Shown piece after piece: positions 1 through 64,000 of a stretch of DNA of 64,000 nt (positions within the stretch are counted from its first letter, which is position 1; each line of letters begins with the position of its first letter). This DNA comes from an uncultured Clostridiaceae bacterium. Lineage in GTDB: Bacteria; Bacillota_I; Bacilli_A; RFN20; CAG-288. The stretch is from the NCBI GenBank assembly GCA_964427595.1, contig CAYRUQ010000004.1, positions 4,314-68,313 on the forward strand. Reading direction: 5' to 3'. A program made the position numbers and the translations under genes. The notes beneath the pieces are model-generated. The model was not told the DNA's origin. It saw only the letters and a list, made by a program, of their open reading frames with translations, and did not search any database.

Positions 1-6
1 AATGTC

Positions 7-1695
7 TTATATCTCATAGTCGTCTAAGTTTCCTTTCAATCTGAGACTGATTTTCTTCTTATCAGCCTTCAAACCGACGATATCACCAGGATTAAAGGTG
101 TAAGGAGTGTAGACGAAGAAGTCTTCATCTTCGCTAGATCTGACTAAGACGATGTAGTGATCACCTTTATAGACAGCGGAGATGACTTCACCGGTGACAG
201 AAGCATCAGAGGTATCATCGGAGATAGAAAAGCCATCAGGTGGAACAGTAGCGACGACATCAGCGTCTTTGAAATCGTATTTGACTTTCTCATAAGTGAC
301 GATTCCATCTTCATCGACAGTTGAATTGTTGATGAGCTTTGATAAATCGCACTCGAAGGGTTTGTCATCGATGTAGACACAGTGGTCTTTACCGATATAA
401 GCATCGGTATAGATATTAGTGTCATCAAGCTTGTGCATCAGATGGATGCCATCAGGTTCAATGCTGAGATAGATAGGTTCGTTGACAGGGTATTCCTTAG
501 TTGATTGAACTAAGACTTCATCATGGCCGACCATGATGACATATTGATAATGGATACCTTTGAAGACCTTTGATTGGAGATAACCTTTGACGCTTCCTTC
601 AACTTCGGTGTTAGAGAGATTGATATCCTCAGGTCTGACGACGACTTCAACTCTCTCGTTGAGTTCAAAATCATCGACGCAGTTGAAGACATGATTGAGG
701 AATCTGACTTGTTTCTTCCCGATGACAGTAGCGTTGTAGATGTTGGAAGAACCGATGAAGTCAGCGACGAAGGCATTTTCAGGCTCGTTGTAGATATCTT
801 CCGGAGTTCCCATCTGTTGAATGACACCATCGTTCATGACGACGATCGTATCAGACATAGTCAAGGCTTCTTCTTGATCATGAGTGACATAGATGAAGGT
901 GATGCCGAGTTTTCTATGCATCTCCTTAAGCTCTAACTGCATGTCTTTTCTCATCTTGAGATCGAGAGCGCCTAAAGGTTCATCAAGAAGGAGGATCTGA
1001 GGTTCACAGATGATAGCTCTAGCGATAGCGACTCTCTGTTGTTGACCGCCGGAGAGAGTGGAGATATCTCTATCCTCTAATTCATCTAAGTCGACGATAG
1101 AGAGAGCTTTGACTACCTTATCATCAATCTCAGCATCAGTTAAATGCCTGTACTTATAAGCTTGAACAGGTGTGGTGGAAGCTGTCTCTAGTTTTTGGTT
1201 TAGAACATCAAGACGATTGTTCTTCTCTTCTTCAGCCATCAACTTATCTTTTTTGATTCTCTTAATTTGTTTCTTGAGATCGTTGATGCGTGATTTATCG
1301 ATCTTAAGAACCGGATTTCCGTCATTATCTTTGATAGGAAGCGGAATCTTCTTGTTCTTCAGACCGAAAGCGACATTGTCATAAACATTCAAATTAGGGA
1401 AGAGCGCATAGTGTTGGAAGACTGTGTTGACCGGTCTCAGATGGGGAGGCATGGACGTGATGTCTTTCCCATTTAAGAGAACGTCTCCTGAGTTAGGAGT
1501 TTCAAAACCAGCAATCATCCTTAAGGTAGTGGATTTTCCACATCCAGAAGGACCTAACAACGTGACGAATTCACCCTTCTTAATCTTCAGATTCATCTTA
1601 TCGATGACCGTCACATCATCGAAGATCTTAGTCACATTTTTAAGTTCGATGATGTAGGAAGAATCGTTGGTGTAAGTTTGTAGATTTGTTTCCAT
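7..1695 (-). CDS. potA: Spermidine/putrescine-type ABC transporter ATP-binding protein, long Mollicutes-like form
   Basis: Walker A GPSGCGKST, Q-loop VFQHYALFP, signature LSGGQQQRVAIARA, Walker B ILLLDEPLGALD, H-loop VTHDQ. Start moved from ORF-track 1743 to ATG 1695 (METNLQ), which follows an AAGGGGG SD. About 60 aa are inserted between Q-loop and signature, and there is a long C-terminal extension. Confidence 0.85.
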   Translation of the reverse strand: METNLQTYTNDSSYIIELKNVTKIFDDVTVIDKMNLKIKKGEFVTLLGPSGCGKSTTLRMIAGFETPNSGDVLLNGKDITSMPPHLRPVNTVFQHYALFPNLNVYDNVAFGLKNKKIPLPIKDNDGNPVLKIDKSRINDLKKQIKRIKKDKLMAEEEKNNRLDVLNQKLETASTTPVQAYKYRHLTDAEIDDKVVKALSIVDLDELEDRDISTLSGGQQQRVAIARAIICEPQILLLDEPLGALDLKMRKDMQLELKEMHRKLGITFIYVTHDQEEALTMSDTIVVMNDGVIQQMGTPEDIYNEPENAFVADFIGSSNIYNATVIGKKQVRFLNHVFNCVDDFELNERVEVVVRPEDINLSNTEVEGSVKGYLQSKVFKGIHYQYVIMVGHDEVLVQSTKEYPVNEPIYLSIEPDGIHLMHKLDDTNIYTDAYIGKDHCVYIDDKPFECDLSKLINNSTVDEDGIVTYEKVKYDFKDADVVATVPPDGFSISDDTSDASVTGEVISAVYKGDHYIVLVRSSEDEDFFVYTPYTFNPGDIVGLKADKKKISLRLKGNLDDYEI

Positions 1696-1810
1696 TTTAA
1701 CCCCCTTTCTAAAACGCAAAAATTGTATTTTATTTAACTTCAAAAAACAAACAATTTTTTTGCTTGAAAAATCTTCAAAAAAATCAAAACCTTTTTCTTT
1801 TAGAAACTAC

Positions 1811-1854
1811 TTGACTCAAATTTTGAAATCTCATTGACAAATTTTGAAATCTCA
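1811..1854 (+). repeat. Tandem direct repeat TTGAC(TC)AAATTTTGAAATCTCA x2 in the potA/deoD divergent intergenic region
   Basis: Copies read at 1811-1833 and 1834-1854. They differ only by a 2-nt indel, and each starts with a -35-like TTGAC. Confidence 0.8.
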
Positions 1855-1993
1855 GCTGAAAATACACCAGTGAAAATCTAAAACTTATATAAAAGTTGTC
1901 TCTCAAATTTTCGTTTGAAAAAATGATCAATTTTTTCACTCAAAAATCACCCCGATTTTCGTCAAAAAAACTCAATCGATTTTTTGATCAATT

Positions 1994-2015
1994 TTCGTCA
2001 AGATTTTTTGACGAA
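1994..2015. promoter_or_regulatory. Perfect inverted repeat TTCGTCAA-N6-TTGACGAA (candidate operator); a third direct copy ATTTTCGTCAA lies at 1955-1965
   Basis: Read directly: ttcgtcaa (1994-2001), gatttt, ttgacgaa (2008-2015). Located between divergent potA and deoD. The binding protein is unknown. Confidence 0.4.
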
Positions 2016-2176
2016 TTTTTTTCGAATTTCTGAACCGAAATTTCAGCGTGTTTTAAAGATGTAAATACACATTTTTTGATGACGCCCTGTCGCTTGAGCG
2101 TTATAAGAATTATGTTTTCATAATATAACTTTTTATATGTTAGAATTATCTTTAAGAGACATGAAAGGAGAAACAT

Positions 2177-2887
2177 ATGTCCACACCCCATAATGAAGCT
2201 AAAAAAGGCGATATCGCTAAAACTGTTTTGATGCCTGGAGATCCTCTCAGAGCCAAATTCATCGCTGAGAATTTTTTAACTGATGTCAAGCAGTTTAACG
2301 CTGTCAGAAATATGTTTGGTTATACTGGCTATTACAACGGAAAGAGAGTCTCAGTCATGGGTTCTGGCATGGGTATTCCTTCTATCGGTATCTATTCTTA
2401 TGAGCTTTATAACACTTATGATGTCGATAGAATCATCCGTATCGGAAGCGCTGGATCGATTCAACCCGATCTCAAGCTCTTTGATATCGTCATCGCTAAT
2501 GGCGCTTCGACTAATTCTAACTGGGTCAGTCAATATGAGCTTCCTTCTGGGACTTTAAGCGCTTGTGCTAGCTATGAGGCTCTTCGTCAAGCCGTCGATG
2601 CTGCTGTTAAATTCGGTTTCCGTCATAAAGTCGGACAAGTTTTCTCCGCTGATAATTTCTATAACAATCCTGAATCAGTTTGGTCTCGTTGGGCTGATAT
2701 GGGAATCACCTGTTGTGAGATGGAAGCTTATGGTCTTTATGTCACTGCTATGAAAGCTCATAAGGAAGCTTTAGCAATCCTCACTATCTCTGATTCTTTA
2801 GTCACTCATCAAGAGACGACTAGTGAAGAGAGAGTCACCTCTTTCACCAACATGATGAAAGTGGCATTAGAATGTATTAAAGAATGA
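2177..2887 (+). CDS. deoD: Purine nucleoside phosphorylase, DeoD type
   Basis: 236 aa. N-terminus MSTPHNEAKKGDIAKTVLMPGDPLRAKFIAE, plus GMGIPS and CEMEAYGLY motifs typical of hexameric PNP. GGAG SD before the ATG. Confidence 0.9.
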   Translation: MSTPHNEAKKGDIAKTVLMPGDPLRAKFIAENFLTDVKQFNAVRNMFGYTGYYNGKRVSVMGSGMGIPSIGIYSYELYNTYDVDRIIRIGSAGSIQPDLKLFDIVIANGASTNSNWVSQYELPSGTLSACASYEALRQAVDAAVKFGFRHKVGQVFSADNFYNNPESVWSRWADMGITCCEMEAYGLYVTAMKAHKEALAILTISDSLVTHQETTSEERVTSFTNMMKVALECIKE

Positions 2888-3561
2888 TAACTTCGATCAT
2901 CATTGTTGTTTTTGCCATCCTTATATTGCTAGTCTTGATCATCGGATTTTTCTATTCTGATATCAAGAGAACATTTGATGAGCATTTTTGTCGCAAAAAG
3001 ATTTATCGAACTCTACACTATTTCGTGGAAGAAAATGATGAATTGCTCGTCAATGGTGTGGATATGTATCTCTCGGCTGAAGACGAGGACTTAAAACCTA
3101 CTCACATCCCTCATATTCTTCTCACTAAGAAATATGTCTATGTCGTCAGTGATTTCATCGCCGATGGTGGTTTATTTGGAAATCTCAATGATGAATATCT
3201 CATTCTTAAAGATCTCAAAGGCAATTCAAAAAAGATCTTGAATCCTGTTCTTCAAAATGAATTGGTGACAAGTCAGCTTGAGAATCTTGTTAAAGAACAG
3301 GCGAAAAAAACGATTGAAGAACCTAGTTGTTTCTTCTCTATCGTCTGTTATAACGATTCTCTTCTGATTGCTGATAACCTTAAGAAAAACGATTATCCTT
3401 CTATTTTCATCAAAGCTAAGAACCTAGGAAAAGTTCTTAAAGAGATTGAAAAAGATAACATCACCCCGATCCCGGCTGAATACACAGAGATCTTAGCTAA
3501 AAACATCAAAAAGCGTTCAGATGATATAAACGAGGACATCAGACAGAGAACAAAGAGGTAA
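2884..3561 (+). CDS. Membrane-anchored hypothetical protein with a degenerate NERD-like core
   Basis: N-terminal TM helix. Segment IPHILLTKKYVYVVSDFIADGGLFG resembles the NERD pattern IDHLVI..GIFVIETKN..G, but the catalytic-type residues are replaced. ATGA overlap with the deoD stop. Confidence 0.35.
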   Translation: MITSIIIVVFAILILLVLIIGFFYSDIKRTFDEHFCRKKIYRTLHYFVEENDELLVNGVDMYLSAEDEDLKPTHIPHILLTKKYVYVVSDFIADGGLFGNLNDEYLILKDLKGNSKKILNPVLQNELVTSQLENLVKEQAKKTIEEPSCFFSIVCYNDSLLIADNLKKNDYPSIFIKAKNLGKVLKEIEKDNITPIPAEYTEILAKNIKKRSDDINEDIRQRTKR

Positions 3562-3562
3562 G

Positions 3563-5731
3563 ATGAAAAAAGTCACTCTAGCTGTCAAGGGAATGTATTG
3601 TTCTCATTGTTCTAAAGCCGTTGAGAGCTCACTAGAACAAGTCGGTGTCTTTTCTAAAGTCAATCTATCTAACAACACAGTCACTTTCACTTATGATGAA
3701 TCAAAACTCAGCCTCGAATATTTAAAAAGAGTAGTTAAGAGAGCTGGATATGAACTTATCATCGATCAAAAGAAGAGATTTGATTACAATCTGATTCTTC
3801 TTCCTCTTTCGGTTGTTTTATTAGTCTTATGCCTTCTTGGTATGATTCATCACATGGGCGTTCATAACGCCTTTTTCTTTGCTTTAGGAAATGACATCAC
3901 TTTTCTAGTTGAAGCATCTATCGCTTTGATTTTCTTAGGCATACCATTTATCATCAGAGCGGTTAAAGGTTTGAGATATAAAAACATAGGGATGGATTTC
4001 TTGATTTCATTCTCGTCTCTTGTTTCTTATATATTATCCCTTTACATCTTTATTCAAAATATTCAGAATGGACTTGATTTAACTAGTATGCATGTCATGA
4101 ATGACCCTAGTTATACGATGGGTTATTTTGATACTACAATAATGATTTTATCTGTCATCACCTTAGGACATAGAATCATCGATTACATCAAGATCAAAGC
4201 TGATAAGAACTATAACAAAGCTGTCTTAGAACCACCTAAGTTTGCGAGATTAGTCTCTGATAGTGAGACTAAGATTGATGTTGATGAAATTGAAGAAGAA
4301 GATGAGTTATTGATATTAGCTGGGGAACAGATACCAGTTGATGGGACTGTCATCAGCGGAAGTGGCTTAGTTGATGAGAGTTATATGAACGGAGAGAGCC
4401 GTCCGAGAACTTTGAAAGTCGGTGAGAAAGTTTTAGGTTCCACGCTACTTATCAAAGGTCCTATCACGATAAGAGCGGATAAGATCGCCTTAGATTCTCT
4501 TTATTCTTCAATCATCAATGAGAGTTACGCACTTGACCACAAAAAAGGAAAATTAAGCAGACTTTCTGATGCTATCGCTTCTTTCTTCACACCGGCTGTT
4601 TTATTGATTGCTCTTATCGCTTTCTTGATTGTTTATTTAGGTTTCTCACTTGATGTTGAATCATCGATCGTCAGAGCGGTCTCTGTTTTATCTATCAGCT
4701 GTCCTTGCGCTTTTGGTCTTGCTGTTCCTATCTCTTCTTTATCTGGCTATGATCTAGCGATGAAATACGGAGTTCTCTTTAAGACTGGAGATACCTTTGA
4801 GAAAGTCAGAAAGATCGATGCTGTCATCTTTGATAAGACAGGAACCCTTTCAGAAGGAAAGCTCAAGGTGGAAGCTTCTATCGGAGATGATAAGTATCTT
4901 CCTCTTATCAAAGCGATGGAAGAAAAATCACTTCATCCTTTAGCTATCGCTTTGACTGACTATCTCTCTAGTACTGAGAGTTTAGAAAACATCATTGTTG
5001 AAGAGATACCTGGCATCGGTTTGAAGTCTGACATCTATACGCTTGGAAGTCATAAATCAATCGTTGATAAAGAGATGAGCGAGGAAGAAAAAGAATTTGT
5101 CTTAACTCATTCTTCATCTTCTTTAGTCTTCTTAAGCGATGAAGAAAGAGTTCTTTATATCTTTTCTCTTGAAGATGAGATCAAACCTGATGCTAAAGAG
5201 ACGATCGATGCTTTAAAGAGAAACAATATCGAGTGTTATATGTTGACGGGCGATAGGAAGGATTACGCTTTAAAAATCGCCGATTCCCTAGGTATCAAAT
5301 CTTCAAATGTCTACTATGAAGCTGATCCTGCTAAGAAAGCTGATATCATGCGTGAAATCAGAGAGAAGTGTAAAGTCATCTGTTATGTCGGTGATGGAAT
5401 CAACGATACTCTCGCTTTAAAAGAAAGTGATCTCTCCTTCGCTTCTTATCAAGCTAGTGAAGTAGCTTCTTCAAGCGCTGATGCCATCTTGATGAAACCT
5501 GAGCTTTCTATCTTGCTTTATGCTCTGAAGATTTCAAGAAAGACTTATATCAATATCATCGAAAACTTCATTTGGGCTATTCTTTATAACATCTGTATGA
5601 TTCCACTAGCTATCTTAGGAATCATCCCTTCTTATTTGTGTGCTACGTTGATGATCGTGTCTAACTTGACACTGACTATCAATAGCTTGCGATTGAGACT
5701 TTACAAACCAGAAAAGGAGAAAGAGAAATGA
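3563..5731 (+). CDS. copA: Copper-translocating P1B-type ATPase
   Basis: N-terminal HMA domain GMYCSHC, TM CPC motif (SISCPCAFGLAVP), phosphorylation site DKTGT, SLHPLA, hinge GDGINDTLAL. Confidence 0.9.
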   Translation: MKKVTLAVKGMYCSHCSKAVESSLEQVGVFSKVNLSNNTVTFTYDESKLSLEYLKRVVKRAGYELIIDQKKRFDYNLILLPLSVVLLVLCLLGMIHHMGVHNAFFFALGNDITFLVEASIALIFLGIPFIIRAVKGLRYKNIGMDFLISFSSLVSYILSLYIFIQNIQNGLDLTSMHVMNDPSYTMGYFDTTIMILSVITLGHRIIDYIKIKADKNYNKAVLEPPKFARLVSDSETKIDVDEIEEEDELLILAGEQIPVDGTVISGSGLVDESYMNGESRPRTLKVGEKVLGSTLLIKGPITIRADKIALDSLYSSIINESYALDHKKGKLSRLSDAIASFFTPAVLLIALIAFLIVYLGFSLDVESSIVRAVSVLSISCPCAFGLAVPISSLSGYDLAMKYGVLFKTGDTFEKVRKIDAVIFDKTGTLSEGKLKVEASIGDDKYLPLIKAMEEKSLHPLAIALTDYLSSTESLENIIVEEIPGIGLKSDIYTLGSHKSIVDKEMSEEEKEFVLTHSSSSLVFLSDEERVLYIFSLEDEIKPDAKETIDALKRNNIECYMLTGDRKDYALKIADSLGIKSSNVYYEADPAKKADIMREIREKCKVICYVGDGINDTLALKESDLSFASYQASEVASSSADAILMKPELSILLYALKISRKTYINIIENFIWAILYNICMIPLAILGIIPSYLCATLMIVSNLTLTINSLRLRLYKPEKEKEK

Positions 5732-5916
5732 TCACGATTAAAGTTTTAGACATGCGCTGTCTTCACTGCAAAGCTACTATTGAGAAAGCTTTATCTAAGA
5801 AAGGTGTTCAAGCTGAAGTTGATTTAGAAAATCATGAAGTCAAAATCAGTGATGATAGCCAAAAAGAACTCGCTATCAAATGTATTGAAAAAGCTGGTTT
5901 CACTCCGACTTTGTAA
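5728..5916 (+). CDS. copZ: Copper chaperone, HMA domain
   Basis: 62 aa with MRCLHC (CxxC) in a ferredoxin-like HMA pattern. ATGA overlap with the copA stop. Confidence 0.8.
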   Translation: MITIKVLDMRCLHCKATIEKALSKKGVQAEVDLENHEVKISDDSQKELAIKCIEKAGFTPTL

Positions 5917-6026
5917 AAACATTTCTTTGATTTGAGTGTTTTGAACTGTATTTATTTAACTATTCTTTTATAAAAAAGATATTTTTACTTATAATTTAAT
6001 GATGATTTTGAAGTGGGAAATGAATA

Positions 6027-7322
6027 ATGGAAAAAAGACAACCGAAGGTTAAAGATGTCGAATACTTAAACAGACTTAAAGCTAGAAAGAAAAGAGCTCT
6101 TTCCAAAGACCTTCTTTTTAATCTCGTTTTGTTGATTCTACCTACTTTTCTTTTAGTCGGTTTGATTCTAGTTGCCCCTGCCACTTATCTGATTTCTTTA
6201 TTTTTGATTTATTTCATCTTACCGATGTTTTACACAGTCGATAAAAGACTCAGGTATGCAATCAATGGTATCGGGAATCCGAACTTCACTTATAAGGATG
6301 GCTATCGAGACTTTTTCACCTCGACTAAAGGGGGACTTTTCGGAGTCATCTCTACGATTTTCTCAGCTATCGTTCTCCTTCTTCTGTTTTATTTGATTTT
6401 CTCATTCACGCTTGATCCGATTGTGAATTGTTTTTCTGATGCTAGTGAACTTGTTAATGAGGTGAATAATCACCTTAGTGATGGGACAGACACTGGCTTT
6501 ACACAGGCGGTGGCACTCATTGAAGAGAACATCGCTGCTTTTGGTCCTCCGTTATCAATATTCGTTGGCATAATTGCATTCATCCCGAGCTTTTTTGTCT
6601 TATTTATATCTATTGATAGCAATCTCTGCCAACATTATCTTTGTACGATAGTTATCCCAGATATTGATAAAAACATCTCTTCTTCTCAAGTAAGAAGCTT
6701 ATCTAGAACTACCTTCTATCGTCTCATCTCGATTGATAAATACAAACACCAGTTCAAATCTAACTGGCCGTATTACCTAGCCTATACTTGTGCGTATGGA
6801 CTGATCTTATATCTTTACACTTTCATCACTACCGACAATGTTTATGCTATGCTTCTTGTCATCATGGCAGCTCCGGCCACTTCGATGTTCATCGGCTACT
6901 TCCTCAACTACTTCTGTCTCTTAAATGACTATGCATTCTTAGAGGAGAACCAGGTCAATCTCCTTTCAAGAATGCCTGCCAATATGAGAAATTACGTCTA
7001 TCAAGCCTACAATAACCCTAGTTATGTTCATGGTGATGAATCAGCGGCTCGTGGCTGTTTCGTTCCTGAAAATGATAATACCTTCTCTGCACATCAATCC
7101 TTCAATCAAAATCCGTTTGGCTTTGGTGGTATGGGTGGCTTTGGCGGTTTTCAAAACCAACAGAACCCTTACACCTCTTATGATTCAAAGCTAAAAAGTG
7201 AAGAAGATGCTGATATAAAGACTGATTACAACACAAACGCCTCCGAGACAAGAGAGGAGCCCACAGGGATAGTCATCGATTTCTCTGAAACTGATGATAA
7301 GAAAGACGAAAAGGACAATTAA
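6027..7322 (+). CDS. Polytopic membrane protein of unknown function with a Q/N/G-rich then acidic disordered C-terminal tail
   Basis: Multiple hydrophobic segments. Tail reads QSFNQNPFGFGGMGGFGGFQNQQNPYTSY, followed by a D/E/K-rich end. No recognised motif. Confidence 0.5.
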   Translation: MEKRQPKVKDVEYLNRLKARKKRALSKDLLFNLVLLILPTFLLVGLILVAPATYLISLFLIYFILPMFYTVDKRLRYAINGIGNPNFTYKDGYRDFFTSTKGGLFGVISTIFSAIVLLLLFYLIFSFTLDPIVNCFSDASELVNEVNNHLSDGTDTGFTQAVALIEENIAAFGPPLSIFVGIIAFIPSFFVLFISIDSNLCQHYLCTIVIPDIDKNISSSQVRSLSRTTFYRLISIDKYKHQFKSNWPYYLAYTCAYGLILYLYTFITTDNVYAMLLVIMAAPATSMFIGYFLNYFCLLNDYAFLEENQVNLLSRMPANMRNYVYQAYNNPSYVHGDESAARGCFVPENDNTFSAHQSFNQNPFGFGGMGGFGGFQNQQNPYTSYDSKLKSEEDADIKTDYNTNASETREEPTGIVIDFSETDDKKDEKDN

Positions 7323-7324
7323 CT

Positions 7325-10279
7325 ATGATTTCTGCAGGCATTGACATCGGGTCTACTACGATTAAAGCAGTTGTTATAGATGATTCCAATCAAATCATTT
7401 ATAAATCTTACGAAAGACATTATTCTCGAATCGCTGAGAAGTTAGAAGAAGTTATCACTCAATTAGAAACCGGACCTTTGAAGGGTATGAACAAAGTTCG
7501 TCTCTCCTTTTCTGGTTCTGCTGGTATGGGTATCGCCGAAAGCTGTGCTTTCCCTTTCTACCAAGAAGTTTATGCGACTAGAGAAGCGACTAAGAATTAT
7601 TTTCCTGATACTGACTGTATCATCGAACTCGGTGGTGAGGATGCAAAGATTCTCTTTTTGAGCGATGGTGTTGAAGTCAGAATGAATGGTACTTGCGCCG
7701 GTGGTACTGGTGCTTTTATCGATCAGATGGCTTCTTTGCTTAATGTTCCTATCGAAGAGGTTGATAAGTTAGCTTCTAAGCATGAGAGGACTTATACGAT
7801 CGCTTCTAGATGCGGTGTCTTTGCTAAGAGTGATATTCAGCCTTTACTCAACCAAGGTGCGAGAAAAGAAGATATCGCTGAATCTATCTTCTATGCGGTC
7901 GTCAACCAGACTATCGCCGGTTTAGCACAAGGAAGAGAGATCAAAGGCAATGTCATGTATCTTGGCGGCCCACTCTCTTTTATGAGTGAGTTAAGAAAAG
8001 CTTTTGATGAGACTTTGAAAGTGCAAGGTGTCCTTCCTGATAACTCTCTTTACTTCGTCGCTATCGGTGCTGCATTCTTGGCTAGAAAGGATGAAGAAGT
8101 CGATCTTTCTACGATTCTTGATAAAGTTAAAAACTATTCTAATTCTGATAACTTCGCCTACTTACCTCCTCTTTTCTCAAGTGAAGAAGAATATGATCAA
8201 TTTAAAAAGAGACATGAGAAAGACTATGTTCCTTCCCTTCCTTTAAATGAGTATGAAGGACCTTTATATTTAGGTGTTGATTCTGGTTCTACTACACTGA
8301 AACTAGTCGTCATCGATAAAGACGATAACATCCGTTATTCTCGTTATGTCTCCAATCAAGGCGATCCTATCGCTTTGCTAAAAGATATGCTCGAAGATAT
8401 CTATGACAACATGAATGAGAAAGCTTATATCGCTGGTGCCACTTCCACCGGATATGGTGAAGATTTAGCCAAGAACGCCTTCTCTCTTGATCATGGTATC
8501 GTCGAGACGATGGCTCATTTTGATGCAGCTAAACACTTCCTTAATGATGTCGAGTTCGTCATCGATATCGGTGGTCAAGACATCAAATGCTTCCGTATCA
8601 GAAACGGAGTCATCGATGATCTCTTCTTAAATGAAGCTTGTTCTTCTGGCTGTGGTTCTTTCTTACAGACCTTCGCTTCTTCTTTAGGTTATTCAATCGA
8701 AGACTTCAGCAAGTTAGCTCTCTTTGCTAAGAGACCGGTCAACTTAGGTTCAAGATGCACAGTCTTCATGAACTCCTCAGTCAAACAAGCACAGAAAGAC
8801 GGAGCTAGCATCAATGATATCTCAGCTGGTTTAGCTGTCTCTGTTGTTAAAAACGCCCTTTATAAAGTCATCCGTTGTGGATCTAAGGATGAACTTGGTA
8901 AGAGAGTCGTCGTTCAAGGTGGAACTTTCTTAAACGATGCTGTTTTAAGAGCGTTTGAACAAGAGCTTGAAATCGATGTCATCAGAAGTAACATCGCTGG
9001 TTTGATGGGCGCTTATGGAGCGGCTTTAGATGCTAAGAATCTCAAGCTTGAGAAATCAAGTATCATCTCTCGTGAAGAATTGAAGACATTCAATCGTAAA
9101 GTCGTCTCCTCTATCTGTCAGCTTTGTAATAATAAATGTCATCTCACCATCTCTATCTTTGATGGAAATCGTGTTTTCATCGGTGGAAATAGATGTGAGA
9201 AGCCGGTCACTAAGAGATCCGCTGATCTCTCTTTAGACCTCTACGAATTCAAATATCGTCTTATTAGAAGTTATAACTACGAGAATTCAACTCTTGATTT
9301 TAAGAGAGGAACAATCGGTCTTCCGATGGGACTCAATTACTATGAACTCACTCCGTTCTGGGCGTGCTTTTTTAACTCACTCGGCTTCAAAGTCGTTCTC
9401 TCTGATCGTTCTACTAACAAGATGTACCTTCAAGGTCAGATGACGATCCCTTCTGATACTGTCTGTTATCCGGCTAAACTCCTTCACGGACATGTCGTCA
9501 ATCTGATTGACAAGGGTGTGAAGACCATCTTCTATCCTTGTATGTCTTATAACATCAAGGAAGAGAAGACTGACAACCACTATAACTGCCCGGTCGTCGC
9601 TTATTACTCAGAAGTCATCAACGCCAATGTCAAAGCTTTAAGAAACGAGCAGATCACTTATCTCAAGCCTTATGTCAATCTCTCTGAGAAAGCTTATTTC
9701 CCTGAGAAGATATACGAGTATCTCCATGATTATTATCCTGATCTCTCACTTGGCGAAGTCAAGAAAGCCAGTAAAGTTGCTTATGCTGAATATGAGCGTT
9801 ATCTCAAACTGATTGAGAGAAAAGGTATGAATATCATCAAGAGAAGCAGAGATGAAAAGAAGACGATCATTGTCTTAGCTGGTCGTCCTTATCACATCGA
9901 CCCTTTGATCAACCACGATATTCATAAACTGATCATGGAATATAATTGCTCAGTCGTCAGCGAGGATATCGTTGCTAAGCTTGAGAAAAATCCGGAAGTC
10001 AGTCATGTCTTAAATCAGTGGACTTATCATTCACGTCTTTATAAAGCTGCTGAATATATCGAACATTATGATGACATGCAGCTTATTCAACTCGTCTCCT
10101 TCGGATGCGGTGTTGATGCTGTCACCACTGATGAAGTCAGAGATATCTTAGAGAGAAAGAATAAAATTTACACGCAGATTAAAATCGATGAAGTCACCAA
10201 TCTCGGCGCTGTGAAAATCAGAATCAGATCGCTGTTAGAAGCCCTTAAGAGAAGGGAGAGTCAACATGGGCGAAATTAA
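7325..10279 (+). CDS. BcrAD/BadFG-type double ATPase ('CoA-substrate-specific enzyme activase') fused to a dehydratase-related domain; PlsA/PlsR-family large subunit candidate
   Basis: Two ASKHA N-terminal motifs (GIDIGSTTIKAVV and GVDSGSTTLKLVV). Cluster-ligand-type NGTCAGGTGAFID and NEACSSGCGSFLQ. Cys-rich linker CQLCNNKCHLT..GGNRCEK. 984 aa. Confidence 0.75.
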   Translation: MISAGIDIGSTTIKAVVIDDSNQIIYKSYERHYSRIAEKLEEVITQLETGPLKGMNKVRLSFSGSAGMGIAESCAFPFYQEVYATREATKNYFPDTDCIIELGGEDAKILFLSDGVEVRMNGTCAGGTGAFIDQMASLLNVPIEEVDKLASKHERTYTIASRCGVFAKSDIQPLLNQGARKEDIAESIFYAVVNQTIAGLAQGREIKGNVMYLGGPLSFMSELRKAFDETLKVQGVLPDNSLYFVAIGAAFLARKDEEVDLSTILDKVKNYSNSDNFAYLPPLFSSEEEYDQFKKRHEKDYVPSLPLNEYEGPLYLGVDSGSTTLKLVVIDKDDNIRYSRYVSNQGDPIALLKDMLEDIYDNMNEKAYIAGATSTGYGEDLAKNAFSLDHGIVETMAHFDAAKHFLNDVEFVIDIGGQDIKCFRIRNGVIDDLFLNEACSSGCGSFLQTFASSLGYSIEDFSKLALFAKRPVNLGSRCTVFMNSSVKQAQKDGASINDISAGLAVSVVKNALYKVIRCGSKDELGKRVVVQGGTFLNDAVLRAFEQELEIDVIRSNIAGLMGAYGAALDAKNLKLEKSSIISREELKTFNRKVVSSICQLCNNKCHLTISIFDGNRVFIGGNRCEKPVTKRSADLSLDLYEFKYRLIRSYNYENSTLDFKRGTIGLPMGLNYYELTPFWACFFNSLGFKVVLSDRSTNKMYLQGQMTIPSDTVCYPAKLLHGHVVNLIDKGVKTIFYPCMSYNIKEEKTDNHYNCPVVAYYSEVINANVKALRNEQITYLKPYVNLSEKAYFPEKIYEYLHDYYPDLSLGEVKKASKVAYAEYERYLKLIERKGMNIIKRSRDEKKTIIVLAGRPYHIDPLINHDIHKLIMEYNCSVVSEDIVAKLEKNPEVSHVLNQWTYHSRLYKAAEYIEHYDDMQLIQLVSFGCGVDAVTTDEVRDILERKNKIYTQIKIDEVTNLGAVKIRIRSLLEALKRRESQHGRN

Positions 10280-11564
10280 ATTAAAAAGAGCTAAAAATGG
10301 TCGTGTCCTCTTCACCAAAGAGATGAAGAAGGAATATACGATCCTCTTCCCGATGATGGCTCCTATCCACTTCACCATCATTCAAAGAGTTTTCAATTCC
10401 TATGGTTATAAAGCTGAGCTATTAAAAGGTACCAGCCCTGAAATCGCTCAAACTGGTTTGAAGTATATTCAAAACGATATGTGCTATCCGGCCATCTTAA
10501 GTTGTGGTCAACTCATCCACGCTCTTCAAAGCGGGGATTATGATGTCAATAAAGTCGCTTTGATGATCACTCAAACTGGTGGTGGATGCCGTGCTTCTAA
10601 CTACATCTATCTATTAAGAAAAGGTCTCAAGAGAGCCGGTCTTGAATCTGTTCCGGTCATCTCTTTAAACATCTCCGGTCTTGAGAAGAATCCTGGTCTT
10701 AAGATCTCATTAACGATGATCAGAAAAGCTTTGGCTGCTTTGATCTACGGAGACATGTTGATGTGTCTTAAAAACCAAGCAGAGCCTTATGAGATTCATA
10801 AAGGTGAGACAGAGGCTAAGGTCAACAAATGGGTCGATAAACTCTCGGAAGAGATTCTTCATTCTGGCGGTTATAAATTAAAGACTGTCAAAGCTAATCT
10901 TGATAAGATAGCCGCTGATTTTGACAAGATTGAAAGAGATGATGTCAAGCGTGTCAAAGTCGGTGTCGTCGGTGAGATTTATGTCAAGTATGCAGCTTTA
11001 GGTAACAACAACTTGGAGGAGTTTTTAAGAGAACAGGATTGTGAAGTTAATCTTCCTGGTATGTTGAATTTCGTCCTCTTCAAGATTGATAACCGTCTTG
11101 ACGATATCAGACTTTATGGTGGACATCGTCTCAAGAAATTCTTCGTTCAACTGCTCTTTAATTACTGTACGAAGATTCAAACTCTCTTCTCAGAAGCTAT
11201 CAGAAATAATTCTCACTTTGAAGTCCCTTCCACTTATCAACATGTTAAAGAACTCGTCAAGGGTGTTAACGGATACGGAAACAAGATGGGAGAAGGTTGG
11301 TTGTTGACCGGTGAGATGATTGAGCTTACTGAAGCTGGCTATCCTAATATCGTCTGTGCTCAACCATTCGGTTGTCTTCCTAATCACATCTCCGGCAAGG
11401 GAATGCTCAGAAGAATCAGAGAACTTTATCCTAAAGCTAACATCGTAGCTGTTGATTATGATCCTGGTGCTCCTAAAGTTAACCAAGAAAACAGAATCAA
11501 GCTGATGTTATCTATCGGCAGAGAGAATCTCGAACAAGAGATTGAAGAAAGTAAAAAAGATTAA
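10266..11564 (+). CDS. 2-hydroxyacyl-CoA dehydratase D-component-like protein; small partner of the activase-related protein
   Basis: 432 aa. Conserved Cys contexts (QNDMCYPA, QTGGGCRASNY, CAQPFGCLPNH) typical of the HgdB/BcrB-like family. 14-nt overlap with the upstream gene; GGGAGAG SD. Confidence 0.65.
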   Translation: MGEIKLKRAKNGRVLFTKEMKKEYTILFPMMAPIHFTIIQRVFNSYGYKAELLKGTSPEIAQTGLKYIQNDMCYPAILSCGQLIHALQSGDYDVNKVALMITQTGGGCRASNYIYLLRKGLKRAGLESVPVISLNISGLEKNPGLKISLTMIRKALAALIYGDMLMCLKNQAEPYEIHKGETEAKVNKWVDKLSEEILHSGGYKLKTVKANLDKIAADFDKIERDDVKRVKVGVVGEIYVKYAALGNNNLEEFLREQDCEVNLPGMLNFVLFKIDNRLDDIRLYGGHRLKKFFVQLLFNYCTKIQTLFSEAIRNNSHFEVPSTYQHVKELVKGVNGYGNKMGEGWLLTGEMIELTEAGYPNIVCAQPFGCLPNHISGKGMLRRIRELYPKANIVAVDYDPGAPKVNQENRIKLMLSIGRENLEQEIEESKKD

Positions 11565-11573
11565 ATAGTAAAA

Positions 11574-11618
11574 AGTCTGTATCGTGACCCTCTGGTTGTA
11601 CTGATACAGACTTTTTTT
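11574..11618. terminator. Bidirectional intrinsic terminator
   Basis: Stem agtctgtatc (11574-11583) pairs with gatacagact (11603-11612). A-run upstream and T6 downstream. Sits between convergent genes. Confidence 0.8.
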
Positions 11619-11656
11619 AAATCTTAATTTAATTATTACAAATTGGTTCTAAGAGA

Positions 11657-12424
11657 TTATTGTAACTTCAGATTACAATCTACAACATATCCACGAAGTA
11701 GATAAAGAACTCTTACATTATTAGCATTAATATTGTTAGTGAAGAAGTCTTCATCATTTTCTAACTTATCAAGAAGGACTTGTTTCATCATATCAAAGGT
11801 ATATGCGTCAGCTTCAATAGGTATGATCAAGCTTTGATCATGGATGAAATAAGGAGAAGAAAGACAGAGGAGATTGTCTTTTATCAAGAAGGAATCATTG
11901 ACGAAGACAGTCAGATATCCATTAAATAATTCACGGACGAAAAGAACGACCTGATGGAAGATCTTCTCTCTATTACTTTTAAAAGTCTTAAGGATTTTAT
12001 TATCGATGATTCCGTCTTTAGATGCGATTTTTAAAATTGCTATTGGAGAGAGTTTTGCCAGTAATACTGAAAGGTCGATAGTGACTTTAGCAAAGAGAAA
12101 ATTATCAATGACGATCAAAGCATCATTCTTAGCATTTAAAGCAGCATCTTTTCCTTCAGTGAGGTTATTGACGATAGCGGTGAAAGCTTTGTCATAAGCC
12201 TTTAAAGCTTTAGTGGCTTCTTCTTTACCTTGTGCTTTAGCGATGATCAAATGTTCGATATATGAATAAAGAAGGAGAGCGATATCTGTTTCTAATCCAC
12301 TTTGGATATGTCCTTTAGTCGTAGAGGTATTAAAGATTGATGTATTCAGTTTCCCATCCGTATAAAAAGTAAGTTTAGTTTCATCAAGATTGGTGATTTT
12401 TTCAATGAATTCTTGTTTGTTCAT
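11657..12424 (-). CDS. Hypothetical cytosolic protein
   Basis: ORF-track start 12445 is TTG. I prefer ATG 12424 (MNKQEF), which lies 9 nt downstream of the extended -10 TGGTATAAT (12442-12434). No SD, so possibly leaderless. Confidence 0.5.
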   Translation of the reverse strand: MNKQEFIEKITNLDETKLTFYTDGKLNTSIFNTSTTKGHIQSGLETDIALLLYSYIEHLIIAKAQGKEEATKALKAYDKAFTAIVNNLTEGKDAALNAKNDALIVIDNFLFAKVTIDLSVLLAKLSPIAILKIASKDGIIDNKILKTFKSNREKIFHQVVLFVRELFNGYLTVFVNDSFLIKDNLLCLSSPYFIHDQSLIIPIEADAYTFDMMKQVLLDKLENDEDFFTNNINANNVRVLYLLRGYVVDCNLKLQ

Positions 12425-12476
12425 ACTAGGGCAATTATACCACAATTAGACGGGTTTAAGATTTTTGTTGAGAATT

Positions 12477-12513
12477 GAAAAAGCCACCGCAGAAAGGAGG
12501 TAAAGGCGGTGGC
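12477..12513 (-). terminator. Intrinsic terminator of clpB
   Basis: Minus strand reads GCCACCGC-loop-GCGGTGGC followed by a T-run (plus-strand A-run at 12477-12482). Confidence 0.8.
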
Positions 12514-12528
12514 AAACCTAAGCTTTTA

Positions 12529-15084
12529 TCAAGCTATTTGAAGTGAAAAACCATCACTAGTGAGACTGATCTCAGATTTTATATTTCCGGAGATGAGCTC
12601 TTCAGCGATTTTAGTTTCCACATTGTTTTGAATATATCTTCTTATCGGACGAGCACCATAAGTGATATCAAAGGAGTTTTGATGGATGAAGTCGATAGCT
12701 TTTTGATCATAAGTGAAAGTGATCTCTTTGTTCGCTAATCTGTTTTTAAGTTGATTTAGGAATTTCTCGATGATCTTATCAACGACATCATCGGTGAGAG
12801 AATTGAACATAACTGTCTCATCGATTCTATTTAAGAACTCGGGTTTGAAGGTTCTCTTTAATAGCATCTCGACCTTTGCTCTCTCCTCATCAGTATTGCC
12901 GTTAAGTAAGAATTCAGAACCGAGATTTGAGGTCATGATGATGATCGTATTAGTGAAGTCGATCGTTTTACCTTGACCATCTGTCAGTCTTCCATCATCA
13001 AGAACTTGAAGAAGGATATTGAAGACATCCGGATGAGCTTTTTCAACTTCATCAAACAAGACGATTGAATAAGGTTTTCTCTTGACGGCTTCAGTTAACT
13101 GACCGCCTTCTTCATAACCGATATAACCAGGAGCAGCACCGACTAAACGGCTGACATTCTCTTTTTCCATGTATTCAGACATATCGATTCTGACAATCTG
13201 TTTTTCAGAATCAAATAGCTGTTCGGCTAGAGCTTTAGCTACTTCGGTTTTACCTACACCAGTAGGGCCTAAAAACAAGAAAGAACCGATCGGTCTATTT
13301 TGATCAGAGAGACCAGCTCTTGATCTGATGATTGAATTAGAGATTTGAGTCAAAGCTAAATCTTGACCGATGACTCTCTTTTCAAGTTCAGATTTAAGAG
13401 AAAGGATTTTTTGTGACTCACTTTGATTGAGCTTACTGACCGGGATACCCGTCCAAGAAGAGACGACTTCAGCGATAGTCTCATTAGAGACGACATCAGA
13501 GAGAAGTCTCGCCTCTTTCGTATTATTGATAGCTTCTTTTAATTGTGTTTCTAAAGTCGGGATATCTTGGTGTTGTAATTTAGCGGCTGTTAAATAATCA
13601 GCATCAGCCATCGCTTTATCGAGGTTGAGTCTAGCAGCATCCAATTGTTTTTTGATAACTTTCTGTTTTTCAGCCTCTGCTTTTTCATTTTTCCAAGTAG
13701 CAGTCAACTCATCTTTCTTTTGTTGTAAATCAGAGATGTCTTTCTCCATATCTTCAAGTCTCTTCTTAGCAGCATCAGTCTCATCTTTTTTAAGTGAGAC
13801 TTTTTCAATCTGAAGTTGCATCAGCTTTCTTGAGACTTCATCAAGCTCTTCTGGCATCGTATCAATTTGCATTCTTATCTTTGAACATGCTTCATCGACG
13901 AGGTCGATCGCCTTATCAGGGAGATAACGATCGGTGATGTATCTCTTAGAGAGAGTGACAGCTGCAATCAAAGCATCATCAGTGATTTCCACGCCATGAT
14001 GTTGTTCATATCTATCTTTGATACCCCTTAAGATAGCGATTGAATCTTCGATAGTCGGTTCATCAATCAAAACTTTCTGCATTCTTCTTGCAAAAGCAGG
14101 ATCTTTCTCGATGTATTTTCTATATTCGTTGATAGTAGTAGCACCGATACAATGAAGCTCACCTCTAGCCAACATCGGTTTGAGAATGTTTGCTGCATCC
14201 AAAGAAGAATCACCACCGGCACCAGCTCCTATTAATGTATGAATCTCATCGATGAAAAGGATGATATTGCCGTGACTTTCTGTCACTTCTTTCATGACAG
14301 CTTTCAATCTTTCCTCAAACTCACCACGATATTTAGCGCCAGCGATTAAAGAACCGACATTAAGCTCGAATATCGTCTTGTTTTTAAGCGACTCAGGAAC
14401 ATCGCCTTTGAAGATTCGCCAAGCTAATCCTTCAACGACAGCTGTTTTACCAACACCGGGATCACCGATTAAGACAGGATTGTTCTTACTCTTTCTAGAT
14501 AAGATCTCCATCACCCTTCTGATTTCGAGATCTCTTCCGATGACAGGATCAACTTTACCTGAAGCAACATCAGAAACCAAATCTCTTCCGTATTTCTGAA
14601 GTGCTTCATATTGAATTTCCGGATTATCAGTAGTTACATGGCTATTTCCTCTGATAGAATCGATAGTCTTTTTAAATTGAGATTTATTGTAATTTTCCAA
14701 TTTAGAGAGCTTGACTACCAGAGAGTGTTTGGTATCAAACTGAGCTAAAAGAAGGTGCTCAACTGACATGTATTCATCGGACATCTGTTTCTCATATTTA
14801 GATGCTGAATACATCAGATTCTTCAAATCAGCTGAGAAATTAGGAGACGCAGTAGAAGTGGTTTTAACTGAATCTTTGATATAGGAATCAATCTCTTGAG
14901 AGACGACTTTAACATCGATGTTCAGCTTCTTTAAAATGTTTACATAAAGGCTATTATCTTGATCAAATAAAGCTCTTAAAAGAGAAGGTATATCAGTCGT
15001 CGACAGATGATTTTCTTTGGAAATTTGACTAGCCTTATTGAGAGCTTCGATCACTCTAGTCGTATATTTTTGTTCTTCGGCCAT
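12529..15084 (-). CDS. clpB: ATP-dependent chaperone/disaggregase ClpB
   Basis: 851 aa. Two AAA modules (GDPGVGKTA, GPTGVGKTE) and a long coiled-coil middle domain between them. GGGAGGA SD. Confidence 0.95.
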   Translation of the reverse strand: MAEEQKYTTRVIEALNKASQISKENHLSTTDIPSLLRALFDQDNSLYVNILKKLNIDVKVVSQEIDSYIKDSVKTTSTASPNFSADLKNLMYSASKYEKQMSDEYMSVEHLLLAQFDTKHSLVVKLSKLENYNKSQFKKTIDSIRGNSHVTTDNPEIQYEALQKYGRDLVSDVASGKVDPVIGRDLEIRRVMEILSRKSKNNPVLIGDPGVGKTAVVEGLAWRIFKGDVPESLKNKTIFELNVGSLIAGAKYRGEFEERLKAVMKEVTESHGNIILFIDEIHTLIGAGAGGDSSLDAANILKPMLARGELHCIGATTINEYRKYIEKDPAFARRMQKVLIDEPTIEDSIAILRGIKDRYEQHHGVEITDDALIAAVTLSKRYITDRYLPDKAIDLVDEACSKIRMQIDTMPEELDEVSRKLMQLQIEKVSLKKDETDAAKKRLEDMEKDISDLQQKKDELTATWKNEKAEAEKQKVIKKQLDAARLNLDKAMADADYLTAAKLQHQDIPTLETQLKEAINNTKEARLLSDVVSNETIAEVVSSWTGIPVSKLNQSESQKILSLKSELEKRVIGQDLALTQISNSIIRSRAGLSDQNRPIGSFLFLGPTGVGKTEVAKALAEQLFDSEKQIVRIDMSEYMEKENVSRLVGAAPGYIGYEEGGQLTEAVKRKPYSIVLFDEVEKAHPDVFNILLQVLDDGRLTDGQGKTIDFTNTIIIMTSNLGSEFLLNGNTDEERAKVEMLLKRTFKPEFLNRIDETVMFNSLTDDVVDKIIEKFLNQLKNRLANKEITFTYDQKAIDFIHQNSFDITYGARPIRRYIQNNVETKIAEELISGNIKSEISLTSDGFSLQIA

Positions 15085-15123
15085 AGAAATTTCCTCCCTT
15101 CGCTCAATATTATAGTCAGCAAA

Positions 15124-15150
15124 TTAGCACTTTCAAGTCTAGAGTGCTAA
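15124..15150 (-). promoter_or_regulatory. CIRCE operator (HrcA site) overlapping the clpB promoter
   Basis: Minus strand TTAGCACTC-TAGACTTGA-AAGTGCTAA against consensus TTAGCACTC-N9-GAGTGCTAA (1 mismatch). TTGAAA inside it lies 16 nt from TATAAT (15114-15109), upstream of the clpB ATG. Confidence 0.85.
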
Positions 15151-15268
15151 ATATCTTAATTTGGCCTAGGTTGCTTTTGAAATAAATGAGATAATTTGAA
15201 CCTTGATAAAAAGTCTTTATCCCACTCTTAAATTTTCTATTTTTCTGTTTTGCTCTATAATTTTAGTT

Positions 15269-16306
15269 ATGACTACCTGGGGTATTGTTTTAGTCGTCAT
15301 CATCGCTTTGCTCTTCCTTTATGTTATCGTCTCTCTTATTTTCACTGCTTTTGTTTGCAAAAAGATGTTTTGGGTGAGAGGAAGTGATCCGGATAACCCT
15401 TGTTATTTGAGAGAAGAAGATTATCCAGAACTTCAAAAGGAAGATTATGTCGTCGGTTATTATGGAAGAGCGATAAGAGGATATATCTACTCCGATAAAA
15501 ACATCAGCCAGTACAAAGGGTTTATCATTCTTTCACATGGTTTTTTTGGCACTCATATCCAGTATCTTTTAGATATCAGTTGGCTTACTAAAAACGGATA
15601 TAAAGTTCTCGCTTATGATCAGTTTGGAAACGGAATCTCTGATGGTAAAAATCAGGATAATCTCTCAGTCGGTGTTTATGTTTTAGAGAATGTCCTTAGG
15701 AATGTGATTAAACATGATGTTAATGCTGGCTTACCTCTTTATTTGTACGGACATTCTTGGGGTGGTTATTCTGTAAGCGGAGCTTTAAAACATTATCCGC
15801 AGGTTAAAAAAGCTATAGTCAGATCAGGTTTCACATCTCCGATTCAAGCAGGGTTAAGTCTTTTAAAACAGAAGAAACCTGTTTTAACTCTTCTTTTCAC
15901 ACCTGGAATTTATCTCTCTTATTTGATTCTTTTTGGAAGAAAAGGATTCACGAAAGGAACTAGGGGACTAAAGAGAAATCATAAGACTCAAGTCTTATAT
16001 ATTTATGCTAGCGATGATCCGATGGTTCTTCCTTCTAACTCACTTGCTGTTTATTATCAAAAACACCCAAAATCAATTGCGACAGTTCATATCTCAGAAA
16101 ATGGTCTTCATAACTCTCTTTTAACTATAGAGAGTCAAAACAGGTATCATGAACTAGTTAAAGAATATCAAAACATCTTGAAGATTGAAGATGAAGATGA
16201 AAGAAAAAAGGTGGAGAAAGAATTCCTCCACCAGTTAAATAGACGAAACGAATATCAATTAAACGAAGAAGTCGCTGATGATATCTTAGCTTTTCTTAAT
16301 GATTGA
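15269..16306 (+). CDS. Membrane-anchored alpha/beta-fold serine hydrolase
   Basis: Nucleophile elbow GHSWGG; LSHGFFG oxyanion-type region; N-terminal TM. The ORF track starts at TTG 15203 without SD. ATG 15269 lies 7 nt after TATAAT (15256-15261). The string TATAATTTTAGTT-ATG recurs at 51375-51359, which supports a leaderless start. Confidence 0.6.
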   Translation: MTTWGIVLVVIIALLFLYVIVSLIFTAFVCKKMFWVRGSDPDNPCYLREEDYPELQKEDYVVGYYGRAIRGYIYSDKNISQYKGFIILSHGFFGTHIQYLLDISWLTKNGYKVLAYDQFGNGISDGKNQDNLSVGVYVLENVLRNVIKHDVNAGLPLYLYGHSWGGYSVSGALKHYPQVKKAIVRSGFTSPIQAGLSLLKQKKPVLTLLFTPGIYLSYLILFGRKGFTKGTRGLKRNHKTQVLYIYASDDPMVLPSNSLAVYYQKHPKSIATVHISENGLHNSLLTIESQNRYHELVKEYQNILKIEDEDERKKVEKEFLHQLNRRNEYQLNEEVADDILAFLND

Positions 16307-17549
16307 ATCTTAATACAGCGAATAATTTCTTACCTCTCTTGACGAAGATATAACCTTCAACAGCATCATTTTCATTGACTGAATAATTCAAATCAGTGAC
16401 TTTCTTTCCGTTTAGTTTAACGGCTCCGTTTGAAACAAATTCTCTTGCTTCTCTCTTAGAAGATGCGAGTTTTAGTTGGATGAGAGCGTCAAGGATATTG
16501 ACAGGTTCACTAGCATCAACTGTGACAAGACCATCAGTGAGTTCTTCTAACTCAGTCGAACTTAATCCGGAAAAGTCTTCGGTGAACAAAGCTAATGACA
16601 TCTTCTCACATTTATCAGCACTCTCTTCTCCATGAAGTGCACTGACTACTACTCTAGCTAATTCTTTTTGACCATTTCTAGCTTCTGGATGCTCCAAGTG
16701 AGCTTTATAGATTTCATCGATTTCTTTGATGTCTCTATCATCGAAAATATAGAGATATTTAAGAACATCACTATCAGAGACATTCATGAAGTATTGATAT
16801 ATCCGATAAGGTGAAGTCATCTCAGGATCAAGATATAAAGCTCCACTTTCAGACTTGCCAAATTTCTTTCCGTTAGAATCAGTGATCAGTTTGAAGGAGA
16901 AGACTTCAGCATCGACATCTTGTCCTTCTTTTTTCTTGACGAAATCAAGAGCGGTAGTGAGATTACCCCATTGATCTCCGCCACCAAATTGAATGGTGCA
17001 GTGATATTGGTTGTAAAGGATATCAAAATCGCCAGCCTGTAAGATCATATAGGAGAACTCTGCATAAGAGATACCAGCTTCTAAACGAGATTTAACAGTC
17101 TCTTTGGCAAGCATGTAACCGACTTGGAAGAACTTGCCATATTCCCTTAAATAAGAGAGAACATTCAAATCTTTCCAGTGGTCGATATTGTTGACAATTA
17201 GACCTTTTTCAGGATCAGAAGTATCGATGTATTTCTCTAATTGCTTACGGATAGCATCAGAATTTTTTAAGACATCATCGGCACCTAAGAATTTTCTCTC
17301 AGATTTCTTACCAGATGGATCACCTATCATGCCTGTTGCACCACCAAGAACAGCGATGACTCGATGACCAGCTTTTTGAAGTCTCTGTAAAGCCTTGATC
17401 ATGATGAAGTTTCCGAGCTGAAGAGACTTGGCGCTGGGATCAAATCCACAGTAGATAGTTTGTTTTGTATCTAACATCTTGTGGATATTTTCTTTGTTAG
17501 AAAAACTCTCTAATAAGCCTCTTGTTTCTAAATCATCAAGTATATTCAT
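16296..17549 (-). CDS. tyrS: Tyrosine--tRNA ligase
   Basis: Full-length resemblance to the Bacillus TyrS sequence as recalled from memory. KFGKS (KMSKS) motif and C-terminal S4-like domain. The HIGH box reads SLQLGN instead of SLHIGH. Confidence 0.9.
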   Translation of the reverse strand: MNILDDLETRGLLESFSNKENIHKMLDTKQTIYCGFDPSAKSLQLGNFIMIKALQRLQKAGHRVIAVLGGATGMIGDPSGKKSERKFLGADDVLKNSDAIRKQLEKYIDTSDPEKGLIVNNIDHWKDLNVLSYLREYGKFFQVGYMLAKETVKSRLEAGISYAEFSYMILQAGDFDILYNQYHCTIQFGGGDQWGNLTTALDFVKKKEGQDVDAEVFSFKLITDSNGKKFGKSESGALYLDPEMTSPYRIYQYFMNVSDSDVLKYLYIFDDRDIKEIDEIYKAHLEHPEARNGQKELARVVVSALHGEESADKCEKMSLALFTEDFSGLSSTELEELTDGLVTVDASEPVNILDALIQLKLASSKREAREFVSNGAVKLNGKKVTDLNYSVNENDAVEGYIFVKRGKKLFAVLRFNH

Positions 17550-17601
17550 AAGAAAACCTCGTTCTTGTTCTAAGCACTCTAGAGTATATACTTTTCTGAC
17601 A

Positions 17602-17898
17602 TTAAATTCGATAATAAACGAAGTCTTGTTGAGGGTATTTGCCAGCTAAGTAAAGTGCTTTAGTTCCCATTAAAGTGTACTTGATTTCAGTTGAAAAGAT
17701 ATCTTCAAAACAACCGCTATGGCAGATGTATCTTAAACTCTCAGGTAGTATGAGCCCAGGATAGCCTTCGTTTTCTAAGGCGTTTTCTACTTCAGGTTGA
17801 TACTTTTCAATGAGGAGAGAGAAATTATTTAAGGTAGAGATATCTTGAATGAGTGGGGTAAAGATGAAACAGAGAAGTGAAGCAAAGATAAACTTCAT
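17602..17898 (-). CDS. Small secreted hypothetical protein
   Basis: Signal-peptide-like N-terminus MKFIFASLLCFIFTPLIQ. ATGA overlap with the upstream gene. No known motif. Confidence 0.45.
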   Translation of the reverse strand: MKFIFASLLCFIFTPLIQDISTLNNFSLLIEKYQPEVENALENEGYPGLILPESLRYICHSGCFEDIFSTEIKYTLMGTKALYLAGKYPQQDFVYYRI

Positions 17899-18509
17899 GT
17901 CAAAGAGAAGGCTAAAGTGAAAGCTAAAAGATAGAGAGCCAAAGGAAGATTGATCAAAGGAAAGCTATTCATCCTAGAAAAGGAGAGTTCTTTCTCTCTA
18001 TCATCGATCAGTTTTTCTAATCTCTCTAAGACATCTTTAGAAGTCTCATCAGCAAATAAATTGTTATTAATCAATTCGACTATTTGATTATCGATAGCTG
18101 AGTTAGTCTCACTAACCGGAAGAGAACCTTTAAACTCATTTTCTTGATAGGTTATCAACCTATCTTTTAACTCACAGATAGGAAGCAAAGAAGAGGCTAA
18201 CTTAATACCTTCTTTGTAGTCGTTTTCTAAAGAAGCATAAAGAAGCAAGTTTTTATAGAAAGTAAGTTTTTCTTTTTCGATAGATTCTTTTTTCTTCTCC
18301 TTTTTATTGAGTTTTAAACCATCTAACACATAGTAGATGAGAAAGTAAACACAAAGAGCTGATATCAAAGCTAAAGGAAGATTCATTGTCAAAAATAGTA
18401 GCAGAAGAAACACAAGGATACTAAGAAGCAGAATCCAGAGTGATTTATTAGCATCCTTCTTTTTAGCCTTTGAGTTTGTTTTAAACTTTGCTTTGATTTT
18501 ATCAATCAT
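17895..18509 (-). CDS. Hypothetical membrane protein (2 N-terminal TM, ~110-aa helical cytosolic domain, C-terminal TM)
   Basis: AAAGGAG SD; ATGA overlaps on both sides. Same architecture as the upstream gene. Confidence 0.5.
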   Translation of the reverse strand: MIDKIKAKFKTNSKAKKKDANKSLWILLLSILVFLLLLFLTMNLPLALISALCVYFLIYYVLDGLKLNKKEKKKESIEKEKLTFYKNLLLYASLENDYKEGIKLASSLLPICELKDRLITYQENEFKGSLPVSETNSAIDNQIVELINNNLFADETSKDVLERLEKLIDDREKELSFSRMNSFPLINLPLALYLLAFTLAFSLT

Positions 18510-19186
18510 CTTCCTGCTCCTTTCATTCCAAAGTAGTATTCAAGAAGTAGTGACGGATAAAAGAAACTGACAGCGATAGCAGCGATGAAACTATAGACAT
18601 CTGAACTTAATGCTGCAGTGATGATCGGAGATAGATTGATTATCAAAGATAAGATGAGCAACATAAAAAGAAGAGCTAGTTGAGTCCTATGAAGCGTACT
18701 AGTAAGGCCATCCAATTTCTTCTTCAAAGAGGTGCTTTTTCCTTCGATAATCGATAGTGATTCTCGATAAGAGAGAAGATGAATCTCGTTATCTTTCTCT
18801 TTCTGACACAAGTGTTCTAATAGTTTCTTCTCTTCTTCGTCCGCCTTCAAATCTAAACCTTGGTCGATAAAAGAATCAAAATCTTTGATCTCGACATGAC
18901 CTACTAAGTATTTAGATGCTTTCTCATAGCTCTCTTTAGCACTTTTGTTTTGATCGATTGATGACATGAAAGCATAGAGGAAATTAAAGCTAGCTAACTT
19001 ATCTTCGTTTTGCTTTCTGATTGTTATGCATTTTTTCAATATCAAAAAAGAGAGAAGCAGAGTCAAAAGAAAACAAAGAAGAGAGATCAACTTGTTGGTG
19101 AAAAGAAAGAAATAAAACAACGAACAGAGCAGAAGTCCGAAAGTGACTGTCTTATCGTCTTTTATTACAGATACTAAATCTTTCAT
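18506..19186 (-). CDS. Hypothetical membrane protein (2 N-terminal TM, helical cytosolic domain, 2 C-terminal TM)
   Basis: Start moved from 19204 to ATG 19186 (MKDLVS), which has an AAAGGAG SD 8 nt upstream. Confidence 0.5.
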   Translation of the reverse strand: MKDLVSVIKDDKTVTFGLLLCSLFYFFLFTNKLISLLCFLLTLLLSFLILKKCITIRKQNEDKLASFNFLYAFMSSIDQNKSAKESYEKASKYLVGHVEIKDFDSFIDQGLDLKADEEEKKLLEHLCQKEKDNEIHLLSYRESLSIIEGKSTSLKKKLDGLTSTLHRTQLALLFMLLILSLIINLSPIITAALSSDVYSFIAAIAVSFFYPSLLLEYYFGMKGAGR

Positions 19187-19240
19187 CGACAAGACTCCTT
19201 TCATCTATTGTTAGAAAAGGAGCTTTCATTTGTTCAAAGA

Positions 19241-19642
19241 TTAACGACAATCAGCTAACATGGTGAGAAATTCATGTATCGCCTTCATCTTCATTCGGTA
19301 ATAGCTTGATTTAGAGTAAGTGCCACGCCACCAGTTGTCGTGGATGCCTCTAAAATAGGAACGCCAAAGGATATTGCCGTATTGTGACTCTATCGAGTTG
19401 AGAAGAAAGATAATTGAGATGATATATCTTCCTCTTTCGTTTTCTTTATCAAGAATACCAGTCTTGACAAAACTGATCGTCTTTCTGACAGATGGGATGA
19501 TATCATCCTTCCCATCGAATAAAACGCTCATCTCTTCTGGATAAGAGATAAAAAGAAAGTTACAACTAGAGAGAAAGACATCTCTGATTGCCTTCATCTT
19601 TTTGTTGAGTAGCGCATTTGATTTTTTGTTGTCCAATATCAT
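19241..19642 (-). CDS. Small putative transcription regulator with a sigma-70 region-4 / ArpU-RinA-like C-terminus
   Basis: C-terminus ILWRSYFRGIHDNWWRGTYSKSSYYRMKMKAIHEFLTML matches the pattern ..iL...Y......i...l..S.sTYYR.K.KAl..F of region-4-like HTH proteins. Assignment is by eye only. Confidence 0.35.
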   Translation of the reverse strand: MILDNKKSNALLNKKMKAIRDVFLSSCNFLFISYPEEMSVLFDGKDDIIPSVRKTISFVKTGILDKENERGRYIISIIFLLNSIESQYGNILWRSYFRGIHDNWWRGTYSKSSYYRMKMKAIHEFLTMLADCR

Positions 19643-19759
19643 TGTGTGAGCCTCTGCGAAAATTAAATGATTTTTCTCCTTCTATGAGACGAAATTGACA
19701 AAATATGAGACTCTAAAGGGACTTATCTACCAAAACAGACTAACAAACACAAACTAGTG

Positions 19760-20848
19760 TTAATCACATAAACCAAGAAAAATACTATCTAAGATATAAA
19801 AATATTCTTCTTTAACTGCGACTGATCGGTCTGTAATCAGTAGAAAATCCTTTTCTTTTTCTAAACCTTTTTTGTAAGTAGAGAGAAAATCTTTGTTGAA
19901 TCGTCTTTGATATTCACTAAGAGATATACCTTCTTTTAATCTCAAAGAAAGCATCAAGAATTCAAATTCTTCGTCACTTTTAGTGATCTCCTCACTCTTC
20001 TTTTTGTTCTCGCCTTTTAAATACTCGGTGAGAGATAGTGTGTTTTGAGTTCGTAGATTTCCCACATAACTAGAAGCACCTAAACCAGCTGCGTAGTATT
20101 CTTCATCTCGCCAATAAGTCAAATTGTGTTCACACTCAAAAGAAGGTAGGGCAAAGTTAGAAATTTCATAATGTGTATACCCGTGATTTCTCAGTTGTTG
20201 GCAGATGAATTTATATTCTTCGGATAATAGGTCTTCATTTAAAGTCTCTGTTCGTCTGATTTTAAAGAGCGTTCCTTCTTCCACTTGGAGAGAATAAAAA
20301 GATAAGTGCTCAGGCTTGAAGCTCAACGCAAAGTCGATGTCTTTCTCTAAATCTTTTAAAGTAGTGTTTTCTAATCCATAAATGAAGTCGAGATTGAGAT
20401 TATTAAACCCAGCTTCTCTGATCAGATTGATAGCTTTAGTAACTGACGAAGAAGTATGACAACGACCTAGTTTTTTTAGAATCTGATCATCGCTTGATTG
20501 AACTCCGAGTGAGATTCTATTGATTCCATATCTTTTTAATATCTGCAGTTTGGAAGATGAAAGCGACTCCGGATTACATTCTATCGAATATTCTTTAACA
20601 CTAGGGAAATGATGCTCTAGATAAGAAAGAAGGGTGATCAAATCCTTCTCATCTAAAGCAGAGGGTGTTCCTCCTCCGATATAGATAGTTTTCAAACTAT
20701 CAAACGGAATGTTTAAAGACTCTATCTCTTCAATCAATTTATCGATGTATAAAGAGGTGTCAAAATAGGATTTCAACACCTTAGGAAAGTCACAATATGC
20801 ACAGATATGATCACAAAAGGGGATATGGAGATAGAGTGCTTTTATCAT
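19760..20848 (-). CDS. hemW: Radical SAM heme chaperone HemW (HemN-like, oxygen-independent)
   Basis: HIPFCDHICAYCDF (CxxxCxxC). 362 aa. Sits in the lepA neighbourhood as in Firmicutes. Confidence 0.85.
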   Translation of the reverse strand: MIKALYLHIPFCDHICAYCDFPKVLKSYFDTSLYIDKLIEEIESLNIPFDSLKTIYIGGGTPSALDEKDLITLLSYLEHHFPSVKEYSIECNPESLSSSKLQILKRYGINRISLGVQSSDDQILKKLGRCHTSSSVTKAINLIREAGFNNLNLDFIYGLENTTLKDLEKDIDFALSFKPEHLSFYSLQVEEGTLFKIRRTETLNEDLLSEEYKFICQQLRNHGYTHYEISNFALPSFECEHNLTYWRDEEYYAAGLGASSYVGNLRTQNTLSLTEYLKGENKKKSEEITKSDEEFEFLMLSLRLKEGISLSEYQRRFNKDFLSTYKKGLEKEKDFLLITDRSVAVKEEYFYILDSIFLGLCD

Positions 20849-21159
20849 CGATTGAAATCTTTATAATCCTGTTTTATTTGAACGATGAGACTATCGATAT
20901 CGATATCAGTCAAGATGATGCCGAGCTCTTGTTCTCTTTTTTGTAAATAGGCGATTATCTCTTCTTTCAATATCGTTTTTTCTTTAGGTTTAACGATATA
21001 AGTATCGATCGTTTCTTTAGCGAATTCTTTCTCTTCTTTCTCTTCTTTATGAAGTTTGAAGATAGGGACGAATTTTAAAATTAAAACTATAACCATCACA
21101 AGGATGGTGATGACTATTAATGTGGTACCCCAAAGAGGAAACTCAGCTAACACTAACAT
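20845..21159 (-). CDS. Small single-pass membrane protein, unknown function
   Basis: ATG 21159 lies 7 nt after AAGGAGG. TGATG overlap with the upstream stop and ATGA overlap with hemW. Confidence 0.45.
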   Translation of the reverse strand: MLVLAEFPLWGTTLIVITILVMVIVLILKFVPIFKLHKEEKEEKEFAKETIDTYIVKPKEKTILKEEIIAYLQKREQELGIILTDIDIDSLIVQIKQDYKDFNR

Positions 21160-22430
21160 CAAAATTCCTCCTTTCTAGGAATAGGTGAGTAAATGAACTT
21201 ATTATTGATTTTATCTTTCTTGTAGAAACCTCTTCTAGCCAAATCATCCATCGAGGTTCTAGCTGTTTCATAAACGGTCTTCTCAGCTTCCTTAAAGTCG
21301 TTGACTGTGTAGTGAAGACCGATCGTGCAATGTCCCGCATAGAAGTGAGCCTGTTTTCTTTTTAAATCAGGGTAGAGCTTAATCAATCTATCTGCTATCT
21401 CATTGATTTCTATATAAGTTTCAGGTGGGAAGAAAGGTAGTGCTTTTTCATTGCTTTCAGTATCTTCCGTTTCTTCTGTTTCTTCAGAAGGTTTTTCTTC
21501 AGAAGAAGCGAGTGTCTCTCTGATTTCTTTTTCGTTATTTTCTAAAGAAGTGAGAAGCGCTAATACTGCATAAGTGAGATCTGAATTATCTTGAGTCGCC
21601 TTCAATCTAGAGAAGATCTTCTTATTTTTATTAAAGGAGAGAGTCTCAATCGCTAAAGAGATAGCAGCTAGAGTGAAACCAGAGTTAGCTAGAACTGCTT
21701 TAACTAAGATAGAAGCTGTCTCCTCATTTGAATACTCGTAAGGCTTTACTGATAGGAAGAAATAAACGATGATTATAGCCTTCAAAACTAAAGGAATCTC
21801 TTGATCGTTGATCGTATCAACAAGAGAATCAAGCATTCTTTCAATTTGAGTGTGGTCAGGTTGAGTAAGTGGATTTGAGAAATCCTCAATCGTACTTGCT
21901 CTATAACGAGTTTTACTTTCTTCGTCCTCCATTATCAGAAGCTTGTTGATATTATCAATCAAATCTCTATTAATCTCATCAGCTTGCAAAAACTTGATAT
22001 AAGCGTGGTTATAAGCCTCGGCCATAGAAAGCTCAACTGGGATATTAGAAAGGCTTCCGGAGATGATTTTTCTCAAAGAGTTATCACTTGGGGTCAAGCC
22101 ATTAGACTGGCAAAGAATAGAGAGAGCTTTCAATTTGAACTCATTAGTAAGCTCAAATCTTTCTGTCAAAGTTAAAGAGAAGAATTTCAATTCATTTTTC
22201 AAAAGTTTTCTTTCTAAAGCATAAGCTCTCGAAAGGAGCGTAGAAGTTAAGCAGATAGAATAGAAGTTATCATCTCCATCTCTTAAAGGTGTTTGATAGT
22301 CATAATAACTTCGATAGTCACGGACTTTTCTTAAAGTATCGGCGATATCATCGGTATTGTAATAGTTTGCGATCTCTTCTTTAGTGGCGTAAAAGATGTC
22401 AGTGAATCTCTTTCCTTGTTCGTTTCTCAT
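21159..22430 (-). CDS. Fic-fold-like protein with degenerate active-site motif and C-terminal winged-helix-like domain
   Basis: IVYFFLSVKPYEYSNEETASILVKAVL sits where Fic proteins carry IHPFxDGNGRxxR. The C-terminus (TARTSMDDLARRGFYKK) resembles a Fic-associated wHTH. Start moved to ATG 22430, 1 nt after the lepA TGA. Confidence 0.4.
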   Translation of the reverse strand: MRNEQGKRFTDIFYATKEEIANYYNTDDIADTLRKVRDYRSYYDYQTPLRDGDDNFYSICLTSTLLSRAYALERKLLKNELKFFSLTLTERFELTNEFKLKALSILCQSNGLTPSDNSLRKIISGSLSNIPVELSMAEAYNHAYIKFLQADEINRDLIDNINKLLIMEDEESKTRYRASTIEDFSNPLTQPDHTQIERMLDSLVDTINDQEIPLVLKAIIIVYFFLSVKPYEYSNEETASILVKAVLANSGFTLAAISLAIETLSFNKNKKIFSRLKATQDNSDLTYAVLALLTSLENNEKEIRETLASSEEKPSEETEETEDTESNEKALPFFPPETYIEINEIADRLIKLYPDLKRKQAHFYAGHCTIGLHYTVNDFKEAEKTVYETARTSMDDLARRGFYKKDKINNKFIYSPIPRKEEF

Positions 22431-22431
22431 A

Positions 22432-24249
22432 TCAGTTATTCCCCTCATCGACGGTGAGGACAGCGATGAATGCCTCTTGTGGTACTTGAACTTTACCAAA
22501 CTCTCTCATACGCTTCTTTCCTCTCTTCTGCTTCTCTAATAATTTCTTCTTTCTAGTGATGTCGCCTCCATAGCATTTGGCAAGAACATCTTTTCTGACA
22601 GCTTTGATATCGGTTCTAGCGATTATCTTGTTACCTAATGAGGCTTGAACAGGTATTTCAAATTGTTGACGTGGTATAACTTCTTTTAATTTATCGACGA
22701 CCGCTCTCGCTTTTGAATAGGCGGTCAACCTAAAGACGATCGTCGTTAGAGCATCAACAGGCTCTCCATTTAATAGGATGTCCATTCTTTCGACATCTGA
22801 CTTATCATAACCCGTGACTTCATAGTCTAAAGAAGCATATCCTTGAGAAACTGATTTGAGCTTATCGAAGAAGTTGAAGACGATTTCACTGAGTGGCATG
22901 TTGTACTCAAGAAGAACTCTTGTCTCATCGATATAACTCATATTGAGGTATTCACCTCGACGGTTTTGACATAAAGTCATGATGTTTCCAACATATTGTT
23001 TTGGAGTCATTATTTCCACTTTGGCAAAAGGTTCATATGTCTCTTTGACTTTAGTTCTATCTTTAGGAAAATCTGCTGGATTTTGAATCATTTCCTGATG
23101 TCCATCGGTAAAGACGACTTTATAGACGACAGAAGGTGCTGAGCAGAGAAGGTCGATATCATATTCATCTTCTAGTCTCTCTTGAATGACTTCCATGTGA
23201 AGAAGTCCTAGAAATCCGCATCTGAAACCAGAACCGAGAGCTGCTGAAGTCTCTGGTTCATAAACTAAAGCGGCATCATTAAGAGAGAGTTTATCTAAGG
23301 CGTTATGAAGGTTTTCAAAATCGCCATTATCACTAGGATAAAGACCAGCGAATACCATTGGTTGAGTCTTTCTAAACCCTTCTAAAGGTTCTTTTGTCGG
23401 GTTATCATTTAAGGTGATCGTATCACCGACTGATATCTCTTTGATGTCTTTGATAGAGGCACAAAGATAACCGACTTCTCCGGATTTTAATTCACCAGTT
23501 TTCTTCTCTTTAGGAGTTCTGATGCCGACTTCGGTGACCTGGAAAACAGAATCGTTGGACATCAGCTTGATCTTATCTCCGACTTTGACTGTTCCAGAAA
23601 AGACACGAAGAAGAACGACGACACCTCTATAAGAATCAAACTTAGAATCAAAAATCAAAGCTTTCAATGGTTTATTGTCATCACCTTTAGGAGATGGTAA
23701 GTCTTCGACGATATGCTCTAATAATTCTTCGATTCCTTTTCCAGTCTTAGCTGAGACATCGATGCATTTTTCAGGATCGATACCTAAAGTATCAATAAGT
23801 TCTAACTGGCATCTTTCTACATCAGCTGAAGGAAGATCAACCTTGTTGATGACCGGTAAAATCTTAAGTCCATTATCAATAGCTAAATAACCATTTGCTA
23901 AGGTTTGAGCTTGCACCCCTTGAGTAGCATCAACAACTAAAATCGCACCCTCACAAGCGCTAAGTGATCTCGAGACCTCATAAGTGAAGTCAACATGCCC
24001 AGGAGTATCGATCAAATTTAGGAGATATTCCTCTCCATTCTTAGCTTTGTAAGTGGCGCTGACAGCGTTGAGTTTGATCGTGATTCCTCTTTCTCTTTCA
24101 ATCGACATATCATCTAAAAGTTGAGGTTGAAGTTCACGCATCTCAACAGCACCCGTCTTTTCAAGGATACGGTCACAAAGGGTTGATTTGCCATGATCGA
24201 TATGAGCGACCACGCAGAAGTTTCTGATGTGTTCTTTGTCGAAGTTCAT
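22432..24249 (-). CDS. lepA: Elongation factor 4
   Basis: [27 protein letters not shown], and the conserved LepA C-terminal domain. 605 aa. Confidence 0.95.
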
Positions 24250-26639
24250 ACTTTTTCCTCCTTGAAGAAACGCTTGAGAGTTGACTTGACTTGGCTAGGT
24301 GAGATGGCCTTAACCGCTTGTGGATAAGTTCCTAATATCTCTTCTTTATATGTTTTGTTTGCGAATCTCTGATCGATGAAGAGAATGAATCCTTTATCCT
24401 CTGGTGTTCTGATGACTCGACCAGCAGCTTGAAAGACTTTATTTAAACCAGGATAAGCATAAGCGTAGAGATAACCTTTTTGTTTATTCTCTTCATCATC
24501 GAAGTATTCTTTAATTTTATCTCTTTCAAAATTGATTTGTGGTATTCCAACCGAGATGATGATGGCTCCTATTAATCTATCACCGACTAAATCGATACCT
24601 TCTGAGAAGATGCCACCTAAAACTAAAACACCGATTGTTGTTTTAACATTGTCACTTTGAAATCGACTGAGGAAGTTTTCTTTCTCTAACTCATTCATCG
24701 ACTTCTCTTGGAAGAAAATATCAGTATCTTCTAAAGGATCAGTTTCAAAGTACCTTTTTAGATTACTTAAATATTCATAAGAAGGACAGAAAATGAAAAA
24801 ATTACCTTTCACTGAAGTGACTGCTGCTTTGATCAGTTCATAGATATGAGGAAGAGTATTTTCTCTTTGAGAATACTTCAAAGAATAGAGAGTACTGATT
24901 AGAACCTTGCAATTTTCTTTAGGGAATGGAGATTCTAAAACTAATCTATCAGTGATATTTTCTCCACCACCTAATAAATCGATGTAATAATCCTTAGGAG
25001 ACAGAGTGGCAGAAAAGAAGATTGAACTTTTAAAACGAGAGACGATATCAGTGATGTATTGTCTACTTGCGATATTTGCGATTTTTAAAGCTATCACTTC
25101 GGCGTCTCTATTTAACATCAAATAAAAACAGAAGTTCTCTCTATCATTAGAACTGATCTCAAGAAGTGATTGAAAATCCATCAAAGTGTAGAAGAGATCC
25201 ATCAGTTTATCTTCGACTAACTCCGGATATTTCTTAAAACAGTCTCTTAATTCATCAACCAAATCAGAGACTAACTCGACGATTTCTTCAGGTATATTTT
25301 CTATCTCGTAAATGAGTTCTTTGATGAAGGTTTGAGAAGAAGTATCTATCTCAAATTCGTTAAATAAGTTGATGAGTTTAGCGAGATTTCTATGAACGAG
25401 TCTATATTCGTCACCACTAGCTAAATGATGAGCTTCTTTGAGTACTTCTTTAGTCAAAACAGCTGAATAGAGTTCTCTTACTCTATCTGGTAAGTTGTGA
25501 CATTCATCAATGAGAAGATAGTTATTTCTAAGATCACCTTCATCAAGAAAACGAAGAGCGACATCTGGATTGAAGATATAGGTGTAATCACAGATTAAAA
25601 CATCCATGAATTTTGAGATCTCAAACTGGAATTGATAAGGACACATCACATTTTTATAACAAGCATCTTTGATCACTTCTTTGTCGATGATGTCGTTAAC
25701 ATATAGAACATCCAAAATGACATCTAATAGTTTGTCATAGAAATTTCTTGCGAAAGGACATTCATCAGGATTGCAGTGTCCTTTCTTATCATTAAAACAG
25801 ATGTTATCTCTAGCTGTGAATTCTTCACATTTAGCTTTAGAACCCATGTTCGCAAAGAGTTTTAAAGTGCCAACTGCTATTTTCTTAATTGAGTTTTTAC
25901 TAGTTAAATAGAATATTTGATCCGCTTTATGCTCTGAGAATCTCTTAAGACTCGGATAGAGGACAGAGACGGTTTTACCGATACCAGTAGGGGCTTCGAT
26001 ATAGACATTTCTATTTTCATCTTCCGCTTTTGAGATGAAATCCATCATCCTTTGCTGCCCTTTTCTAACAGATGCAAAGGGGAACTGAATATCTCTCCAA
26101 GATTCATCTCTTTCTACTTTCATCTTTTGAATCTTAGAGATGAAACGGACAAATCTGATGACTAAATCATTGATGTAGGAAGAGAGTTCTTCATAGGTGT
26201 AGATTCGTTTGATGTGTTTGATTAATTTCGTGTTTCTTTGACTGATGTAAGTCAGTTGAACAGCCATGTTTTCTAAAGAGTGTTGTTTTGCATACATGTA
26301 GGCATAAAACATCGCTTGTCCCAAATGCCATTCACCTTGTTCAAGAATGAAGTCATCAAGTTTTGCATTGGTGGTTTTGATCTCTTCGATCACATAATTA
26401 AGACCATCGTTGAAGAGACCATCGGCTTTGCCGGAGACTTTGACTTGAAAATCATCAACATAAAAAGTCTCCGAAAGCGAATATTCAGCTTGATAACCAG
26501 AGACCTGCTTGCTTTGATAGTAGCGATGTAAATTGCTACCCTCATTCATGCTGGTTTGGTTGAAAATTCTAATGTCTAAGTGGCCTCTTCTAAGGAGAGT
26601 ATCCACGATATCATGTACTGACAAAGATAGAGTATGCAT
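24246..26639 (-). CDS. DinG/XPD(Rad3)-family Fe-S helicase with N-terminal PD-(D/E)xK (RecB/Cas4-like) nuclease domain
   Basis: N-terminus has [22 protein letters not shown] (D, ExK, QxxxY). Walker [14 protein letters not shown]-like LIDECHNL, Cys cluster C..C..C plus MCPY. Confidence 0.7.
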
Positions 26640-26691
26640 AACGCATGATATTCTACCATTTTTTTACTAATTTCTCTGTTATTCTTCTATC

Positions 26692-27771
26692 TTAATCTTT
26701 ATTTTTATGTGTGATTATCTCAGTTGCTTCAGCGTTACCACGATAGAAAGCTCTCTTTAAATGGAAGATGGCAGCTTTGTTCTCTTCATGTTCAAGATAA
26801 AAATGATAAAGCTCCATATCAATTTGGTCATCTTTCTTTGCTAACTTTTTTAAGATGGATAATCCTTCTTTTTGAGTCTCTTTATCCATCAAAAGTTCAT
26901 CCGCATATTTCTTGCCATCACCACCATTTTCATAACTTCTTTGGTAGAAACTGTAATAAGTGATATCTTCTTCACTTTTAGCGATATCACCTAGAAGCTC
27001 TAAAGCTTCTTTATCTTGACCTGCTCTTTCTAAATAGATTTTGGAAAGGGATTTTAAGAAAGGATCAGTACTAGTTAAACAAAGTTTACCAGCTAGCAGA
27101 TGACATTTTGGTTCTCCTAAATCTGACCCAACTCTGAATAACAAACGGGCCTTATCAAAATCTTGATGGTGGAATCTTTCATCAAAATAAGCTTGTCCTA
27201 GATAATAGAAACTCTCTTTTTCTTCCATACCATTCGCTTTAGTGAGGAGTTTCCAACCTTCTTCATTTTCTTCGTTTAGATAAATAAAACCTAGATAAGT
27301 GAAACACTTCTTATCTTCATTATTTAGTAAGAGCATCTGTTTGGCTTTTTCGTAATCTCTCTCACAACCTATCCCTTTGAAATAACACTCGCCTAGTTTG
27401 ACAGATGCTTTTTGTAAGCCTTCATCAAAAGCTTTTTGAAAACAAGAAAAGGCTTGGACATCATCTTTGCCATAAGGTTTTATCCCCTTTAGATAAAACA
27501 AGCCAATTAGATAAATAGCTTCCTCATCATTCTTCTTTCGTAATGAATTCAAATCGATGACTAGAGAGTAAGGAATCTCATCATTATTATCTGCAAGACA
27601 TAATCTTGCGTACATCAACACTTCATCTCTTCTTAAAACACTCTTTTTACCGAGAACAATCTTGTATCTCAGTCTTTCAAAAGCGCAAAGAGATAGAGCT
27701 TCTGGGCTAGAAGTCTCAGACTTCAACAACTCTTCCCCAGTTAAATAGATCTGATCATATATAGTAGACAC
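26692..27771 (-). CDS. Sel1-like (TPR-family) repeat protein
   Basis: Repeats of the type A..LGECYFKGIGCERDYEKAKQML. The ORF-track N-terminus (to 27969) runs antisense through tRNA-Phe. I prefer GTG 27771, 8 nt after AGGAG; ATG 27843 is an alternative. Confidence 0.6.
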   Translation of the reverse strand: MSTIYDQIYLTGEELLKSETSSPEALSLCAFERLRYKIVLGKKSVLRRDEVLMYARLCLADNNDEIPYSLVIDLNSLRKKNDEEAIYLIGLFYLKGIKPYGKDDVQAFSCFQKAFDEGLQKASVKLGECYFKGIGCERDYEKAKQMLLLNNEDKKCFTYLGFIYLNEENEEGWKLLTKANGMEEKESFYYLGQAYFDERFHHQDFDKARLLFRVGSDLGEPKCHLLAGKLCLTSTDPFLKSLSKIYLERAGQDKEALELLGDIAKSEEDITYYSFYQRSYENGGDGKKYADELLMDKETQKEGLSILKKLAKKDDQIDMELYHFYLEHEENKAAIFHLKRAFYRGNAEATEIITHKNKD

Positions 27772-27942
27772 GATATATTCTCCTCGCCTTATTCTAGGTA
27801 TTAAATTGCAAAGCCCAATTTTTCTGAACTCTATTAGTCCCATTTCAATACCAAAATAGTCCCTAAAAAATGTCAATTTGATTGCAAAGAAAAAACACTT
27901 GAAGTAAATCTTGCTGTGGTATAGAATAACAAGGCTTGTCAA

Positions 27943-28018
27943 GGCCCGATAGCTCAGTTGGCAGAGCAAAGGACTGAAAATCCTTGTGTCAGCAGTTCGA
28001 TTCTGCTTTGGGCCACCA
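27943..28018 (+). tRNA. tRNA-Phe (anticodon GAA), CCA encoded
   Basis: Manual cloverleaf: GGCCCGA/TTGGGCC acceptor, GCTC..GAGC D stem, anticodon loop CTGAAAA, T arm AGCAG-TTCGATT-CTGCT. 76 nt. Confidence 0.9.
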
Positions 28019-28031
28019 TCTTAAAAATATG

Positions 28032-28063
28032 TCTGACTGCTCCTAGGGCGGTCAGATTTTTTT
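28032..28063 (+). terminator. Intrinsic terminator after tRNA-Phe
   Basis: tctgac (28032-28037) pairs with gtcaga (28051-28056), followed by T7. Confidence 0.7.
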
Positions 28064-28133
28064 GTTTATTATCATATTTCGAAGAAGACCTTAGTCTATT
28101 TTGATAAAGCAAAGACTAGACGTTTTAGCCAGT

Positions 28134-28222
28134 AAACTTGCGGAAATTCAATATTCTGGGGTTATATATACCTGCGGAAATTCAATATTTAGCAATATCT
28201 AAACTTGCGGAAATTCAATATT
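28134..28222 (+). repeat. Three direct copies of TGCGGAAATTCAATATT (two extended to AAACTTGCGGAAATTCAATATT), spaced 34 and 33 bp
   Basis: The 17-mers start at 28139, 28173 and 28206. The third overlaps a plausible promoter TTGCGG-N18-TAAAAT for the downstream ATPase gene. Confidence 0.85.
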
Positions 28223-28252
28223 TGCTGTTAAAATCTCAAAGTAGAGGGGTGA

Positions 28253-29599
28253 ATGATGATATTTAAAAGAAAGATTTATAATCGTTTACTTGAATTTAAA
28301 AAGCAGAGAGGTAAATATTCTCTGCTGGTTGAAGGTGCTAGACGAATAGGAAAAACGACAACTCTTCGTGAATTTGCTAAAAATGAGTACGAGAGTTTTA
28401 TCTTTGTAGATTTTCAAGCTGATAAAAGAAAAGCAACTGAAGCTTTTGACGAACTACCAGACCTCGATTCTTTTTTTAGAGTTTTAATGCTTAATTACAA
28501 CACTCTTCTTGTTAAAGAAAAATCCCTAATTGTTTTTGATGAAGTTCAATTCTTTCCTAAAGCAAGAGAAGCTCTTAAACAATTAGTAGCTGATGGACGT
28601 TATGACTTTATAGCTACCGGATCACTTCTATCCATCAAAAGCAATGTTAAAGATATTCTTATTCCTAGTGAAGAAGAGAGAATATCGATGTATCCGATGG
28701 ATTTTGAAGAGTTTTGTCTTGCTACAGATAACGAACTTCTTTATTCCTATATCAGACAATGTTTTGAAGACAAGAAGCCTCTTTTAGAAACACAACACCA
28801 AAAAGCAATGAAATTATTCAGAACATATCTAGCTGTAGGAGGTATGCCACAAGCTGTAAATGATTATGTTGAAGGTCGTTCTTTTCAAGAGATTGATAAG
28901 ACAAAGCGAATGATTTTACAGCTTTATAAAGATGATTTAAAAAAGTTAGATACTCTCTACAAATATAGATGCGATGCTGTTTTAAGATTGCTTCCAAATG
29001 AACTTGAATCTCATTCTAGAATCTTTCGCACATCTAGAATCTTTCAAACTGATTCAGCAAGAAGGGTCAACACTTTCAATGCTATTGAAGATAGTAAGAT
29101 TGTCAATGTTTGCCGTTTCTTAGAACAACCGAGTATAGATTTCAATCAATATGCAGAAGAGAGCAAATTCAAACTCTATCTTGCTGATACCGGTCTATTA
29201 ACGACGATGATTTATCAAGACTCAGAAGCGCCATTAGAAGATGGAATTTACCATCGCTTGATAGCTGATAAACTCTCCACTAATGATGGAATGCTATATG
29301 AAAATGTAGTCGCTCAAGCATTTAAATCACAAGGAAGACAGTTGTACTACCATGCATTTCAAGATGAGAATAAACATCGCTATGAGCTTGATTTTCTTCT
29401 TAGAAGGGGCAAAAAGATTGTACCTGTAGAGGTTAAATCTTCGAGAAATATTCAACATACCTCTTTAGATAAATCGATGATTAAATATTCATCAATTTTT
29501 ATAAACCCAATTATTCTTTCATCTAAAAACTATACGAAATATGGCATTTATAATTATTTCCCTTTATATATGACTTCTTTGATTGCTGAAAAACTTTAG
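28253..29599 (+). CDS. AAA-superfamily ATPase of the DUF4143-containing type
   Basis: Walker A GARRIGKTT, Walker B IVFDEVQ, and C-terminal ELDFLL..VPVEVK (PD-(D/E)xK-like tail typical of this family). GAGGGG SD. Confidence 0.65.
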   Translation: MMIFKRKIYNRLLEFKKQRGKYSLLVEGARRIGKTTTLREFAKNEYESFIFVDFQADKRKATEAFDELPDLDSFFRVLMLNYNTLLVKEKSLIVFDEVQFFPKAREALKQLVADGRYDFIATGSLLSIKSNVKDILIPSEEERISMYPMDFEEFCLATDNELLYSYIRQCFEDKKPLLETQHQKAMKLFRTYLAVGGMPQAVNDYVEGRSFQEIDKTKRMILQLYKDDLKKLDTLYKYRCDAVLRLLPNELESHSRIFRTSRIFQTDSARRVNTFNAIEDSKIVNVCRFLEQPSIDFNQYAEESKFKLYLADTGLLTTMIYQDSEAPLEDGIYHRLIADKLSTNDGMLYENVVAQAFKSQGRQLYYHAFQDENKHRYELDFLLRRGKKIVPVEVKSSRNIQHTSLDKSMIKYSSIFINPIILSSKNYTKYGIYNYFPLYMTSLIAEKL

Positions 29600-29873
29600 T
29601 TTACATAACCGACTATAATATTTAAAACACTTGTTTGATCTTTTATAAAAATGGCAATTTCACATACTGAATTTTCTATTAAGAATGACAGGTTGATTAA
29701 TAGTATATAATCCAAATAAATTTCATTCTTTTCCAAAAGATAAAAAATTAGTCGCATAGATTACTAGTTTGATTGATTTTCTTAGAAAAAATTGGTTTTT
29801 AAAGTGTTTATAGGCTCAAACGATGAAAAAATAGCATTTTTCCCATATAATAAAAACAGGAGGAAGAAGGTGT

Positions 29874-30575
29874 ATGAAATCGAAGATGTATCAAGTTTCC
29901 ACGATGCAAGCTTTGATGATGGGAGATTACTTCGGCTGTATCAACATCAGAGAGATTTTGATGAAAGCCGATGTTGGTATTGGAATTTATGATTCTTTAG
30001 ATGGTGAAGCAATATTCTATAAAGGAAATGCCTATAGTTTCAGAGCAGATGGAACTAATTTGCCGGTGCTAACACCAGAAACACAACTCGCTTTCTTTAT
30101 CGGAGCAAAGTTTGATGATAGTGTTAAGAAAATCCCAGTCGCCTTCAACACCTATGCTGGTTTAAGAAAACAAGTATTAACTCATTTAGATAAAAACTAC
30201 TTTTATTTACTCACGATGGAAGGTCGTTTCACTCTCAAAACTAGATCTATTCCTAAACAAAAGAAACCATTTAAACCTTTTTATGAAGTCGTGGAACAAC
30301 AAGTGACATTCGATTATCAGGATGTCGATGGCGTTGTTGTCGGTTTCTATTGTCCAGATTATTTTGAGGGTATCAACTTTAAAGGATTCCACCTTCACTT
30401 CTTATCAAATGATTTAACTAAAGGCGGTCATATTTTAAAAATTGCTTCCAAGAAAGCGACGATCAGAATCAATAAGCTTACTACCTATCAACTTAGACTT
30501 CCTCAGGATAGTCTCTTCAACAGGATGAATTTGAATAAAGATCTCAGTGAACAGACGAAGAAAGCGGAAGGGTAA
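29874..30575 (+). CDS. alsD: Alpha-acetolactate decarboxylase
   Basis: MYQVSTMQALMMGDY, GIGIYDSLDGEAIF, GFHLHFLSNDLTKGGHIL. AGGAGG SD. No alsS nearby. Confidence 0.8.
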   Translation: MKSKMYQVSTMQALMMGDYFGCINIREILMKADVGIGIYDSLDGEAIFYKGNAYSFRADGTNLPVLTPETQLAFFIGAKFDDSVKKIPVAFNTYAGLRKQVLTHLDKNYFYLLTMEGRFTLKTRSIPKQKKPFKPFYEVVEQQVTFDYQDVDGVVVGFYCPDYFEGINFKGFHLHFLSNDLTKGGHILKIASKKATIRINKLTTYQLRLPQDSLFNRMNLNKDLSEQTKKAEG

Positions 30576-30694
30576 TAGCATCTAAATTTTCTTTAAGCAC
30601 TTTTAATAAAAGTTAATATACGTTTATAATTTACTTATAGTTGTTTCTTATCTATTTAGCAAAAAATTGTATGCATCTAGGAGGGAATACAGTT

Positions 30695-31156
30695 ATGGCA
30701 AAGAATAAAAACGCAAAAAAATTAGATTTGACTAACCTTGTTCAAGGCGTTTATTTAAATGAAGTCTCTTTTGGACAGCTTCATCTTCTTGATGAAGTCG
30801 CTTCTCCCTATGGTGGAGTTGAATACTTCTATAAAGGTAGAATTCATAAAGGTACCTTAAATCTTAGCAGTGGAGGGAGTGCTGAACACTTAATCCCTGC
30901 TCATAAACCTGAAGCTCATGGCTATACTCTTCAAGGCGAAGCGAGAAAATTGTTTGAAGCTACCAATGCTCTTACAGTCCAAGATGATAAGCAGGATTCC
31001 ACTTACATTTATATCAATCCTAAGAGCACTTTGAAGTATATCGGCAATCCTACCAAGGAATATGAGCTTTACATCAGAATCTTCAACGATTTCAACGCTC
31101 CTGCTACTTTGGCTGATGATAACCGTTGGGCCGTCATCTATGCTAAAGCCGCTTAA
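30695..31156 (+). CDS. Hypothetical protein
   Basis: Start moved to ATG 30695 (MAKNKN) after an AGGAGGG SD. No recognisable motif. Confidence 0.5.
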   Translation: MAKNKNAKKLDLTNLVQGVYLNEVSFGQLHLLDEVASPYGGVEYFYKGRIHKGTLNLSSGGSAEHLIPAHKPEAHGYTLQGEARKLFEATNALTVQDDKQDSTYIYINPKSTLKYIGNPTKEYELYIRIFNDFNAPATLADDNRWAVIYAKAA

Positions 31157-31212
31157 TTAAATTGGAATTCTACTAGATATCTCAAATAAAGAGATACTTT
31201 CAATAAAGCACT

Positions 31213-31244
31213 AAAAAAGCCTCGTTTTGTCGGCGAGGCTTTTA
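31213..31244. terminator. Bidirectional intrinsic terminator
   Basis: gcctcg (31219-31224) pairs with cgaggc (31234-31239). A6 upstream and T-run downstream, between convergent genes. Confidence 0.8.
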
Positions 31245-31254
31245 CTTTTAAGAA

Positions 31255-31395
31255 TTAATCAATCTGTTCGAATTGATCTTTTCCAACTCCACAAAGTGGG
31301 CAGATGTAATCATCGGGTATTTCGTCTTCTTCGGTCTCATAGACATAGCCACAGACCAAACAACGGAAATGGTGAATCTTCTTTTCTTCAGACAT
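31255..31395 (-). CDS. Rubredoxin (46 aa)
   Basis: CLVCGYVYE...[11 protein letters not shown] (two CxxCG knuckles). Start ATG 31395 after a GGAGG SD; the longer ORF-track N-terminus is rejected. Confidence 0.85.
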
Positions 31396-31514
31396 ATTTT
31401 CTACCTCCACTGATATTTTAATCGTAAATAGAAAAGATGTCTTAATTATGCTCAAAAATATGCTTATATCATCTTGTCTTTTCAAGAGTATGAATATAGA
31501 ATACTTGCACAACT

Positions 31515-31558
31515 GGTGGGTCTACCCATGATACCCCACCTAAAACATTAACAGGGGG
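31515..31558 (+). promoter_or_regulatory. Candidate preQ1-I-type riboswitch controlling queT translation
   Basis: P1 GGUGGG (31515-20) pairs with CCCACC (31535-40). Loop UCUACCCAUGAUAC ends in C. A-rich tail CUAAAACAUUAACA is followed by GGGGG (the SD), which can pair with loop ACCC to form a pseudoknot. Resembles B. subtilis AGAGGUUCUAGCUACACCCUCUAUAAAAAACUAAGG. Putative promoter TTGTCT-N17-TAGAAT lies just upstream. Confidence 0.55.
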
Positions 31559-31566
31559 CTTTTTTA

Positions 31567-32148
31567 ATGGAAGAAGAGATTGAAAAAAAGACTATCAAAG
31601 AAAGACTGAAAGAGTATTTCAGTTGCTACAAACTGACGACAAGAGACATCGCTACTAACGCATTAGTCGGTGCTTTGTATGTTGCACTTACCTATGCATT
31701 TTATTGGTGTTCATACGGGATGATTCAATTCAGAATATCAGAGTTTCTGATGCTTTTAGTTTTCTTTAATCCTAACTATATCTATGGTCTTACTATCGGT
31801 TGCGTGCTTGCTAATATCTATTCGGTTACAGCCGGCCTTTCACCTTTAGATATGGTCTTTGGCTCACTAGCTACCCTTCTTGCTTGTCTTCTCATGTCTC
31901 CGATGAGACATCTGTTCTTCGCTAGCTTGATTCCTGCTTTGACTAATGGAGTCATCGTCGGAGCAGAACTGACTTTCTTGATTGAAGGAAGTGAAGTTGC
32001 TTTTTGGATCAACTTCGGTTGGGTCTTCTTAGGTGAGTTAGTAGTAGTCAGTATCTTCAGTTACACTTTGTTCATGATATTGATGAAGAAAAATAAGTCG
32101 TTTCCACATCTGATAAACGCTAAACGAAATCTTGATTTTAAGTTTTAG
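31567..32148 (+). CDS. queT: Queuosine-precursor transporter QueT (ECF S-component type)
   Basis: ALVGALYVALTYAF..SYGMIQFRISEFLMLLVFFNPNY..GCVLANIYS matches the QueT signature (YG.IQFRISE). Confidence 0.8.
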   Translation: MEEEIEKKTIKERLKEYFSCYKLTTRDIATNALVGALYVALTYAFYWCSYGMIQFRISEFLMLLVFFNPNYIYGLTIGCVLANIYSVTAGLSPLDMVFGSLATLLACLLMSPMRHLFFASLIPALTNGVIVGAELTFLIEGSEVAFWINFGWVFLGELVVVSIFSYTLFMILMKKNKSFPHLINAKRNLDFKF

Positions 32149-32254
32149 TTTGTTCGATGAATTTTTCCACACTTTCTTTTCTCAGTGAAAGGGAAAATTG
32201 ATATTTTGTCTTGTTGCGTTATAATTCAACTAGTAATAACTGGAAGGAAAGAAT

Positions 32255-32971
32255 ATGAGAGTTGCTATCGTCGATGACGAAGAGAAGGCAATTGAAGTTT
32301 TTGAAGGCTTTATTAGTCAGTATGCCGAAAAGAACAACCTAAGCTTTCATGTTGATAAATATAAAGATGGCTCAGCTTTTTTAGATAGTTATAACGGCGG
32401 TTATGACATCGTTTTTATGGATATAGCGATGCCTGGATTAAATGGTATCGAGACCGCTAGGAACATGCGTGAGATTGATTCAACAGTCATCTTGATATTC
32501 ATGACAAGTCTTGCTCAATATGCGATCAAAGGTTATGAGGTCGATGCTTTTGATTACTTAGTCAAACCGATAAGTTATGAACTCTTTTCGATCAAATTAG
32601 ATAAGTGTCGTTCGATACTGAAGAAGAGACAACCCAAAACTTTCTTGATCAAGAGCGCTACTGAAACCTATGTTGTTCCTTTTAATGACATCAAGTATGT
32701 GGAAAGTATCAAGCACTATCTCTTCTTCCACCTCTCTGATAAAGAGATTAAGATGAGAGGAACTTTAAACGATATTAAGGCTGAATTCATTAAAAACAAC
32801 TTTGTTGAAATCAATCGTTCTTTATTAGTTAATCTCTCTTTTGTCGACGGATATAATAACAGTGAAGTTATCGTCGCTGGTGAGACATTGCCACTGAGTA
32901 GGATTTATAAGACTGCTTTTCTTGATAAGTTGACAAGATTTATGGGGAGGGCAGTTCCTAGCGGAAGGTAA
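32255..32971 (+). CDS. LytTR-family response regulator
   Basis: Receiver domain (VAIVDDE, DIVFMDIAMPGLNG, K at LVKP) plus C-terminal LytTR DNA-binding domain (YVESIKHYLFFH..EINRSLLVNL). Confidence 0.9.
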   Translation: MRVAIVDDEEKAIEVFEGFISQYAEKNNLSFHVDKYKDGSAFLDSYNGGYDIVFMDIAMPGLNGIETARNMREIDSTVILIFMTSLAQYAIKGYEVDAFDYLVKPISYELFSIKLDKCRSILKKRQPKTFLIKSATETYVVPFNDIKYVESIKHYLFFHLSDKEIKMRGTLNDIKAEFIKNNFVEINRSLLVNLSFVDGYNNSEVIVAGETLPLSRIYKTAFLDKLTRFMGRAVPSGR

Positions 32972-32973
32972 AG

Positions 32974-34251
32974 ATGACTATTCAAGACATTTTTGCCATA
33001 CGTATCAACCATGGATATATTCTGCAGCTGTTTTTAGCTGAATGTCTTTTCTTTTTTCTTTTAAAGAAAAGAAATCACTTTGCCATCAGATTAGTAAGTA
33101 GTTTTACCGGATTTACTTTTTTATCCATCATTTTGACTAATGTCGTTTATTACTACTTGCCTGGTATGAATTCCTTTATCATTTTTCTTCTCTCACTCGT
33201 TTTAGGTGTCGTTTGTTTCCATAGTTTTAAAGATGTCTTATATTGTTTCATCGGTGCTCAACTGCTGCAAAACTTATCACATAATATCGAGATGGTCATC
33301 TATCTCCCATCTTCAGAAAATATCAATGACGCTGGTTGGTTTTTCCTTTCGGTTGGTGTGATGCTTATCGTCTATCTGCTAGCCTACTTCTTCCTAATTA
33401 AACAATATAATGGTAAAAAGCTGACCATTCAGAGATATAGTGTTGTTATCTTTGCTTTCTTAACATCATTGTTTTGTTATTTGATGCAGTACATGCTTGA
33501 GATTTATGAGATCAACACTATTTGGGTGACTTGTCTTCCTTTGCTCATGTGTGATGCTCTACTTATCTTCCTTTTGTTTGGCCTTCAAAACTACAAATGG
33601 AAGATTGATGAGAATGCTGAGTTAGAAAGATTCATAGCCAAAGAAGATGAACATTTCCAGTCTTTAACTGCCAATATTGATCTGATCAATATGAAAGCTC
33701 ATGATCTCAAACACTTCATTTTAGATTTGAGACACGGCAAGGATTTGGATGATAGTGAATTAGCTGATATTCAAGAAGCGGTGGAAGGATATGAACTTAA
33801 ACCAAACACCGGGTGCGCTCCTCTTGATGCTATCTTGGCTGAGAAGATGTATCTGTGTTCTAAATACAACATTCATCTTTCGTTATTAGTAGATGGTAAG
33901 GAACTCTCATTTCTGAAGAGAGGAGATATCGTCTCTGTCTTTGGAAACATACTCAGCAATGCAGTCGAATATGAGATGACTATCGAAGATAAAGAGAAGA
34001 GATATATCACTCTGAAAGTTCTTCGTATAGGAGAGATAATCTCCATCCATGCTGAGAACTACTTTGTTGATACATTGGAGTTTCAAGATAATCTTCCTTT
34101 GACTACTAAAGGAAGTCGAGATAAACACGGATATGGACTCAAATCCGTGAAATATATCGTTGAGAAACACATGGGACATTTGACGATTGGGAAAGTCAAA
34201 GATACCTTTTGCGTAGATATCATCATCCCTGTTCCTAAAGCTAAAAAATAG
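32974..34251 (+). CDS. AgrC/ComD-like (HPK10) membrane sensor histidine kinase
   Basis: About 6 N-terminal TM helices, H-box MKAHDLKHFILDL, N-box FGNILSNAVEY, G-box HGYGLKSVKYIVEKHMG. Confidence 0.85.
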   Translation: MTIQDIFAIRINHGYILQLFLAECLFFFLLKKRNHFAIRLVSSFTGFTFLSIILTNVVYYYLPGMNSFIIFLLSLVLGVVCFHSFKDVLYCFIGAQLLQNLSHNIEMVIYLPSSENINDAGWFFLSVGVMLIVYLLAYFFLIKQYNGKKLTIQRYSVVIFAFLTSLFCYLMQYMLEIYEINTIWVTCLPLLMCDALLIFLLFGLQNYKWKIDENAELERFIAKEDEHFQSLTANIDLINMKAHDLKHFILDLRHGKDLDDSELADIQEAVEGYELKPNTGCAPLDAILAEKMYLCSKYNIHLSLLVDGKELSFLKRGDIVSVFGNILSNAVEYEMTIEDKEKRYITLKVLRIGEIISIHAENYFVDTLEFQDNLPLTTKGSRDKHGYGLKSVKYIVEKHMGHLTIGKVKDTFCVDIIIPVPKAKK

Positions 34252-34259
34252 TAAAGCGC

Positions 34260-34294
34260 TATCAGTTTTTGCCTACTTTTTATCAGTTTTTGCC
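34260..34294 (+). promoter_or_regulatory. Two perfect 14-bp direct repeats TATCAGTTTTTGCC with 21-bp phasing (LytTR-box-like) upstream of the GH3 operon
   Basis: Repeats at 34260-34273 and 34281-34294, core CAGTT as in AgrA-type sites. Extended -10 TGCTAGACT at 34321-34329. Confidence 0.65.
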
Positions 34295-34405
34295 AAGTTA
34301 AATTTGAGAAACCGCTACCATGCTAGACTGATGCCAAGCTGAACGGGAGATTTTAACGTCTGTTTTAAATTCTCCTTATAAGGCAGATCTTACATGGAGG
34401 TTAAA

Positions 34406-37400
34406 ATGAAGATCACCAAATTTGGCAGACCCGGATTATGGCGTTCATTGGCCGCCGTTTCGGGTGTCTTGCTAGTCTTAGCTGTCGGTGGCACTGTCGT
34501 CACCTCTGAGTGGTCGGGCTACATCAATAAGTACCTTAACATCTCTAACACCACTATCGTCAGTGGTGAGGGTGAAGAGGATCCGATCCATTATAAGAGC
34601 GATTTTGACAACTACACCGATGTCATGAACAATGCTAGAGACACGGCGTATCAAATTCAAGCTGAGGGCACCGTTCTTCTCAAGAACGATAACAATGTTT
34701 TACCTTTAGCCTCTGGATCCAATGTCACTTTCTTCGGTTATAACCAAGTCGACATCGCTTATGGCGGAACTGGTTCAGGAGGTGTCACTCCTTCTGAAGA
34801 GAGAGAAGCTGATTTGATTTCAGCTTGTGAAGGAAAACTCAACTACAACGAAGTCATCTATGATTTCTATGAAGAAAACTATGACAATCAGGTTGGTTTC
34901 ATCACAACTACATCATCTTGGTCTGGAACTTCTTATGACTTCCGTAGCGTCGATGCTGTTAATGAAATCAACGCCTCTGAGTTCACCGATGATGTTAAGA
35001 ACAGTTACACCACTTATGGAGATGCTGCTATTTACATCATAACTAGAATCGGTGGTGAAGGAAGCGATCTTTCAACTGAAGGCGATGGCTATCTCGCTAT
35101 CACTGATGACGAAAGAAGCGTCTTAGAAGAGATGCAACAATTCGAAAAGAAGATCGTTCTTCTCAACACCTTCAACGCCATGGAATTAGGTTGGGTTGAA
35201 GAGTATGACATCGATGCCGTTTTATACATCGGTGGTACTGGTGAAGTCGGCATGGACGCCGTCACTGATATCTTGATCGGTGCGGTCACTCCTTCTGGTC
35301 GTTTAGCCGATACTTATGCTTATAGTTCCTTCTCCTCACCTGCGATGCAGAACTTCGGTGATTTCGAATATACAAACGCTGATAACATCGTCAACAGCGA
35401 TTCCACTAACTATGTCGTTTATAGTGAAGGTATTTATGTTGGTTATCGTTATTATGAAACCAGATATGAAGACACTGTCCTTGATCAAGGCAATGCTTCT
35501 TCTACCAAAGGCGCCTTTGAATCCACTGATGGTTGGAATTATTCAGAAGAGGTTCAATATCCTTTCGGATATGGTATCTCTTATGCCGAATTCACTCAGG
35601 AATTAAATGGTGTTGATGTCGATTGGAACAACAAGACCGCTACTGTTTCCGTCAAAGTCACCAACAATTCTAATTCTCAATATACCGGTAAGGATGTTGT
35701 TCAAGTCTATGCTCAAGCTCCCTATACAGAGGGTGGAGTTGAAAAGTCCTCCGTCGTGTTAGTCGGCTTCGGTAAGACTGGCGACCTTGCACCTGGTGCC
35801 TCTACCACTATCACTATCGATGTTGATCTCAGTGATCTCGCTAGCTATGACTACGAGACTTATAAGACCTACATCATGGATGAAGGTAATTATTATTTTG
35901 CTATCGGTGACAACGCCCATGATGCTTTGAATAACATCTTAGCTCAAAAGGGTATGACTACCTCCGATGGTATGGACTATAACGGCGATGCTACTAAAGC
36001 TGTTAGAGTTACCAAGGATGATTTTGATGCTGATGAGTACAGACTCTCTTCACAAAACGTCTCCATCACCAATCAATTTGATGATGTCGACCTCAACTAC
36101 TATGATGAAGATGCTGTCACTTATCTCTCTCGTTCTGCTTGGGATGAAACTTGGCCTGAAACTCTCGATGATTTCACTGCCACTCAAGAGATGGTTGATG
36201 TCATCGCTTCCTACTATGTCAGTTCTACTGACGGAAGTGAAACTCCTACCGCTTACACACCTGGCGATACTGATACTAGCTCCATCACTGTCGGTAGCTC
36301 AGTTGAGTACACTGTCGCTATGATGATCGGTGCTGATTATGATGATCTCGCTTGGGATATCCTCCTCGATCAGCTCACTTTAGATGATTATTATGAATCT
36401 ACCAGACAAGGTAGAATCGCTATCGAAAGCGTCGGCCAACCTGCTACTACTGCTGTTGATGGCCCTGCCGCTTGGACCAAATCTTACTACATCACTGATT
36501 ACACTCAACAATACATGGCTGATACCGTCACCACCACTGATGAACAGTGCGTCGCTTATCCGACCGAAACTGTCGTCGCTGGTACTTGGAACCTCGATCT
36601 CGTTTATGACCTCGGTGTTTCCTTCGGTGAAGAAGGCTTATGGGGCGGAGGTGTTGGATGGTATGGTCCTGGTGCCAACACTCACAGAACTCCTTATGCT
36701 GGTCGTAATTTCGAATACTTCTCTGAAGATGGTTTCTTAGCTGGTAAGCTTTGTGAACAAGAAGTTCAAGGCGCTATGTCTAAGGGTGTCATCTCCTATC
36801 TCAAACACTTCTTCCTCAACGATCAAGAAACCAACAGAATCGGTGTTTGTACTTTCGCTAACGAACAATCTTTACGTGAAATCTACCTTAAAGCTTTCCA
36901 ATATTCCTTTGAGACAACTGGTGAAGATGATCCTGCTTGCAACGGCGTCATGGGTGCCTTCAACAGAATCGGTCTCACTTGGACTGGTCATTCCTCCAAC
37001 CTTTGGAAGAACGTCATGGAAGGTGAGTGGGGATTCACTGGTAACATCACCACTGACTTCGGTCAAAAATCTAACAGCTTGATGGAGCCCAGATTGGCTT
37101 ATGAAGCTGGCACCACGATGTTCTGCACCTCTGGTACCACCTTCTCCACTTACTTACAAGGTGCTGATATCACTACCGATTACAAACTCATGTCCAATAT
37201 GCGTGAAGCTATCCACAGAAACCTCTACAACTTCGCTAACAGTGCTGCTATGAATGGTTCCACCTCTGATTCTCAGATCGTCACCATCGCCACTTGGTAT
37301 GAGATTGCCTTAACCGCTGCTACTGCTGTCACTGCTGTCGTCTTAGCCGGTTCTCTCGTCCTTACTATCCTTCAAAGCTTCGTTCTCAAAGAAAAGGAGG

Positions 37401-37408
37401 CTGAGTAA
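34406..37408 (+). CDS. Glycoside hydrolase family 3 (beta-glucosidase/xylosidase-like), circularly permuted domain order, TM anchors at both ends
   Basis: N-terminal part carries GH3 'C-terminal' domain motifs (GTVLLKNDNNVLPL) plus an Fn3-like segment. C-terminal part carries the catalytic barrel (GPGANTHRTPYAGRNFEYFSEDG, KHFFLNDQETNR, GFTGNITTDFG nucleophile region). Start set to ATG 34406, 5 nt after GGAGG. Confidence 0.8.
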   Translation: MKITKFGRPGLWRSLAAVSGVLLVLAVGGTVVTSEWSGYINKYLNISNTTIVSGEGEEDPIHYKSDFDNYTDVMNNARDTAYQIQAEGTVLLKNDNNVLPLASGSNVTFFGYNQVDIAYGGTGSGGVTPSEEREADLISACEGKLNYNEVIYDFYEENYDNQVGFITTTSSWSGTSYDFRSVDAVNEINASEFTDDVKNSYTTYGDAAIYIITRIGGEGSDLSTEGDGYLAITDDERSVLEEMQQFEKKIVLLNTFNAMELGWVEEYDIDAVLYIGGTGEVGMDAVTDILIGAVTPSGRLADTYAYSSFSSPAMQNFGDFEYTNADNIVNSDSTNYVVYSEGIYVGYRYYETRYEDTVLDQGNASSTKGAFESTDGWNYSEEVQYPFGYGISYAEFTQELNGVDVDWNNKTATVSVKVTNNSNSQYTGKDVVQVYAQAPYTEGGVEKSSVVLVGFGKTGDLAPGASTTITIDVDLSDLASYDYETYKTYIMDEGNYYFAIGDNAHDALNNILAQKGMTTSDGMDYNGDATKAVRVTKDDFDADEYRLSSQNVSITNQFDDVDLNYYDEDAVTYLSRSAWDETWPETLDDFTATQEMVDVIASYYVSSTDGSETPTAYTPGDTDTSSITVGSSVEYTVAMMIGADYDDLAWDILLDQLTLDDYYESTRQGRIAIESVGQPATTAVDGPAAWTKSYYITDYTQQYMADTVTTTDEQCVAYPTETVVAGTWNLDLVYDLGVSFGEEGLWGGGVGWYGPGANTHRTPYAGRNFEYFSEDGFLAGKLCEQEVQGAMSKGVISYLKHFFLNDQETNRIGVCTFANEQSLREIYLKAFQYSFETTGEDDPACNGVMGAFNRIGLTWTGHSSNLWKNVMEGEWGFTGNITTDFGQKSNSLMEPRLAYEAGTTMFCTSGTTFSTYLQGADITTDYKLMSNMREAIHRNLYNFANSAAMNGSTSDSQIVTIATWYEIALTAATAVTAVVLAGSLVLTILQSFVLKEKEAE

Positions 37409-37410
37409 AA

Positions 37411-37878
37411 ATGAATTTAGTCAAGAGATTCCTCAAGAATAAGAAAGTCGGTTGGTATTTATCAGTCGTCAGCTTAATTCTTGGTATCATCACTTTAATC
37501 GTCTACACTGTTAGAGGCGGAAACTATCTCTCTCCTGTCTCTAATGCTGCTGTTGCTCTTCTCGTCTTAGCTATCCTCACCAACCTCGCTGTCCTTGTCT
37601 TAGACTTCAAGATCGGTGCCTTCGTTCCTTTAATCTTATATGCTTGTGTCGTAGCTGTATTACTCAACACTGAGATGCTCTTCATCACCAACGTCATCTT
37701 CGGTGTTGATGGTAATTACTTCGAAACATCATTCTTCACCTTCATCGTCACCAGCATTCTCGCTACTATCGTCTCTGCTGTCGCCTTCGCATTAGGTCTC
37801 TCTAAGAGCAACAAACTCTTAGCTGATGAAGAAGCTACTGAAGAAGAAGCTGTTGAAGAAACTACGGCTTCTAACTGA
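37411..37878 (+). CDS. Four-TM membrane protein with acidic C-terminal tail, unknown function
   Basis: Starts 2 nt after the GH3 stop, with the SD AAGGAGG inside the GH3 3' end. Tail reads ADEEATEEEAVEETTASN. Confidence 0.5.
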   Translation: MNLVKRFLKNKKVGWYLSVVSLILGIITLIVYTVRGGNYLSPVSNAAVALLVLAILTNLAVLVLDFKIGAFVPLILYACVVAVLLNTEMLFITNVIFGVDGNYFETSFFTFIVTSILATIVSAVAFALGLSKSNKLLADEEATEEEAVEETTASN

Positions 37879-37903
37879 TATCTAGTTGTTTACTCCTTTC
37901 TAG

Positions 37904-37940
37904 TCCTTCCTCCGCAATAAGCGGAGGAAGGATTCTTCTT
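37904..37940 (+). terminator. Intrinsic terminator (strong 12-bp stem, interrupted T-run)
   Basis: tccttcctccgc-aataa-gcggaggaagga followed by ttcttctt. Confidence 0.65.
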
Positions 37941-37954
37941 CAGGAGGATTTAAA

Positions 37955-38902
37955 TTGAAACCTAAGTACTTGTTACCCGCTTTTTTATTTTGTTTCACAT
38001 TCTCTCTTAGTTCCTGTTCTACGAGTAACGATACTGCTGCAATCACCTCCTGGGAGGTGCCAGATAAGTATCGTCAAGAGAATGAGGAAGCACCTGGTCA
38101 AGTCGTTGAAGTGACATATACTGCCAACGATTATGCTTTAGAATCTGGTGCTACTGAAGAGAAGTATTGCAATGTCTATCTGCCTTATGGATATGACGAA
38201 ACAAAAGAATATGATATCCTTTATCTCTTACATGGAACTGATCGTCAAACTGTCGTTCATCAAAACACTTGGCTTTATACGATTGGGATGAAAGACATCC
38301 TAGATAATCTCATCTATTATGGTGATATTGATCCTTTGATTGTCGTGGCTCCCAGCACCTATAGCTATGAGCTTTATGGCGATGATGATCCAAATAGTTC
38401 AATCACGGAGATGACTCCTACTAAAACTAACTCCAACGCTAATTTCCCTAGTGAGTTAAGAAATGACATCATCCCTGTTATCGAAAGTTTATTTTCTACC
38501 TATGCTGAAGACACCACTGATGAAGGCCTTATCGCTTCTAGAGATCATCGAGCGATAGCTGGTTTATCAAATGGATGTCGTCTCACTTATAGAGCCGGCT
38601 TAGTCAATAACTTTGATATCTTCAGCTACTTCGGCTGTTTCTCTTCTTATATTGATTCTGAAGAGATTTTAGAAGCTTTGAATGCATCTGAAAATGTTGG
38701 ATATGAAATCAATTACATGTTCAATGCTGATGGCATTTATGACTTCGCTTATAACGGACATAAACAGATGATCAATGAGTTATTAGAAGATGATCACTTC
38801 AATAGTGAAAACACTGAATATGTCACGATCAATTTCGGTTATCATTCAGCTAGGTCTTGGAGAGTCGGTTTGTATGATGCGCTTTTGAGGTTCTTCAAAT
38901 GA
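37955..38902 (+). CDS. Lipoprotein, 'putative esterase' (CE1/esterase-D-like) family
   Basis: TTG start 7 nt after AGGAGG. Lipobox FSLSSC. YLLHG and AGLSNG (GxSxG) motifs. Confidence 0.65.
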   Translation: MKPKYLLPAFLFCFTFSLSSCSTSNDTAAITSWEVPDKYRQENEEAPGQVVEVTYTANDYALESGATEEKYCNVYLPYGYDETKEYDILYLLHGTDRQTVVHQNTWLYTIGMKDILDNLIYYGDIDPLIVVAPSTYSYELYGDDDPNSSITEMTPTKTNSNANFPSELRNDIIPVIESLFSTYAEDTTDEGLIASRDHRAIAGLSNGCRLTYRAGLVNNFDIFSYFGCFSSYIDSEEILEALNASENVGYEINYMFNADGIYDFAYNGHKQMINELLEDDHFNSENTEYVTINFGYHSARSWRVGLYDALLRFFK

Positions 38903-39258
38903 GCGAGAGAATAAAAAAGATTGAGCATATTCTTTATATCGCTCTTCCCATCTTGATTTTGGTAGCTTGTTATGGAGAATTCATTCTTTGTTTTATCAGA
39001 GGATATGAAGAACTTTGGTACACGATACTCGTGCCTTCTATCGTGTGTACCATCCTGACCATCTTCGGATATAAGACGCATCTTAAATGGCTTTACTTTA
39101 TTGCAACTGTCATCATCATAGCTGGCACGGTTTTATTAATCGGATTTCCTTCATATATAATGTTTGTCGCATTGATATGTGGTGGAATCTCACTGATTGT
39201 TGAAATTGTTCTTCTTGTCTTTCACTTCCTTAAGAAAAGACAACCTGTTACAGAATAA
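38899..39258 (+). CDS. Small multi-pass membrane protein, unknown function
   Basis: 119 aa, 3-4 hydrophobic helices, ATGA overlap with the esterase stop. Confidence 0.45.
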   Translation: MSERIKKIEHILYIALPILILVACYGEFILCFIRGYEELWYTILVPSIVCTILTIFGYKTHLKWLYFIATVIIIAGTVLLIGFPSYIMFVALICGGISLIVEIVLLVFHFLKKRQPVTE

Positions 39259-39262
39259 ATAA

Positions 39263-39289
39263 AGTGGCGTAGTGATACGCCACTTTTTT
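39263..39289. terminator. Bidirectional intrinsic terminator
   Basis: agtggcgt (39263-70) pairs with acgccact (39277-84), followed by T5 and preceded by an A-rich tract. Confidence 0.75.
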
Positions 39290-40544
39290 ATCTCTTTTTC
39301 TTTTTTAGATTATTGATATCAGTCGATCTTTCTATCTTAGATAGCTTTTCGTATTGTTCGGCTAAGGCTCTCTCATATTTACCGGTTAAAGAAGGATGAT
39401 AGAAATGGACATCTTCCATGCCTTCCGGCATATATTCAATCTCCGACCACAAATCGCTTCTATCATATGGGTAAGATTCAGTGTTATCGACTTGTTTGAA
39501 TCTGAGGTAAGAACGTACTCTGATCGGTTTTTCTTCAACTATAGCGCTAGCTTCTTCAATGGCGAGACAAGCCGATTTTGATTTAGGTGATAAAGCGAGG
39601 TCGACTATTGTAAAACCGAGAGGGATCATCGCTTCGGGCATACCGGTTTCCCGTGCGGTTTGACAGGCGTTATGACAACGATCAACTGCCTGTGGATTAG
39701 CAAGTCCGACATCTTCATAAGCGGTGATCAGAAGTCTTCTTATCAAGCCTTCTAAATCACCGGATTTTAATATCTTAGCCGCATAATAAAGGGCAGCATC
39801 AACTTGACTCCCTCTGATTGACTTTTGAAGTGCGGAGACGGTGTCATAGTGTTCATCTTCATCTAAATCAGCATAGTAATTAGGAAGAGCGGCTATCTCT
39901 TTTGTCTCTTCTAAAGTGATCAGGTGATTTTTTGAAAAACTCAGGTAGCAGGCTTCTAATTGATTGTAGGCAAAACGCATATCACCACCTGAGATCTTAG
40001 CTAAGTAAGTGATAGCTTCATCTTCAATCTTACATCTGTTATCAAGTCCTTTAGAAGAAGTGAGGGTTCTTCTTAAACCTTTCTCTATCTCTAAAGAAGT
40101 CAGTTCTCTTGTTTCAAGAAGCCTACAACGAGAACGGATGGCTGGTCTTATCGAGATTAAAGGATTAGCAGTTGTGCAACCGATGATGTAGAAGTTTCCG
40201 TTTTCTAAGTGGGGAAGAAGGAGATCTTGTTTTGCTTTATCAAGACGATGTATCTCATCGATGATGACGATAGTTGGGTTGAATCTTATCGCTTCTCCAA
40301 AAGCAGCTTCCATCTTGCTCTTATTATCCGTTACCGCATTTAAAAAGATAGAATGAGCGTTAAAAGAGTTAGCAAAAGCTCTCGCCAAAGTCGTTTTTCC
40401 TGACCCAGGAGGGCCATAGAAAATCATCGAAGTCAATGATTTGACTGAGATTAGATTATCAAGAAAAGATTTGATTTTCTCCTGTCCGATGATGTCTTTA
40501 AGCTCATCTGGACGCATGCGATAGGCTAAGGGTTTATCGAGCAT
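39288..40544 (-). CDS. rarA: Replication-associated recombination protein A (MgsA/WRNIP-type AAA+)
   Basis: PLAYRMRPDELKDIIGQ, FYGPPGSGKTTLA, IDEIHR, and a conserved C-terminal MgsA domain. Confidence 0.9.
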   Translation of the reverse strand: MLDKPLAYRMRPDELKDIIGQEKIKSFLDNLISVKSLTSMIFYGPPGSGKTTLARAFANSFNAHSIFLNAVTDNKSKMEAAFGEAIRFNPTIVIIDEIHRLDKAKQDLLLPHLENGNFYIIGCTTANPLISIRPAIRSRCRLLETRELTSLEIEKGLRRTLTSSKGLDNRCKIEDEAITYLAKISGGDMRFAYNQLEACYLSFSKNHLITLEETKEIAALPNYYADLDEDEHYDTVSALQKSIRGSQVDAALYYAAKILKSGDLEGLIRRLLITAYEDVGLANPQAVDRCHNACQTARETGMPEAMIPLGFTIVDLALSPKSKSACLAIEEASAIVEEKPIRVRSYLRFKQVDNTESYPYDRSDLWSEIEYMPEGMEDVHFYHPSLTGKYERALAEQYEKLSKIERSTDINNLKKKKR

Positions 40545-40595
40545 TTACAACCTCTTGTTACAGCTGTTTGCGAGCGTTTCTATTATAATATACAT

Positions 40596-41051
40596 GTGAA
40601 AATTCTGGTTCAAGAATGCGAGAAAGCATCTGTCACTATCGACGGACAAATCTTCTCTTCTATCGGCTATGGAGAACTCATCTTAGTCGGCTTTTCTGTC
40701 TCTGATGATAAAGAGCTAGTTAAGAAGATGACCGAGAAGCTTTTGAAGCTCCGTATCTTTCCTGATGAAAACGGAAAGACTAATCTCTCTTTAGATCAAA
40801 AGAAGGGTGAGATACTAGCTGTTTCTCAATTCACTTTATATGCGGATGTTAAAGATGGTAATCGACCTTCTTTTGTCACTGCTCAAAGAGGAGAGAAAGC
40901 GAGTGAGTTATACGATTATTTCATTTCTCTTCTTAAAGAAAGAGTCGAAGTGGTTAAAACCGGAGTTTTCGGTGCTGATATGAAAGTGAGTCTCATCAAT
41001 GATGGGCCTTTCACTATCATGCTAGATTCAAAGGAACTCTTTCATGAATGA
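40596..41051 (+). CDS. dtd: D-aminoacyl-tRNA deacylase
   Basis: MKILVQ.., SQFTLYAD..GNRPSF, NDGPFTIMLDS. GTG start 6 nt after TATAAT (40584-40589), with no SD. Confidence 0.85.
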   Translation: MKILVQECEKASVTIDGQIFSSIGYGELILVGFSVSDDKELVKKMTEKLLKLRIFPDENGKTNLSLDQKKGEILAVSQFTLYADVKDGNRPSFVTAQRGEKASELYDYFISLLKERVEVVKTGVFGADMKVSLINDGPFTIMLDSKELFHE

Positions 41052-42186
41052 AAAAGTCTTATTAGGTCTCTCCGGAGGCGTCGATAGCGCAGTATCTGCT
41101 TATCTTTTAAAGAAGGCTGGTTATGATGTCACCTGTTGTTTCATGCGAAACTGGGACTCGATCACAAACAACGACATCTTAGGAAATCCGACTTTAAGCG
41201 GTAGCAAATGCTCTCAAGAACTCGATTATGATGATGCAGTCGAGACTGCTTTTGAGCTTGATTTGCCGATCATTCGTAAGGACTTCATCGAAGAATATTG
41301 GAATGATGTCTTCAAGGACTTTTTAGATACTTATAAGAAAGGATTTACACCTGATCCGGATGTCTTTTGTAACAAGTACATCAAGTTCGGTCATTTCTTG
41401 AAATTCGCTAGAACCCTAGGCTTTGATACTATCGCTATGGGACACTACGCTAAAAGGATTGATGAAAACGGAGAATCCCATCTTTATAAAGCCTATGATT
41501 TAAACAAAGATCAGTCTTATTTCTTAGGACAGATTTCTCAAGAACAACTTTCACACGCTATTTTCCCCTTAGCCTCTATCACTAAAACAGAGGTGAGAAA
41601 GATCGCTGAAGAACTCTCTTTAGGAGTTAAAGATAAGAAAGATTCCACCGGTGTTTGTTTCATCGGTGAGAGAAACTTCAAGCAATTTTTAGCTAACTAT
41701 CTACCAGCACAAAAAGGACCCATCGTCGATATCGTCTCAAACAGAGAGATAGCTAGTCACGATGGTGTCCTTTACTACACTTGTGGGCAACATAGAGGAC
41801 TTAATATCGGAGGAATCAAAGGATATTCACAAGATCCTTTCTTCGTCGTCGGAAAGGATGTGAAAACCAACACTTTATATGTCGCTCAAGAGAAGGATAA
41901 CGATTATCGTTTCTCCTCTCGATGTTTGATTGAGAATCTCAATTGGATAGGAAATGATATGCCTGTTTTAGGTATGGAGTGCTCCTGTAAATTCCGTTAT
42001 AGAGGCAAAGATATGAAGGTCAAGTTCACACCGAGACCGGGATTAACAAGCGCTTGGCTGACTTATGATAATTATTCTTATATCACCAAAGGTCAAATCG
42101 CTTGCCTTTATCAAGATTCAAGACTTTTAGGAAGCGGAGTCATCACGAAGACTTATAACGCTGATTTTGAAGAAATACCGTATTAA
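41044..42186 (+). CDS. mnmA: tRNA 2-thiouridine(34) synthase
   Basis: PP-loop GLSGGVDSAV, catalytic Cys contexts (FCNKYIKF, STGVCFIGE). 8-nt overlap with dtd. Confidence 0.9.
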   Translation: MNEKVLLGLSGGVDSAVSAYLLKKAGYDVTCCFMRNWDSITNNDILGNPTLSGSKCSQELDYDDAVETAFELDLPIIRKDFIEEYWNDVFKDFLDTYKKGFTPDPDVFCNKYIKFGHFLKFARTLGFDTIAMGHYAKRIDENGESHLYKAYDLNKDQSYFLGQISQEQLSHAIFPLASITKTEVRKIAEELSLGVKDKKDSTGVCFIGERNFKQFLANYLPAQKGPIVDIVSNREIASHDGVLYYTCGQHRGLNIGGIKGYSQDPFFVVGKDVKTNTLYVAQEKDNDYRFSSRCLIENLNWIGNDMPVLGMECSCKFRYRGKDMKVKFTPRPGLTSAWLTYDNYSYITKGQIACLYQDSRLLGSGVITKTYNADFEEIPY

Positions 42187-42259
42187 AAAGTCTTGTCAGA
42201 GAATGTCATTTCCTTTAAAATGTTCCTTGGCATTTTTTAAAGAAATGAGGTGATGAGAT

Positions 42260-42430
42260 TTGCCAAAGACAATCGTCAGAGATGGTGAGACTCTTGACGA
42301 CGCCATGAAGAGATTCAAGCGTCAGGTCAACAAAGCTGGCACCATCGCAGACTACCGCAAGCACGATTTCTTCCTTAAGAAGGGTCTTAAGCGGAAACTC
42401 AAGTCTGAGAACGCTAGAAGAAAACACTGA
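42260..42430 (+). CDS. rpsU: 30S ribosomal protein S21 (56 aa), absent from the ORF track
   Basis: Manual translation from TTG 42260: (M)PKTIVRDGETLDDAMKRFKRQVNKAGTIADYRKHDFFLKKGLKRKLKSENARRKH*. GAGGTGA SD at 42247-42253; terminator follows. Confidence 0.85.
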   Translation: MPKTIVRDGETLDDAMKRFKRQVNKAGTIADYRKHDFFLKKGLKRKLKSENARRKH

Positions 42431-42445
42431 GCGTTTTCTACACTG

Positions 42446-42469
42446 GGGAGGCTAAGCCTCTCTTTTTTT
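42446..42469. terminator. Bidirectional intrinsic terminator
   Basis: gggaggc-taa-gcctctc followed by T7. Confidence 0.8.
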
Positions 42470-42473
42470 GTTT

Positions 42474-43550
42474 TCAAAATTCAATCTCTTCTTCCGAGAG
42501 ATTGATATCAGTGATGTTATCAGGAGTGATCTCTATTGGAAGAAGCTTCTTTAAAAGGACATTATCATTAAGAGAGACAGTGACTTGATATCCGTATCCG
42601 TTATCGACAGCTTTGTTATATTCTTCGATGAAAGTGGAGAAGTTGAGCGTGCTTTCTGAAAAGACGATTTGATAAGTTTTATGAGATGCATACTGATAAG
42701 TGAGCAGATTTCTAAAAGTGGCTGTTTCAAAGATATTATCTTCTTCAAGTGAGGGTAATGAGAGGAGATAATTATTAACATTTTCTTTCATGTCAGATAA
42801 GACGGAAGATGCGACAGTGTAGTCTTTTCCATTATATTTGAATTGTTGAGCATATATGCCAGTAGTCTGAATGCCAGAAAAAAGACTATCGAAAGAATAA
42901 TCAGTCCCGCTGATATATTGAACATCTAATGAGAAGGGATCAGTAGGAGCTCTATCTCCAGAGCTACCGATTGAATAGACAGCGTGATTAGCATTGATTC
43001 TCATCGAACCATCAGGGACATAGCCATCACTTACTAAAGAGGCATTAGCAGCTTTGATCTCTCTTCTCTTGTAATTGAGTTTCAGACTAGCTTTGACAGA
43101 GGGATCATTTTTAGCGCTGAGAGTGAAGATCATACCGGTACCAAACGGACCTGAACAATCAAAGGTTAATTTCTTATTTTCACCATCTAATTCATAGGTG
43201 ACATAATCGAGGATATTTTTGTCCTCATACCAAGTGTCTGACTCATAGTTGTCGTTACTTTCTTCATCCCAAAGTAAAGTGGTATTGAGATTGGTAGTAT
43301 CAGCGTTATTAGGTGTCAAAGAGAAAGTGACTTCTTTTCTGATAGTACCATCAGAAAGGACGCTCTCTTTAACTTGACTGAAGTGGATGTTATGTAATTC
43401 CTCCACTTCAAAATTGTCGGTGGTGTTAGTGATGATGTTTCCAAAATCGAAATTGGTGAAACCATTTGTCATCACACCAACACCAGAGGTGATGACGATA
43501 CCACTTAAAAGGACCGACAGAAGAACCGTGATTTTATTTCTTTTAGTCAT
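42474..43550 (-). CDS. Membrane-anchored/secreted hypothetical surface protein
   Basis: Start moved to ATG 43550 (MTKRNKITVLLSVLL), 5 nt after GGAGAGGAG. One N-terminal TM helix, the rest hydrophilic and N/T/S-rich. Confidence 0.5.
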   Translation of the reverse strand: MTKRNKITVLLSVLLSGIVITSGVGVMTNGFTNFDFGNIITNTTDNFEVEELHNIHFSQVKESVLSDGTIRKEVTFSLTPNNADTTNLNTTLLWDEESNDNYESDTWYEDKNILDYVTYELDGENKKLTFDCSGPFGTGMIFTLSAKNDPSVKASLKLNYKRREIKAANASLVSDGYVPDGSMRINANHAVYSIGSSGDRAPTDPFSLDVQYISGTDYSFDSLFSGIQTTGIYAQQFKYNGKDYTVASSVLSDMKENVNNYLLSLPSLEEDNIFETATFRNLLTYQYASHKTYQIVFSESTLNFSTFIEEYNKAVDNGYGYQVTVSLNDNVLLKKLLPIEITPDNITDINLSEEEIEF

Positions 43551-43628
43551 GTTGACTCCTCTCCGCAAGCACGATCTTGCTTCAACTATAGTTGAGAGGA
43601 AATCAACTTTTTGTTCAAAAAATCTAAA

Positions 43629-45614
43629 TTAATCTTCAATTATAGGGAAGTCTTCACTGATTCTCTTGATCAGTTCATTCTCGGAGAAATGAAGGCTAGC
43701 GATAGCTTGATTAGCCGGGGCTGAAAGACCGAAAGTCTTTAACTGATAGACATGTTTAGCATATTTATAGAGATTATCAGAGCTAGCCATCTCGATGAAA
43801 AGACGTTTCTCATACGGATTGTTTAAGACTTCTTCTTGATATTCTTTACTCTGTTTTTCAAAGAGCTCTAAACAGGGGATAGAGACGATTCTGACATCAA
43901 GTCCATCAGCTAATAATTCTTTTTGAATACGACAAGCGATGTCGACTTCTGAACCGGTGGCGATGATCGTCAAATCATTTTTCTCTTTCTCAGGAGAGAT
44001 GACATATCCGCCTTTTAAAGAACCTTCAAAAGAAGCTTCTGGTTGTTCAGTCAAATTCTGTCTTGAGAGAATGATAGCGGTAGGATGATCAACGCTTGAG
44101 AAAGCGAAGTTATAAGCAGCAGCTGTCTCTGTTGCACAAGCAGGACGGAAGACGTAAGTGTTAGGGATGCTTCTTAACATCGAAAGTTGCTCGATAGGTT
44201 GATGAGTAGGCCCGTCTTCACCGACAGCGATTGAATCATGGCTGAAGAGATAGATGGCAGGAAGTTTCTCCATCGCTGCCATTCTGATAGCTGGTTTCAT
44301 ATAATCGGCGAAGACTAAGAAACTACCGACATACATTCTGACACCTCTATGAAGTAAGATGCCGTTTTGAATACAACCCATCGCAAACTCACGGATACCG
44401 AAGTTGATGTTATTGCCTCTTCTATTCTCAGGAGTGAAATCGGTAAAATTCTTGACTTTAGTCATGACGGAAGCGGCGACATCAGCGCTACCTCCTAATA
44501 AATCAGGAATCTCTTCGGCGACTAAATTGAGAAGAGCTTGACTATCAAGTCTCGTGGCGTTTTTACTGCCTTTTTCATAGATGGGACCATTTTGGAAGAT
44601 ATAGGTTCTAACATCATTAGAAATCATCCTTTCAAATTGTTCGTAAGCTTCAGGATGAGCTTTCTTATATTCGTTGACTTGTTTGTCATAGGAAGCGTGT
44701 TCTTCTTCTCCACGTTTGATGAAGGTGCGTTTGAAGATCTCGGTAGTCTCAGCTGGAATCTCAAAAGCTTCATAGTGGAAGTTGAGATTCTCTTTAGTCT
44801 TGATAACTTCTTCGGGAGAGAAGGCTTTACCATGCGATGCTGATTTACCTTCATAAGGAGATCCATAACCGATACGAGTGTGACAGATGATGATAGTAGG
44901 TTTTTCTTTAGCGGACTTCGCTAAGCTTATCGCTCTATCAATCTCAGCGATATCATTGCCGTCTTCTACTTCTAAGACATTCCAATTAGCAGAGAGGAAT
45001 CTCCCTTTGGTATCTTCAGTTGATGAATTTGCTAACGGACCATCTAAAGTGCAGTCATTCTTGTCATAAAGAAGAATCAGACGAGAGAGCTTTTGATGAC
45101 CAGCAAAAGAGATAGCTTCTTGAGAGATGCCTTCTTGTAAACAACCATCGCCACATAAGACGAAAGTATAGTGATTAATCAGTTTTTCACCATCAGGATA
45201 AGTATGTCTTAAGTGTTCTTCAGCGACAGCCATACCGACAGCTTGGGCGATACCTTGCCCTAACGGACCAGCCGTCGCATCAACACCCGGGGTATGTCCG
45301 TATTCAGGATGACCAGGTGTTAAAGAATCTAATTGTCTGAATTGTTTCAATTGCTCTAAAGGAATCTTATAGCCAGCTAAATGCAAGGTCGCATAAAGAA
45401 GAGAAGAGGCATGACCAGCCGAGAGGATGAAGCGGTCTCGATTGATCCAGTTAGGATCATTAGGGTCAGCAACTAAATGTCTAGTGAAGAGAGTATAAAT
45501 CAAAGGGGCACTTGACAAAGCGATGCCAGGATGGCCACTTTTAGCTTTAGAAATCATGTCAAGAGAAAGGGCACGAAGAGTATTAACGGCTAGAATTTCC
45601 TTATCGAAAGTCAT
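43629..45614 (-). CDS. tkt: Transketolase
   Basis: SGHPG, GDGCLQEGIS (ThDP motif). 661 aa. GGAGGA SD and TGGTAAAAT promoter upstream. Confidence 0.95.
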   Translation of the reverse strand: MTFDKEILAVNTLRALSLDMISKAKSGHPGIALSSAPLIYTLFTRHLVADPNDPNWINRDRFILSAGHASSLLYATLHLAGYKIPLEQLKQFRQLDSLTPGHPEYGHTPGVDATAGPLGQGIAQAVGMAVAEEHLRHTYPDGEKLINHYTFVLCGDGCLQEGISQEAISFAGHQKLSRLILLYDKNDCTLDGPLANSSTEDTKGRFLSANWNVLEVEDGNDIAEIDRAISLAKSAKEKPTIIICHTRIGYGSPYEGKSASHGKAFSPEEVIKTKENLNFHYEAFEIPAETTEIFKRTFIKRGEEEHASYDKQVNEYKKAHPEAYEQFERMISNDVRTYIFQNGPIYEKGSKNATRLDSQALLNLVAEEIPDLLGGSADVAASVMTKVKNFTDFTPENRRGNNINFGIREFAMGCIQNGILLHRGVRMYVGSFLVFADYMKPAIRMAAMEKLPAIYLFSHDSIAVGEDGPTHQPIEQLSMLRSIPNTYVFRPACATETAAAYNFAFSSVDHPTAIILSRQNLTEQPEASFEGSLKGGYVISPEKEKNDLTIIATGSEVDIACRIQKELLADGLDVRIVSIPCLELFEKQSKEYQEEVLNNPYEKRLFIEMASSDNLYKYAKHVYQLKTFGLSAPANQAIASLHFSENELIKRISEDFPIIED

Positions 45615-45665
45615 ACTTAATCCTCCGGTGTTGTTGATAGAATTTTACCACAATAAGAAACAAAG

Positions 45666-45834
45666 AAAAAACGGACAGTCGCCTGTCCGCTTCCTGGATT
45701 TAAACATTTTCCCTTTATTTAAAAGAGGAGACCGCAGCGGGTGTATTGGGATTCCGAATGATTTCGGCGTTCAACGCAACACCGGCGATATAGGTCTCAT
45801 AAATCTATGTGACGGAAACGCGCATCATCCAGGT
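45666..45834 (-). ncRNA. Candidate ~170-nt structured small RNA (class not recognised) with its own promoter and terminator
   Basis: Minus strand has TTGATA (45870-45865), 18 nt, TATAAT (45846-45841). Nested helices CCUGGAU/AUCCAGG (45833-27 with 45699-93) and GAGACC/GGUCUC (45798-93 with 45733-28), two small hairpins, then terminator CGGACAG-GCGA-CUGUCCG-U6 (45689-45666). No ORF longer than 9 codons. Confidence 0.55.
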
Positions 45835-45859
45835 AATTTCATTATAGTGACATTTAGAC

Positions 45860-46369
45860 TCAGCTATCAAGAAAGTTCTTGCCTTTGATCGACTCGTAAA
45901 TGGATAAACCAGAGAAATTCTGCTGTCTTCGCACTTCACTTAAAACGATTGAAACACTATCAGATAAGTTTAAAGAACGAGCGTTGGCCATCATCGGAAT
46001 TCTGATAGTCTTATCAAGATGTTTCTTTAAAACTTCTTTAGGAATACCAGTAGATTCTCTACCGAACATAAAGCAATAATTCCTAGTGACATCTGAGTAA
46101 TCTAAATTGGTGTAGACCTGTTTTGAATAGCGAGTCACAAAGTAAGTATCATAGCTTTCATATTTTTTGAAAAAAGCATCTAAATCATCGAGCAGTTCGA
46201 TATCAAAACCGATGGCATAATCCATGCCGGCTCTCTTTAAAGATTTCTCATCAAGAGAGAAAGTGATCGGTTTGATGATGGTCAACTTGGCATTTAAAGC
46301 CATCGCTGTACGGATGATGTTTCCAGTATTAGCCGGCTTTTCCGGTTGAAAAAGGACGATTCTGATCAT
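45860..46369 (-). CDS. trmL: tRNA (cytidine/uridine-34 2'-O)-methyltransferase, SpoU/TrmL type
   Basis: IVLFQPEKPANTGNIIRT, FGRESTGIP, RIPMMANARSLNLSDSV. Confidence 0.85.
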   Translation of the reverse strand: MIRIVLFQPEKPANTGNIIRTAMALNAKLTIIKPITFSLDEKSLKRAGMDYAIGFDIELLDDLDAFFKKYESYDTYFVTRYSKQVYTNLDYSDVTRNYCFMFGRESTGIPKEVLKKHLDKTIRIPMMANARSLNLSDSVSIVLSEVRRQQNFSGLSIYESIKGKNFLDS

Positions 46370-48141
46370 CGATGGTAAGGCTCAGTTTGCTTGAATAGAT
46401 AGGCTTTTAACTCCTCATCCTGAATATGAGGAGTTAAGGTCTCTCTGACTAAGCTCATATAGTCATTAAGCCAATTTAATTCTTCATCATCTAACAAAGA
46501 GACATCGATACCTTTTCTATCATAAGGACAGAAAGTGATCGTCTTAAAACGATAGAAACGACCATCTTCAGTCTCAAAAGCTTTCTCGACTAATAATTCG
46601 TTCTCTAATCTGATTCCATACTTACCTGCTTTATACACACCAGGTTCAATAGTGATGATATGACCAGGGACTAAAGCAGCTTTATCATCTCTATCAGGGG
46701 AATCATAATAACGGAAACCGATAGGGCCTTCATGAACACAATTCATATAACCGACTCCATGACCGGTTCCACACTTATAATCCATGCCTTCTCTCCACAT
46801 GATCTCTCTGGCAGCGATATCGATTGTGTGACCAGTACTTTTCTCAATGAAAATCTGTCTTGTTAAATTGATTTGAGATTTCAAAGTTAAAGTGTAATCT
46901 CGGATGATCTCTGCTGACGGATTCTTATTCACGAGGAAAGTTCTAGTGATATCAGTGGTGCCACCATAGTATTGACCACCTGAATCCACTAAAAGAAGCT
47001 GGTTATCTCTTGTTAATTTAGCGTGATTTTCTTTTGTAGGTGCATAATGCATCATCGCTGCATTAGCATCACAAGCGGCGATCGTTTCAAAAGAGAGATC
47101 ATAGCAAAGCTCATTCTCTCTTCTAGTGTTATCGATGTATTCACTTAATGAGTATTCATCAAGTTCACCAGAATCGATATTATCGTCGATATACTTAGCC
47201 AGTTTTAAGACAGCGATTCCATCAAGGATATGAACATTGATCGTGTTTTTTATCTCAACTGGGCCTTTGATCGCTTTATCTATATAAGCAGGAGAAACTG
47301 CATAAACTTTCTTTCTTAAACAAGAAGCGATTCTCGCATTGGTCTTATCAGGATCGATGAGAGTGACGACATCTTCTCTCTCTTTTAAGAAGGGGACGAT
47401 ATCTTCATAAGGATGAGTGATGATATCTGTCTCTTCAGCGAAATAATCAGGAAGTTTTTCTTGATTGATGAAGAGATGAAGTTTTCCATCTTCTTCAATA
47501 TAAAGATAAGAGTAGAAGACGGGAGTGGCAGGTATATCTCCGCCACGATAACCTAAGACATAAGCGATATCATCTAAAGTGGTGATGATGATAGCTTTTG
47601 CTTGCTGATTAAAAACATAAGTTAAGATTTTATCGACTCTTTCTTTTCTAGTAGTAGAAAGAAGTTCTTGAGATACTCTCCAGAGAGGTTTATCAGGAAG
47701 AGCGGGTATATTTTCAACTAAAGAGAGATAAGAGACATGCTTGATAGGATGCTTATCATCAACATAAAACTTTCTTAGTTGTTTGACTGAAAACAACGAA
47801 GCATCTAATCCTAACGGATAGAGATCATTCTGTTTTATAAAGTCACTTAAAGAAGGGATGCCAGGTTTACCATCTTCAACTAATTGACAGGAAGTGCCTA
47901 CTAGTTCACCTTTAGCTTGAACCCAGTATCTACCATCGGTATAGATATAGCTAGCATCTTGAGTGACGAGAAGAGTACCATCGCTTCCTTTGAAAGAACA
48001 GAAATAATATCTAGGAGCTGAAAAAGTATCAGCACAATACTCAGACATATGAGGATCAGTGCTAGGGATGACATAAGCTTTGATGCCATCCTTTTTCATC
48101 TGCTCCTGTAATTTAGAAATTCTCTCATCAAATACGCTCAT
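46366..48141 (-). CDS. M24B Xaa-Pro aminopeptidase (three-domain, APP-like)
   Basis: Pita-bread metal ligands in DSGGQYYGGTTDITRT, HGVGY..VHE, EPG and E..L contexts. 591 aa with two N-terminal creatinase-like domains. Confidence 0.8.
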   Translation of the reverse strand: MSVFDERISKLQEQMKKDGIKAYVIPSTDPHMSEYCADTFSAPRYYFCSFKGSDGTLLVTQDASYIYTDGRYWVQAKGELVGTSCQLVEDGKPGIPSLSDFIKQNDLYPLGLDASLFSVKQLRKFYVDDKHPIKHVSYLSLVENIPALPDKPLWRVSQELLSTTRKERVDKILTYVFNQQAKAIIITTLDDIAYVLGYRGGDIPATPVFYSYLYIEEDGKLHLFINQEKLPDYFAEETDIITHPYEDIVPFLKEREDVVTLIDPDKTNARIASCLRKKVYAVSPAYIDKAIKGPVEIKNTINVHILDGIAVLKLAKYIDDNIDSGELDEYSLSEYIDNTRRENELCYDLSFETIAACDANAAMMHYAPTKENHAKLTRDNQLLLVDSGGQYYGGTTDITRTFLVNKNPSAEIIRDYTLTLKSQINLTRQIFIEKSTGHTIDIAAREIMWREGMDYKCGTGHGVGYMNCVHEGPIGFRYYDSPDRDDKAALVPGHIITIEPGVYKAGKYGIRLENELLVEKAFETEDGRFYRFKTITFCPYDRKGIDVSLLDDEELNWLNDYMSLVRETLTPHIQDEELKAYLFKQTEPYHR

Positions 48142-48154
48142 AATTCACTCCTTC

Positions 48155-49594
48155 TCAGTATGCTCTCGCATAATAAATGACATCTTCAGCTTTCTTTCCG
48201 GTGATCGGATCTGTATCAGCGAAAGGCATTTGATCAAAGGGGATGACACGAGGTGTAGCATTGAAAGCTTCTTTGATTTTCAATTCTTCTTCTCTATCAC
48301 CCGAAGACATCAGTTTGGCGAAACCTTTGCCATTAGTGACAACATCTCCTAACTCTTCAAAAGAGTGAACTTCAACGATGTGCTCATTGAGGAATTTAAG
48401 AGCTTTGTTATACATGCCGTCGTGAATCAAATCTAATTGTTTGACGACTTCATCAGCGACAGTATCGAGTTTCACACTCAGAGAAGCACCATCAAATCTT
48501 CTAGTTAAAGTTACGACATCGTTATCTAAATCCTTAGGGCCGATGGCTACTCTTAAAGGAACACCTTTCATCTCGTATTGAGAGAACTTCCAACCCGGAT
48601 TCTTATCGGTCGTATCAAGGATGACTCTGACTTCTTTTTCTTTCAAAGCTGATTCTAACTTCTTGCATTCTTCCATGACGCTCTTATCAGCATCAGGTCT
48701 GATCGGGATGATGACGACTTGGGTAGGAGCGACTTTAGGAGGTAAGACGAGACCTTCGTCATCTCCGTGCACCATGATGAGAGCGCCTAAAAGTCTTGTT
48801 GAGAAACCCCAACTCGTGTAATGAGGATAACGATATTCATTGTTCTTATCAGCAAAGCGTATGTTATAAGCTTCAGAAAATCCAGTTCCTAAGTAGTGGC
48901 TTGTTCCACATTGAAGAGCTTGGCAATCAGGCATCAAAGCTTCGATTGTATAAGTATCACAAGCACCAGCGAATCTCTCACTAGCCGGTTTTCGACCAGC
49001 GACGAAAGGAATGGCTAATAAATCTCTTCCTAACTCTGAATAAAGACGAAGGATCGTCAATGTGAAATCTCTTGCTTCATATTCGTCATAGTGAAGGGTG
49101 TGACCTTCTTGCCAGAGGAATTCAGAGCCTCTTAAGAAGGGACGAGTGGTCTTTTCCCAACGGACAACTGAACACCACTGATTATATTTGATAGGAAGAT
49201 CATGATAAGAGTGAAGGATATCTTTAAAGTGATCACAAAAGAGAGTTTCACTGGTAGGCCTAACAACCATCGGTTCACTTAAAGTTTTATTTCCACCCAT
49301 AGTGACTACTGCACATTCAGGAGCGAAGCCTTGGACATGCTCTTTTTCTTTATTGAGCAAATTCATAGGAATCAAACTAGGAAGATAAACATTTCTGACT
49401 CCTAAAGCCTTGATTTTCTTATTGAAGTAATCTTGGATGCTTTCCCAAATAGCAAAGCCATCGGGACGATAGACGATGAATCCCTTAGTTTGAGCGTAGT
49501 CCATCAATTCTGCTTTCAAACAGACATCGGTGTACCACTGAGTCAGATTCTCTTCTTTAGATGTGATTGATGTGACTTTTTTGTTCGCTTTCAT
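48155..49594 (-). CDS. proS: Proline--tRNA ligase, archaeal/eukaryote-like type
   Basis: 479 aa, no INS editing domain, WYTDV..AELMDY N-terminus, C-terminal ...YYARAY. Confidence 0.9.
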   Translation of the reverse strand: MKANKKVTSITSKEENLTQWYTDVCLKAELMDYAQTKGFIVYRPDGFAIWESIQDYFNKKIKALGVRNVYLPSLIPMNLLNKEKEHVQGFAPECAVVTMGGNKTLSEPMVVRPTSETLFCDHFKDILHSYHDLPIKYNQWCSVVRWEKTTRPFLRGSEFLWQEGHTLHYDEYEARDFTLTILRLYSELGRDLLAIPFVAGRKPASERFAGACDTYTIEALMPDCQALQCGTSHYLGTGFSEAYNIRFADKNNEYRYPHYTSWGFSTRLLGALIMVHGDDEGLVLPPKVAPTQVVIIPIRPDADKSVMEECKKLESALKEKEVRVILDTTDKNPGWKFSQYEMKGVPLRVAIGPKDLDNDVVTLTRRFDGASLSVKLDTVADEVVKQLDLIHDGMYNKALKFLNEHIVEVHSFEELGDVVTNGKGFAKLMSSGDREEELKIKEAFNATPRVIPFDQMPFADTDPITGKKAEDVIYYARAY

Positions 49595-49612
49595 ATTGAT
49601 GCTCCTTAATGA

Positions 49613-51361
49613 TTAGCAATTTTGATCTTCTAGACATTCATTGATGACTTCTTCTGGAATCATTTCTGGTAGAGAGGAAGGAAGAGCGACGCTGTCGCAC
49701 TGTAATATCTTACCGGAATAGTGGACACAGATAGACATATCATCTAAATCCTTCAAATCGGCATAAACGATTTCGCCTGGATAGACTTTATATTCAGTTT
49801 CTATCAGTTTGAGATTGTTCTGATCAGGATCGTTATTCATGCTAGTTGTAAACTTCTTACCGACGATGAAGTATGAGAAGAGAGTGTTGATTTTACTGGG
49901 AAGAAGTGAGTTTGCAGAGCTGAGGTTGAGGGCGATTTTATGTCCTTTGTTGATGATGAGAGTTAAAAGATCTATCAGTTGTTGTAAGTAATCAGTATGA
50001 GTGACTAGGTCAGCTTCATCAAAGGTGATGATCCATTTGATGTTATGTAATCCGGCTAGACTCACGCAGTTGATGAACTGTCTCGCTAGATTGAACGGGA
50101 TAGTCAATGATAATTCTATCTCTTTCCCTTTAGTGACTTGTTTGATAGACTCTAACACCTCATTGATCAAGACTTTAGAACCACCATGGATGTTTTCGGA
50201 GATCCTCAATAAGGATGTGAAGTTATTGATCTCAGTTCCATATGGTTTAGAGGTGAGGAAATAGAAATCTTGTCTTCTCTCTTCTAAGTTGATAGTAGGA
50301 GTAAAGTAGATACGGAAGGTCTTATGTTGAATGACCTTCTTAACTTCATCAATGTGTTTGATTTTCTTATTATGATGTTCGTAAAACTTCGGATCAAATA
50401 AGGCAGTCTGTGAATGGATAAGACCGGATACGATAGCATCGGCCATCGAAGAAGCTTGATTGATAGCTTTCTTTAGATTCTTGCCATAGTAAGTGCTTGT
50501 TGAGATACCGATAGCTACTCCCAAGTTAGAGTTAGGAACTTTGAAGTTGAGATGCTGTTGAATAGCAGTGAGGAGAGTATAAGCCATCTCCATCGTAGCG
50601 ATTTTGCTAAGTGATGATGTCACGATCATGACTTCTTCTGTTTTGCTATAAACATAAAGGCTAGAGCGATTATTACAGTAATGAAGAAGCAAATCTACGA
50701 TCTCCTTATTGATTTCAGTCAATTTCTTATAATCACCAAGAGGAGCTTTGTCATCTAAGTGATAAAGATGGAAGAAATAAACAGCACTAAGAGCGTTATC
50801 TGCATTGCTGTTTAAGAAATCTTCAGCGCTTTGAAAATCATGTAAGAGATACTTTCTCTTATTTCCAAATGGACCTTCAATCTTCGTGAAAGTTGCAAAG
50901 GGAAGAAGGTGTGATTCAAAGTGGATGATTCCAGCTTCAAAATTGCAACCAGTTAGTTCCATCATTGAAGTCACATAACGATTCTTTTTGTTGATTTTGA
51001 TACCAGCTTGAATGTATTGACTGCTTTGCTTTCCCTGTGAGATAGTCTTCAACCAATCTTGAACTCGATAGCGATCGCTAGCCATGAACTGATCAAGAAA
51101 TTCCTTCTCATCTAGAGTCTTCTTAGATGAGATGTTCATCTTATCGAAATAGGTAAATACCTTATTGAAATAATCAAATGTATAGATTCTGATGTTGTTA
51201 TCAAACTTCGGTTTGAAACCACGTTTTGGTGTCACATTGTTATAGATAATGACAGCTACAATCACTAAAAACATGATGCCGATCATGACATAAAGGATGA
51301 TGAAAGGGTATTGAGTGTACAAAGCTTGTTGCAGCATATTTTTAACTATATTAGATCCCAT
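49613..51361 (-). CDS. Membrane-anchored protein with degenerate GGDEF-like and EAL-like domains
   Basis: N-terminal TM. The C-terminal half follows EAL-domain spacing but with substituted catalytic positions: FTPTINLEERRQDFYFLTSK (vs YQPI..EALxR), ITFDEADL (vs EITE), IALNLSS (vs ALDDFG), YFIVGKKF (vs LKIDrsF). ATG lies 8 nt after TATAAT, with no SD. Confidence 0.4.
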   Translation of the reverse strand: MGSNIVKNMLQQALYTQYPFIILYVMIGIMFLVIVAVIIYNNVTPKRGFKPKFDNNIRIYTFDYFNKVFTYFDKMNISSKKTLDEKEFLDQFMASDRYRVQDWLKTISQGKQSSQYIQAGIKINKKNRYVTSMMELTGCNFEAGIIHFESHLLPFATFTKIEGPFGNKRKYLLHDFQSAEDFLNSNADNALSAVYFFHLYHLDDKAPLGDYKKLTEINKEIVDLLLHYCNNRSSLYVYSKTEEVMIVTSSLSKIATMEMAYTLLTAIQQHLNFKVPNSNLGVAIGISTSTYYGKNLKKAINQASSMADAIVSGLIHSQTALFDPKFYEHHNKKIKHIDEVKKVIQHKTFRIYFTPTINLEERRQDFYFLTSKPYGTEINNFTSLLRISENIHGGSKVLINEVLESIKQVTKGKEIELSLTIPFNLARQFINCVSLAGLHNIKWIITFDEADLVTHTDYLQQLIDLLTLIINKGHKIALNLSSANSLLPSKINTLFSYFIVGKKFTTSMNNDPDQNNLKLIETEYKVYPGEIVYADLKDLDDMSICVHYSGKILQCDSVALPSSLPEMIPEEVINECLEDQNC

Positions 51362-51459
51362 AAACTAAAATTATATATGCCTTTAATATTGTTAGCAATT
51401 TCACCAAGATTATACTATATTTATCTTGGCCGATGGCCAAACTAAACGGAGGTATCATC

Positions 51460-51699
51460 ATGGACATTTATGAGAAATTAAAGAAACTTTTATCCAAGCA
51501 AGTTAAAAAGAAAACATTCGATATCGATAGTTTAACACCTGAAACTCGTCTTGATGAACTGGGACTTGATTCTTTAGATACTGCTGAACTTTTGATCAAT
51601 ATCGAACAAGAATTCTCCCTTTCTGAGTTCACTCAAGAGGAGATGGCTAACGTTAGAACTATTAAAGACGTCAAAGAGCTCATCGAGAATAAGAAATAA
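51460..51699 (+). CDS. acpP: Acyl carrier protein
   Basis: LGLDSLDTAELLINIEQEF (phosphopantetheine Ser in DSL). Start moved to ATG 51460, 7 nt after GGAGG. Confidence 0.8.
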   Translation: MDIYEKLKKLLSKQVKKKTFDIDSLTPETRLDELGLDSLDTAELLINIEQEFSLSEFTQEEMANVRTIKDVKELIENKK

Positions 51700-51765
51700 T
51701 TTTTGATTCTGCCTTTTTAAAAACTATTGCAAACAAAGGTGCTTTTTGCTATATTTGTTTGCGCT

Positions 51766-51841
51766 GCCTACTTAGCTCAGTTGGTAGAGCAACCGGCTGT
51801 TAACCGGTAGGTCGTAGGTCCGAGTCCTACAGTAGGCGCCA
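51766..51841 (+). tRNA. tRNA-Asn (anticodon GUU), CCA encoded; T-loop reads TCCGAGT
   Basis: Manual cloverleaf: GCCTACT/AGTAGGC acceptor, anticodon loop CTGTTAA, T arm GTAGG-TCCGAGT-CCTAC. Putative promoter TTGCAA-N17-TATATT upstream. Confidence 0.85.
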
Positions 51842-51869
51842 TTTATATGGTCTCCATTGGAGGCTGTAT

Positions 51870-51942
51870 GGCCTGGTGGAGAAGCGGTCAACTCACATCC
51901 CTTTCAAGGATGCATTCACGGGTTCAAATCCCGTCCAGGTCA
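51870..51942 (+). tRNA. tRNA-Glu (anticodon UUC), CCA not encoded
   Basis: GGCCTGG/CCAGGTC acceptor (one G-U), anticodon arm CATCC-CTTTCAA-GGATG, T arm ACGGG-TTCAAAT-CCCGT. Confidence 0.85.
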
Positions 51943-51957
51943 CATTATTGATATTCG

Positions 51958-51982
51958 CTGATGCCGATGGCGTCAGTTTTTT
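51958..51982 (+). terminator. Intrinsic terminator of the tRNA pair
   Basis: ctgatgcc-gat-ggcgtcag followed by T6. Confidence 0.75.
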
Positions 51983-52159
51983 ATTTTCATCTTTTTCTTA
52001 GGTTTGTTATCTCTTTTAATATTTAAGAGATTAAAACCCTTTTGAATCATCTAAACTCTGTCATTGATGTTTATGCAAGCGCTCTCTAAAAAGTGTCTTT
52101 TTTGTAGTAGTTAATTATGCTATACTTGCTGTAAGCGTTTACAAAAAAGGAGCAGAAAT

Positions 52160-54223
52160 ATGGCATATACACCAGACAGAATTCGAGACGTCGCCATAGT
52201 TGGCCACCAAGGCAGTGGTAAGACCACCTTGGTCGAAGCTTTGGCTTTGAAAGCCGGTCTGATTCAAGAGAAGGGAACAATCGAAAGCAAGAATACTATC
52301 TCCGATTACTTAGCTAAAGAGAAAGAAAAACAAGGCTCTCTTTCTACTAGCATCGTCCCTATCGTTTCACAAGATTGCAAAATCAATCTGCTCGACCTTC
52401 CTGGCAATGATGATTTCGTATTTGAAACCATCGGTGTCACGAGATTAGTCAAAGGTGCTATCTTAGTCATCGATGCTTCTAAAGGTGTTCAAAACGGAAC
52501 TCTTAAAGCCTTTAATCTTTTAAAGAAGAGAGGCGTTCCGATGTTCCTTTATCTCAATAAGATGGATAAAGAGAATGTCGATTTCAACAAGCTTTATGAT
52601 GAATTAAAAGAAAAATTAGATGATAAGAAATGTGTTCCTTTCACCTATCCGATAGGAAGAAAGGAAAACTTCGATGGCTTTGTTAATGTCGTCGATCTCA
52701 AAGCTAGACGTTATAACGGAGTCACTTGTGTTGATGATGTCATCTATGATGATAAGAAAGCTATCGTCTTTGAACTTCACAATCGTCTTTGCGAAGCTGT
52801 CGCTACTGTCAACGATGAATTGTTAGATAGATTCTTCTCTGATACTCCTTTGACTAACGAAGAGATCAAGTATGGTCTTAAACAAGGTATCTTAAACGGA
52901 GAACTTTATCCGATCATCGTCGGTTCAGCTACTAAAGAGATCGGTATCAATACCCTTCTTGATATGCTCGTCACTTATCTACCATCACCTTCTGATTTAA
53001 AACCTGTACCTGCGGTTGATAAGGATGGTAAAGAGGTCGGTTTGAAAACTTCTGCTGATGGCCCGTTAGCCTTGACTGTCTTTAAGAACATCTACAACTC
53101 TTACCAAGGTATGATTTCCATCTTCAAAGTCCAATCGGGAACTATCAAAATCGGTGATGATCTCACTTGTTTAAACAATGGTCGCAGCTATAAAGTCTCT
53201 TCTTTTTTCAATGTCTGCGGTGAAAAACTGACTAATGTTTCTGAGATTGTCGCCGGTGATATCGGTGCCGTCTCAAGATTTGATGACCTTCGTCTCGGTT
53301 ACACTCTCTCGGGGGCTGATAAACCATTAAAGGTCGTTTCAGCCACATATCCGACACCGACTTACTTTGTGGCACTCGTTCCTGAAAGCAAGAAGGATTT
53401 AGATAAACTTTTCCAAGCTGGTGAGAGAATGTCTTTAGAAGATCCGACTATGTCTTTAACTAAAGATGAGACCACTAGTCAGATTCTTTTAGGCGGTCTA
53501 TCTAAGACTCATGTCTCGTATTTGATGGAGAAGATCAAAGACGAATATAAAATCAGTTTCTCCACTGAGAAGATTCGTATCTCTTATCGTGAGACGATCA
53601 CTAAGACTGCCGAATCCGAAGGTAGATATGTCAAACAATCCGGAGGCGCTGGTTATTTCGGTGTCGTCAATATGCGTTTTGAACCTGCCGATGAGACTTC
53701 TTTCGCATCGACTGTCTTCGGCGGTCATATCGATAGAGGCTACTTCCCTGCTGTTGAAAAAGGCTTCCTTGAAGCTTTACAAAAAGGTGGTTTAGTCGGT
53801 GCTCCTGTCATCAAGGTGAAAGCTACTTTAATCGATGGTAAACAACACTCTGTCGACTCTAATGAAATGGCCTTTAAGAATGCGGGAACTTTAGCTTTCA
53901 GAAACGCCTACAAAGATTTAGGTCCTATCCTTCTTGAACCCTATGATAGGATCACCGTCAATGTCCACAATGAATATTTAGGTGCCACCTTAGGTGATCT
54001 TTCAAAGAGACGTGGTCGCATCATGTCAACAGAAGAAGGAAACGATAACACGATCGACATCATCGCTATCGTCCCTGAGGCTGAGATTCAAGAATACGCC
54101 AATGAACTTAAATCGATCACCAAAGGTACTGGTTTCTTCAACCGTGTCTTTGAGGATTATGAACCTGTTCCCGATTTGATCAGCAAAGAGATCATTAAGG
54201 AATTAGGCGCTGATAATAAATGA
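52160..54223 (+). CDS. EF-G paralogue (EF-G2-like translational GTPase)
   Basis: G1 GHQGSGKTT (not the AHIDAGKTT of canonical EF-G), G3 DLPGNDDF, NKMD. Five-domain length (687 aa). Resembles Thermus EF-G-2 as recalled from memory. Confidence 0.75.
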   Translation: MAYTPDRIRDVAIVGHQGSGKTTLVEALALKAGLIQEKGTIESKNTISDYLAKEKEKQGSLSTSIVPIVSQDCKINLLDLPGNDDFVFETIGVTRLVKGAILVIDASKGVQNGTLKAFNLLKKRGVPMFLYLNKMDKENVDFNKLYDELKEKLDDKKCVPFTYPIGRKENFDGFVNVVDLKARRYNGVTCVDDVIYDDKKAIVFELHNRLCEAVATVNDELLDRFFSDTPLTNEEIKYGLKQGILNGELYPIIVGSATKEIGINTLLDMLVTYLPSPSDLKPVPAVDKDGKEVGLKTSADGPLALTVFKNIYNSYQGMISIFKVQSGTIKIGDDLTCLNNGRSYKVSSFFNVCGEKLTNVSEIVAGDIGAVSRFDDLRLGYTLSGADKPLKVVSATYPTPTYFVALVPESKKDLDKLFQAGERMSLEDPTMSLTKDETTSQILLGGLSKTHVSYLMEKIKDEYKISFSTEKIRISYRETITKTAESEGRYVKQSGGAGYFGVVNMRFEPADETSFASTVFGGHIDRGYFPAVEKGFLEALQKGGLVGAPVIKVKATLIDGKQHSVDSNEMAFKNAGTLAFRNAYKDLGPILLEPYDRITVNVHNEYLGATLGDLSKRRGRIMSTEEGNDNTIDIIAIVPEAEIQEYANELKSITKGTGFFNRVFEDYEPVPDLISKEIIKELGADNK

Positions 54224-54777
54224 AAGAACTAGGTAAGAAGGCTTTACTTTATCCTCAGCCAGTTTTAATCATCGCTAGTTACGACGAAGAGAATAACCCG
54301 GATGCGATGACAGCAGCCTGGGGTTGTGTCAGCGATGTCAGTGAAGTCACTCTCTGTCTTTCAAAAGATCACAAGACTGTCTCAAATATTCTCAAGAAAG
54401 GATATTTCACTCTCAGCATCGGGACTAAAGACTTAGCTGTTGAATGCGATTATTTCGGTTTAGTCAGTGGTCATGATGTCAAAGATAAAATCAGTCAAGC
54501 TCATCTTCATCAAGAAAAGAGCCCTCATGTGGATGCTCCACTAATCAAAGAATTTCCTTTGACTCTCGAGTGTAAATTTAAAAGCTTTGATGAAAAAAGT
54601 GAGTTTCTCAAAGGTGAAGTTATCTCTGTCTTAGCTGATGAGAAAATCCTCGATCAGAACGGGAAAGTCGACTCTGATAAGTTAGAAGCTATCTCTTATG
54701 ATCCAGAAAGTCACTCCTATGTTTTGGTCAAAGGAAAAGTTGCTTTAGCTTTCCGAAGTGGCAAAAGCCTGTATTGA
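54220..54777 (+). CDS. Flavin reductase-like (FMN-binding split-barrel) protein
   Basis: LYPQPVLIIASYDEENNPDAMTAAWG is typical of the flavin reductase-like domain. ATGA overlap with the EF-G2 stop. Confidence 0.65.
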   Translation: MKELGKKALLYPQPVLIIASYDEENNPDAMTAAWGCVSDVSEVTLCLSKDHKTVSNILKKGYFTLSIGTKDLAVECDYFGLVSGHDVKDKISQAHLHQEKSPHVDAPLIKEFPLTLECKFKSFDEKSEFLKGEVISVLADEKILDQNGKVDSDKLEAISYDPESHSYVLVKGKVALAFRSGKSLY

Positions 54778-54799
54778 AAGTCATTTCTCCTTTAATATA

Positions 54800-54831
54800 A
54801 ACCGTCGGAATGAGCCACCGACGGTTTTTTT
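54800..54831 (+). terminator. Intrinsic terminator
   Basis: aaccgtcgg-loop-ccgacggtt followed by a T-run. Confidence 0.85.
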
Positions 54832-54920
54832 GATAAATTAAATATTGAATAAGACAAGGTCAAGTAGGTATAATTTTAAAGCTTTGTGTCAACAAGCACA
54901 GAATAATCAGGAGATCAGAT

Positions 54921-55202
54921 ATGGCTAACATTAAATCACAGAAAAAACGTGTCATCACTAATGAAAAGAGAAGAATGGCTAATGCTTCCTTCAAATCCAG
55001 CATGAGAACTGCTATCAAGAAGGTCAGATTAGCTGTTGAAGCTGGCGACTTAGAAGCTGCTGAGAAGGCTCTTCCTATCGCTGTCTCTTTAATCGACAAA
55101 TCCGTCGGTCGTGGTGTTCAACACATCAATACTGCCAGCCGTCAGAAGGCTCATTGCATGGCTAGCGTCGCTAGCTTGAGAGCTTCTAAGGCTCAGGCTT
55201 AA
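54921..55202 (+). CDS. rpsT: 30S ribosomal protein S20
   Basis: MANIKSQKKRVITNEKRR... Promoter TTGAAT-N18-TATAAT upstream. Confidence 0.95.
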   Translation: MANIKSQKKRVITNEKRRMANASFKSSMRTAIKKVRLAVEAGDLEAAEKALPIAVSLIDKSVGRGVQHINTASRQKAHCMASVASLRASKAQA

Positions 55203-55240
55203 TCATTTTCTGTGCTGAGATAAATATTTAGAAAGCAAAT

Positions 55241-55285
55241 AAGGGCTATTGCTTTACCCGAGGTAATTGCAGTAGCCCTTTTATT
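55241..55285. terminator. Bidirectional intrinsic terminator (12-bp stem)
   Basis: aagggctattgc (55241-52) pairs with gcagtagccctt (55269-80), followed by a T-run. Confidence 0.75.
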
Positions 55286-55315
55286 GTGATTAAAAACTAA
55301 AAATAAGAAGGATTT

Positions 55316-56275
55316 TTAATAAGTCAGAATGAAAGATTCTAGTCTTTCATCAGCTGAATCGAGATTCAATTTGATGTCTTTTTCTATCTGACCTAACTTA
55401 ACTAATGTCTCTATTAAAGTTGAATAAGAAGTTGAAGATAAAGCTTTTCTAGTGAAATAGATCTTTCCTACTTTGATTTTGTTAGTCTTAGTAGAAAGTT
55501 CAGAGGCGATCACTTCATTAGTTAGCCCTTTCTTAATCAAATAGGAACATAAAGCTAAAAAGGTGAATTGATTAGAGAGGATAGTTAAGATACTGATCGC
55601 ATCTCTTCCATTTTTTCTTAGTTCTTGATAACTTTGCAAAGCTGAGGCTTTTTTCTTGGTGACTATCTTTTCAGCTAAGTCATAAACTTTATCTTCGAGA
55701 GGTTTATTGACGAGGAGGTTGACATCATCTTCTCTAATTTTATCTGTGTAAAGAAGAAGTTTGTCAAGGTTGTTCATGAATAACATGTAGTCGCCCCTGC
55801 AGTATTCTTTAAGAAGATTAACAGCTTCTTTAGAGATATCTTTATTCTCTTTCTTAGCTTTTCTTGCTGCTTTAAAGTAGAGGTCATCATCATTTAATTC
55901 ATGCACTTCTTCAAAGATAGCCGGTAAGTCTTTTAAAACTTTAACAATTTCGTTTGTGGAATCCAAATTTCCAGGTACAGTGATGTAAAGATCACTGCTG
56001 TTATCAGGATTTTTGATGTAAGAAAGAAGTTCTTTAAACTCGTTTTGTTGTGACTTGCTGCCCTTTACTTTAGAGGTTGAAAGATAAGAGACACCACTAT
56101 AAAGAACTTTTTTAGTACCACCATCAAAAGAGATGGACGTACATTCAAAGGCTACATCGGAAGGTGAATCCTTACTAGCATCATACTTGATTAAAACATC
56201 TTTAAAAGCAGAGGTATCTTCTCTTACTTTTTCAGCGATGAGACCAGAATCACTTCCGAAATAGACTTTAATCAT
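55316..56275 (-). CDS. holA: DNA polymerase III delta subunit
   Basis: 319 aa. Helical C-terminal pattern (EDKVYDLAEKI.., AISILTILSNQF). Conserved holA/rpsT divergent synteny as in Bacillus. Confidence 0.65.
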   Translation of the reverse strand: MIKVYFGSDSGLIAEKVREDTSAFKDVLIKYDASKDSPSDVAFECTSISFDGGTKKVLYSGVSYLSTSKVKGSKSQQNEFKELLSYIKNPDNSSDLYITVPGNLDSTNEIVKVLKDLPAIFEEVHELNDDDLYFKAARKAKKENKDISKEAVNLLKEYCRGDYMLFMNNLDKLLLYTDKIREDDVNLLVNKPLEDKVYDLAEKIVTKKKASALQSYQELRKNGRDAISILTILSNQFTFLALCSYLIKKGLTNEVIASELSTKTNKIKVGKIYFTRKALSSTSYSTLIETLVKLGQIEKDIKLNLDSADERLESFILTY

Positions 56276-56280
56276 TTGAA

Positions 56281-56784
56281 TTATTTAATCTTTGCAAAAT
56301 CAGCGATGTCTTCGTCGATGACATCGACTTTCTCAATGATGACAGGAGTCAAAGGTTTATCATCAGCATCTTTTCTGACGCTAGCGATTTGATCGACGAC
56401 TTCCATGCCGCTGATGACATGTCCGAAAGCTGCATATTGTCCATCTAAGAAACCATCATCTGCATCGCAGATGAAGAATTGAGAGCTAGCGGTATCATAG
56501 CCCATAGCTCTAGCCATCGAGATAGTTCCTCTCTTATGAGAGATGCGGTTATTGACTCCGTTTAATGCGAATTCACCTTTGATGTTGTAACTAGCACCGC
56601 CGGTTCCATTTCCGTTAGGATCTCCGCCTTGAATCATGAAACCCTTGATGACACGATGAAAGGTTAATCCATCATAGAAACCCTCTTTGGCAAGAGAGGC
56701 GAAATTATTGGAACTGATAGGAGCATTTTCTCTATCTAACTCTAAAGTGATATCACCGTAATTTTTGATATGTAAAACAATCAT
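56281..56784 (-). CDS. ppiB: Cyclophilin-type peptidyl-prolyl isomerase
   Basis: FHRVIKGFMIQGGDP, SMARA, SQFFI. Confidence 0.9.
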   Translation of the reverse strand: MIVLHIKNYGDITLELDRENAPISSNNFASLAKEGFYDGLTFHRVIKGFMIQGGDPNGNGTGGASYNIKGEFALNGVNNRISHKRGTISMARAMGYDTASSQFFICDADDGFLDGQYAAFGHVISGMEVVDQIASVRKDADDKPLTPVIIEKVDVIDEDIADFAKIK

Positions 56785-56806
56785 ATTTATTCTCCTTGAA
56801 TAGTTT

Positions 56807-56836
56807 TAAAAAGCAGGGCTTCAAGCCCTGCTGTTA
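56807..56836 (-). terminator. Intrinsic terminator of gpmA
   Basis: agcagggct-tca-agccctgct with a T-run on the minus strand. Confidence 0.8.
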
Positions 56837-56837
56837 T

Positions 56838-57587
56838 TTACTTATGGGCTTTATCTTGATTCTTAACGGCGTCGATCTTGGCAGCGACAGCGCTTTGATC
56901 ACCAAGATAATAATGTTTGATAGGTTTGAGATCTTCATCTAATTCATAGACGAGCGGAACGCCCGTGGGGATGTTGAGCCCAGCGATATCTTCATCAGAG
57001 ATGTTATCAAGATACTTGACGAGAGCTCTTAAAGAATTGCCGTGAGCTGCGATTAAGACTTTCTTACCTGCTTTGATATCAGGAACGATCGTCTCATTGT
57101 AATAAGGGACGACTCTAGCGATGGTATCCTTTAAGGATTCATGAAGAGGTAACTCCTTAGGATCGATTCCTTTGTAATGAGCTTGGAGAGCCGGATTTCT
57201 CTCATCATCAGGTTCTAAAGCCGGAGGAGCGATATCAAATGATCTTCTCCAAAGATGGACTTGAGCTTCACCATATTTCTCAGCAGTCTCAGATTTGTTG
57301 AGACCCTGAAGAGCACCATAATGTCTCTCGTTTAAATGATAATCTTTAACGACAGGAAGATAAGCTTGGTCGATACCATCAAGAACATGCCAAAGAGTGT
57401 GAATCGCTCTTTTGAGAACTGAGGTATAAGCGATATCGAAGCTATAACCTTCTTCTTTGAGAAGCTTACCAGCTGCGGTGGCTTCTTCAACACCTTTTTC
57501 AGATAAATCTACATCGGTCCAACCAGTGAAGAGATTGAGTTTGTTCCAATCACTTTCACCATGGCGAATCAAGACTAATTTAGTCAT
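56838..57587 (-). CDS. gpmA: 2,3-bisphosphoglycerate-dependent phosphoglycerate mutase
   Basis: [39 protein letters not shown]. Confidence 0.95.
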
Positions 57588-57649
57588 AGTTTTCCTCCAT
57601 TCACGCCTAATATTATATTCTGCTGGTGGCTTCTTTTACAGGGTGAGAC

Positions 57650-58288
57650 TCAGAGATTTTTGTACATGATTGTGACGATTGTCTTAGTGACATCACGGCA
57701 CTTATCAGTGATGCATTCGAATAACGAATAGACATCCTCAGCTTCTCTTACTACCGCCCTTGGATATTTATCAGGTTGAATGTATAAAGCATGGACATTG
57801 TTCTCTAATAAGTGGTCAGTTTTCTCTTCGATTTCGGTGACTTTATCAATGAGAGGATACATCAGTTTTTGGTCAGTTAAATGTGGGAAGTTATCTAATA
57901 TCTCTTTGATAGTATCAACTGATTCAATCGCTAATTGAATGAAATCACCAGTGTTGTCAGGAAGTTTTGTGTAGTTTCTTAAATACATCTTGTAAGAGAC
58001 TTCATCGATAGCATCAATCATGTCATCAATATCGTTTAAAAGAGTATAGATATCCTCTCTATCGATAGGGGTCATGAATTCTTTGGCGAGTCTTTCTGCT
58101 GTCTCACGCTGGAGTTCATCGGCTTGATGTTCAATTTGATGAACTTGGTTTTTCAGCTCTAAAAGATCGATGGTGCCGAGATTAGCGATTCCATCGCTTA
58201 AAGTCTTCATCGCCACTTTAGCTAGTTCACCTTCTTTAGCGAACTGTACAAAGAAATAATTGACTTTCTTTCTTTTGAAAAATTCCAT
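57650..58288 (-). CDS. DUF47 (PhoU-related) Pit-accessory protein
   Basis: 212-aa helical protein directly downstream of the PiT transporter gene, a classic pairing. Motifs FMTPIDREDI and ADxL-type. Confidence 0.7.
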   Translation of the reverse strand: MEFFKRKKVNYFFVQFAKEGELAKVAMKTLSDGIANLGTIDLLELKNQVHQIEHQADELQRETAERLAKEFMTPIDREDIYTLLNDIDDMIDAIDEVSYKMYLRNYTKLPDNTGDFIQLAIESVDTIKEILDNFPHLTDQKLMYPLIDKVTEIEEKTDHLLENNVHALYIQPDKYPRAVVREAEDVYSLFECITDKCRDVTKTIVTIMYKNL

Positions 58289-58298
58289 AACTGACTCC

Positions 58299-59465
58299 TT
58301 ATATTATCCCTGGTATTGCAAACAGTATATAGGTCATGATGAAACCTATCAGGATACACCCTGGGAAGGTGAACACCCATGTTAACACCATGTCTAAAGC
58401 GACTTTCCATTTGACTTGCTTAACGCCTTTAGTCAGTCCGACACCGATGATAGAGCAAGTCTTAACTTGTGAGGTTGAAACTGGCCAAGCGAGGACTAAA
58501 GACATGATCAAAGAGATGAAGGCAGACACATCGGTAGCAAAGCCTTGATGAGGTTGTAAATCAACCATACCCATACCGATCTTTTTGATGATTCTATATC
58601 CGCCGATTGAAGTCCCTAGTCCCATCACTATTGAGACGATGATAGGAAGCCATAAGAAACTTGGATTATTGATGAAATTCATGCTGAAAGAAGAGGAGTT
58701 TGGATCAAGTAAAGATATACCGGCATCTGGATAAGCGACTGTTCCCAAAAATAAAGCGAGGTATATGATACCGATGAACTTAAGTCCGTCTTGGGCGCCA
58801 TGGGCTAAAGCCATACCAGCACTAGAGAAGATTTGACCCCATTTAAAAAAGATAGTGGTCTTTCTTCTTTGGATTCTCTTACATATTTGTTCAATCAGCT
58901 TTGTTATAACAAAACCTAGTCCCATGCCTATCAAAGCGGAAGCGACAAAACCGATACCAACATCCGCCCAAGAAGAACCGCCAGGAGTAGCACTAAGTCC
59001 CATAGCCATCATGGCAAAACAAGCACCAGTAAGTCCGGCAACTAAAGCGTGTGATTCACTAGAAGGAACTCCGAAAAACCAAGCTATTATTCCCCACAAG
59101 ACAACACCAACCATACCAGCTGATAGACCGACTAGTGCGTGTTGAGCGTTACTTACCGCTTCTTCTCCTTCAAAAGAACCAAAGTCAACGATACCTGCTA
59201 TTGATTCAGCGACGCCCGCAGCGACAAGAGAAAAGATCATGACACCGATGAAATTGAAAATAGCTGCCATGATGATGGCTTGCTTAGGAGCCATCGCTCT
59301 AGTTGATATACAAGTAGCTACTGAATTAGGGGCATCTGTCCAGCCGTTAATAAAAACAACGCCGAGAGCTAACACGATAGTGATGACAAGTAGCGGACTC
59401 TCAGCGAGAAGATCAAATAACTGAGTGAATGTTACTGAACTTGAAGCAACAGAACTTGTTAACAT
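58299..59465 (-). CDS. pit: Inorganic phosphate transporter, PiT family
   Basis: GWTDAPNSVAT and AHGAQDG signature repeats; polytopic. Confidence 0.85.
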   Translation of the reverse strand: MLTSSVASSSVTFTQLFDLLAESPLLVITIVLALGVVFINGWTDAPNSVATCISTRAMAPKQAIIMAAIFNFIGVMIFSLVAAGVAESIAGIVDFGSFEGEEAVSNAQHALVGLSAGMVGVVLWGIIAWFFGVPSSESHALVAGLTGACFAMMAMGLSATPGGSSWADVGIGFVASALIGMGLGFVITKLIEQICKRIQRRKTTIFFKWGQIFSSAGMALAHGAQDGLKFIGIIYLALFLGTVAYPDAGISLLDPNSSSFSMNFINNPSFLWLPIIVSIVMGLGTSIGGYRIIKKIGMGMVDLQPHQGFATDVSAFISLIMSLVLAWPVSTSQVKTCSIIGVGLTKGVKQVKWKVALDMVLTWVFTFPGCILIGFIMTYILFAIPGII

Positions 59466-59871
59466 AGTGCTCGCGTTTTTTATAAATATACATTTAAAAA
59501 ATCGATTTTTAAATATTGAGTTTTACAAATGATTCTAAATTGATTGCCGAGTTTGATGAAGACTAGCATTGATTATTTGTAAATAGGATGATCTTGTTTT
59601 TATCAAATAAAAAGTGAAAATCTTCTCGTCATTTATTTGAAACTAAGATAAGCGTGAAAAGTTTAGATTTCTGATTCAGATATACAAGCAAAAGTATTAA
59701 GTTACTTTCAAATGTTTAGAAACAAACTAAATGTTAAAAATAAATCTGAAATACAATCTTTATTATCGAGAACAACATGTATCTCTTTCGCAATAATTTT
59801 AGACTTGAATCTTTCTTTCTAAGAAACTAGACACCCTCGCTTTTGGTAAAATAGAAAAAGAGGTAATACAC

Positions 59872-60510
59872 ATGGAATACAATCGATTGATTGATCACAC
59901 TTTATTAGCAGCTGACGCCACTAAAGATCAGGTTATAAAACTTTGTGAGGAAGCTAAAGAAAATGAGTTTGCAAGCGTCTGCATCAACCCTTGCTATATC
60001 AAATTAGCAGCTTCTATTCTCAAAGATAGTCCTGTTAAAGTCTGCACTGTCATCGGTTTTCCTTTAGGTGCTAACATGATGGCAAGCAAGATTTCTGAAA
60101 CCAAATACGCCATTCTTGAAGGTGCTGATGAGATTGATATGGTCATCAATATCGGTAGATTAAAAGATCACGATGATGATTATGTCAGAACTGAGATTGC
60201 TGAGATTAAGAAAGTTTGCCAGGATAAGATATTGAAAGTCATCATCGAGTGCTGTCTTCTCACTGATGAAGAGAAGGTGAGAGCTTGTACTCTTTCTAAG
60301 GAAGCTGGTGCTGATTTTGTTAAGACATCTACCGGTTTTTCCAAGTGGGGAGCTACCAAAGAAGATGTTGCTTTGATGAGAAAGACTATCGGCCCTGATT
60401 TAGGTGTTAAAGCCGCTGGCGGAATTAGAGATAAAGAGACGATGCTTGAAATGATTGAAGCAGGTGCTAATCGAATCGGCACTTCAAATGGTGTCAAACT
60501 CGTTAAGTAA
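59872..60510 (+). CDS. deoC: Deoxyribose-phosphate aldolase
   Basis: [19 protein letters not shown] (Schiff-base Lys), KAAGGIR. TGGTAAAAT promoter and GAGG SD. Confidence 0.9.
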
Positions 60511-60600
60511 TAATTTAAGTCAGTATTAAAGAAAAAATGGGCTGTCTCAACTATACTGGATTCTATTGCTGGATCAAGTAAGTTGTAACAGCCCATTTTA

Positions 60601-62364
60601 TTATTTAGGATCAATCGGGTTTATCTCGTCGACATTGACGAGTTTTACAAGGATGATCGGATCTTTTCCAGTCTCATCTCTGATGAAATCAAGAACCTTG
60701 TGAGCTAATTTATTTTCCATTTCGACAATGGACATCTTTTTCTCACTCTTAGTCAGGAAGTTAGTGGTAGCACCGATGACGATGTTTGAGATGGAGTTGA
60801 CGATAGATTCAGAATCCTTCAAGTAGAGGAAACCACGCATCTGAATATCAGGATTGGAAACTGTCTTCAGTTCTTTTAAAGAAATAGCCATACCGATTAA
60901 AACGACACCGCCATTAGCCATGTCATTTCTCTCACGGATAGCATCGGCATTGACATCGCCGACGGAGTTTCCATCAACCATGATATCTCCGTTTTTGACA
61001 TTGATCGGTTTTCTTACTGGCTTACCATTTTCATCAAAAGCTAAGACCATTCCGTTATCAAAGACGAAGGTGTTGAAGTGAGTGAGTCCGATGTTAAGAT
61101 CGATAGCTAATTTAGCGTTAGACATCAAGAGTCGATATTCACCTTTGACAGGTAGGTAATACTTGGGACGGAAGAGAGAGATCATCATCTTGAGGTCTTC
61201 TTGTTTGGCGTGCATCGCATTGACGACTTTTCTATCTAAGGTGATGACATGACAATCAGTACGGAAGACGGTATCAGCAGCTTCAGTTGAGATAGTCTCA
61301 GTACCGGGGACAGAAGGAGAGGCGTTGATCCAAAGATCTTTAGTTTCAACCTTGATACCAGGGATGCTTCCATAGCAGACATCTTTGATATAGCTGAAAA
61401 GCTTCTCACCTGAATTACAAAGAAGGATGACGACATCTTTAGAAGGAAGAGAGCCAATCTGCTCAGGATAAATCATCATATCAGAAGGTATGACGAGTTG
61501 ACCGATTTTTTGAACTTTAGCGATAAAATCAGCCATCTCTTTATCAGGTATGCAGATTTTCTTTTTAAATTTAACGGCTAAATTAATGACTTCCTGAATG
61601 TTATAGAAGTTCTGATTATAAATAGAGATAAAAATCTTCCCGACAGAATCTTCAAAGGCAGAACGGATATGGCTAGTGATTTTATGAGAAGGGGAAGCGA
61701 TACCGGGTTTATCGGCGCTTTCGGATTCAGTCATCAAAAGGAAAGTCTTGGAGCTTTCAGATAATCTCGCCACTTTAGGAAGGTCGAATTGATAACCTTT
61801 CACCGGTGAGTAATCGGACATGAAATCAGAAGTATAGACGATATTTCCAAAACGAGTCGCAAGAGCAAAACCAAAAGATTCAGCTACTGAGTGAGTTGTT
61901 TGAAAAAGCTCAAAGTGATGACCAGCGATATCAAGTGAATCAGAAGGGTTGACTGTTATAAACTCAGCTTGTTCGATCTTTTTAAAACGTTTACCAAAAG
62001 TAGCTTGGATGATTGTGATGGTTGTCTCAGTAGCATAGATAGGAGCATGGACGACATTTAAAAGATAGGGAAGAGCTCCGTATTGGTCATCATGACCATG
62101 AGTGATGATGATAGCTTTAACTCTTTTAGCGATGTTTCTTAAGTAATCGAAATCAGGGATGATGACATCGATACCAGGGATTTTATCAGTTGGGTATTTG
62201 ATACCGGCCTCGATGATGAAAGCGTCGTTGTTAATTTCGATGACATAACAGTTTTTACCCATCTCATCAAGGCCACCAAGAGCCACAACTTTGATGGGAT
62301 AGTCGCCTGTTTCGGCATCATAATATCTTTTGTCGTTTTGAACGGCATCTGAATAATTTGACAT
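60601..62364 (-). CDS. rnj: Ribonuclease J family protein (variant metallo-beta-lactamase motif)
   Basis: Beta-CASP architecture, 587 aa. Motif II reads THGHDDQYG rather than HGHEDH. Confidence 0.8.
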   Translation of the reverse strand: MSNYSDAVQNDKRYYDAETGDYPIKVVALGGLDEMGKNCYVIEINNDAFIIEAGIKYPTDKIPGIDVIIPDFDYLRNIAKRVKAIIITHGHDDQYGALPYLLNVVHAPIYATETTITIIQATFGKRFKKIEQAEFITVNPSDSLDIAGHHFELFQTTHSVAESFGFALATRFGNIVYTSDFMSDYSPVKGYQFDLPKVARLSESSKTFLLMTESESADKPGIASPSHKITSHIRSAFEDSVGKIFISIYNQNFYNIQEVINLAVKFKKKICIPDKEMADFIAKVQKIGQLVIPSDMMIYPEQIGSLPSKDVVILLCNSGEKLFSYIKDVCYGSIPGIKVETKDLWINASPSVPGTETISTEAADTVFRTDCHVITLDRKVVNAMHAKQEDLKMMISLFRPKYYLPVKGEYRLLMSNAKLAIDLNIGLTHFNTFVFDNGMVLAFDENGKPVRKPINVKNGDIMVDGNSVGDVNADAIRERNDMANGGVVLIGMAISLKELKTVSNPDIQMRGFLYLKDSESIVNSISNIVIGATTNFLTKSEKKMSIVEMENKLAHKVLDFIRDETGKDPIILVKLVNVDEINPIDPK

Positions 62365-62406
62365 TGTATTACCTCAAAAATAACGGCAGATTTTCACTAT
62401 TATATA

Positions 62407-63171
62407 TCAAAGGTCGATATCCAGTAACACTGGGCAGTGATCAGACCCGAATACATCATTCAATATCTCTGCTTTTTTAACTTTATCAAGCAGATTCTCA
62501 CTGACTAAATAATAGTCGATTCTCCAACCGGCGTTTCTCTCTCTTGCCTTGAAGAAATAAGACCAATAAGAGTACTTCACTTCCTTAGGATGAAGCTCCC
62601 TGAAAGTATCTTTTAAACCACAATCAAGAAGCATTGAGAAAGCTTCTCTCTCTTCATCGGTAAAGCCGGCTGAATGGTGATTAGAAGATGGATTTTTAAG
62701 ATCAATTTCATTATGAGCGACATTTAAATCACCAGTGACGATCAGTGGTTTATTCTTTTGAAGATCAATCACATACTCTCTTAACTTTTTTTCAAACTCC
62801 ATTCGATAAGAGAGTCTTTTTAATTCTTCACCAGAGTTAGGAACATATAAAGTGAGAAGATAGAAATCTTCAAATTCCAGTGTTATCGCTCTACCTTCAT
62901 CATCATATAAACCATCGTGAAGTCCATATCTGACGGAGAGAGGTTTTAAAGAAGTGAGACAAGCTGTACCAGCATAGCCTTTTTTAGTTTTTGAAACTGT
63001 CCAATAAGGAGTGTGATTCTCTAAACTCAAAGGGAAGTTCTCATGACTGGTTTCAGTTAGTTTGAGCTCTTGGATAGAGAGGATATCAGGTTTATAAACG
63101 AGAAGTTGGTCAAGCAGTCCTTTCTTCAAATAAGCGTTTATAGAATTGACATTGAAAGAGACTAATCTCAT
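62407..63171 (-). CDS. xth: Exodeoxyribonuclease III
   Basis: SFNVNS, QELK, GDLNVAH, SDHCPV. Confidence 0.9.
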   Translation of the reverse strand: MRLVSFNVNSINAYLKKGLLDQLLVYKPDILSIQELKLTETSHENFPLSLENHTPYWTVSKTKKGYAGTACLTSLKPLSVRYGLHDGLYDDEGRAITLEFEDFYLLTLYVPNSGEELKRLSYRMEFEKKLREYVIDLQKNKPLIVTGDLNVAHNEIDLKNPSSNHHSAGFTDEEREAFSMLLDCGLKDTFRELHPKEVKYSYWSYFFKARERNAGWRIDYYLVSENLLDKVKKAEILNDVFGSDHCPVLLDIDL

Positions 63172-64000
63172 TCTTCACCTCCATCATCATTTTTCAGTAA
63201 AGATGAATACATCTCCGGTCTTCTATCTCTAAAGACACCCCAAGAGACTCTCTTTTTAGCGATTTCATCTAAATCAAATTGATAGGTCAGTATCTCTTCT
63301 TTATCTCTGGAAGCCTGTTTTAAGACATTTCCGCATTCATCTAGAATCAAGGAACTGCCGTAGAAAGTCATATTAGACTCTTTATCTGTTTCCTCACTGA
63401 TACGATTAGAAGCGACTACAGGCATGATATTACTAGCCGCATGTCCTCTCATCGCATTTAACCAGTGAGAAGAAGAATCAACAGGAAGGACAGGTTCACT
63501 TCCGATAGCAGTCGGGAAGAGCAGATAATCAGCACCTTTCAAAGCGAGACTTCTTGCTGTCTCAGGAAACCATTGATCCCAACAGATAGCAGCACCGACT
63601 TTTCCATATTTAGTCTTGAAGACTTTAAAACCGGTATCACCAGGAGTGAAGTAAAACTTCTCTTCATAACACTGTCCGGTAGGGATATGAGTTTTTCTAT
63701 ATAGTCCGACTCTTCTTCCATCAGCATCGATGACACAAAGAGAATTAAAATAACAATTACCTGCTTTTTCAAAGAAAGAAATAGGAAGAACAACTTTTAA
63801 TTCTTTAGCAAGTTTGGAGAAGTGATCAAGCGTCTTAGAATCCTTATATTCCTCAGCGAAAGAAAAGCGTTCATAATCTTCAATCTGACAGAAATACTTT
63901 CTTTCAAAAAGCTCTTGGAGAAGGATGACATCACCGCCTTGTTTCTTAGCTTCTCTGACTAGATGGTCAGCTCTTTTGATGTTCTCATCATAGTTATCAG
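63168..64000 (-). CDS. aguB: N-carbamoylputrescine amidase-like carbon-nitrogen hydrolase (5' end beyond the window)
   Basis: Manual translation of the same frame upstream of the 124-aa ORF is uninterrupted to position 64000: ...LLQELFERKYFCQ..LPISFFEKAGN..LYRKTHIP..GAAICWDQWFPE..LKGADYLLFPTAIGSEP (E-K-C triad contexts). Confidence 0.8.
   Translation of the reverse strand, partial: DNYDENIKRADHLVREAKKQGGDVILLQELFERKYFCQIEDYERFSFAEEYKDSKTLDHFSKLAKELKVVLPISFFEKAGNCYFNSLCVIDADGRRVGLYRKTHIPTGQCYEEKFYFTPGDTGFKVFKTKYGKVGAAICWDQWFPETARSLALKGADYLLFPTAIGSEPVLPVDSSSHWLNAMRGHAASNIMPVVASNRISEETDKESNMTFYGSSLILDECGNVLKQASRDKEEILTYQFDLDEIAKKRVSWGVFRDRRPEMYSSLLKNDDGGEE

Follow-up and report, generated by a model that had tools for sequence, protein, structure and literature searches.

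Two identical 14-mers lie between the gene for an AgrC-class histidine kinase and that for a GH3 glycosidase in a 64-kb stretch of DNA (the window, meaning this stretch at its full length). The arrangement raises the question of whether these repeats tie the kinase, and the LytTR regulator encoded beside it, to the expression of the glycosidase, and what such a kinase would sense. A sequence-only reading had proposed that the repeats couple the adjacent two-component system to the GH3 operon, and comparative evidence now supports this proposal. The repeats are very probably the operator of the adjacent LytTR regulator, through which it would activate an operon encoding the GH3 enzyme, a four-transmembrane (4-TM) protein, a CE1-type esterase lipoprotein and a second 4-TM protein, ending at 39261-39286. 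The operator belongs to a known class, and the circuit is widespread, having previously been noticed merely as a gene neighbourhood.

The repeat pair and its promoter

The elements between the kinase and GH3 genes are as follows.

34260-34273, forward strand: distal repeat of the putative operator, TATCAGTTTTTGCC (sequence read, repeat search, comparison and weight matrix)
34281-34294, forward strand: proximal repeat of the putative operator, TATCAGTTTTTGCC, 21 bp 3' of the distal copy (same basis)
34298-34303, forward strand: weak -35-like hexamer TTAAAT, predicted from the sequence, with a 20-nt spacer to the -10
34321-34329, forward strand: extended -10, TGcTAGACT (TGCTAGACT; TGn followed by TAGACT), read from the sequence

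The kinase gene stops with TAG at 34249-34251, and the distal repeat starts nine bases on. The positions that the sequence-only reading gave for the two 14-mers, and their start-to-start distance of 21 bp, are all correct, and a repeat search lengthened the pair to 19 nt, identical at 17 of 19 positions. Its extended -10 was likewise confirmed. Within the window, 3 nt separate the end of the proximal repeat from TTAAAT, and 29 nt separate it from the TAGACT hexamer; together with the fixed distance to the -10 in relatives, this agrees with the suggestion that the repeats lie just upstream of a weak -35. The 70-nt leader of the GH3 operon matched no Rfam family, and its predicted hairpin was no better than those of shuffled sequences (z -1.06).

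This layout resembles that of LytTR operators in several respects. Firstly, the repeats are in direct orientation, both in the window and in 28 orthologous loci. Secondly, a regulator with a LytTR domain (PF04397, and alignment to AgrA) is encoded beside them. Thirdly, the repeats of the window are 13-14 bp long, with a spacer of 7-8 nt and a phase of 21 bp. Published LytTR sites consist of 9-bp direct repeats with a 12-bp spacer, positioned 4-11 bp 5' of the -35 and sometimes accompanied by an extended -10 (PMC6193735). The boxes recognised by VirR are 12 bp long and 7-8 nt apart, located right 5' of the -35 at a position that is critical, and AgrA-dependent promoters have over-long spacers, of 18 and 20 nt, between their -35 and -10 elements.

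Conservation of the repeats across orthologous loci

Orthologous loci were fetched via three kinase homologues, two homologues of the 4-TM protein, and alignment-based scans of genomes and metagenomes; a single-sequence locus search matched nothing, and an alignment-based search was required. The order regulator-kinase-GH3 is kept wherever the kinase is at least 36 % identical and downstream sequence is present, with the exception of two loci (L115 and L116), and in most such loci the genes for the 4-TM protein, the esterase and the second small protein are retained as well. Relative to one of these loci (L004), identities are 55 % for the regulator, 58 % for the kinase, and 72 % for both the 4-TM protein and the esterase. 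The cassette has a cultured actinobacterial host, Bifidobacterium asteroides ESL0199 (L010), and is also held by two bins labelled Prevotellaceae and Paludibacteraceae, although these labels may reflect mis-binning.

A repeat pair of the form nnCAnTTTTTGCC-N8-nnnnnTTTTTGCC was found 3' of the kinase gene in 28 non-identical orthologous loci, including that of B. asteroides. The pair lies 0-130 nt past the kinase stop codon, other than in one locus (L088) in which the distance is 599 nt and an extra ORF intervenes. A distance of 21 bp separates the TTGCC ends of the paired repeats in every orthologous locus. Of the 28 loci, 25 have a TAnnnT hexamer, often with TGn ahead of it, 28-29 nt past the second repeat. 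In relatives, TTGAAA or TTGATA is present 4-5 nt past the second repeat, with an 18-nt spacer. Hence the pair, its phase and its distance to the -10 recur in 28 diverged loci, which answers affirmatively the sequence-only reading's question of whether the repeats would be conserved in relatives. The consensus of 27 non-identical sites is nnCAnTTTTTGCC-AaAAannn-nnnnnTTTTTGCC-Aa, with information content of about 2 bits per column in TTGCC vs about 0.1 bit in the flanks. As the GC content of the 28 loci spans 28-59 %, composition cannot explain the motif.

The conserved core differs from that originally suggested. The repeats were thought to carry a CAGTT-like core, and CAGTT is indeed contained in the copies of the window, but the clade conserves only CA..TTTTTGCC, such that its core comprises TTTTTGCC(A), to which the distal repeat adds CA. 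The published LytTR consensus, with its C/A-GTT core, is therefore matched only in part. In clades of the cassette that are further removed, the same place is taken by other boxes, of the GCCGTT type and again with a 21-bp phase: one locus with a kinase 34 % identical (L143) has GCCGTTTTTGAT at the promoters of both the regulator and GH3 genes, and another with a kinase 29 % identical (L144) has GCCGTTCAC present twice. Hence the CAGTT of the window appears to echo a family-wide C(A/C)GTT core, with selection within the clade acting on TTTTTGCC.

The site was also evaluated using a weight matrix of 36 columns, constructed from 24 orthologous loci with the window left out. The operator of the window scored 25.9 bits, while ten shuffles peaked at 12.3 bits. 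The second-best match in the window, at 19456-19491, scored 15.6 bits and was the sole further one to exceed the maximum of the shuffles; it has TTGAC replacing TTGCC, and sits within a minus-strand ORF (19241-19642); it is probably a chance match. The 64-kb window therefore contains one true weight-matrix site and one weak intragenic match. The exact 14-mer itself has two copies only in the window, both at the operator.

These data bear directly on whether the pair might be a local duplication, or a chance match, without any regulatory role. The two copies are perfectly identical, as they would be after a recent 21-bp duplication, and this identity is peculiar to the window, with the copies in relatives agreeing at 8.9 of 13 positions on average. 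However, the pair is kept in 28 loci, with TTGCC invariant in both copies while the flanks are not conserved, and in the closest relative (L140) the copies differ by one base, agreeing at 12 of 13 positions, with phase and position kept. Furthermore, a first-order Markov model predicts just 0.055 exact 14-mer direct repeats 15-60 nt apart per 64 kb, and hence per window. The comparative data effectively refute an origin by duplication or chance, leaving it scarcely credible. If the pair is an operator, its perfectly identical copies may stem from a recent conversion, or from selection favouring half-sites of equal strength.

The presence of the motif goes with that of the cassette. No motif site was found at paralogous kinase loci, in which the kinase is at most 34 % identical and GH3 is missing, while another locus (L015) has the motif, with a kinase only 32 % identical, yet with the GH3 and 4-TM genes present. 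The two exceptional loci, L115 and L116, are a rearranged pair of metagenome contigs that have a kinase as in L110 and diverge abruptly about 60 nt past its stop codon, before the operator, into unrelated coding sequence; they represent a naturally occurring variant, its operator and GH3 gene having been removed or displaced. In L141 (9728-14417), genes for a 925-aa protein without a family match and for a second permuted GH3 of at least 1067 aa come after the cassette, with no TTTTTGCC pair evident in the 900-nt gap before those two genes.

The regulator, the kinase and the enzyme operon

The remaining features of the proposed circuit are as follows.

32198-32225, forward strand: likely constitutive sigma-70 promoter of the regulator-kinase pair, TTGATA-16-TATAAT (sequence)
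32255-32971, forward strand: response regulator of 238 aa, with receiver and LytTR domains (Pfam, conservation, alignment to AgrA 3BS1)
32974-34251, forward strand: histidine kinase of 425 aa, with a seven-helix membrane sensor and a HATPase_c_5 (AgrC/ComD-type GHKL) core (Pfam, homologues, structural model)
34406-37408, forward strand: domain-permuted GH3 glycosidase, with an N-terminal signal anchor and a C-terminal TM helix (Pfam, sequence, PDB match)
37411-37878, forward strand: four-TM protein of 155 aa (homologues, hydrophobic helices)
37955-38902, forward strand: esterase lipoprotein, CE1 feruloyl-esterase-like (Pfam PF00756, lipobox LSSC, PDB 1GKK)
38899-39258, forward strand: four-TM protein of 119 aa, the start of which overlaps the esterase stop (ATGA) (ORF list, hydrophobic helices)
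39261-39286: bidirectional intrinsic terminator, closing this operon and the convergent rarA/mgsA (sequence)

The LytTR domain of the regulator is identified with an E value of 9e-17, and the receiver residues D8, D56 (the phospho-acceptor) and K104 are present. In the alignment to AgrA, H154 pairs with AgrA H169, and FVEINRS with the FFRCHNS motif. Six positions (S151, K153, Y155, F158, R168 and S189) have a conservation of 90 % or more within the orthogroup, while being found in at most 38 % of paralogues, and these orthogroup-specific LytTR positions fit with the recognition of a clade-specific box. The nearest relative of the kinase is no closer than 59 % identity, among 5.8 billion proteins. 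The host belongs to a Bacillota lineage that is uncultured and low in GC.

A scan of the window with the weight matrix found no operator repeats ahead of the regulator gene. In several relatives, by contrast, a second repeat pair precedes the regulator gene (L001, L003, L004/L087, L089/L090, L103 and L141), followed by a degenerate third repeat in phase, and then by TTGAnA about 7 nt on; in L141 the regulator promoter is present in full, as TTGATA-17-TATAAT. Such an operator layout, providing positive feedback, is known for LytTR systems (PMC6193735), and by this analogy the pairs in relatives would represent the autoregulation typical of the family. To judge from its promoter, the regulator-kinase pair of the window looks constitutive, with control through the operator limited to the enzyme operon. 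The gene queT abuts the regulator promoter (32149-32254), and a remnant-like GAATTTTTCCA is left at 32158-32168, which suggests that an operator once present upstream was lost upon the arrival of the cassette beside queT.

The lack of an operator at the regulator operon of the window is what might be anticipated were the repeats a genuine operator read by some other regulator, either a paralogous LytTR protein or an unrelated factor, with the adjacent pair acting elsewhere. Yet this regulator-kinase orthogroup is accompanied by the motif in different phyla, and in loci of 28-59 % GC; the motif is also situated 5' of the regulator gene itself in six relatives; and the other clades of the cassette have different boxes. 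Recognition by another protein consequently appears quite unlikely, and the adjacent regulator remains the preferred candidate.

Annotation with Pfam gives the gene order QueT (31567-32148), regulator, kinase, GH3, 155-aa protein, esterase and 119-aa protein, then convergent rarA/mgsA. The gaps from the regulator through to the 119-aa gene are 2, 154, 2, 76 and -4 nt. The terminator at 39261-39286 is the only intrinsic terminator 3' of the regulator gene, and none is found between the kinase and GH3 genes. The sequence-only reading had considered it possible that the esterase belonged to the operon, and synteny, the coupled gene junctions and this single terminator all argue that it does. Upstream of the cassette, the leader of queT (31494-31569) has no Rfam match, even at E <=1.

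The likely start codon of the GH3 gene is the ATG at 34406, preceded by a GGAGG Shine-Dalgarno sequence at 34396-34400, while the ORF list opens at an in-frame ATG at 34394. The domains of this protein of about 1000 aa are permuted, Pfam placing GH3_C at 93-351, the Fn3-like domain at 434-507 and the GH3 N-terminal barrel at 721-890, and the same order is found in L009, L010, L099, L103 and L110. It matches beta-glucosidases, including the 921-residue PDB entry 5K6L (E 2e-65), with the best stretch being the N-terminal sandwich/Fn3 part. The 5K6L enzyme is from a rumen metagenome and has been described with a permuted domain order. Unlike 5K6L, the GH3 protein of the window has an N-terminal anchor and a C-terminal TM helix, and is encoded in a regulated operon. 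The notion that this C-terminal helix is a specially conserved interaction surface was rejected, its conservation (0.49) being below that of the catalytic parts; a juxtamembrane TWY(E/D) is the sole motif kept around it.

The esterase has a lipobox (FSLSSC) at its N-terminus, and matches the CE1 feruloyl-esterase domains of Clostridium thermocellum XynY and XynZ (1GKK, E 9e-27). The 155-aa and 119-aa membrane proteins have no match in Pfam or NCBIfam, on which basis assignment to an AgrB-like or other known family was rejected. Homologues of the 155-aa protein carry the label Candidatus Enterosoma. This protein is 72-79 % identical in relatives, vs 58 % for the kinase and approximately 41-47 % for GH3 (best segments), and such strong constraint on a tiny membrane protein merits a study of its own.

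From these elements we infer binding of the regulator, activation rather than repression, and the position of the transcription start. The kinase (32974-34251) would phosphorylate the regulator at D56, and two LytTR domains would then bind the two repeats in tandem, on the same face of the helix. The proximal repeat would end 4-5 nt 5' of the poor -35 region, at about position -41, from where the bound regulator would recruit RNA polymerase to the extended -10 promoter TGcTAGACT, with transcription predicted to start near 34336. The resulting transcript would run to the terminator, encoding in turn the GH3 enzyme, the membrane protein of 155 aa, the feruloyl-esterase-like lipoprotein and the membrane protein of 119 aa. 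The regulator-kinase pair would be expressed from its own good sigma-70 promoter, without autoregulation in this genome. As no terminator intervenes between the kinase and GH3 genes, read-through may supply the enzymes at a basal level.

The same absence of a terminator could accommodate an opposite effect, in which binding of the repeats by the adjacent regulator leads to repression, for instance by blocking read-through from the kinase gene or occluding the promoter, and there is a precedent in the repression exerted by AgrA downstream of the bsaA promoter (PMC4227749). Nevertheless, the repeats here precede the -35, their helical distance from the -10 being fixed, and are accompanied by a poor or mis-spaced -35, which is the layout of activator-dependent LytTR promoters; the operators of the regulator genes in relatives are likewise upstream of a -35. 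Repression is hence very unlikely, and activation remains the favoured outcome of binding.

The kinase cue and related systems

The sequence-only reading noted that no agrB/agrD-like or other pheromone gene was visible, and this holds true: Pfam searches of the neighbouring genes, and inspection of the orthologous loci, found no AgrB/AgrD, ComC or C39 ABC exporter. The gaps between the genes of the conserved cassette, listed above, leave no room for a pheromone gene. In all-against-all comparisons, the sensor of the kinase has an identity of 49.5 %, vs 48.8 % for the cytoplasmic part, and its helices contain the invariant polar residues H13, Q18, E23, N56, Q99, N100 and E106. In the agr specificity groups, the receptors of strain-specific pheromones (AgrC) diverge faster in the sensor than in the kinase core. 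The description of this protein as a peptide-type kinase is therefore apt as a family label (HATPase_c_5), but as a statement about its ligand it is at odds with the absence of a pheromone gene and with a sensor that is as conserved as the catalytic core. The model of the sensor is confident (pLDDT 89), with no significant fold match in the PDB (best E 0.4, TM <=0.26). A label on one homologue gave rise to the idea that the sensor is a SWEET/PQ-loop-like sugar-binding domain; this was rejected, there being no Pfam match, and no PDB fold match for the model.

The products of the operon are all surface or membrane proteins, resembling a beta-glycosidase and a feruloyl esterase, and include no transporter. 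We therefore favour a conserved non-peptide cue. Such a cue would plausibly be accessible from the membrane, and be either linked to plant glycosides or hydroxycinnamates, or else consist of the state of the co-encoded membrane proteins, or a relay by the 4-TM protein. Tentatively, and with somewhat less than even confidence, the AgrC-class kinase could be a dedicated sensor of a conserved plant-glycoside or feruloyl-ester cue, and the cassette a self-contained sense-and-degrade module, which would have moved between Bacillota lineages, and into Bifidobacterium, with its own cis-element. Candidate cues under this proposal are a membrane-partitioning aglycone or hydroxycinnamate freed by the GH3 and CE1 enzymes, or the state of the 4-TM partner.

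The predicted circuit shares components with several characterised systems. As at the agr P2/P3 promoters of Staphylococcus aureus, a LytTR regulator is paired with a multi-pass kinase of the AgrC class (HATPase_c_5), and two direct repeats are 5' of a promoter with sub-optimal spacing (18/20 nt there, about 20 nt here). Unlike agr, there is no agrB or agrD, and the target is a glycosidase/esterase operon rather than an RNA effector and toxins; the box is centred on TTTTTGCC, there is no autoregulatory box in this genome, and the sensor is conserved rather than hypervariable. The VirS/VirR system of Clostridium perfringens is similar in having direct repeats of 12-13 bp, with a spacer of 7-8 nt and a phase of about 21 bp, directly 5' of the -35, whereas its box sequence and regulon differ. 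The VirR box is CCAGTTnTnCAC, resembling TCAGTTTTTGCC, a likeness of value only as a lead. The HdrRM and BrsRM systems of Streptococcus mutans have direct repeats with 12-bp spacing 4-11 bp 5' of the -35, an extended -10, and small membrane proteins alongside (PMC6193735). However, these lack a kinase and receiver, with a membrane inhibitor controlling the regulator (PMC6193735), whereas here there is a complete two-component pair.

A parallel in gene content comes from Butyrivibrio proteoclasticus B316, in which Kelly et al. 2010 described three LytTR regulators, each near a secreted GH3 with a C-terminal TM helix, and proposed that the regulators control polysaccharide-degrading enzymes (PMC2914790). 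The likeness to the present locus, where a LytTR regulator likewise neighbours a GH3 of this kind, is one of gene association only: that paper concerns the neighbourhood, and contains no operator, promoter, esterase or small membrane proteins (PMC2914790). A LytTR regulator also appears within an arabinoxylan locus in a table of Roseburia loci. The pairing of such a kinase with a glycosidase, regarded as unusual when the sequence was considered in isolation, instead belongs to a widespread cassette, and the association was remarked upon in 2010 (PMC2914790). A search of the literature found no paper defining the operator, signal or function of LytTR-GH3 systems.

The Firmicutes of the gut and rumen contain very many orphan AgrC/LytTR pairs without a known signal or target. 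In this case, the target and operator have been defined by comparison alone, as TTTTTGCC repeats with a 21-bp phase, 28-29 nt from the -10, and hence the circuit is directly testable. Should the kinase sense a plant-derived compound, rather than a peptide, the known range of inputs for this kinase class would be extended. It would also represent a form of Gram-positive control of surface glycosidases and feruloyl esterases that involves neither a dedicated transporter nor a regulator of the AraC or LacI type.

Elsewhere in the window, a second exact direct repeat with a 21-bp phase is present at 1817-1854, comprising CAAATTTTGAAATCTCA at 1817 and 1838, with TTGAC before each copy. The 430-nt gap in which it is situated is flanked by an ABC ATPase gene (minus strand, 7-1743) and by a gene for a PNP/UDP-phosphorylase-like protein (2177-2887), the latter being followed by a gene for a heavy-metal P-type ATPase. 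The sequence is unrelated to the TTTTTGCC box, and this pair could represent tandem promoters, or the operator of another regulator.
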